Assembly: GCF_964213995.1 (NCBI RefSeq)
Contig: NW_027590452.1
Coordinates: 248,001 to 312,000, forward strand
Direction of reading: 5' to 3'
Source: Mustelus asterias
Lineage: Eukaryota
Length of the DNA: 64,000 nt
Part shown: in pieces, positions 1 to 64,000 of the stretch
Layout: each line of letters opens with the position of its first letter
Numbering within the stretch: the first letter of the stretch is position 1
Notes under the pieces: generated by a model
The model's input: only the letters and a program-made list of their open reading frames with translations
Told to the model about the DNA's origin: nothing
Database searches by the model: none
Translations under genes and position numbers: made by a program

Positions 1-235
1 CAAGAAGAAATTTGATATAGCTCTTGGGGCTAAAGGGGTCGAGGGATATGGGCGAGGGGGAAGGGGGATCAGGATATTGAATTCCATGATCAGCCATGAT
101 TACGATGATTAGCGGAGAAGGCTCCTGCTTCTAGTTTCTATGTTATGAGTCCGTGAAATATTTCCTGGTGCAGAGTTGAGTGACGACTTATCCCCGGTAT
201 ACTTACAGCACTAACTATTAATTATGTTGAGTCAT

Positions 236-524
236 GGCCATTAGGCTCAACGAGCCTGTCCCGACAACAATCCCACCCAGGCCCTATCCCCGTAACCCAC
301 ATATTAACCTGCTATCCCCTGACACTAAAGGTAATCTTGCGTGGCCAATCCAGCAAACCTGCACAGTTTAGGACTGTGGAAGGAAACTGGAGCACCTGAG
401 GAAACCCACGCAGACACGGGGAGAAAGTGCAAACTCCACAGAGGCAGTGACCCGAGGCTGGAATCGAACCCGTGTCCCTGGGGCTGTGAGGCAGCAATGC
501 TAACCACTGCGCCACCGTGTCACC
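236..524 (-). mobile_element. HE1-like tRNA-derived SINE
   Basis: tRNA-like head (gtggcgcagtggttagcattgctgcctcac...gggttcgattcc) and CR1-like tail. Confidence 0.85.
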
Positions 525-774
525 CATAAATGATTAAATTAGTTTCACTTTTCACCTGAATTAGAAAAAAAGGATCTGCCTTCAGAAAGATTGATGGACT
601 GAGTTCTGAGGAAAGCGAGTTCACCAGTTAATGAGACACAATAACTGGTTATGTGGGAGAGAGCAGAGAGAGAACAAGGAACTTAGAAATACGTTTACGG
701 CCAGGGAAGGAATGTGATTGGAAAGAGCCAGCTATATTAAATCATTAACTAACAGTGATTGCTTCACTGGTTAC

Positions 775-1097
775 GGGGCGGCATGATGCCACAATGGTTA
801 GCGCTGCTGTCTCACAGTGTCAGGGACCCGGGTTCAATTCCGGCTTCGGATCACTTTCTGTATGAAGTTTGCATGTTCTCCCCGTGTCTACGTGGGTCCC
901 CTTCGGCTGCTGCTGATTCCTCCCACAGTCCAAAGATGTGCAGGTTAGGTTGATTGGCCATGCTAAATTGACCCGAGTCTCAGGGGATACGCAGGGTAAA
1001 TACACGGAGTTGCGGGAGTGGGGCCTGGGTGGGATTGTGACCGGTACAGACTCGATGGGGCGAATGGCCTCCTTCTGCACTGTAGGGATTTTATGAT
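775..1097 (+). mobile_element. HE1-like SINE
   Basis: A/B-box head, conserved core, and tail ggcctccttctgcactgtagggatt. Confidence 0.85.
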
Positions 1098-1101
1098 TCG
1101 C

Positions 1102-1228
1102 AGCTGACGTCAGCTCAGGGAGATGAGCCAATCGCAGCACTGAGAAACGCCTCCCAGTTTCCTAATAATAGAAGCTGCCTCTGATCTGAGTTCACTCTGT
1201 GATATAAGACTAGAGGCAGCAACTTATT
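1102..1228 (+). promoter_or_regulatory. Orphan V-gene promoter (CRE, CCAAT, TATA) with no leader or V downstream
   Basis: Palindrome agctgacgtcagct at 1102-1115, ccaat at ~1129 and gatataag at ~1201. Matches the promoter of the V at 45517, but homology stops before the leader. Confidence 0.8.
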
Positions 1229-1242
1229 TTCCTTTCTTCTCT

Positions 1243-1812
1243 AGAACATAGAACAGTACAGCACAGAACAGGCCCTTCGGCCCACGATGTTGTGCCGAGC
1301 TTTATCTGAAACCAAGATCAAGCTATCCCACTCCCTATCATCCTGGTGTGCTCCATGTGCCTATCCAATAACCGCTTAAATGTTCCTAAAGTGTCTGACT
1401 CCACTATCACTGCAGGCAGTCCATTCCACACCCCAACCACTCTCTGTGGAAAGAACCTATCTCTGACATCCTTCCTATATCTCCCATCATGAACCCCATA
1501 GTTATGCCCCTTGTAATAGCTCCATCCACCCGAGGAAATAGTCTTTGAACGTTCACTCTATCTATCCCCTTCATCATTTTATAAACCTCTATTAAGTCTC
1601 CCCTCAGCCTCCTCCGCTCCAGAGAGAACAGCCCTAGCTCCCTCAACCTTTCCTCATAAGACCTACCCTCCAAACCAGGCAGCATCCTGGTAAATCTCCT
1701 CTGCACTCTTTCCAGCGCTTCCACATCCTTCTTATAGTGAGGTGACCAGAACTGCACACAATATTCCAAATGTGGTCTCACCAAGGTCCTGTACAGTTGC
1801 AGCATAACCCCA
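1243..1812 (-). mobile_element. CR1-type LINE, 5'-truncated 3' end
   Basis: ORF2 C-terminus ([19 protein letters not shown]...[13 protein letters not shown]) and ttctatg tail. Confidence 0.9.
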
Positions 1813-1819
1813 CTGACTC

Positions 1820-2142
1820 AAGTCGCGGAAAAGCAGCCAGCATAATTAAGGGCCGCATGCATCCCGACATTCTCTCTTCCACCTTCTGTTGGGAAAAAGA
1901 TACAAAAGCCTGAGGCCACGTACTAACAGACTTAAGAACAGCTTCTTCCATGTTGCCATCAGAGTGTTGAATGGACCAAAGTTGATCTTTCTCTCCATCC
2001 TACCTATGACCGTAGCCATACATGCTGTACTTTCCCCTTTCCTTCTTTAAGTACAATATGTTTATTCGGATAGTGTGCAAGAAACAACACTTTTCACTGT
2101 ATGTTAATACATGTGACAATGATAAATCAAATCAAATCAAAA
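1820..2142 (+). mobile_element. Rex1/Babar-like LINE 3' fragment
   Basis: Similar to the reverse complement of 51590-51870; (aatca)n tail. Confidence 0.55.
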
Positions 2143-3432
2143 ATGCAGTCTCGAGTTACTGAACTTTTCTGAGACTCACAAAGACCAGCGTCTGCAGCAG
2201 TTGTGGGTTGTCAGCAGATGGTAGCATTGTATCATTTGTAGACTCAAGATAAATAAACAGTTTTGAGGTGATTTTCAATATAAATTTAATACCTTGCTTC
2301 CCCAGAAAGCAACAGCATCCGCATCCCTCTCAATAATATCCACAAGGAAATCTGGCCCAAGGATAGGGAATTTAATACTTGATTTATATTCATCCACTCG
2401 CGAATAAATGTGTCTCTTAACTGCTAATTATTTCTTTACATTCACTTTAATTTTTTTGATGAGCTGGCTACTTTTTAAATCCAGATTTTATTAAGTATTA
2501 TTTCATTATAATTGGACACAAATCTAATTTTCTCTGAATTTTCCATTATTGAGTTCTCATGTGTTCCATAGACCCTTCACAACCCTGCCTGTATTCTGTT
2601 CCATCTATATTAAAATGTGTTTGCTTATTTGAAGATTACACTCCGGCACATTTGAGGCCTTAAGTCACTCTGACCTATAACACACACTGCAAAATTCATG
2701 GGCGCATTGGGCTGATTTGCTGTGCAGTTATTTGAGTTCTCAGTGAATTGAAGCAAGTGCGCTGTCGAATGCTGGCACTGGATTTTATTAAATGTCGTCG
2801 CAGCTGCAACATGACTCTGATTGCAACTGAATGGATGTTTCGGGCTAATATTTTATGGACATTGTCGTCTCAGCACACGACAAATGACTCGCAACCGCCC
2901 ACCACCCCTCCCTTCACTTCCTCTTCCCCAATACCAGCCTTCATTAATCGCACATCCACTTCTTCAATTCACCATCACTAGATACAATAGTGAAGATTTC
3001 CCGAACGGGGTTGGGGGCGGCGGCGGGGGGGGTGGGGGGGTGGGGGGGGGGCGGCGCAGGGGGACGTGTGATGTGAGAGATCGGGTGGTGGGGCCGGTAC
3101 CGTGAGGCTGGTAGGGGTGGTGCTGGCAGATATTTTCGTTGTGGGATGAGTGTTGATGTAAAATGCTAAGGTCAGTAACTTCCTCCCGAATTTGACAGGC
3201 GAATATTTTATTCTGGAACTCAATGTGTCCAGCACATGTTAAATCGCTGATTTTAACTGATTCAAATCCAGACAGCTTTGGATCTGAAGTCGTTTCCTTT
3301 TGAATTTCTACAATTGTTGTTCATGGATTTATCGGGATGAATAAAGCAAAATCGACATCAGTGTGTTTCTGATTGCGATGAGTTTCTGTAGCAAAACATC
3401 AGATAAATACATTGTCGTGATAGAATAGCTTA

Positions 3433-5101
3433 TTACTGTTTAATGAATTTCAAAATTCCAGTTACTGGAAACATCACCACATTTTTCAGATCCTCTCTGA
3501 ACTGTGTCTGTGTCACTGCATAGATGCATGTGTTGGTGCAGCAACTCAGGAGTTGGAGCATAAATCCTAATTCCTGAAGAAAATGTGGTAAACGCGACAG
3601 AAATAATTTAAACATGTACAGTCGGTCATAAAAACAATAGAAGAGGAACACTGACCATAACAGGAGAAAATTTCCCGATATTGCAAACAGTATGATGATA
3701 GATTTTCTTCTTTTCTCTATCTCTGGGTCACTTGGACTTTCCCCATTCTTGTGGGTCCGAAGTCTCCTGCGGACTTTACTCAACACTACAATGTATTTAA
3801 CGGTTAAAACGTTGAACAGCACAACCAACACAAAAGGAATAGTCGGGGTTAAAATATAGTGGAGACTTTCAGCTGCTGTCCATGCTGGTGAGGAGGAGAC
3901 ATCAAGATCTACAGAACAGAAATAGGGAGTATTGGAAAGCCAATAGCTATTCTCACACATAAAGTACCAGAAAGTGTTTTTTACAGTGAATACCACACTC
4001 ACTGTTCCTAGAACCACAGTTGCCGTTTCCTCAGTGCAGTATTTTATTTTCAGCTTCTGACAAGTAATGGCCACGAATCGATCAAAGGTAAAAGTGACAG
4101 TGAACCAGACAGAACAGTCAGTGACTGCGTAAAGCAGGACGGCATGGATATTGCACACTTTAACATGATACATGAAGACAAATTGATCTCTGAAACTGAT
4201 GGGAATTTGCCTCAATACGAGGTCGATGATGACGACGAGTAGATCCGCCGCTGACATGGAAATTAGGTAACGTGAGACACATTTGGAAAGTCCACACCTT
4301 CCTCGAGACAGGATAAGAATCGTCAATAAGTTCACTGCAGGGAAGAGAGAGACAATTAACTCATATTTCAGACTGAGAACAGGAGCAGTGATCTGGCAGG
4401 TTTCTGGGGAACAGCTGCAGGATTTTGTTTTACAGAGTCCAGCCTCAGAAAAACATGGATGCACCTGTTCTGCTGAGACTGGGTTCACAGTAGGAAAGCA
4501 TCGCACTGAGGTATCAAGAAACTAAATTTACCAACAGAGCAGATCTCCAATTCCCTGCCTTCTCTTTATTTGTATTTGGGAGTCACAATGGTACCAATGG
4601 GTTTGGACGGAATGTTCCTGGTCTGGGTCACTCTGCTGTGGCTGTGCTGCAGACTGTGCATCTGAAGATATTGCATAAGTTGATTTGGAATTGGCTGTAA
4701 ATCACAAAACTGGAAATTATATATTTTATTTTACTGAGGCAGGACCCTGTAGATATTAAGGCAGGAATAGTGGAAGTGGCCGGTGAAGGTGTGGTGGGAG
4801 TGAGGAGAGGGGGTTGGTAGTGGGGAGGGGGGAGAGTGGGAAATAGAGAGCAACCACCAGGCAAGAGTAGGGAAAATGTCTGCTGGGAAGATAGAGAAAT
4901 TTTCCAATTGCATTAGCACATATGCAACATGAAGTTTGCACATTATAAAATTATTAATTGGGTCTCATGGACAGGTGCAATCAACAGAGTGAAATTTAAC
5001 TCACCAGCTACACCAACTGCAGCGAGGAGTGGGTAGTAAATCCTTTGGATATCGTGAAGTACCCAAGCAACACGAAGCTCAAGTGGAATAATCCAGAACA
5101 T
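3433..5101 (-). CDS. GPR139/GPR142-like class A orphan GPCR, two exons (5101-5005, 4334-3433), 332 aa
   Basis: Exon 1 MFWIIPLELRVAWVLHDIQRIYYPLLAAVGVA has a GTGAGT donor (phase 1) and an upstream in-frame TAA. Exon 2 follows ccctgcag and encodes NLLTILILSRGRCGLSKC, AADLL, DRFVAI, P in TM5 and NTCIY. Seven hydrophobic segments, no disruption. Confidence 0.88.
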
Positions 5102-6134
5102 GGTTTAGTGACTCAGAGATTCAATGATCACTGGTTGTACTGGAGACCACTCTCACTTTTAACACTGATGCGCACAATGAAAACATTCTATATTTACCGA
5201 GTGAGGAAAGTCCCCTGGTGAAACAATTAAATGATGTGCGGAATGACATTAATCACGATCAATGAACAAACATGATGACTTCGGCTTTTATTGCAAAATA
5301 TATGTTTATTGAAAGTCTTTTGCACTCATAGTATAGGAACTGACTGAAGGCAAACAGATTTGTCCAGCAGTTTGGTGAAAAAAGATGAATATTGATTAAC
5401 ACTATGTACTGAACTGAAGTGAATTAAAGGAGTTACGAATATTTCTATCACATAATGTCAGTCTACAATTTCAGAATTTGAATGAAATTGTAATCATGAA
5501 ATTAGTGCAGATTCGGGATTCTTCTGTTCATGCAAGAGAGGTGCCAGAAGCAGGATGATTGGAAACATCGCACTGCTGCTATTCAGCAAGAAACAGTTTA
5601 AAATCAATAAGACAGACATTTACCCTCAAGTTGTTCACAGATAATATTTTATGGAGATTACTCCGAGAGAGGGGTAAATCACGTGTCCAAACTACTTTCG
5701 GAAACACATGTACAATTTCTGGTATCTTTGGAGATGAGTGAGGATGTGTCCTGTATCATTCATTCAAACTTTCATCTTCTTCCTTATGCCATGTTCCTTG
5801 CAGTCTGTGTGGAAGCTATTCCCTCGATCTTGAACTGTTGCATTCTCGAAATGTCTTGGACTTTCAACTAACTTATTCTGGTAATATTCAAAGCCTTCGA
5901 TTACTTTTGATTGGTAGATTGAAAAAAAAAAGTATCAGTCCAGAGTTTTTGTAAAACTGGCAATAAAATATTATTTAATCTGAAATAGACCCGATATAAT
6001 GTATAAGTATAAGTACCCTTTCAGTTTGCAAACCTCAGCTGATCGTGTGGCGCCGGACACAACAGCGACAAATGGAGCTAGTAGCTCCTTTTAATACCAC
6101 ACTCTCACAAGTGACCCGAGGCTTTGACGGTTGC

Positions 6135-6415
6135 AGCACTGTAGATGGAGAACCCATATTAGAAATAATGTATATACTCCTGCGTCTCGTTATTTTAAGG
6201 GAAATATAATTGCAATCGAGGCGGTCCAGTTCAGATTTTCCAGATGATTAACAGGAATCGGTGGGTTTCCTTTTGGAGATGGTTGGCCAGGTTCTCCCTG
6301 CACAACCACTAAACCTCCTCACGCCTGGACTAGTGCTGTATGTACATTCAGCATCAGCAATTGAGCTCCAACTTCTATCAGTCACCTCTCCCCACTCCAA
6401 CTCTGTAGAGAACTA
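6135..6415 (-). pseudogene. Possible highly degenerate V relic
   Basis: Frameshifted fragments L-N-C-T-Y-S-T-S, W..VQGEPGQP and SLKIT, plus a heptamer-like tacagtg; no nonamer. Confidence 0.3.
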
Positions 6416-7775
6416 CAGAACCTTTGCCTCTCTTAATAAACCGCCCCACATCAACATCGTCCTCATACTCCTATCTTTTCCGCCTCTCTCTCATTCTGTT
6501 TTTCATCGGCCAGATTGTGGAGAGCCAAAGGGAGAGAGAAAAATCCACACTCAGTCCTTCAATAAATTGCAATCAAAACGTTTCCTGCACATTCCACTCG
6601 TCCCATCAGTTGACTGCGAAGTCTAAAACTGCCAGCGTTGTCAGAGAATACAGATTGAAAGATGACCACTTTCATTTGGCGAGTGGTTAACACTGAGGTT
6701 GAGTCTCTTTGACGACAAGAAGATATGGATGGAATGTTCAAATGGGCCGGTAAGTTGCAGATGGAATTTAACCCTGAAAAGAGTGGTGATTAAATTTAGA
6801 AGGAATAATTTGACAACGAAGTATTCAACGAATGGCATGAAATTGGAAGTTCTGTAGAACAAAGGGGGCTTGTCGTGTTCCCCATGTTGAAATTGATGAA
6901 ATGCTGAGTAAATTGTGTTATAATTCTCTGGAGTCAGACGAAAGACATGAGATTGTTTCCCATTGTCTTTCCATCCCTTTATCTTTATTACTTAGCCTGA
7001 AAATTCCTGTGTTGCAGCGTTTGCTTCCCTCACGGGATCTCCATCTAAATCCTCAGTTGTTCAATCCGTGTACAGTTCTATTTACAATCGCAACCCGAGG
7101 AAATCTACCCGTCAGAACGAAAAGTTCAGCGTCAACAGGTCAAGCGCGTGGTAATAAGATTAAGGTTCTTGAGAAGTCGTCACAAACTGGTATAAAAATA
7201 AATAACATTTAACATGAGCGAGTTAATCCGATCAAATGAAACCGCAGACATCTGAGGCCTCTGGGTTTGTACTTATAAACGTTAATAAGATTAAATATAC
7301 TCTTTCACTATTATCGTTAATTTACTCTGACTAAAATGATTGAATTCTGACAGACGCACCGATAGATATCGTAATTAATACTATCCTGATGGCAAGGGAA
7401 ACATGGTCTATTGCAATATGAAGACAGGCTCTGGTGTCATATAAAGAGCTGATCTCCGGTTGGAAGGAAAGAGAGTTAAACCGAGAAAGAGACAGAATGA
7501 CTGAGAATGTGACAGAGAGCAAGAGGGTGAGAAAGACGCACTCAGCCTGGGCTACAATTTGATTGGAGAAAGCCAGCCGCACTTCGTCGTCAACTAACAG
7601 TGATTGATCCAAAGCTAACATCATCTCAGGCAGACTAACCAATCGCAGCACTGAGAAACGCCCCCCAGTTTCCCAATAATTGCAGTTGCCTCTGATCTGA
7701 GTTGACTCTGTGATATAAACTAGAAGCAGCAACATCGTTTAAACAGTGTGGCTGTTTACTGTCCAATCAGGAACC

Positions 7776-8214
7776 ATGTGTTCCCTGTGTGCTTTACTGA
7801 TAATAATGGTCATGCTGCCCGGTGAGTCTGAGCTCAAATCCTCAGTGTGTGTTTCATGGGTTATATTCACTCAGATTTCTCACACATTCTATATGTTGTT
7901 ACAGGAACCAATGGCCAAGATTCAGTTTCCCAGGACCTGCCCGAATTCACGGCCCAGGAAGGGCAGACGGTAATATTGAACTGCAACTACACAACAAAAT
8001 ACACGACTGGCGAGACTCTCTTCTGGTACATTCAACATCCCGGGGACGCTCCGAGATATTTACTGAAGAAATACGGCAAGGGACAGGGGGAAAAGTCTCC
8101 AGATTTCCCTGACCGGTTTTCGGCTGAATTGGACAAAGACAAGAGAACAGTTCCTTTAACAATCACCGGGGTCCATGTCTCTGACTCTGCCGTGTATCAC
8201 TGTGCGCTGAGCCC
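7776..8214 (+). CDS. TCR alpha/delta V segment, potentially functional (leader 7776-7821, V exon 7905-8214)
   Basis: MCSLCALLIIMVMLP|GT...AG|; Cys23 (LNC), WYIQ, AVYHCALS. RSS cacactg(8215)-23-acaaaaacc(8245-8253). Confidence 0.93.
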
Positions 8215-8798
8215 CACACTGTTACAGAGGCACAGTCAACCCGTACAAAAACCGGCAAAGGCACTCTCACCTCCTCTCACTGAATCAGATCTGTGAGCTG
8301 GATTGTGGATTTGTAATTGAACCCAAATCATATGAAGACCAGCTTGGCTGGTCTTTAAGTCCCCTTGAAACACAAGGGGAAACAATTATATTTGCAAAAG
8401 TAAATCGAGAAACAATATTTCCAACATATTATTGATCACGCATTTATCATACATAACTTTAAAATGAGGGCAAACCTCATTTTAAAATCATGCCTTTATT
8501 GGTGAAGTTAAACTTTAACCACTTTTATAAATGACAGTTACTGCAGTAAAGCAGTGTCCTGTTTTTTGGACAATTGATTTGTTCACACGTGACCCGGAAG
8601 AGAAGCAGCTTCGGATCAACAACCACATCCTGATACCGGAAGCACGGAGTCTGATTCCAGCCAATCAGATTGCAGAAAACCCAAGTGTCTGAAACTTTAT
8701 CTGGTGCATATGTTGAGACGTTGATTCAATCCATGGTCTTCTGCTGTGAGCTGTGCTCCGTATTCTTACTGACATTGTTATTATATCACACGGTGCAA

Positions 8799-9208
8799 AT
8801 GAAACTGTTCCTTATCATTCTGGTGGTGTTAACTTGTAAGCGCAGGATATTTATTTGTGGAGCTATTTATTTATAATAATTTTGCTCCAGTGTCTCACTG
8901 TATGAATGTTTTTTTATAGATCGGTGTCGCTCGGACCAAGTTTCACAAACTCCCACAGCGAGAACAGTCCAGAGCGGGGATTCGGCGCTGATAAACTGCA
9001 GTTATGAGATGTCCAGCATTTATGGAATGTATTGGTACAGACAAAAACCCGGTCAGAGACTCGAGTGGATAATAAGCAGATTATCGAATGGCAAAGAGAG
9101 AAAAGACCGGTTCGAATTGGAACTTTCCACTGCGGGCAAACGGGGCCAGTTGTTTATTGGAAACACGGAGAGCGCGGATGCCGCTCTGTATTACTGTGCG
9201 ATACAGCC
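8799..9208 (+). CDS. TCR alpha-type V segment, potentially functional (leader 8799-8835, V exon 8920-9208)
   Basis: MKLFLIILVVLT|gtaag; INC, WYRQKPG, DAALYYCAIQ. RSS cacactg(9209)-23-acaaaaacc(9239-9247). Confidence 0.93.
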
Positions 9209-9544
9209 CACACTGAGAGGAAAGACGCTCGTCACTGTACAAAAACCTCACGCCTGTTTTCAGTTGCTGCAGCAATCCTACAAATAGCAGACTGCAGGCA
9301 ATAGCTGCCAGAACTAGAGCAGGAAATGGAGCAGGTGAGCGGGGTTGCCCGGGGATTTGCAATTCCTGACAGCGACTTCGCTTTGCTCAGACATATCGAC
9401 ACTCATGATGTAACTAATCCGATTGAAGAAACAGTCGCTCAGTGAGTGTGGGCTTTATGGTGAGGAAATCACCCGCATTCTTTAATTTAAGCATGATAGT
9501 CCGCTGTCTCGAATCAGACATTTGGTTTATGCACAAATACAGAA

Positions 9545-10312
9545 AGACCTGGACAATATTCAGGTTTGGACTGATAAGTGGAAGCAACGTTCAGGTCACA
9601 CAGGTTCCAGGCAATGACCGTCTCCAAAAGAAGAGGATCTGTCGAACTTTCCTTGATATTCAAAGGCATTACCATCGCTGAATCCTCCCCCCTGCTCCCC
9701 CCCTTCCTGTCCCCCACCCCCAACAACATCCTGGGAGTTGACCGAAAGCTGAACTGGACCGAGGAATATGAATACCGTGGCTACCGGAGCAGATCAAAGG
9801 TTAGGAATCCTGTGGCGAGTAACTCGCCTCGTGACTCCCCAAAGCCTGTCCACCATCTACAAGATACAAGTCAGGGGTGTAAATGGAATGCTCCCTACTT
9901 GCTGGATCAGTGTCGCTCCAACAACACTCATTAAGCTCGACAAGATACAGGACAGGGCAGTCCGCGTGATTGCGACCCATTCAATAAACACCCATTCCTG
10001 TCACCACCGACGAACAGTGGCAGCTGAGTGCAACACCTCCGGATATACAGCAGCAACTCAACAAGGATTTTTAGGCAGCACAATCCGAACACACGGCCAC
10101 TGCCATGTAGGAGGACAAGGGCAGCATTCACATGGGAACACCACAACCTAGAGGTTCCCTTCCAATTTATTCCATATCCTTACTTTGCAATATACCGCTG
10201 TTCCTTCACGGTCAATGGGTCAACACCCCAGACTCCCACACTAACAGCACGATTGGTGTACCTGCATCTTGGGACCGCAACGCTTCAAGAAGGCAGCTCA
10301 CTGCCACACAAT
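9545..10312 (+). mobile_element. Degenerate non-LTR retrotransposon 3' relic
   Basis: RT C-terminal-like text (QRLGILWRV..LSTIYKIQVR..KLDKIQDRAVRVI), frameshifted. Confidence 0.65.
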
Positions 10313-10355
10313 ACACCAGTGTCAGCTGTGAGTTTCGATATCTTCGTGTTGCTGG

Positions 10356-10790
10356 ATGAGCCTGTGTCCCGGATTTACAATAACAGTCCTGTTGCTGGGT
10401 AAGTCTCTGTGTCCCGGATTTACAATAACAGTCCTGTTGCTGGGTAAGTCTCTGTGTCCCGGATTTACAATAGTCCTGTTGCTGGGTAAGTCTCTGTGGC
10501 AGTTATTCTACATCTCATTTGTTAAATACGACAACAGATTTTGATCCGCTTTGCATTTCGTTACAGGGGCGAGTGCCGAGGAGTCGGTGTCCGTGGGCTC
10601 ATTAGAGTTAACGATGCTGAAAGAACAGCCTGTAATTTTCTGCCAAACTAACTCCACTTCTGAGTCCATCCTCAGCTGACGTTTTTTGTTTACTACATAA
10701 ATTGCGGCCTGGAGATTAACGTCTCGATTTCCCAAACCGCTTCTCTGCCGATCTCAATCAGGACAAAATACCCGGTAAATAAACCTGACT
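10356..10790 (+). pseudogene. V pseudogene with triplicated leader exon; V exon (from 10567) degenerate and 3'-truncated
   Basis: MSLCPGFTITVLLL G|gtaagt; acceptor ttacag at 10566; GASAEESVS..LELTMLKEQPVIFC, then stops and deletions; FR3 remnant LDFPNRFSADLNQDK; no RSS. Confidence 0.75.
10362..10498 (+). repeat. 3 x 45-bp tandem repeat of leader exon plus splice donor
   Basis: Unit ctgtgtcccggatttacaataacagtcctgttgctgggtaagtct; the third copy lacks 3 nt. Confidence 0.95.
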
Positions 10791-10898
10791 GCCTTCGTGA
10801 ACCCGGGAACAAAGCATTCGCGCAGAAGCAAACCCAGTGGAGCTGCAAATACTCGCTGAGGTTTTTGTAAGGCGTTTTAACTGTAATCTAACGCTGTG

Positions 10899-11389
10899 CC
10901 TCACTGCACAGTAATAGACCGCCCTGTCCTCCACATTGAGGGCGCTGATATTGAGGTAACCATTCTGCTTAGACTTGTCAGCAGCCGCCAGATATCGTCC
11001 AGCAACTTCATCTTCCTTCGTTGTTAATATTTTGGAAATAATCCATGTCGGTGGCTGTGCTGGTTTCTGCTGATACCATTGCATGGAGACCATATTCCTG
11101 TCTGTATAGTTACAATCCAACTGCACCGAACCCCCTTCTGATGCGGTTATTGTCACCGGTGACTGAGTTACTGGATCTGCGCACAGTCCGCCTGCGAAGG
11201 TAGAGGAATGAAATATCAAGAGTTAATGTAAACGTGTTTGTATCTGCGATAGTTTGTGGAACCTCCATTCTGTGCATTACATGGATATTTCAGATGGTTA
11301 ATTAAGTTGCCATCAATATGTTTATCTGGTTTGATGAACGTTTTCCAGTACTTACTGTGCAAGAGCGCCGCCAGTATGAGCAGAAACAT
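10899..11389 (-). CDS. TCR alpha-type V segment, potentially functional (leader 11389-11356, V exon 11191-10899)
   Basis: MFLLILAALLH|gtaagt; DPVTQSP, LDC, WYQQKP, AVYYCAVR. RSS cacagcg(10898-10892)-23-acaaaaacc(10868-10860); tgatgtca upstream at ~11512. Confidence 0.93.
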
Positions 11390-11974
11390 GTCTGAGTGAA
11401 TCCCCCTCAGTGACTGGGAATGGAATGAGTCAGAGACTGAGAAGGAGAGAGGAACCTGGGCTCTGTTCAGCTGATTGCAGTGAGTGTGTGTGTGGGGGGG
11501 GGGGTCTATTGTGACATCACAAGCCTTCCATCCATACAGCTTTCAGTTATAACATCACGTGTGTTTGTGGCGCTCGGGCTTCAATTTGGGGCCGTCAATT
11601 GGCCAATGTATATTTCATTGCACGCTGGGATTTTCCTGTTGAGTTGATTCAGGGTTGACATCCACCAAGATACAAATGCTGCTCAGATATCTACATTGGA
11701 GCTCTTTAGATACTGACTTCGTTACTGTTGATATGCATTTGGGAAAAGGGTGCGGAATCTGCGGAAATCATTGCTGGAGTTCTCTGTTCAAATCCTGGGG
11801 ACGACGAAGTCGAGAGAACGCCAAGTCTTTGGAGTAAATGCGGAGGTTATAAATCAGAATAGCGCCAGGGATTAACAGGCTAATTTAGTTTCTTTATTCT
11901 ATAAGCAAGAAGATACAAAAGCGACTTAATTGATTTGTTCAGAATGTTCCCCTCTTCAGGGAGTAAAACGTCGA

Positions 11975-12062
11975 GTTCCAGATACATTGTAAGTCACCGC
12001 TTCTCCTTCTGTCTGGACTGCTGAGGACATCGGCTGAGTGACAGAATCTCCATGACCCAGAT
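11975..12062 (-). pseudogene. 5' fragment of a V exon
   Basis: LGHGDSVTQPMSSAVQTEGEAVT is homologous to the V at 38713; acceptor AG changed to AT; truncated after FR1. Confidence 0.7.
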
Positions 12063-12243
12063 ATGGAAAAAGGTTCTCTTTGTCTGGCGGAGGTGAACTC
12101 ATAGCAAAAAAGATTCTCCACCCCAGGTGCAGACTAAAATTTGAACAAAGGACATAAAGACGATCGTGGTAGAATTCACGACCGGAAATTGTTGAACACA
12201 AACTTGAGTCCCGAAGACTCACAGGTGGTCGAAAGTTGCACTT

Positions 12244-12277
12244 TGCAGTTCCATGTCACCCCCATCAGAGGGCAGTG
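12244..12277 (+). promoter_or_regulatory. CTCF-binding motif with upstream module
   Basis: tgcagttcc...ccatcagagggcagtg. Confidence 0.6.
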
Positions 12278-13103
12278 AGATACCGTGTTAGGTTCGGTAT
12301 CGGGGCGAATTCCAGACTCACGACCACGGCCAATAACAATATTGAGAGAATGCAACTAAAAGAGCAAAAGCCCAAACAGAAATGTTATATTAGCATCGAT
12401 AGCAAACTTATATTGCTTCAGGAGATATATTATTATGGTTGCCAGAGTTGTGAATCTTTAGAAACTCTCTGGGAACCTTAATCAGAGGAGATTGAAGGGT
12501 GAACTGTCTGACTGAGCAGAGCCAGTCAAGGCAGCTTTCCCTTCTTTATGACGCTGGAACATTGACTCTGATGTCAGCAGTGAAAGTAACTGATTGGAGA
12601 TATTGGAAGTATTCTCGTTACAGCACAAGAGGAATTCAAACCTAATATCAGCTTCGGGACTGTCCGATTATTTGGTTACAGACAAGAGACCGAAAGGCTT
12701 GAAGGGAGACGGCAGCGGTTGTAGGAGAGCTAATTCCCGGTGACATGCATGTGTCTGCAATGGGTGTTCTGCGATTATTAGCCTTAAATTGTGGCTGCTT
12801 CGAACCCATTAGAAATCCATTCAATGATTCTATTCTGCCAAACCCATTAATTATTCTCTCTTCCTCATTCTACAGCGAGCGAGACAGGGAAAAGCAGCAA
12901 TATTCCAGCCCCCACTGTCCAAACCCCTTTGCCAGCAGAAAACGCTGGATATTTTGCTCTGTGTGTTTTCTCAGAAATGGTGAAGAGTAAATATTCAATA
13001 TTTTGATTGATACCCAGTTCCGTTCACATTCAACAATAAACTTGAATTCGGAAATATCGGAGCAGTGAGCTTTGATAATGTTTCTGCCCCGTGACAGTGA
13101 CAC

Positions 13104-13380
13104 GGCTGTCCCCTCCCCGTGTCTGCGTGGGTTTCCTCCGGGTGCTCCGGTTTCCTCCCACAGTCTGAAAGATGTGCTGGTTAGGGTGCATTGGCCGTGC
13201 TAAATTCTCCCTCAGTGTAACCCGAACAGGCGCCGGAGTGTGGGCGACTAGGGGATTCTCACAGTAACTTCATTGTAGTGTTAATGTAAGCCTACTTCTG
13301 ACACTAATAAATAAACTGAAACTGAAGGTCAAGGTGCTGCTGTGACAATGCACTCTTGTTTAAACACTGCAATGCTGAGA
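13104..13380. repeat. Inverted copy of 50704-50982 (SINE 3' half plus non-SINE flank)
   Basis: Same SINE truncation point and a shared non-SINE flank aaggtcaaggtgctgctgtgacaatgcactcttgtttaaacac. Confidence 0.85.
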
Positions 13381-13632
13381 TAGGGGAAAGGGTCGTGGGG
13401 ATAAATAAAGAGAATAAAGAAATAAAAGGTAGAGAACAGTTAAAATTAAATAAAATTAACTGATTTCCAGTTCTTTCTCCAACTTATCGGTTGACAAGGT
13501 TAAATGGACAGGTTTGGGTTTAATCCCTGTCCAGGTGCCCGAGAGGCGAAGAAACTCACTTAGTTCCTTCCTCCCGGCGCTGACAGCCGAAGGAGCCATC
13601 GATGAACAAAGCCTGCGAATTGGGCAATAGGT

Positions 13633-13870
13633 GTGGTGAACCATAGATAGTTATCACTATGGGTACTGAACCATAGATGGTTAGCACTATGGGATCTTGT
13701 AGATATGTTACTGTTGTCACTGTTGGGGTTAGGGTTGGGGTGTTCTACCTGTTGGTATTGTTCTGTGGTACACTCCGGTTGGCTCCGCCTACCTGTAGGA
13801 GTATAAAGGTCACTGCACTGCCGGGTGACCCTTTAGTCTGGGATTGTATTGTTATATAGTATGCTCCATT
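13633..13870 (+). mobile_element. Possible LTR fragment
   Basis: Begins TGTGG; internal direct repeat gaaccatagat(a/g)gtta(t/g)cactatggg; GC-box-like ctccgcct and tataaa. Confidence 0.35.
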
Positions 13871-14379
13871 CTAGGGAGGGGCGGTAATTCCAGGACCTTG
13901 TCCCAGTGACAGGGAAGGAACAGCGATCTTTTTCCAAGTGAGGATTGTGATCGGCTTGGAGGGGATCTTCCTTGTGATAGAGGTCTTGTTTGGAAAGTGC
14001 TGCCTAAGGCGTATTTGGTGAGTTCCTGCACAAATCAGGCAAGTGGGGAATATTCACTCACACTCCCGACTTTTGCCTTGTAGATGGACAGGTTCTGGGG
14101 AGTCAGGAGGTGAGTTACTCGCCGCAGGATTCCCAGCCTCTGACCTGCTCTTGGAGACACTGCACAAACTGATCAAATGTGTGCTGAATCAGAATAGGAG
14201 CGTGTCTTTTCCTGTTCAGTGTGCAGAGAATTTACAGCACATTTATTTATTTTTCTGAATGCATATTGAGGCATATGAGTTCATGGAATATGCGTGTAAA
14301 ATATTATGTTCAAATAGTATTCGATAGTCGATTCACTGAGGGGAGTGGTTATTGGTTGGAAAGTCTTACTATCTTACTG

Positions 14380-14468
14380 TCATCTGATAAAGGAGCAGCG
14401 CTCCGAAAGCTCGTGATACTAAATAAAGCTGTTGGACTTTACCTTTGTGTTGTGAGACTTCTTACTGT
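14380..14468 (+). mobile_element. Penelope-like element terminal fragment with degenerate hammerhead motif
   Basis: ctgataa-a-ggagc-agc-gctcc-gaaa-gctc-gtga followed by aaataaagctgttggacttt...gacttcttactgt. Confidence 0.7.
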
Positions 14469-14749
14469 CTCTAGCCAGCAGTTTGAATTCCAACCGGCTG
14501 GTTGGATGAATCCAGAGGAAAGACCCCAGGAGCTTATTGGATTATCACCTGATGACGCTGTCAGGAATAAATCAACTTGTGGATTGTGATATCCAATCAG
14601 CTCTTTATTCTCTATTCAGTGATCTCCACTCTTCCGACCATAGGTTCTGCAGGGTGTGACGTCAGACCAGCCAATGCTCTCTGCTTTATCTTGTTCGACC
14701 TTCTGCAGCTTTCGGAGCCACAGGTCCCTGGAATCCAGGAGCAGCAGCA

Positions 14750-16149
14750 ATGCGGCTCCCCGTTTTCTCTCTGATCTGGGTGACATTCATTGTTGGTGAG
14801 TTTAACACTTTAAAAATGAGTTATTTTCTGGAGAGATAAAGTTGAAAAGCAGGACATTCATGTTATACAGGTATTGGACCTGCCGTAGAACAGAAATGAA
14901 TCCTTGCGAGTGGTTTTAGTCTTTTGAAAATAGTTTCGAAAAGCACACTGCAGAGGCGATTTCGAGAGATGGTACCCGGATTGGGAGATGAGAGCTATCA
15001 GAATGCAAGGTTATGGTTACTTTCTCGACTGACCAAGGAAACTAACGCAAATCTGACTGATCTATTTATAATGATATCGAGGATTGGTGTGGTGGACGGG
15101 GAGAGGATGATTCCACTTGTGGGAGGATTCCAAATATATGTCCCATGAATCTAATGAAACAAATAGATCAACTGGGAATCGGAGAGAGACATCTTTAGAA
15201 AGAGTTGGGTAGAATGTGACTCATATTAACACAATGAACACTTGAGGAGAGGAGCAAAGACTAATTTAAAGGTGAACTAAACTGGGCGGCATGGTAGCAC
15301 AGTGGTTAGCACTGCTGCTTCACAGTTCCAGTGGACCTGGGTTCGATTCCCGGCTCGGGTCACTGTCTGCGTGGAGTTTGCACATTCTCCTCGTGTCTGC
15401 GTGGGTTTACTCCGGGTGCTCCGGTTTCCTCCCACAGTCCAAAGATGTGCGGGTTAGGTTGATTGGCCATGCTAAAATTGCCCCTTAGTGTCCTGAGATG
15501 CGTAGGTTAGGGGGATTAGCGGGTAAATATGTAGGGATATGGGGGTAGGGCCTGGGTGGGATTGTGGTCGGTGCAGACTCGATGGGCCGAATGGCCTGTT
15601 TCTGCACTGTAGGGTTTCTATGATTTCTATGATGAGAAACTAAACAGCTGAGGAAGAAACGGACAGATGCATTGAGAAGAGGCGAGAGGGAGGAATCTCC
15701 TGGGGATTGTAAACGGGAACGTAGATCAGTTGGAGAGAATGTGGTATGATTCAATACATATTTTTATGTTACACTGTCAGTGAATTTTCTCTCTGAGTTC
15801 AATTGAACTTTGAAACAATGTTTTTTCTTTAACCGTGTGTTCCAGATCTGAGCGATGGAGATTCTGTTACTCGGCGGGAATCCTCACTCACACGGACAGA
15901 GGGAGAAGATGTCACTTTAAACTGCACCTTTACCGACGATGCCTATTATTTATTCTGGTACCGTCAATATCCAGGCAGACAGCCCGAGTTTGCAGTCCGG
16001 AGAGACAAGAACGGCGGTTTTGAATTAAAGGCGGATTTCGCTCGGACCCGGTTTTCTGATTCAGTCCAGCAGTTAGACAAGTTGTACCGATTGACTGTCT
16101 CGGAGTTGCTGCTGTCTGACACTGCGGTCTATTACTGTGCACAGAGTCT
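14750..16149 (+). CDS. TCR alpha/delta V segment, potentially functional (leader 14750-14795, V exon 15846-16149)
   Basis: MRLPVFSLIWVTFIV|gtgagt; open frame DSVTRRESSLTRTEGEDVTLNC..YLFWYRQYPG..DTAVYYCAQS. RSS cacagtg(16150)-23-acaaaaact(16180-16188); CRE at 14657. Confidence 0.92.
15284..15632 (+). mobile_element. HE1-like SINE in V intron (absent from the paralog at 40.7-41.4 kb)
   Basis: Full head to tail; flanked by aactaaac on both sides. Confidence 0.9.
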
Positions 16150-17543
16150 CACAGTGATGAAAATGAGTGAAATCCTCGTACAAAAACTGCCGCAGGTTTC
16201 TGAGTCACAGCTGCTGTCTGTCGAGAGCTGTTTCTAACAGCGGGTCATACACTGACACGTCAATACATTCCTGTGAACGCAAACCCGACCACAATTCACA
16301 CAAACACCATCTAAAATCGTTCACAGATTCCGTCTGATTGTTACATTCACCGTGCGAGGGAAGAATTAGCTGTTGTTTATTTGGAATCACCGGGAAATCG
16401 GCACTAATGTTGAGAATTCAAAATGCTGCAGGGTAGCCTTGAACTAGTTGTACCCTTGTTCTGATGTTTCAAAAAACACTCGGGGCAAAGAAACCAATGC
16501 TGTTTGGTTTGATATGTCAGTCAATAGTGTAAACTGATGCCCGCCTGCTGAGGCAAATCCTCATAATCACATCAGCATGATTAAACATCTCTCAATGTTA
16601 CAGTAATGAAATAAAAATATCAACTGGGAATCGAAGAGAAACTTCATTGGAAAGAGTTCGGAAAAATGTGACTCATATTAACACAATGAACACTTGACAC
16701 ATATTAAAACTAAGAATTCTTAACAGTAAAGGTACAGAAGTTTATTTCAATGCATGCTTAGAATCCAATGAACAATGATTAATAAGTAAATTATCTCTAA
16801 GAACAGGTTTGGTGTACTCTAGACACTGGAACATTTGATAAGAAAATCGACTGAATGCAGAACCCTAATTGAAAAGAGCGTCAGAAAGTTCCTGAAGGAC
16901 AACTAGGGATGGGCAATAAATAGCGGCCGAGCCAGCAACACCCACATACCCGGAAGTCTTTCTTTAAAAGTCTGCTGTAATCACCAGAAGTACTTTGGGA
17001 AATCGAAACCGCGGGATAAGTCTTTCTGCTCAGACAAATGTTTTGTTGGGATATGGACCAATCGCGGGCAATTGGAACTAGCATAGTGGTTAAAAAAAGG
17101 ATGGCATAGACAAGTTGGGCCGAAGGGTCTGTTTCCATGCTGTAAACCTCTATGACTACCTCGATATCCGTTATTTCCCTGAATATCCACAAATCCATCA
17201 ACTGTCTTCAAGAAATCAAACGACTGTATAATCATCGCTCTCTTTGACACATAGAGCGCATTAAAGCGAATGTAGGGGTTTGACTGAGATGATTTTTGAG
17301 ATATGACTCTGATGAGTTTTATTTCATGTTGTAATAACAGCACCAGCGTCTCCTATTCAGAGTTGCTCGTAAACCACAGAAACTACTATAAAGAGGGATT
17401 TTACATACACTGACAGACATTCAGCACAAAGAACGTGATCATTCGGTTTAACTGGTTTTAATGATATGATTTTGTTTATATTAACAGTTCACAATCCAGC
17501 TCAGAGATCGGATTCAGTGAGAGGAGGTGAGAATGCCTTTGCT

Positions 17544-18022
17544 GGTTTTTGTACGGACTAACTGCGTCTCTGTAACTGCGGTTCAGCGCACACTGTTACA
17601 GATACACGGCAGAGTCAGAGACATGGACCCCGGTCATATTTAATGGAGCTGTTTTCTTGTCTCTGTCCAAATTAGCAGAAAACTGGTCCGAAAAATCGGG
17701 AGACTTAGCCCCCTTCCCCTTGCCGTAACTTTTCAATAAATATCTCGGAGCTTCTCCGGGATACAGGATGTACCAGAATAGAGTTTGGTCAGCGTATTTT
17801 GCTTTGTAACTGCAGTTCAAAATTACCGTCTGTCCTTCCTGAACCGTTAATTCAGGCGGCTCCTTGGAAACTGAACTTTGGCCATTGGTTCCTGTAACAA
17901 CATATAGACTGTGTGAGAAATTTGTGAGTGAATATAACCCATTGAACACACACTGAGGATCTGAGCTCAGACTCACCGGGCAGCATGACCATTATTATCA
18001 GTAAAGCACACAGGGAACACAT
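17544..18022 (-). pseudogene. V pseudogene, paralog of the Vs at 7776 and 45517 (leader 18022-17977, exon from 17891)
   Basis: Stop before Cys104 (AVYL*); heptamer destroyed; nonamer intact at 17552-17544; CRE at 18161. Confidence 0.9.
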
Positions 18023-18975
18023 GGATCCTGATTGGACAGTAAACAGCGACACTGTTTAAAATATGTTGTTGCTTCTAGTCTTATATCACGGAGTAAACTC
18101 AGATCAGAGGCAGCTTCAACAATAGGCAAATTGGGGGCTTTTCTCAGTGTTGCAATTGGCTGACGTCAGCTGTGGACCAAACACTGCTAGTGGAGGACTA
18201 AACACAGCTGGCTCCCTCCAAACACATTCCACCCCGGGCTGTGTGTGTTTTTCTCACTCTCTTTCTCTCTCCATGAAAGGTGAATAACATTATCAGTTAC
18301 ACTGTCGCTTTCTCGGTTAACCCTCTTTCGTTCGAACTCAATGTCCCCCTTTTTATAGATAGATCTTACTTTCTAAATAAAGTTAAAAGTGAAATAAATA
18401 ATTTACACTCATTTACTCTGCGGGTATTAATGAGTGCATCCACTGCATGAACATAATAGTAGTTACTGCTTTATTTATACCGGGGATAAGTCATCACCCA
18501 AGTCCACATTGACTTGCGTTTCCACTGGGATTACTCTTATACTGGGAAAGTACTGATTTCAATCAGTCATTATTTCTGTCCAGAAACTTCAAAATGTGAC
18601 AACTCTCAGTGTGCCTTTGATATTAGGTCACATTTAACAGGTGTCCCCTGACAGATAGGCATCTGATACAGAAAGATTGGAAGTACTGATTTATTAAGTT
18701 ATTCACCCGGGACATCTGTGGGTTTTGTGTGATTGGGATCAGGAAATGATTGGATTTATCCAGGAATAAACTGAGCACCAAATGTCACATTTCCCCAACA
18801 GTGACAATCACTGACGTTAGGGACTGAAAGCCACTCAGCTGGGGCTGCATTGTCAGGGTCATGATCTGCGCATTTTCTCTGAAATTCAACGCAATGTGTT
18901 TTGCGGACAAGGAACCATTGATTGTGGACCTGAGCCAGTTTTTGTACGAGGCCCGCGGGATCCTCATTCACTGTG

Positions 18976-19443
18976 GGTCTCAGTGCACAGTAATACACGG
19001 CGTTGTCTGTCATCTTGGAATCTTTCATGGACAAGTGAAAAGAGCTTTGTGTCTGGCTGAGATTCCCGCTGAAGTGTCCAAAGCCGGGAGCCGTATCGGT
19101 AAACCCATAACTATCGGGTCTGAGCAGATACTGAGGAGCTCGGTGTGGATACTGGCGATACCAGAACAGGACATAGACTGTAGCTGAACTCGATACAGAG
19201 TAACTGCAGGGTATTGCTGAATCTTCGCCCTCTGCTGCGTCAACTCCTGGGAAACTGAGTCTCCGTTACTCATCTCTGAAAATAGACAACAGACACGCAG
19301 CGGGTTAGAAGGAGTAACAACAACGGAATAATCGCCTAGAAATGGAAATGGGCAATGAATATGGTGATTGGCGGATTTCAGTCAAAGGTTCAAAATGACC
19401 AACCTGTGATCAGGGCAATAGCCAGAGACAGACAGACTTTCAC
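18976..19443 (-). pseudogene. V pseudogene, paralog of the V at 48001
   Basis: Leader lacks ATG; 10-nt FR1 deletion between ccag repeats causes a frameshift. RSS intact: cacagtg(18975-18969)-23-acaaaaact(18945-18937). Confidence 0.9.
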
Positions 19444-19587
19444 CCCTATAGTTCCAGTCTGAACACCAGAAACAGAGGCAGTGATCACTGTCTGCATAAG
19501 ACCTGGAAATGGAGAAGTTGAAACAGTCAGGGGGATGTTATGAGGTCGAAAGTGACTCCGTCTCTCCGCCCATTTTTACATCTTCAA

Positions 19588-20130
19588 TCATAGAAAAGAA
19601 ACCCTACAGTACAGAAAGAGGCCATTCGGCCCATCGAGTCTGCACCGACCACAATCCCACCCAGGCCCTACCCCCATATCCCTACATATTTTACCCACTA
19701 ATCCCTCTAACCTACACATCTCAGGACACTAAGGGCAACTTTAGCATGGCCAATCAACCTAATCAAAAAGTCGCTCCCTCTGAAGGGAATCGTGATTTTT
19801 CATAAGTGATCAGAGAGCGCCCTCCCGTGGACAGCACTGCCGCATGTTGGAAACAGGTTCACACACGGTCACCTGTAAAGACTGGCACATATCCACATAA
19901 TAGAATCATAGATCATAGAATTTGTACAGTACAGAAAAATGCCATTCGGCCCACCGAGTCTGTACCTATCGCAAGTCTACCCAGGCCCTAGTCCCGTAGC
20001 CTCATACATTTGCCCCGCTAATCCCCCTGACACTAGGGTCAATTTATCATGGCCAATCAAACTAACCTGCACATCTTTGGACTGTTGAAGGAAACTGGAG
20101 CACCCGGAGGAGACCCACGCAGACACGGGA
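19588..20130 (-). mobile_element. Two 5'-truncated HE1-like SINE fragments (19588-19760, 19900-20130)
   Basis: SINE tail and core sequences. Confidence 0.75.
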
Positions 20131-20528
20131 CTTTGTCAGCTCATCCAGAGCTACCGGTCTGTCAGGCTCTCCCGCTCGCCGTCGTCCAAGACTTGCGTGA
20201 TAGACGACAGGAAAGACTGGGAGGCCGTGCTGTCTGTTGGCTTCAGGTCATACAGTCCGGCTCTTTACGTCTTCTTACTGCACTTTTTCGCTTTGTCTTT
20301 CTTTCATTCTGATTTGCATGTAACCTCTTCCATTTTCTTTGAATACATTCCCAACTCTCTTCATTTTAAGCTTTTTAAAATTTTCTGATTCAAGAAATGT
20401 TTCGCTCTCATTCCCCTTACCATTGGAATTTAATACCGCGCTTGTTGAAACACTGATATTTCTGCGGAGCGGTTTTTGAAAACGGTGCAGGTTTTGGCAC
20501 GGGACCTGCCTGTGTTTTTTACACTGTG

Positions 20529-20861
20529 CCTCACGGCGCAGAGATAGGTGGCAGTGTCTGAAACCTGTACGTCCCTCACAGTCAGGATGCTGAGTTTGTT
20601 GCCTTCGCCGATCGAAGCAGTGATCCTCCCGTGTTGATCGGTTCCTCTTGTGGCCATCACCAGATGCTGGGGCGACTGATTCGGGGGCTGTTTATACCAA
20701 CGCACGATGTCAAACGTAATGGAAATAGTGCAGTTCATGGATATATTTCTCGCTTCACTGATAACCATCCGTGGAGGGAGCTGCAGCAACTCAGCTTCTC
20801 CGGTCATCCCCGTGCAGATCAGAGTGATAAACAACAAAACGTCGATGCAAATCCTGACCAT
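20529..20861 (-). CDS. TCR alpha-type V segment with leader and V in one exon (no leader intron)
   Basis: Continuous MVRICIDVLLFITLICTGMTG-EAELLQ..MNC..WYKQPP..DTATYLCAVR. RSS cacagtg(20528-20522)-23-gccaaaacc(20498-20490). Confidence 0.85.
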
Positions 20862-21639
20862 TCTCAGTTCACACACAACACCGAGATCAGCTTTGAACCA
20901 GGAGATGGAAATTAACCCGGAACCAAGTATTTTCTTCGGGTTCAGTTCAGTGCCGTGTTTATGTTGAACTGACAACATTAGGCGGGTTCTACTTTAGCCA
21001 CCCATACTGAGCGTTTCACACTGACACAGACCCACACAACCTCTGAGGACACACCTGACACGCCCAGATTAAATATTTCTCACGCGACACACTGCTCTCT
21101 ACTGGTGAATACTGGTAATTCCAGGGTGCAATTCTTCACTTGGATCTTCGACAAGTTGCAGTTCACGAGATAGTTATAAATGAGAAGAGCTGTTTCCGCC
21201 TTCTTGTTATAGCTCTTTCACTGCGGGAGAGCTTACAACGTTCCTTCTGTTCTACGATCCAACGATTGCAGTGCATTTTGCTCTCTCGTTCTTTCTGAAG
21301 TTTCATTCCACACTGTGACCAGTCCCGGTCTGACAAGAAGAAGGTCCTGATGTTAGTCCTAAAATATCGTTCGATAATTTGGGAACTTGTGCAATGGGAA
21401 CTGGTCTATCCATCGAATGTATGTTACATAACTACAGGAGTGGCAACATTGACAACTCATAAGAATATTTCAAAAAATAATAAGAATGTTTCACATCCAG
21501 AATAAAGAGGGATCAAGTGTAATTGGTCGATCTTTCTTAAATATCTTCCATGTAAAAATATTTGATTTTGTTTAGAAGCTGCCTGTGGTCAGATAAACAC
21601 CATGGGATCTGGGTTACCCAATGATTCGATTTCTTTTCA

Positions 21640-21985
21640 CACACAAACGCAGAAACTGCTGGAAAACCTCAGCCGGTCTGACAGCATTTGTGGGGAGAAA
21701 GTAGAGCCAACGTTTCGAGTCTATTAGGTGACCCTTCGTCAGATAAATGTTGTTGACGAAGACAAACTGTGCACGGATTCCACAGAAACTCCTTCAAATT
21801 TGGATTGGACAATGACTTCACGCGGAAAAAAAACAGTTTCAGGGACTGAGAGGAGGATGTACGTTCTGAGGAAGGATCATCTAGACTGGAAAATGTTGCT
21901 CTGTTCTCTTCCCACAGATGCTCTCCGACCTTCTGAGATTTTCTGTTTTTGTTTCAGATTGCAGCCTCCGCAGTATTTTGTTTTT
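21640..21985. mobile_element. Penelope-like element remnant with inverted termini (second family), each with a hammerhead-like core
   Basis: 21640-21742 and ~21862-21985 are diverged inverted copies; ctgacga..gaaacgtt on the minus strand. Confidence 0.6.
21709..21742 (-). ncRNA. Minimal hammerhead ribozyme core
   Basis: CUGACGA-A-GGGUC(loop)GACUC-GAAA-CG-UU; palindromic AACGUU stem III; stem I not evident. Confidence 0.5.
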
Positions 21986-22642
21986 AACTCGATTTCTTTT
22001 GTTGGTCAGTCGTGTTTGCAATTCAATGTTGTGTATTTCAGATAAGTTCAATTCAGAATATTAAATAAATGTTTGGATATTAAATAAAATCAGGATATTC
22101 CTCTTGTCAGGGTGAGGATGTTGAGCTAGAATAAAACATAACCAGGTACAGGCCATCAACTAAATGGTTGATGCTTCAATTGAAATCCCGAGGCAGAGTT
22201 TCCGAGGATCACGGAGCCAGGCCTGAGCAGCGGGAGGAGCTTCTTGTATTTGAAACGATCATTTGAACTGCACTTGGGTAGAATTCACATGAATAATTAC
22301 CTCAAATTGAAATCAACGACTTCATTGTTGAACAATTAAGCAGTGAACACTTTTATCAATTAAAGTAACTGTAGTAAAGTAGGGCCCTGGTTTATAGAAA
22401 ATTGATTTGTTCACACATGATCGGAAAGAGAAGCAGCAGCGGATCAAAAAAACACATCCTTACACCGGAAGAGCATAGTCTGATTCCAGCCCATCAGATT
22501 GCAGAGAACCCGAGTGTCTGAAACGTTATCTGGTGCATCTTACATTCGGGGAATACTGAAGTTGTTGATTCACTTCGCGCTCTTCTGCTGTGAGCTGTGC
22601 TCCGTTTTCCTATTGACATTGTTACTGTCTCACACGGTGCAA

Positions 22643-23059
22643 ATGTATCTGTGCCTTGTCATTATGGTTCTACCAATTTGTAAGCGCAGGAAATTTACTC
22701 TGTAACCTATAGAGACTGTTTACTGATATTCATTTTGTTCCAGTGCCTCATTGTCTGAATGTTTTTACAGATCGGTGTCGCTCGGACCAAGTTTCACAAA
22801 CTCCCACAGCGAGAACAGTCCAGAGCGGGGATTCGGTGCAGATAAACTGCAGTTATGACATTTCCAGCTTTTACAGAATGGATTGGTACAGGCAAAAACC
22901 CGGTCAGGGTCTGAAGTGGATAATAAGCGGATTCTCGGATGGCAAAGAGAGAAAGGAGCGATTCGAATTGGAACTTTCCACTGCGAGCAAACGGGGCCAG
23001 TTGATTATTGAAAACAGTGGGAGCGCGGATACCGCTCTGTATTACTGTGCGATAGAGCC
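22643..23059 (+). CDS. TCR alpha-type V segment, potentially functional (leader 22643-22679, V exon 22771-23059); paralog of 8799
   Basis: MYLCLVIMVLPI|gtaag; INC, WYRQKPG, DTALYYCAIE. RSS cacactg(23060)-23-acaaaaacc(23090-23098). Confidence 0.93.
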
Positions 23060-23459
23060 CACACTGAGAGGAAAGACGGGAGTCACTGTACAAAAACCTC
23101 ATGCCTGTGTACATTTGCTGCAACGATCAAACAAACAGCAGACTGCAGGCAAGATATGTCAGAGAGCAGGAAATGGAGCATGCGAGCGGGGTCGCCCGGG
23201 GCTTTGTAATTCCCCAATATCTGCCAGCGGCTTTGCTCAGATTTATTGACAGTCAGAGCATAACTTATCCGATGAAGGAAACAGTCACTCAGTGAGTCTG
23301 GGCTTTATGTTGAGGAAATCTTCCGCATTGTTGTTAATTTTATGCTGAAAATCTATTGTTTCAAATCAGATAATTGGTCTGTGTCCAAATACAGCAAAAT
23401 CTGGAAAATATTCAGGCTTGGCCTGACAAGCAACATTCACGCCACATGCGTTCATCGAA

Positions 23460-25733
23460 TCCTGCAGCGCAGATGGAGGCCATTTGGCCCATCGAGTCGG
23501 CACCGACAACAAGCCCACAAAGGCCCTACTTCCATCTCCCCACATATTTATCGTGGCGTACAGAAGGCGTACAGAAGGTTCAGAGAGCTAGGAGGTGTTA
23601 AGGATTTAGAGGAGTATACGCGATGTAGGAAGGAGCTTAAGAAGGAAATTAGGAGAGCGAGAAGGGGTCATGAGAAGACCTTGGCGGGTAAGATTAAGGA
23701 GAATCCCAAGGCTTTCTACAAATATGTCAAGAGTAAAAGGATGAGATGTGAAGGCATAGGACCCTTAAAAGGTGAAGGGGGAAAAGTTTGTGCGGAACCG
23801 TTAGAAATGGCGGAGGTGCTTAATGAATACTTTACCTCGGTATTCACGGTGGAAAGGGATCTGGGTGGTTGTACTGCTGGATTGCGGAGGACAGAAAGGA
23901 TCGAGCATGTGGACATAAAGAAAGAGGATGTGTTGGAACTATTGAATGGCATCAAGGTTGGTAAGTCGCCGGGACCGGATGGGATGTACCCCAGGTTACT
24001 GTGGGAGGCGAGGGAGGAGATTGCGGAGCCTTTGGCGATGATCTTTGCATCGTCGATGGAGACGGGAGAGGTTCCGGAGGATTGGAGGATTGCGGATGTG
24101 GTCCCTATATTCAAGAAAGGGAACAGGGACAGCCCGGGAAATTACCGACCGGTGAGTCTAACCTCAGTGGTTGGTAAGTTGATGGAGAGGATCCTGAGAG
24201 ACAGGATTTATGATCATCTAGAGAAGTTTAGTATGATCAAAAGTAGTCAGCACGGCTTTGTCAGGGGCAGGTCGTGCCTTACGAGCCTGGTTGAGTTCTT
24301 TGAAAATGTGACCAAGCACATTGACGAAGGAAGAGCGGTGGATGTGGTCTATATGGACTTCAGCAAAGCGTTCGATAAGGTCCCCCATGCAAGACTTCTT
24401 GAGAAAGTGAGAGGGCATGGGATCCAAGGGGCTGTTGCCTTGTGGATCCAGAACTGGCTTGCCTGCAGAAGGCAGAGAGTGGCTGTGGAGGGGTCTTTCT
24501 CTGCATGGAGGTCAGTGACCAGTGGAGTGCCCCAGGGATCTGTTCTGGGACCCTTGCTGTTTGTCATTTTCATAAATGACCTGGATGAGGAAGTGGAGGG
24601 ATGGGTTGGTAAGTTTGCTGACGACACCAAGGTAGGTGGTGTTGTGGATAGTTTGGAGGGATGTCAGAAGTTGCAGCGAGACATAGATAGAATGCAAGAC
24701 TGGGCGGAGAAGTGGCAGATGGACTTCAACCCGGATAAGTGTGTAGTGATCCATTTTGGCAGATCCAATGGGATGGAGCAGCAGTATAAAATGAAGGGTA
24801 CCATTCTTAGCAGTGTAGAGGATCAGAAGGACCTTGGGGTCCGGGTCCATAGGACTCTTAAATCGGCCTCGCAGGTGGAGGATGCGGTCAAGAAGGCGTA
24901 TGGCGTACTAGCCTTCATTAATCGAGGGATTGAGTTTAGGAGTCGGGAGATAATGCTGCAGCTTTATAGGACCCTGGTTAGACCCCACTTGGAGTACTGC
25001 GCGCAGTTCTGGTCACCTCATTACAGGAAAGATGTTGAAGCCATTGAAAGGGTGCAGAGGAGATTTACAAGGATGTTGCCTGGATTGGGGGGCATGCCTT
25101 ATGAGGATAGGTTGAGGGAGCTTGGTCTCTTCTCCCTGGAGAGACGAAGGATGAGAGGTGACCTGATAGAGGTTTACAAGATGTTGAGGGGTCTGGATAG
25201 GGTGGACTCTCAGAGGCTATTTCCAAGGGCTGAAATGGTTGCTACGAGAGGACACAGGTTTAAGGTGCTGGGGGGTAGGTACAGGGGGGATGTCAGGGGT
25301 AAGTTTTTCACTCAGAGGGTGGTGGGTGAGTGGAATCGGCTGACGTCGGTGGTGGTGGAGGCAAACTCGTTGGGGTCTTTTAAGAGACTTCTGGATGAGT
25401 ACATGGGATTTAATGGGATTGAGGGCTATAGATAGGCCTAGAGGTGGGGATGTGATCGGCGCAACTTATGGGCCGAAGGGCCTGTTTGTGCTGTGACTTT
25501 CTATGTTCTATGTTCTATAAACCGCCTGATACGTACGGGCAATTTAGCACGGCCAATCACCCTAACCCGCACACTTTTATACTATGAGAGGGAACCGGAG
25601 CAGCCAAAGGAAACCCACACAGACAGGGGAGAACGTGCAAACTCCACACAGACTGCGACCCGAGACCGGAATTGAACCCGGGTCCCTGGCGCTGTGAGGC
25701 AGCAGTGCGAACCACTGCGCCACCGTGTCGCCC
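23460..25733 (-). mobile_element. HE1-like SINE split by the CR1 (halves 23460-23552 and 25520-25733)
   Basis: SINE tail lies left of the LINE; core and head lie right of it. Confidence 0.75.
23553..25519 (+). mobile_element. Young CR1 LINE, 5'-truncated, with uninterrupted RT domain; inserted inside a SINE
   Basis: GKSPGPDG, NYRPVSLTS, DFSKAFDKV, GVPQGSVLGP, FADD; stop at 25435; (ttctatg)n tail. Confidence 0.95.
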
Positions 25734-25786
25734 CATGCAGTAACCATCTTCAAATGAGAGGATTTAACCATTGCCCCTTGACATTC

Positions 25787-25860
25787 AATGGCATTACCAA
25801 CACTAACTCCCTCACTATTAACAATGGCATTACCAACACTAACTCCCTCACTATTAACAA
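25787..25860. repeat. 2 x 36-bp tandem duplication within a LINE relic
   Basis: caatggcattaccaacactaactccctcactattaa repeated. Confidence 0.85.
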
Positions 25861-26746
25861 GGACGCAGATTTCAGAACACAAGGGGACATGTGTAAGCCT
25901 TATACACATCATTGTTGAGGACACAGTTCAAACACTTGGATCCGTGTAGCGTTAATCTCAGACACAATGTGTAAGACAGACTGGGAAAGATGAAGTGGGG
26001 ATGAGAGAGAGAGCACAATGCACAGCGGAGACTTGAGCAACTGGGGACATTTTCAATGGAGCTGCAATTCTGTTCAGAAGTGGTTGGCAGACTTGTACCC
26101 AATCAAGACAGGTTGGAAAAGATTGAAAAGGAACAGAGATAACCCGGCTGGCCTCTCAGTGCGTGACTGGAGAGCGGCATTTCGGGTGATCTTTATTAAA
26201 CGGAGAGAGAAGACTTTTGTGTTCTGTGCAGTCGGCTGCTAGGTGGTTCATGCCAAACTGTAATGGGGACAGAATCTATAAGTAATTTGCGGAGACAAGT
26301 GAATAAATATTTGACCAGCAAACGGAAATTTTAAGAATATAAGATACATCGAATGCAAGCTGCTGATAAAGAATAAGTGGGGAACCCATCAACAGAGACA
26401 GTACGTGAGCAATGGGCCGAATGGTCTCTGTTAGTGCTACAACTGTCTACGATTCTAAGATTATGAACGGCTCTTTTCATTTAGAAAGACACCAGAGCAC
26501 CGCAGTTATGAAACAATTTACTCTGTTGTTACACACAGGAAGCAGAGGGGGTCGGAAGCACTGACGGTTCAAGTGGTCTCTGGTTCGAGAAACAGCCAAT
26601 CACTCAGTGGCACCGCAAGTGACGTCAGAGACCGACATCCCATAATAGTGGTGACACGGTGGCTCATCAGAGTGTAAAGCTCCCGCCTCTCCTTCCCCTC
26701 TCCACCACTCAGAGTCTAGGCCTCGGCTGCAAGTCCCAGTCTAGAA

Positions 26747-27210
26747 ATGAGACCCGGACTGATCCTCCTGTGCATCTTCATCAACATGGAGAAGAACACC
26801 CGCAAAAACCGCTTTCCAGTTGGGACTCTGATGCTGTTGATATTGTGTGGGTTTATGTTTCTATTATTCATTATTTCAACACTCTCTTCACATCATGCGG
26901 TTTGTGAGTGATTTTCTTCTGTTCACAGCCGTTCAGTGTGAGTTTCAGAGCTCCCACCCTGAGCAGATGGTGTCTCGGGAAAGGGAACGGTTTGAACTGA
27001 ATTGTCGGCTCTCCGTTGCTACAGACGTTACCGTTCTCTGGTTCAGACAAACACTGACATGGGCTCCGACACTGATCGCCTCCATTTACGATGGAAGTGC
27101 GACCGAAGGACGTTACACACTGTCCTTTGACCGAGTAAAGAATTCAAAAACCATCTGTATTGATGACACCTCGGTCCAGGACTCCGGAATGTATCTGTGC
27201 GTGAAGCAGA
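26747..27210 (+). pseudogene. Divergent V segment; V exon (26929-27210) open, but leader donor defective (ORF/pseudogene)
   Basis: MRPGLILLCIFINM is followed by agaaga rather than gtaaga; LNC, WFRQ, DSGMYLC. RSS cacagtg(27211)-23-acactatcc (weak nonamer); CRE at 26620. Confidence 0.8.
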
Positions 27211-27681
27211 CACAGTGAGACACAGAGCGGATCCGGGTGAACACTATCCTGCTCACTGCCCTGCCTCCGCTGCACGTTTAAATTTACCCAAAACTGGTGC
27301 CTTTAGCAATGCCGCTGATATTAGAAGTATCGATTTTCCATTTTTAACCTTCCATCTGGATAGAGTTGCAATATCCGATAACTGTCAGTACAGATGCAGT
27401 GTGTGGAAACATATTAAGTAAACTCTCTTGTTTCGGTGTTCCACACACACTGAGTAAAGAAACAAACAGGAAAAATAACTGCTTCTCAGACACCTCAGCG
27501 GATAGAAATGCAACAGAAAGATGGCTAAACATGGAAAAAAAGGAAGATAGAAAGATCTATAATAAGTAGATTTGTTCTTTGGATAGATAGACGCATAGAT
27601 TAGTTAATTCCGTCTATGTACGCAAGCACTTTATTTATCCCCGTATGTATCTTCATGTTAATTGTATTCTTATTTTGACAG

Positions 27682-27962
27682 ATGTTCCTTGTCACTCGGA
27701 AACATTTCAGATGTCGGTGAATCGGGTAAAACTGGGACAGACCGTCTCCCTTCACCACAATGTTACTGTCACTGCAAATGACTTTGTGTTCTGGTACCGG
27801 CAATTCACCGATCAACCTCCCGAGTATCTCGTATCCACATTCAGAGATGTAAAAGTTGAGGGAAGGTTTACAGTATCTGTGGACCGTGTGAAAGGCTTCA
27901 CTGCTCTCACAGTTAACAAGGTTGAGTTGTCAGACGCTGCGGTGTATTACAGTGCCGTGAGG
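27682..27962 (+). pseudogene. V exon with open frame, no canonical cysteines and no identifiable leader exon
   Basis: Acceptor ttgacag; SLHHNV (Cys23 absent), WYRQ, AVYYSAVR (Cys104>Ser). RSS cacggtg(27963)-23-acaataact(27993-28001). Confidence 0.8.
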
Positions 27963-28006
27963 CACGGTGAAACAGAGAGATCAGGAGCCTGTACAATAAC
28001 TCACTC

Positions 28007-28263
28007 ATGATGTGGAGATGCCGGCGTTGGACTGGGGTAAACAAAGTAAGAAGTCTTACAACACCAAGTTAAAGTCCAACAGGTTTATTTGGTAGCAAAA
28101 GCCACTGGCTTTCGGAACAGGCTGTTCCTTCGTCAGGTGGGTGGGAGTTCTGATCACAAACAGGGCACAAAGACACAAACTCAATTTACATGAATAATGA
28201 TTGGAATGTGAGTCTTTACAGCTAATCAAGTCTTAAAGGTACAGGCAATATGAGTGGAAGGAG
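28007..28263 (-). mobile_element. Penelope-like terminal repeat insertion with 13-bp flanking duplication
   Basis: caataactcactc at 27994-28006 and 28264-28276; empty site in the paralog at ~31770; hammerhead-like core at 28102-28140. Confidence 0.85.
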
Positions 28264-29554
28264 CAATAACTCACTCGACATGGGGACAGAGGACACAACA
28301 GCACATTGACTTTAGAAATGAGTGTGATGCAAGTAAAATCGACAGAAAATGTTCTTGATCCGAGTAATATGGTGGAATTGAAAATGCATGTTATTATTTC
28401 TAATCATTGAACTTCCAGATTAACACTCAAAAGAAACATGTAAATCATTCTTTGATACATTGGCTGATTGAAATTTGGTTATCACAATTGTTTTATTATG
28501 AGCGAGCTTTCAAAACGTCCGTTCGTTCGAAATGAACGATTCAAACATATCAGTTGTGGATTTATGAGTTTATTAAAGCAAAATTCATCCATCTACACAG
28601 CTGGACAGGCGCTGTGCTAATGGCGCAGGCGCGTCAGAAAACTGAGATAAATGATTTGTATCAACACTAAACAGCAAATGTAGCAAAATCGAAATGATAA
28701 AGGCAGCAGATGTAATAGCAATAACATCAAAGTAATAAAACACATAATAAACTGCAACAATAAAAATCCTGCAATATGATGCAGCAACATAAACACAATT
28801 GAGAATCGCTGTTTCACAGATGACGTCCCAAGACCTCATCTTTCGCTAAAACTTGCAGAACCGTCAGTCCCCCCTGTCACAGGTGACAGCTGGAGTTACA
28901 GGAAACATTTGTGCGTCTTGACACCACCACAAACTGCAGCGCAAGAGCCGATGTGTGAATTACGGAAGTTCTAAACCAGAAACTCTGGGATCTATCCCCA
29001 CTTCAGGGCATTATGGCTACAGACATTATCCGGTCACACAGGTTGATGAACTGCTTGTAAATTCTTCCAATAAGCCGAATGACAAGTGATAAGAACAGGA
29101 GAGTTCCCTGGCCAGCCTTACTGCAGGAGGTGATGGAAACCACTGCAGGACTTTGCCAGGCATATTCATGGAGCAATCAAATGGAAATCTCTGGTCTACC
29201 AGCGCCGCCTCAGGGCATGGTACCTGATACATGGTACCTACAATATTACTGAACGCCATGACATGCTGAGTCAAAATTGTCTGCTGGTGTTTTCTGCACA
29301 GATGGGGAAACAGTTTGGGTCATCAAACTGTACAAATATTCTCATGTTAATTCTGTAAACTGCCCCGTTGCTTTGTTTTGGTAATACATTTTTAATAAGA
29401 AAACATATCTTGGAATTAATAGTTTGAGAAATCACCAGGATTTCAGGTTTCATTTCAGACTCACTCTGATCACAATGTTTGCCTAACGCTCTGTTATGTT
29501 GAGTGGGGCTCTGACAGTTTTTGTACAGGTTCAGCCCAGCTCTGTGTCTCTGTG

Positions 29555-29977
29555 GGTCTCAGAGCGCAGTAATAAACCCCGGAGTCTGCCAGCTCTGTTT
29601 TAGACACTTTCAGCGGGACGGTGCGGGTTGTATCATTGAGTTCCGCTGAAAAACGGTCCCCTGAGGATCCCCCTGTGTTTCCGCCGTATTTGTTTGCCTG
29701 CAGCAGGAACTCCATGGATCCGCTGGGATACTGACGGTACCAGAACAAGTATAGAGTGCTCGCACTTGTAGTTGAATAATTACAGAACAACCTTACATTG
29801 ACTCCTTCAGTAACGGAGACTGCAGGTGTCTGTGAAACAGAATCTCCTCGACAATGCCCTGTAAAAACACAAAGGAATATTAAGTTACACAATGCGCCTG
29901 CACTCTGTTTCCCCCAGGACTTGCTCGTCATCCTGAACATAACCTTAGAGAGAAATCAGACGGCTGAACAGAAGCAT
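29555..29977 (-). pseudogene. TCR alpha/delta V with intact V exon (29858-29555) but an in-frame stop in the leader exon (29977-29944)
   Basis: MLLFSRLISL*; V exon DSVSQTP..LFC..YLFWYRQYP..DSGVYYCALR. RSS cacagag(29554-29548)-23-acaaaaact(29524-29516). Confidence 0.85.
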
Positions 29978-30403
29978 ATTTTTCACAGTTCAGTGGCTGG
30001 AACGGGAAGGTGCTGGCGGTGATGAAATAAAACTTCCAGCATAAACATCCTGTACTTTCTAACGAGATTAGTTCCTCGCCTTCATTCCCTGTGACTGGAA
30101 CGGGAAATTGCTCAGTGTCTGTGTGTTTGAAAGTCTAGTGATTGTCAAATCATTTTTTGTTATCAGAGAAGTTTGAATTTCAGCCTAACTCGTCCTCTCT
30201 CATTCCCTGAGGGGAAATGTGTCGGCTGCCATCAAACAGTGTTCAGTGTTGAAATCAGCGAGATCCGAATGACTATTCGAAGTTGGGATCAAGCCAATCC
30301 TCCTATCACCTCCCCTCACCCCCTTCCACTGAACGAACTGCCCGACAGAATATAGTGTGAGGGAAACATGTGAAACACAGTGTTGAGCAACTTGTGAACT
30401 TAC

Positions 30404-30455
30404 CAGTTAAAAGAGCTGCTGCTGTGAGGAATAAATATAGGGTAACAGGAAACAT
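30404..30455 (-). pseudogene. Orphan leader exon
   Basis: MFPVTLYLFLTAAALLT G|gtaagt, 52 nt, phase 1; no recognisable V downstream. Confidence 0.6.
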
Positions 30456-30649
30456 GTTTGCAGAGAGCTCGCAGTGGATGTGACCAGAAAGGGTTGAAAG
30501 ATGAAATTGTTTTCGTCAAGAGTTGGAAAGAAGTTGAGTCATATCCGGGCCCCTATTGATTGGTTCATTGCTGCCGACCTCATCATATGACATCCAATTG
30601 GCTTCAAATAATAAAATTCAGTCTCACCAATTCCAATTCAGAATTAGAA

Positions 30650-31001
30650 GAAATCATAGAAGAAATCATAGAAACCCTACAGTACAGAAAGAGGCCATTC
30701 AGCCCATCGAGTCTGCACCGACCACAATCCCACCCAGGCCCCACCCCCATATCCCTACACATTTTACCCACTAATCCCTCTAATCTACGCATCCCAGGAC
30801 ACTAAGGGGCAACTTTAGCATGGCCAATCAACCTAACCCGCACATGTTTGGACTGTGGGAGGAAACCGGAGCACCCGGTGGAAACCCACGCAGACACGAG
30901 GAGAATGTGCAAACTCCACACACACAGTGACCCAAGCCGGGAATCGAACCCAGGTCCCTGGAGCTGTGAAGCAGCAGTGCTAACCACTGTGCTACCGTGC
31001 C
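30650..31001 (-). mobile_element. HE1-like SINE, full length
   Basis: Complete head, core and tail. Confidence 0.9.
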
Positions 31002-31087
31002 GGAAGAAGATATTTGGTGAGGTATGTAAATCAACAAGCCCCAAAATGTTCTCAATGACCCCATTCCAAACCTGATTGAACAGAATC

Positions 31088-31491
31088 TGATGTGGAGATG
31101 CCGGTGTTGGACTGGGGTGAACACAGTAAGAAGTCTCACAACACCAGGTTAAAGTCCAACAGGTTTATTTGGTAGCAAACACCATAAGCTTTCGGAGCGC
31201 TGCTCCTTCGTCAGATGGAGTGGAAATGTGCTCTCAGACAGTGCACAGAGACACAAAATCAAGTTACAGAATACTGATTAGAATGCGAATCCCTACAGCC
31301 AGCCAGGTCTTAAAGATGCAGGCAATGCAGATGCAGAAATAGGCAGAGCCCCCAGGATGGGTAATTAGCACTAAAAAGGAAATTAGCAGACAAATCCCTC
31401 CACCCACATTGTCTGCATCTTTAAGACCTGGCTGGCTGTAGGGATTCGCATTCTAATCAGTATTCTGTAACTTGATTCTGTGTCTCTGTAC
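31088..31491 (-). mobile_element. Penelope-like element remnant with internal inverted repeat (~31243-31326 vs ~31408-31491)
   Basis: Same terminus as 28007 and 42896; inverted duplicated segment. Confidence 0.8.
31182..31218 (-). ncRNA. Minimal type I hammerhead ribozyme motif, apparently intact
   Basis: CCAU-CUGACGA-A-GGAGC(AGC)GCUCC-GAAA-GCUU-AUGG: stem I CCAU/AUGG, 5-bp stem II, palindromic AAGCUU. Confidence 0.65.
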
Positions 31492-31564
31492 CAGATTGTG
31501 AGGTCTCTATGCTGTGGCTTGTTCAGCTTGTTTAGTTTAGCTTATGCCTGAATCCGGCACTGCT

Positions 31565-31765
31565 GGCAACCCACCGATCAAGCTCCCGAGTATGTCGTAT
31601 CCACATTCAGAGATGAAACAACTGGGGGAAGGTTTAAAGTATCTGTGGACCGTGAGAAAGGCTCCACTACTCTCACTGTTCACTCGGTTGAGCTGTCAGA
31701 CTCTGCGGTGTATTACAGTGCAATGAGGCACGGTGAATCAGAGATCAGGAGCCTATACAAAAACA
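31565..31765 (+). pseudogene. 3' half of a V (paralog of 27682) with RSS
   Basis: TDQAPEYVVSTFRD..RFKVSVDREKG..DSAVYYSAMR; cacggtg(31729)-21-acaaaaaca. Confidence 0.85.
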
Positions 31766-31810
31766 CACTCGACATGGGGACTGTGGACACAATACCAAAA
31801 TGCTTCAGAT

Positions 31811-33445
31811 AGAACATAGAACATAGAACATAGAAAGCCACAGCACAAACAGGCCCTTCGGCCCACAGGTTGCGCCGATCACATCCCCACCTCTAGGCCT
31901 ATCTATAGCCCTCAATCCCATTAAATCCCATGTACTCATCCAGAAGTCTCTTAAAAGACCCCAACGAGTTTGCCTCCACCACCACCGACGTCAGCCGATT
32001 CCACTCACCCACCACCCTCTGAGTGAAAAACTTACCCCTGACATCTCCTCTGTACCTACCCCCCAGCACCTTAAACCTGTGTCCTCTCGTAGCAACCATT
32101 TCAGCCCTTGGAAATAGCCTCTGAGAGTCTACTCTATCCAGACCTCTCAACATCTTGTAAACCTCTATCAGGTCACCTCTCATCCTTCGTCTCTCCAGGG
32201 AGAAGAGACCAAGCTCCCTCAACCTATCCTCATAAGGCATGCCCCCCAATCCAGGCAACATCCTTGTAAATCTCCTCTGCACCCTTTCAATGGCTTCAAC
32301 ATCTTTCCTGTAATGAGGTGACCAGAACTGCGCGCAGTACTCCAAGTGGGGTCTAACCAGGGTCCTATAAAGCTGCAGCATTATCTCCCGACTCCTAAAC
32401 TCAATCCCTCGATTAATGAAGGCCAGTACGCCGTACGCCTTCTTGACCGCATCCTCCACCTGCGAGGCCGATTTAAGAGTCCTATGGACCCGGACCCCAA
32501 GGTCCTTCTGATCCTCTACACTGCTAAGAATGGTACCCTTCATATTATATTGCTGCTTCATCCCATTGGATCTGCCAAAATGGATCACCACACACTTATC
32601 CGGGTTGAAGTCCATCTGCCACTTCTCCGCCCAGTCTTGCATTCTATCTATGTCTCGCTGCAACTTCTGACATCCCTCCAAACTATCCACAACACCACCT
32701 ACCTTGGTGTCGTCAGCAAACTTACCAACCCATCCCTCCACTTCCTCATCCAGGTCATTTATGAAAATGACAAACAGCAAGGGTCCCAGAACAGATCCCT
32801 GGGGCACTCCACTGGTCACTGACCGCCATGCAGAGAAAGACCCCGCCACAGCCACTCTCTGCCTTCTGCAGGCAAGCCAGTTCTGGATCCACAAGGCAAC
32901 AGCCCCTTGGATCCCATGCCCTCTCACTTTCTCAAGAAGTCTTGCATGGGGGACCTTATCAAACGCCTTGCTGAAGTCCATATAGACCACATCCACCGCT
33001 CTTCCTTCGTCAATGTGTTTGGTCACATTTTCAAAGAACTCAACCAGGCTCGTAAGGCACGACCTGCCCTTGACAAAGCCGTGCTGACTACTTTTGATCA
33101 TACTAAACTTCTCTAGATGATCATAAATCCTGTCTCTCAGGATCCTCTCCATCAACTTACCAACCACTGAGGTTAGACTCACCGGTCGGTAATTTCCCGG
33201 GCTGTCCCTGTTCCCTTTCTTGAATATAGGGACCACATCTGCAATCCTCCAATCCTCCGGAACCTCTCCCGTCTCCATCGACGATGCAAAGATCATCGCC
33301 AAAGGCTCCGCAATCTCCTCCCTCGCCTCCCACAGTAACCTGGGGTACATCCCATCCGGTCCCGGCGACTTACCAACCTTGATGCCATTCAATAGTTCCA
33401 ACACATCCTCTTTCTTTATGTCCACATGCTCGATCCTTTCTGTCC
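31811..33445 (-). mobile_element. Young CR1 LINE, 5'-truncated, near-identical to 23889-25519
   Basis: The RT ORF differs from the 23-kb copy at only a few residues; (ttctatg)n tail; possible cagat target duplication. Confidence 0.95.
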
Positions 33446-34519
33446 ACAGATGTGAGCATGATTCAAGCAATATCGATATAAAACGTTCTGCTTGCGATTA
33501 ACATAATGGAATTAAAACATATTTTATTATTTATCACAATGAAACTTGCAGACTAACCTTCAGTAGAAACATAAAAAACACTCCCTGATACATTGGCTTA
33601 TTTAAATTTCGTTGGTATACGTGTTTGATTCTTAGCGACCGTCCAAGACTTCCGTTCTTTCGAAGTGAACAATCCAGACTGGTCAGTTCTGGATTTATGA
33701 GCTTATTACAGGGAAATTCATCCATCTAATCAACAGAACAGGTCCTGTTCTAATGGCGCAGACGCGTCCGGAAACGGGGACAAATGCACTGATATCAATA
33801 CTAAACGTCAAATGTAACAACATCAAAATAATGACAGAGGCATCAGATGCAGTAGTATCATCAAAGTAATAAAACACACAATAAACTGCTACACAAAAAT
33901 CCTGCAATATCATGCAGCAATGTTAACAACATTGAGAGTCGCTGTTTCACAGACGCCGCACCAAGACCTCATCTTTCGCTAAAACTTGCAGAACCGTGAG
34001 TTCAACTTGTCACAGGTGACAACTGGAGTTATAGGGAATATCTGTGCTCACGAGTTTCACTCTCTACTTAACCGGTGCTGTACCTGCCCTGGAAGTTTTT
34101 AGTGTGACAATGTGGAGGGAGTTTTATATTTTGTCTAATATTTTGTCTACACGTGCTCTGGGTGTTTGAAGGGTTAGTCAGCCCTGTTGCTATATTGTAC
34201 TAGCCTGTGTTTCAGTTTGACCAAAAAAACTGCTCACGGTCTGTCTGTTTGAAGTGTGATGTTTGCCAAAGTGATTCACTGGTATCAGAGGAGCTGGAAT
34301 CTGAGACCAACTCATTCTCTATCAATCCCTGGGCGAAATGTGCCCAATCCCAACAGTGTTCAGTGATGAGACCAGCGAAATCCAGATAACTTTTCGATGT
34401 TGTGATCAATCCGTTCCCTCATCACCGACCCCCTTCCCCTCGCATTGAAGGAACTGCCTGACAGAATATAGTGTGTGGTAATGATGTGTAACACAGACTT
34501 GAGCAACTTGTGAAATTAC

Positions 34520-34571
34520 CGGTTAACAGAGCTGCCGCTGTGAGGAATAAATACCGAGTAACAGGAGACAT
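34520..34571 (-). pseudogene. Orphan leader exon (duplicate of 30404-30455)
   Basis: MSPVTRYLFLTAAALLT G|gtaatt; flanks homologous to 30240-30600. Confidence 0.6.
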
Positions 34572-36040
34572 GTTTGCAGAGAGCTCGGGGCGGATCTGAC
34601 CAGAGCGGGTGGGAGATGTCATTGTTTCAGTCAAGAGTTGAAAGAGGCGGAGTGACATCCGGGCCCCTGTGGATTGGTTCACTGCTGGAAACGTCATCAG
34701 ATGACATCCAATCGGCTTCAAGCTCCTTTGTTCTTCAGTTCACCCAATGATCTCACAGCTCCTTTATCTCCAATTCACCCCATAGGCGGAGAGACGGAAG
34801 GAACAAAGTGAAGTTGGCCATCCCACGACAGGGGATTATTTTCCTCTTCAACAGTTATTCCATGAACCGACCGGTCCCCTGAGTGTTGATGGGTCTGTTC
34901 TGACATGGAGAATGACAATGTTCATCCCTACAGCAACATGTCAAGCAGTTTGTTATCAATCATGTTTGGGATAGCAGCTAAGGTGCGGGGGGAGGATGAA
35001 TTTTTAGTTGAAACGTGTACTTCACAAGTGATAGAATAATGAATAGTCTGATATTTCCATACGATCTTCCCTCAATTTGTAACTTTGCCGCGTGTGAAAT
35101 CCTCTTTCAGAGAGAAAGTATAGCTTGCCACCCCATTGGACTGCTGATCCAATCGGTGCCAAACAGGAAAAGCAGCAAAGGTCAATATCTACAATAAAAT
35201 CTCTAATAAAACAACACAGATGAGGCAGGTCAGAGTGAGAACAACACAGGAAAGCTGTGGGTGTGGCTACCATAGGCAGTGTGGTGAGAAGTAGAAATTA
35301 TCTGCAAGGAATTGAACTCAATAACAATATCGCATTGGAAATCATATAAATTTGCCTGTCTGTAGGAGCGGCAGCTGAATGTTCATTCCATAGCGCGGAC
35401 CAGCAGTCTCGCACCAGGAAGGTCAGGGTTAGTAAATGATCCAATACAAAGTGGAATCTTCATCAGTGATGGAGATGGAAAGTGGGACCGAATAGCTGAG
35501 TAGCTGGATTGGAGAGGTTCTCAGTGTGCTTGTGAGGAAAATCGCTATATTGTTGGGGGCCAGGGGTGGGAATGAAGTCGCTGGTCTGATTATTGAAACA
35601 GAGGAACACTGGGTTGCGAATTGTGTCAGAAAACATTTGACAGACATTCAAAATGAGAATGAACATTGATGGCAACTTGTTCTCAGTAATTGTTTTAAAT
35701 AGCACAATGACAACCTTGCGAAATGTATATGCCAATACAAGCTGTCCTTTAGGCAGCAAAATACTCTGATCAAATAGACCCTTTGATCAAAGAGACCTTG
35801 AAAAGGAGAGTGAAGATGGGGAAAGTGCTGCACAATAATTCACACAGGCAAGAAAATGTCATCAAAGGTTGAAGCGTGAGTTAAGGAACTGTAAATGTAT
35901 TTTTAGTATAGTTGCAAGTTAAAAATTCAACTGTGGCTCAGCCGTTCGTGTTGAGTGTTGTGTTTTGTTTTGATATTTTGTTTATGACCCTGTGACTATC
36001 ACTGTCGAGACAAAATAATTATTTCTGTTTATCAGTGTGG

Positions 36041-36073
36041 GAGCGCCCTCTGCTGATCACTAACCGGAACTCC
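36041..36073 (-). promoter_or_regulatory. CTCF motif just downstream of a V RSS
   Basis: ggagttcc...tcagcagagggcgctc on the minus strand. Confidence 0.6.
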
Positions 36074-36119
36074 CAGTCTGGGGTTTTTGTGCGGGGTTCG
36101 CTACATCTGTACCAGTGTG

Positions 36120-36662
36120 GGCTTCATGGCACAGAAATACACGGCGCTGTCGGACAGAACAGCTCTGGCGATATTTAAAGGAACAGTATTGTTTCCTTTG
36201 TGCAAAGCAGCCGAGAATCTATCTGAGAAATCCGGAGACTTATCGGTATTGCCCGAGCTATATATCTTCATCAAATATCTCAGAGCTTGCCCGGGATACT
36301 GGATGTACCAGAACATAGTTTCAGAAGCAGCTGTTGAGTATTTACAGTCCAGTGTTATGTTCTGTCCTTCCAGAACCGATAATTCAGATCGATCTTGAAA
36401 CACTGAATCTTCAGCCTTTGCCCCTGTAACAAAACACAGAAGGTGTTCAATATCTGGGAGGGAAGAGAGCCCATGGGACAGACACTGATCATTTAAACAT
36501 TGACTCAAAAAAAGAAAATGCTCGAAATTTTCAGTAGATCTGACAACATCTGTGAGAGGCGAACAGAGATAATGTTTCAAGTCAGGATAACACTTTGTCA
36601 GAGTTTATTGACTCACCGGGCAGCAAGACCATTATTATCAGCAAACAAAGTAAGGAGCACAT
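36120..36662 (-). CDS. TCR alpha/delta V segment, potentially functional (leader 36662-36617, V exon 36423-36120)
   Basis: MCSLLCLLIIMVLLP|gtgagt; EDSVFQD..LDC..WYIQYPG..DSAVYFCAMK. RSS cacactg(36119-36113)-22-acaaaaacc(36090-36082). Confidence 0.9.
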
Positions 36663-38557
36663 GGTGTCTGGTTTCGGGTTCGGCAGAAATGAAGCAGTAT
36701 TTGAAATGTGTTGACATTTCTGTTCTAATATTCAAGCGGAAATTCATATCAGCGGAAACGTAATTTACTCAGAAATTATGGGGCGTTTCCCAGCGACAGG
36801 ATTGGCCGCTTTCTCAGGATTGATGATCGTCGGGCATCAATCAGCGTTCGCTCGACTAATAAGTTCTGAGTTTCTCTTTCTCCGTGTCTTTCTCAGATTC
36901 TCCGGCTCTCTCTCCGTCTGTGGCCTCTCTATCTCGCTCTGTTATTCCGCCTCTGTTTGTCTAACCCCCATTGCTCTGCTTCTTACCGTCTCTGTCTTCG
37001 CACTGGCTCTACATTCTTATCTTTCTGCCCTTCTCCCTAGAGTTCAGAGTTCAGACAATCCGATTTCTACCACTCTCCCATTTCAATGAGCCCACTAAAT
37101 TACTCATTCTATTCGAGCACCAAATGTAGACAAAGTTAATAACCAGCACTTAAGGGGTAACATTATGATGGAAAGATTTAAATGTAAATACTAAAGAATA
37201 TAGAGAGTGAATGTGAATCCAGAGTCATATTTACATCTTGTGTTATTATTTTAAAGAATGCATCTTATCGGAATCTTGATGGCTTCATATTGTTTAGAAT
37301 GAGCTTTTATAACCAGTATGAATTGAATAAAGCGAAACGCCAGCAATTAAAGTAACGGTGGGATTATCTCTCATGTATACGTTCAACTGCGTTCAATTGC
37401 ATTGGGATCCCAAGGTGAATGCTTGAACCCAATTTGCCTCAATATTTTGGAGAAGGTAAAGAGGTCAATAATCATCAGAAGAACGTCGGCCCACTTTGAG
37501 AGCAGCTTTGTGAATTATTGCACTGTAACCATCTCAGCGCTCTGTTCATTTCTTTTATGGGTGGAAGTGACAATGAAAGGGTTTCCTAGCCGGCTGGTAT
37601 TTAATTGTAGTTAATGAGAACTAGCTTTGCATATCCCCTGGGGACCGTCAACCTGCTGTCTGAACTTTGCTCCCGTGCTTTGAATACCTGAGTGTCGAGT
37701 TACTGGAAGCGCTGACATTATTCTCTCTTCGAAAAAAATCCAATCTCTGAAGATCATGGCTCATTGTAAAAACGATAACTAACCCCACTGTAGATGCTAA
37801 TTTTAAACAGAGGTGTCATTGAGATGAATCCTGCGGACATTAGTGGAAGTGTTCATACTTCAAGATTGTTCAGCTGAATGTACAGTGACAGCTGGTATCG
37901 TTGCTCTAATGCGACAGGAATACTTTTGAAGCACCTCGCCACAAATACACGTTCTTTCCTTTGAACTATGGTGCGAAGGATTCCATAACTGATTATCAGA
38001 CCGTGGAACGGCAGTATAACCGCTGGTTCCTTCACCAACGGGTCCTCACTTTGCTCTTGAATTGGGAGTTTCTCTTCGAAAGACAGGGACGCTGCCAATG
38101 TACCACAAGACAGCCTGGCGAGTCAGTCAGCCACTCCGACATACAATACAATAATTGTTCAATAACTGCCTCAGTGTTTCATGAGATAAGTCTCGCAGTC
38201 ACGGCTGAGCCACGCCCCTGATGGCAAGAATTAAATAAACGGATTGATCCTGAATGAACCAAATCCTGGAGCAAGCCTGAGTCACAATAATCGGAATCGG
38301 GTTTAACTGTCACCATCTGCTGTGTAAAATGGAAATATTCCCCCCCATAAAGCTCTGGCTGTTACCCGGCTCTGAGTGTTTCCAATCACTGGGAACCAGC
38401 TCCTGGCAACCAGCGAGCCTGCCTATTCACAACGTCACTGGGAACACCAGGAAGTGAAGTGAGAACACCCTGAGACTCACAGCAGATTACTGAGGGCGGG
38501 GTTTAGAACGGGTGTCTCAAAATCCCTGACTCGCCTTTTACAGCGCGGACAGAAACA

Positions 38558-39058
38558 ATGCGGCTGCTCAGTATCTGGGTTGTGTGGGCAATATTTCTGA
38601 CAGGTAAATGTGCACCAAGCACATTTCAACTTTTTGTTTCCATTTTTGAAACATGGTGTAAATCTGAATTTCCAACAGTGGTCGGTTGGACCTTTTTATA
38701 TTTGTTTTCCAGATCTGATTCATGGAGATTCTGTCACTTAGTCGCCGTCCTCAGATGTTATGACAGAAGGAGATGCGGTGACTTTAAATTGTAAATATGA
38801 TCATGAAATGAGCTACTACTATCTGTACTGGTACCGGCAGCACCCAGACTCACAGCCTGAGTTTATATTGCGGAAAAACTCGGGCGGCGGTGGAGATAAA
38901 GCCGATTTTGCCAAAAGATGTTTCTCTGCTGAGCTTCAGACAGAGAATAAATTCACCAGTTTATCCATTTCGGGTCTGAAGCTGGATGACGCCGCCGTGT
39001 ATTACTCCGCTTTCAGGTTCAGATTGATATAAAGCAAGCTCAGCTCTGTACAAAAACT
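38558..39058 (+). pseudogene. TCR alpha/delta V pseudogene (leader 38558-38603, exon from 38713)
   Basis: TAG at 38739-38741; Cys104>Ser; heptamer degenerated to cagattg; 23-bp spacer; nonamer acaaaaact. Confidence 0.9.
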
Positions 39059-39853
39059 GCCCATCACTGTAGAATGCAGCTCCTGTCTGTTGTAGTTTGT
39101 GTAAAATCGCGGTAGATATCGCCATAATGTGCAGCGAAAGGAAACCAAACCAACCTTTCGTGAAACTGTTCCCAGGAGCAACTGCACAAACAAACTGCCG
39201 ATTTCAATTCGACAAACAAATCAGCACAGTCATATTGGAAGATACCTGTTCTAATCCCTGCCTTTTGTAATTTGTTCTCTACCCTGGGGATGCTCTCGCC
39301 CCACTTCCGTGTGTGTCTCTGGTTCTGGGAGACCAGTTGGTGGTAATTTCGTGCTGACTTGGAAAGAAAATCGTCTGAGCCCAGCTACAGTCAGTGCCGT
39401 CATAGGGGTATGGCCGCACTTTCAGAGCCAGGGGGAGGAGGAAGAGGTGGTCGAGGAATGTAATCCTGGTCTGTAGATAATCATCAGAAACATTTGGATT
39501 GTTAGTGCTGACAGGAACCACACCAGCCTCCAGAAAACATTCTGAAGCTCAGTGGGCACTGGGTTTAAATAAACTGTGTGAACATGCCGCAGTCAAAGGT
39601 TCCAGGAAACTGGGAGGGGATATGGAGAGAGGGTTGTTCAATGTTAGAGTCATGGAAAACACATCGAAAGGAAAAAAGTACATTGGAGTAATGAAATAGA
39701 TTTATGAAGGTCGCTCTCAGTATAACTGTACGCTGGAGTTAATACAATTCCTGACGTTGTTTTTGTTTTGAGACTGCCGGTGACTCAGACTTTGGAGGCG
39801 GAGTTTTTGATTTTGTTTAGCAATGAGAGCGGTGTCTGGAACCCCCAGTGTGG

Positions 39854-40060
39854 GATTTTTGTTCCGAATCTGCTACTTCTCTGCTGGCTGTGTAGCACAG
39901 AAATGCGGTGTGAGAGAAAACATCTCCCATGATATTTCAAGGGACCGTTTTGTTTCCTTTGTGGAAATCAGCAGAGATCTTGCCTTGTACGTTTGGAAAC
40001 ATTTTTTCAGCCCTCAGCAAAGGAGAGCGTCTGGAGAATGTATCCACAAGAATGATCCCA
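39854..40060 (-). pseudogene. Degenerate V relic related to the V at 36662
   Basis: tctgctgatttccacaaaggaaacaaaacggtccctt matches FR3; remnant RSS cacagcc(39892-39886)-23-acaaaaatc. Confidence 0.65.
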
Positions 40061-40660
40061 GCAGCCCCGAACAGAGGAGTTCGCTGTCAGGCTCACGTCA
40101 AACTGAGCAATAGGGTGCAGCCCTTTAACGTGTATTTGATAAACCAACCTTTTTAACACACGCTAAATTTGGAATTTTAACCTATTCACTGTCATTGTAT
40201 TTTCCCGCTCTGTTTGATATGTCGCTATCACAGAAAAAAAATCTTATATCATCTTCCCAATTGACCCCCGTCTCAAACTCAGTCTGATCATTGACAGTGA
40301 CTCAAATACTCGGAACATCTTCATCCACATTCAACACTTGCATTTCCTTCTTCAAGGCGAATTCTTTCAGATCAATTGAAGGGAAAAATGTCTCTGAGCT
40401 CAATTAGGCTCAACCTCGCTGTGTTTACTCGTCTAGCTCTGAACAGCAGAGTGTATCGCCAATGTCTCAGTTCTCTGTCATCAACAATTGTGTTTAAGCC
40501 AATGACGTCAGACCAGTGAGATCCAGTGATTTCAGATCTACCGAACATACGTTAGGAAGTGAGGTCAGACCAGCCTCAGCCAATGGTCTCAGTTTTATCT
40601 TGTTCGATATTCGAAGCTTTCGGAGACACAAGACGTCCCTAGAGTCTTGGAACAGCGGCA

Positions 40661-41677
40661 ATGCGGCGCTCCGTCCTCACTGTGATCTGGGTGACATTCA
40701 TTGTCGGTACGTTTAACACTTTAAAAATGAGTGTAACTTCGAGAGGAATAAACTTCAAAAGCAGGGCGCTCCAGTTCATCAGACATCGGGCCTGCCATAG
40801 AGCACTTGAGTCTTTGCTCTTGGCTTTTCCTTACAGGACTATCAGTTGGCAAATAGCACAGCAAGCCTGATACCAGAATTGGGATATGACATCGATCAGA
40901 ATGCAATCTAAACATTATGGTTCATTTCTCTTCTGGCTGAAGACTAAAGAGTAACTTGATTGATGTATTCACAATAAGGTTCAGTCAGGTGGACGGGGAA
41001 AGGAAGATTCCACTCGGGGAGGATTCCAAATGGATGTCCCATCAATCTGAGTGAAATGAAAAGATTAACTGGAAATTACAGCAAATCTACTTTCGAGGGA
41101 GCTCTGTAGAAAGTGACTCACATTAAAACAATGAGACACTTGAACGGAGGAGTAAAGACACAGTTGGGGGAGACCTAGATTAGCCGCTGAGGGGGAAAGG
41201 GACAGAGGCATTTGAGATGAGGTGGGACGGCGGATTCTCCTGGGGATACTGAACGGGAACTAGATTAGTTGATGCGAATGTGAGATTATTTAAAGCCTAT
41301 TTTTATGCTGCATCGTCTGCGAATGTTCACCCTCAGTTCTGCTGAATGTTTTTTCTTTAACCGTGTGTTCCAGATCTGAGCGATGGGGATTCTGTTACTC
41401 AGGGGGAATCCTCACTCACACGGACAGAGGGGGAAGATGTCACTTTAAGCTGCACCTATACCGACGATGCATATTATTTATTCTGGTACCGTCAATACCC
41501 AGGCAGACAGCCCGAGTTTGCGGTCCGGAGTCATACTGGCGGCGGTGCTGAATTGAAGGCGGATTTCGCTCAGACCCGTTTTTCCGATACAATCCAGAAG
41601 TCAGAAAAGTTGTACCGATTGACCATCTCGGAGTTGCTGCTGTCTGACACTGCGGTCTATTACTGTGCACAGAGTCT
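40661..41677 (+). CDS. TCR alpha/delta V segment, potentially functional (leader 40661-40706, V exon 41374-41677); paralog of 14750
   Basis: MRRSVLTVIWVTFIV|gtacgt; open V frame ending YYCAQS. RSS cacagtg(41678)-23-acagaaact(41708-41716); CRE at 40503. Confidence 0.92.
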
Positions 41678-41947
41678 CACAGTGATGAACATGAGTGAAA
41701 TCCTCGTACAGAAACTGCCGCAGGTTTCTGGGCCACAGCTGCTGTCTGCTGGGTCCCGTTTACAACAGCGGGTCTGACATTGGCACCTGAATATATTCCC
41801 GTGAACTCAAACCCCGAGAACAAATCCACATAAACACCATTTAAAACCGTTCACATCGAAGGCAGATTCCTGCTGATTCTTAGATTCGCTGGACGAGGGA
41901 AGAATTGGCTGCTCTTTAATTGGGGGTCACTGGGAACTCGGCACTAA

Positions 41948-42445
41948 CAAAGAACAAAGAACAATACAGCACAGGAACAGGCCCTTCGGCCCTCCAAGCC
42001 CGCGCCGCTCCCCGGTCCAGGATTGAATCCTGAATCCAGGATCCCCGCCCAATTTTCCAGCCTATCTACATCCTAATATCCTATCCACCGAGCTGTCCCT
42101 CACAGCTACGATGCTTTGTTCATCACAACCTATTAACTCACCCCCACCCCCCCATTCCAGACCATGTGATCTCCAGGGAGAGGCAAAAACCCAGAGTGAA
42201 AACCCCAGGGCCAATATGGGGAAAAAAAAAATCTGGGAAATTCCTCTCCGACCCCCTGTGGCGATCGAAACGAGTCCAGGAGATCACACTGGCCCTGATC
42301 GGGAAATGCTTCCCAACCCTATTCATTTCCACTTCTGCTTTACGAACACCATCTGAATTCCCTGCCCCCGAGACAGGTTCCCAACTATCCGCAGTCTCGC
42401 TCTGTACTGGCACCAGCAAGATGATCATAGAATGAAGCCTTGAAA
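41948..42445 (-). mobile_element. Retroposed element with CR1-like 3' tail, family unclear
   Basis: (acaaaga)n..tacagcacaggaacaggcccttcggcc tail; absent from the paralogous site at ~16407. Confidence 0.55.
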
Positions 42446-42895
42446 CCATATTTCTAATTAATTGTAGGTGTTATTGATGCATATGCCATCTCACAGGAAC
42501 CGTTTTATGACAACGTTTGAAGGAGATTCGGTAATGAATGATTTCAGCAATTCGACCACAGCTAATTCATATTGATTACAGCTGCACTGTCAGGATCAGG
42601 AAAAAGCCCCCACATTCTTGATCCACATCCCTAAATATGGCGATGTTTTCAGACCAGACCAGAGGGAGTGGGGACTCAATTTTCTGCATCTATTAAAAAT
42701 TGTCAATGTTATCAAGTTAACGGAATTGTTTGCAAGCAGTGGAAAAACAGATAAACGGGTGATTTCCAAATCCGTATCGCAAGCAAAGTGAAACTTATTC
42801 AATTTCGGAACTTGCCAGTTAAGTGCTCTGCAGCTGTGACGATTTCTGCAAAGGTAACATTTAATATGTTCACAGAGCTGATGCTGGATCTGAAC

Positions 42896-44432
42896 GCCAG
42901 GTTAAAGTCCAACAGGGTTTATTTGGTAGCACAAGCTTTCGGAGTGTCGCTCCTTCTCCAGGTGAGTGAGGAGCTGTGTTCACAAACAGGGCATATACAG
43001 ACACAAACTCAATTAAAACGATAATGGTTGGATTGCGAGCCTTTACAGGTAATCAAGTCTTAAATGTACAGATAACGTGAGTGGAGAGGGGGTTAAACAC
43101 AGGTTAAAGAGATGTGTATTGTCTCCAGCCAAGACAGTTAGTGAGATTTTTCAAGCCCAGGCAAGTCGTAGGGGTTACAGATAGTGTGACATGAACCCAA
43201 GATCCCGGTTGAGGCCTTCCTCATGTGTGCGGAGCTTGGCTATCAGTTTTGCTCAGCGATTCTGCGTTGTCGTATGTCGTGAAGGACGCCATGGAGAACG
43301 CTTACCCAAAGATCAGAGGCTGAATGCCCGTGACTGCTGAAGTGTTCCCAACAGGAAGAGAACACTCCTGTCTGCTGATTGTTGAGCGGTGTTCATTCAT
43401 CTGTTGTCGTAGCGTCTGCATGGTTTCCCCAATGTACCATGCCTCGGGACATCCTTTCCTGCAGCGTATCAAGTAGATAATGTTGGTCGAGTCACAAGAA
43501 TATGTACCGTGTACCTGGTGGATGCTGTTCTCACGTGAGATGATGGCATCCGTGTCGATGATCCGGCACATCTTGCAGAGGTTGCTATGGCAGGGTTGTG
43601 TGGTGTCGTGGTCACTGTTCTCCTGAAGGCTGGGTAGTTTGCTGCGGACAATGGTCTGTTTGAAGTTGTGCGGTTGTTTGAAGGCAAGAGGTGGGGTGTG
43701 GGGATGGCCTTGGTGAGATGTTCGTCTTCATTGACGACATGTTGAAGGCTCCGGAGAAGACGTCGTAGCTTCTCTGCTCCGGGGAAGTACTTGGCGACGA
43801 AGGGTACTCTGTCCGCCGTGTCCCGTGTTTGTTTTCTGAGGAGGCCGGTGCGGTTTTTCGCTGTGGCGCGCCGGAACTGTCGATCGATGAGTCGAGCGCT
43901 ATATCTTGTTCCTATGGAGGGTGTCTTTCAGCATCTGTAGGTGTCTATTGCGATCCTCCTCATCCGAGCAGATCCTGTGTATTCGGAGGGCTTGTCCGTA
44001 GGGGATGGCTTCTTTAACATGTTTAGGGTGGAAGCTGGAGAAGTGGAGCATCGTGAGGTTATCCGTGGGCTTGCGGTACAGTGAAGTGCCGAGGTGACTG
44101 TCCTTAATTGAGATGCATGTGTCCAAGAATGCAACCGATTCCGGAGAGTAGTCCATGGTGGCTGTCCTGTCTGGAGACAATACACATCTCTTTAGCCTGT
44201 CTTGATGCTCTCTCCACTCACATTGTTTGTATCTTAAAGACTTGATTGGCTGTAAGTATTCGCATTCCAACCATTATTCATGTAAATTGAGTTTGTGTCT
44301 TTATCTGCCCTGTTTGTGAACAGAATTCCCACTCACCTGAAGAAGGGGCTTGGAGCTCCGAAAGCTTGTGTGGCCTTTGCGACCAAATAAACCTGTTGGA
44401 CTTTAACCTGGTGTTGTTAAACTTCTTACTGT
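42896..44432 (-). mobile_element. Penelope-like retroelement (RT C-terminus plus GIY-YIG endonuclease, frameshifted) with inverted terminal repeat
   Basis: FLDTCISIKDSHLGTSLYRKPTD..SFHPKHVKEAIPYGQALRIHRICS; CDSTNIIYLIRC..C..AWYIGET..LRQQMNEHR; 42896-43137 is inverted at 44162-44420. Confidence 0.9.
44334..44370 (+). ncRNA. Minimal type I hammerhead ribozyme motif, apparently intact
   Basis: CAC-CUGAAGA-A-GGGGCU(UGG)AGCUCC-GAAA-GCUU-GUG. Confidence 0.62.
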
Positions 44433-45079
44433 AAAAACTAACAGACAGCAGTCTCGCCGAGCTGGTGCTGGATCTGAACTCAGTGAGTTCAAACTGTTTT
44501 AGTTCAGAGTTCAGAAGATGGTGAGTAATATCCGGCCTCACTGGCGATTGGTTCATTCCTGACAAAGAGCCAGCAGGAGGCACCCAATCAGCTCACAGCT
44601 TCTCTGTCCTACATTTCATCCAATCAGCTCAGAGAGTCTTTGTTCTCCAATGCATGACGTCAGAGCGAGGAGCCGGAACCATTAGAATCTGTTCTCAGAC
44701 AATGAACTGGACTCGAAGAAGCGGAACGACCGAATGGTGATGTCGCTCTTTGACAAAGTGAGGGCATGGAAACGAATATTGGTCATTTTCCGGAGTTCAT
44801 CTTTGAGATAGGACGCAGATGGATCTTGGTTAACGTTGTGGCAACAGCGGCAGAGTTTTCCATTGGAAGAGTTGCTCCAAACAGCTATAAAAATGGAATT
44901 TATATAGAATGGCACATTCAGCACCATGGAAAGAGAGCATTCGGGCTAACTCTTCTTTATAATATTGTTTGTTAATATTAACAGTTTACAATCCAGCTCA
45001 CAGATCTGATTCAGTGAGAGGAGGTGAGAGTGCCTTTGTAGGTTTTTGTACGGGCTCACTGTGCCTCTGTAGCAGTGTG

Positions 45080-45517
45080 GGGCTCAGCGCACAGTGATAC
45101 ACTGCAGAGTCAGAGACATGGACACCGGTGATATTTAAAGGAACTGTTTTCTTGTCCTTGTCCAAATCAGCAGAAAACCGGTCAGGGAAATCTGGAGACT
45201 TTTCTCCGCCACCCGTGCCATATTTCTTCAGTAAATATCTCGGAGCTTCCCCGGGATACTGGATGTACCAGAAGAGATTTGGCAAAGCATCTGTTGCTGT
45301 GTAATTACAATTCACTGTTACGTTCAATCCTTCCTGAACCGTTAATTCAGCCGGGTCCTGGGAAACTGAATCTTGGCCATTGATTCCTGCAACAAAATGT
45401 AGAATGTGTGAGAAATCTGTGAACAAATATAACCCATAAAACACACACTGAGGATTTGAACTCAGACTCACCGGGCAGCATGACCATTATTATCAGTAAA
45501 GCACACAGGGAACACAT
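45080..45517 (-). CDS. TCR alpha/delta V segment, potentially functional (leader 45517-45472, V exon 45386-45080)
   Basis: MCSLCALLIIMVMLP|gtgagt; VNC, WYIQYPG, AVYHCALS. RSS cacactg(45079-45073)-23-acaaaaacc(45049-45041); CRE at 45671. Confidence 0.93.
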
Positions 45518-45686
45518 GGTTCCTGATTGGACAGTAAGCAGCGACAATGTTTACAATAAGTTGCTGCCTCTAGTCTTATATCACAGAGTCAACTCAGATC
45601 AGAGGCAGCTTCTATTATTAGGAAACTGGGAGGCGTTTCTCAGTGCTGCGATTGGCTCATCTCCCTGAGCTGACGTCAGCTGCGAA

Positions 45687-46550
45687 TCATAAAATCCCTA
45701 CAGTGCAGAAGGAGGCCATTCGCCCCATCGAGTCTGTACCGGTCACAATCCCACCCAGGCCCCACTCCCGCAACTCCGTGCATTTACCCTGCGTATCCCC
45801 TGAGACTCGGGTCAATTTAGCATGGCCAATCAACCCAACCTGCACATCTTTGGACTGTGGGAGGAATCAGCAGCAGCCGAAGGGGACCCACGTAGACACG
45901 GGGAGAACATGCAAACTTCATACAGAAAGTGATCCGAAGCCGGAATTGAACCCGGGTCCCTGACACTGTGAGACAGCAGCGCTAACCATTGTGGCATCAT
46001 GCCGCCCCGTAACCAGTGAAGCAATCACTGTTAGTTAATGATTTAATATAGCTGGCTCTTTCCAATCACATTCCTTCCCTGGCCGTAAACGTATTTCTAA
46101 GTTCCTTGTTCTGTCTCTGCTCTCTCCCACATAACCAGTTATTGTGTCTCATTAACTGGTGAACTCGCTTTCCTCAGAACTCAGTCCATCAATCTTTCTG
46201 AAGGCAGATCCTTTTTTTCTAATTCAGGTGAAAAGTGAAATTAATTTAATCATTTATGGGCGACACGGTGGCGCAGTGGTTAGCATTGCTGCCTCACAGC
46301 CCCAGGGACACGGGTTCGATTCCAGCCTCGGGTCACTGTCTCTGCGGAGTTTGCACTTTCTCACCGTGTCTGCGTGGGTTTCCTCAGGTGCTCCAGTTTC
46401 CTTCCACACTCCTAAACTGTGCAGGTTTGCTGGATTGGCCACGCAAGATTGCCTTTAGTGTCAGGGGATAGCAGGTTAAATATGTGGGTTACGGGGATAG
46501 GGCCTGGGTGGGATTGTTGTCGGGACAGGCTCGTTGAGCCTAATGGCCAT
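45687..46550. mobile_element. Two HE1-like SINEs (45687-46008 minus, 46258-46550 plus)
   Basis: Mirror copies of those at 236-1097. Confidence 0.85.
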
Positions 46551-46639
46551 GACTCAACATAATTAATAGTAGTGCTGTAAGGAGACTGGGGATAAGTAGT
46601 CACTCAACTCTGCACCAGGAAATATTTCACGGACTCATA

Positions 46640-47095
46640 ACAGAAACTAGAAGCAGGAGCCTTCTCCGCTAATCATCGTAATCATGGCTGATCATGGAAT
46701 TCAATATCCTGATCCCCCTTCCCCCTCGCCCATATCCCTCGACCCCTTTAGCCCCAAGAGCTATATCAAATTTCTTCTTGAAATCAGACAACGTTTTGGC
46801 CTCAACTACATTCGGTGGAACTGAATTCCATACATTCAACACTCTCTGGATGAAGGGATTTCCCTTCACCTCAGTTTATCCCTTATCTTCAAAAGATGAC
46901 GCCTAGTTCTGGATTCCACCATTGGGAACAGTCTCCTGGATCCACCCTGTCTAACCCTGTTAGAATTTTATAAGTTTCTATGAGATCCCCTCTCACTCTT
47001 CGAAACCCCAGTGAATATAATCCTAACGGATTTAATCTCTCCTCATGTGACAGACCTGCCATCCCAGGAATCAGCATGGTAAATCTTCACTGTAC
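46640..47095 (-). mobile_element. CR1 LINE 3' fragment
   Basis: LIPGMAGLSHEERL..LGLYSL..RRVRGDLIETYKIL. Confidence 0.8.

Positions 47096-64000: not shown

Follow-up and report, generated by a model that had tools for sequence, protein, structure and literature searches.

A Single-Exon Leader in an Old, Expanded Clade of Shark T-Cell Receptor V Segments

Introduction

[quoted passage not shown] It is neither a one-off nor recent, and the finding is wider than the earlier note on this DNA had seen. The layout, with its in-frame ATG, hydrophobic leader and no acceptor, is that of chicken TRAV1. On the best reading of the sequences, the clade would be old, would have had one origin, and would then have grown by tandem and segmental expansion. 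As to the route, we give a probability of about 0.5 to the reading that a single ancestral V gene of sharks underwent a precise, in-place loss of its leader intron, likely through recombination with a spliced cDNA, and that the clade expanded thereafter. The window, as used here, is the whole stretch of 64,000 nucleotides that was analyzed.

The available text of a 2025 elasmobranch paper describes the split leader as canonical for all antigen-receptor genes, and it serves there as a hallmark of such genes (PMC12227049). In the chicken, 45 of the 48 TRAV1 (V-alpha1) genes and most TRGV1 genes have leader and V in one exon, for which the accessible portion of PMC10972964 cites Gobel 1994 and Parra & Miller 2012. 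The leader intron is also absent from marsupial TRMVj, the V-mu-j of TCR-mu, which is pre-joined to D and J (parts of PMC2275272 and PMC6170632). Recombination with cDNA or deletion of the intron was proposed for TRMVj, and both routes are drawn in the accessible part of PMC2275272. A shark V segment with a single-exon leader is not reported in the literature searched, although subscription papers and supplements may list some, and the available portions of PMC5931798, PMC2193156, PMC12529555, PMC5278385, PMC12698447 and PMC8656973 hold no shark case.

The Window V Gene

The window V gene lies on the minus strand, with an ATG at 20861 and an open frame of 111 codons that runs to 20529 and translates as MVRICIDVLLFITLICTGMTG-EAELLQ...YLCAVR. 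Its parts and neighbors are the following.

20799 to 20861, minus strand: unsplit leader, predicted signal peptide, codons 1 to 21, in frame with the V domain
20529 to 20798, minus strand: TCR alpha/delta-type V domain, with Cys at codon 44, Trp at 55 and Cys at 108
20490 to 20528, minus strand: 23-RSS, with heptamer CACAGTG (20528-20522), 23-nt spacer and nonamer GCCAAAACC (20498-20490)
20862 to 21050, minus strand: 5' flank, a candidate promoter and 5' UTR region whose homology extends over subfamilies A, A2, D and B
20997 to 20992, minus strand: weak TATA-like word, read by eye against the consensus
20972 to 20967, minus strand: Inr-like TCAGTT, likewise read by eye against the consensus
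21049 to 21057, minus strand: donor-like CAG/GTGTGT, which precedes the ATG by about 193 nt and is preserved in A, A2 and D but absent in B
20260 to 20489, minus strand: 3' flank, diverged yet homologous among subfamilies, with no poly-A run
23276 to 25435, plus strand: CR1-like reverse transcriptase (RT) frame (RVT_1)
31899 to 33497, minus strand: CR1-like RT frame (RVT_1)

The label CR1 for both RT frames is our assumption from their motifs.

The frame matches Pfam V-set at 36.8 bits, above the cut-off, and holds both cysteines and the tryptophan. Many TCR alpha chains are among its top PDB matches, with scFv and Ig light-chain constructs ranking high too, and TRAV-named clusters stand at the top in the Atlas (first match named TRAV41, 0.97). 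As judged by its domain, its RSS and its nearest named relatives (TRAV/TRDV), the gene is a TCR alpha/delta-type V segment. A J scan over 200 kb of contig C71 gave none, and genome searches with a J pattern and with PF09291 (C-alpha), run without a positive control, came back empty, as did a genome search for the number of RT copies.

The 23-RSS directly follows the V domain, and a germline-joined V of the TRMVj type is thereby ruled out. Its heptamer is perfect and its nonamer agrees at 7/9 positions with the consensus. The word "intact", used for this RSS in the earlier note, suits the heptamer and the 23-nt spacer, and is slightly generous for a nonamer with two mismatches. A leader intron would sit between 20810 and 20809. 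At this point, the usual phase-1 Gly, the sequence reads TGCACG G/GG and AG is absent, so that the leader runs straight into the V domain within the open frame, as had been claimed. The claim that there is no upstream leader exon or donor also stands, as a leader exon with a donor was not found in the 900 nt upstream of the window copy and none shared by the paralogues came to light. Contigs of four runs (at most 3 samples, 1 study), compared with 20200-21700, showed no joints, but none of their listed pieces covered 31 letters on both sides of the junction, and they are not counted as evidence. The best 9-residue Kyte-Doolittle mean of the leader is 3.24, and Asp7 lies inside its hydrophobic core. 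Judging from these features, the gene is a putative functional and rearrangeable V segment, which may be expressed and rearranged and whose leader may act as a signal peptide.

Other V Segments in the Window

The remaining complete V segments had all been described as having a leader intron. A phase-1 AG behind a pyrimidine-rich tract is present in each of the 12 other window V segments with a V frame and a recognizable RSS, and a script found an own leader exon in 10 of these 12. An additional V segment outside the RSS-scan set (26747-27249, plus strand) has a leader intron of 82 nt. The description thus stands with regard to the acceptor, but for the V segment at 27963 no leader exon of its own was found.

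The nonamer of the V segment at 26747, ACACTATCC, is weak. Its donor (GTGGGT, at 26847) is weakened, and from an ATG lying in frame within its intron tail (26895) the sequence reads MRFVSDFLLFTAVQC. This V segment was considered as a second intronless V and ruled out, since donor and acceptor are present; it is a possible intermediate towards exonization. About 400 nt behind it lies a V segment that lacks both canonical cysteines and for which no own leader exon was found (27680-28001, plus strand), and the L-V-V unit of this pair recurs in locus L065. The window further holds, on the minus strand, a V pseudogene with a frameshift in FR1 and a decayed, GTG-started leader exon read by eye (18975-19400), a heavily decayed V pseudogene (39892-40200) and, within the V cluster, a receptor of the rhodopsin family (Pfam 7tm_1) in an open frame of 362 codons (3433-4521).

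The Copy Family in the Genome

Of 1,245 first-look candidates in the genome, 150 were listed as matches. Among the matches listed, at least 78 places are at least 57% identical to the window V, a count made by hand that excludes short fragments and, where a copy is split, its 3' half, and that may include haplotype duplicates. At least 27 places among them, at 81% identity or more, match residues 1-109 of 111 unbroken, and the unsplit frame is therefore neither chance nor an assembly slip. In at least 59 of the 78 (counted by hand, some possibly haplotype duplicates) the match runs free of stops from residue 9 or earlier to residue 109 or later. Twelve copies form a tandem array at C71:19.36-19.40 Mb.

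From the 78 places, 44 were fetched and 42 counted, with the frameshifted L043 and L072 excluded. AG stands at the junction in none of the 42 copies; the dinucleotide is GG in 25, TG in 11, GA in 3 and CG in 3. The start codon is ATG at the same codon in 37, ATG two codons upstream in 4 and GTG in 1. The window V is therefore not a single mutated acceptor, the explanation that the earlier note had named as its own refutation, with cacag and an upstream leader exon to be expected in relatives; checked on the paralogues, neither appeared. No copy shows ACA at the junction CpG (0/38), a pattern that was considered as a signal and set aside; it is suggestive, but 2 of the 11 other mainly-CG sites are without TG/CA too.

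Between the four subfamilies, the V exon is 74-83% identical (differing by 17-26%; dS 0.23-0.47) and the leader 67-85% identical (differing by 15-33%). In several subfamily pairs the dN of the leader is near its dS, as in A-D with 0.28 vs 0.25, and function is therefore argued from the preservation of the reading frame, start codon, hydrophobic core and RSS and not from codon statistics. The RSS nonamer is the full consensus in subfamilies A2 and B, and the RSS spacer is homologous throughout the clade.

On a broader scale, TCR alpha/delta-type V segments, with 1,245 first-look candidates, lie in both orientations along C71 from 7.3 to 19.46 Mb and on over 40 further contigs. This set is a very large, segmentally duplicated repertoire, or in part haplotype duplicates. 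A 107-Mb contig (G000:C14:97891534-97891689) also holds the 3' half, in decayed form, of a V that resembles the clade (56%); it is a possible orphon.

The Clade and Its Relatives

The single-exon genes form one clade, with support of 100/99 in a tree of 73 rows and of 99/95 in a 45-row tree with other vertebrates. In the 73-row tree, L025 and L028 were assigned to the single-exon group by hand, as the AG rule had picked up an AG lying one codon further on. L089_9350 was kept out of the group, and proteins P0003 and P0006 were placed in it by leader homology. Both proteins are nested in the clade. P0006 is the Chiloscyllium punctatum model GCC41311.1, and P0003 is a JGI/IMG frame that reads leader and V and then continues through the RSS. 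The leader aligns without gaps in 13/13 proteins, Chiloscyllium included. P0003 and P0006, which are known from protein, are presumed intron-free. A profile search with 1,764 candidates returned these two and one unrelated match only, searches for homologues with single proteins gave no matches, and a metagenome scan with P0003 gave no locus. The Scyliorhinus model P0075 has no close relative among the sequences here.

The clade resembles ordinary chondrichthyan TCR alpha/delta V genes (for example L044-L059 and the Callorhinchus model P0068) in its V-set domain and its 23-RSS, and it is interspersed with them in the same clusters; unlike them, its members are without the phase-1 leader intron. 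In the nearest family found (34-42% identity), TTCCCAG stands at exactly the same position in 17/17 anchored loci and a leader exon is present in 8/8 inspected loci, with an intron of 171-189 nt in L044-L058. The split state is therefore the background from which the clade departs. The sister relationship between the clade and this family dissolves with more taxa.

Like chicken TRAV1, the shark genes are unrearranged TCR V genes with leader and V in one exon, an RSS behind and an expanded family. Unlike it, they occur in a shark and descent in common is not supported, so that the family works like TRAV1 without being a member. P0131, a protein of the curlew Numenius arquata with the TRAV1 "QVQQ" motif, known from protein alone, is placed outside the shark clade and is rejected from it (AU p=0.012; one avian TRAV1-like row on a long branch). 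An independent, convergent origin of the shark layout is therefore likely, as far as these sequences go. The marsupial TRMVj is likewise a TCR V gene without a leader intron, but it is pre-joined to D and J, whereas the shark V is unjoined and keeps its 23-RSS directly after V.

Possible Routes of Intron Loss

On the favored reading, an ancestral V gene would have recombined with a spliced cDNA copy of itself, and the leader intron would have been lost while promoter side, leader and RSS stayed put. Tandem and segmental duplication would then have spread the intron-free V. Transcription would start from a promoter about 110 nt upstream, and RAG would join V to D or J at the 23-RSS, with no leader splice needed.

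Several observations argue for loss in place. The leader falls into 17 codons plus G and then 11 nt, which fits what we take to be the usual two leader parts of the IMGT layout. The leader is gapless and the clade is single. The flanks of A2 and D align with those of B under gapped alignment, with z of 6.9-9.4 upstream and 4.3-6.5 downstream, and on both sides three of the four subfamilies (A, B and D) have flanks in common, though these have diverged; a foreign 5' flank is found in subfamily C only. An arrangement of the subfamilies at several unrelated sites, drawn from blastn and ungapped counts, was ruled out by the gapped alignment. No remnant exon or donor is common to A/D and B, and the ATG is preceded, at 105-135 nt, by the weak TATA- and Inr-like words. 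Against loss in place stand the TGCACG/G junction, one substitution away from an acceptor, the leader dN close to dS, Asp7, the 7/9 nonamer, the lack of upstream similarity between window copy A and B3 (z 0.6), the unstable sister relationship and a Chiloscyllium model known from protein alone.

The majority leader of nine clade members was also compared with split V genes, both with their first exons and with the tails of their introns. Against the nearest family, leader exons reach z of at most 2.6 and intron tails at most 2.3, and one unrelated V tail reaches 3.5. In this comparison no trace of the route survives, as the leader matches first exons no better than intron tails.

Exonization is a tentative alternative that we hold to be less probable. 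The acceptor would have died (CAG to CGG), the T-rich tail of the intron would have supplied an ATG in frame as the new start, and the end of the intron would have become the signal peptide. The junction reads ACG G, one transition from ACA G, in 25 of the 42 copies, and in 21 of 40 split-V rows an ATG within the intron, 8-30 codons ahead of the acceptor, opens an in-frame reading free of stops; exonization would therefore be easy. Such read-throughs are often hydrophobic, as in MFLLQMYIFFP, the V segment at 26747 combines its weakened donor with such an ATG, and the donor-like word in A, A2 and D is also consistent with this route. However, the old leader exon or donor that it would leave behind is not shared by A/D and B, none of the sampled intron tails in the nearest family clearly resembles the leader, and the TATA- and Inr-like words, weak as they are, lie as if the leader were exon 1.

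Retro-insertion is improbable. Here a spliced, unrearranged germline V transcript would have been reverse-transcribed by a LINE and inserted elsewhere together with its RSS. The missing intron, the RSS and the CR1-like RT frames in the window are consistent with it, and for marsupial TRMVj, which lacks the leader intron, a retro origin is among the two routes that have been put forward (available part of PMC2275272). Among the marks of a processed retrocopy, loss of the intron is seen, but a poly-A tail or target-site duplication and a similar intron-bearing parent are not; the nearest intron-bearing match to the window V is at most 48% identical (best 150 of about 1,250 candidates). In 8 representatives no poly-A tail borders the gene (the longest run is 8 nt, and A has none), and the longest direct repeats in these 8 are 7-10 nt, differ between subfamilies and are not consistent. 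Shared descent extends over at least 190 nt of the 5' flank and at least 230 nt of the 3' flank. The missing marks weigh less because an old insertion could have lost its poly-A or target-site duplication. Identity between the RT frames of the window is 98.8% over 1,547 nt, whereas V exons of the clade's subfamilies differ by 17-26%, and these two copies are thus far too young to be the cause. These results go against a recent retro-mediated loss tied to the young CR1 copies that the earlier note had pointed to. Nor would the unrearranged germline transcript of that proposal be needed, because recombination with cDNA or exact DNA deletion would remove the intron in place and spare the RSS. An RNA intermediate in the loss of the leader intron is possible.

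It is similarly doubtful that a 5' UTR intron (donor near -193, acceptor near -33) or an unseen upstream leader exon is spliced in: CAG/GT(G/A) is kept in A, A2 and D, an AAG follows a pyrimidine tract near -33 in A and A2, and subfamily C, behind a foreign exon-intron unit, could yield a spliced UTR, but both donor and acceptor words are missing in B, and the unsplit leader itself would be unaffected by such an intron.

A Chimeric Subfamily

Directly 5' of subfamily C (L030 and L073-L078, for example G000:C436:199809-200553) lie parts of an unrelated V family (L079-L084, about 74% identical): its promoter, its leader exon with a GTG start, its intron and its first framework strand. An insertion of C into this family was considered and set aside: the remainder of the other family's exon is missing at 6/6 C loci, and fusion is therefore more likely than insertion. 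Subfamily C would be a chimeric V gene that could carry a spliced 5' UTR.

Implications

According to the accessible text of PMC10972964, the chicken made it necessary to change V-gene finders that require an AG acceptor. With a large shark family of unsplit leaders, such finders would miss members or call them pseudogenes. The picture of the V(D)J recombination mechanism is unchanged by the finding.

It is conceivable, though we regard it as rather unlikely, that an RNA-templated loss in a shark ancestor founded a rearranging TCR V lineage of dozens of genes, one that endured across shark lineages, is selected against regaining an acceptor and was re-promoted by fusion behind the first exon of another V; it would be a second origin of the TRAV1 layout and a trace of germ-line reverse transcription of TCR V transcripts. 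The layout as such was already known from chicken TRAV1, and the shark family is likely a second, independent origin of it, so that routes of intron loss may be compared in two lineages.
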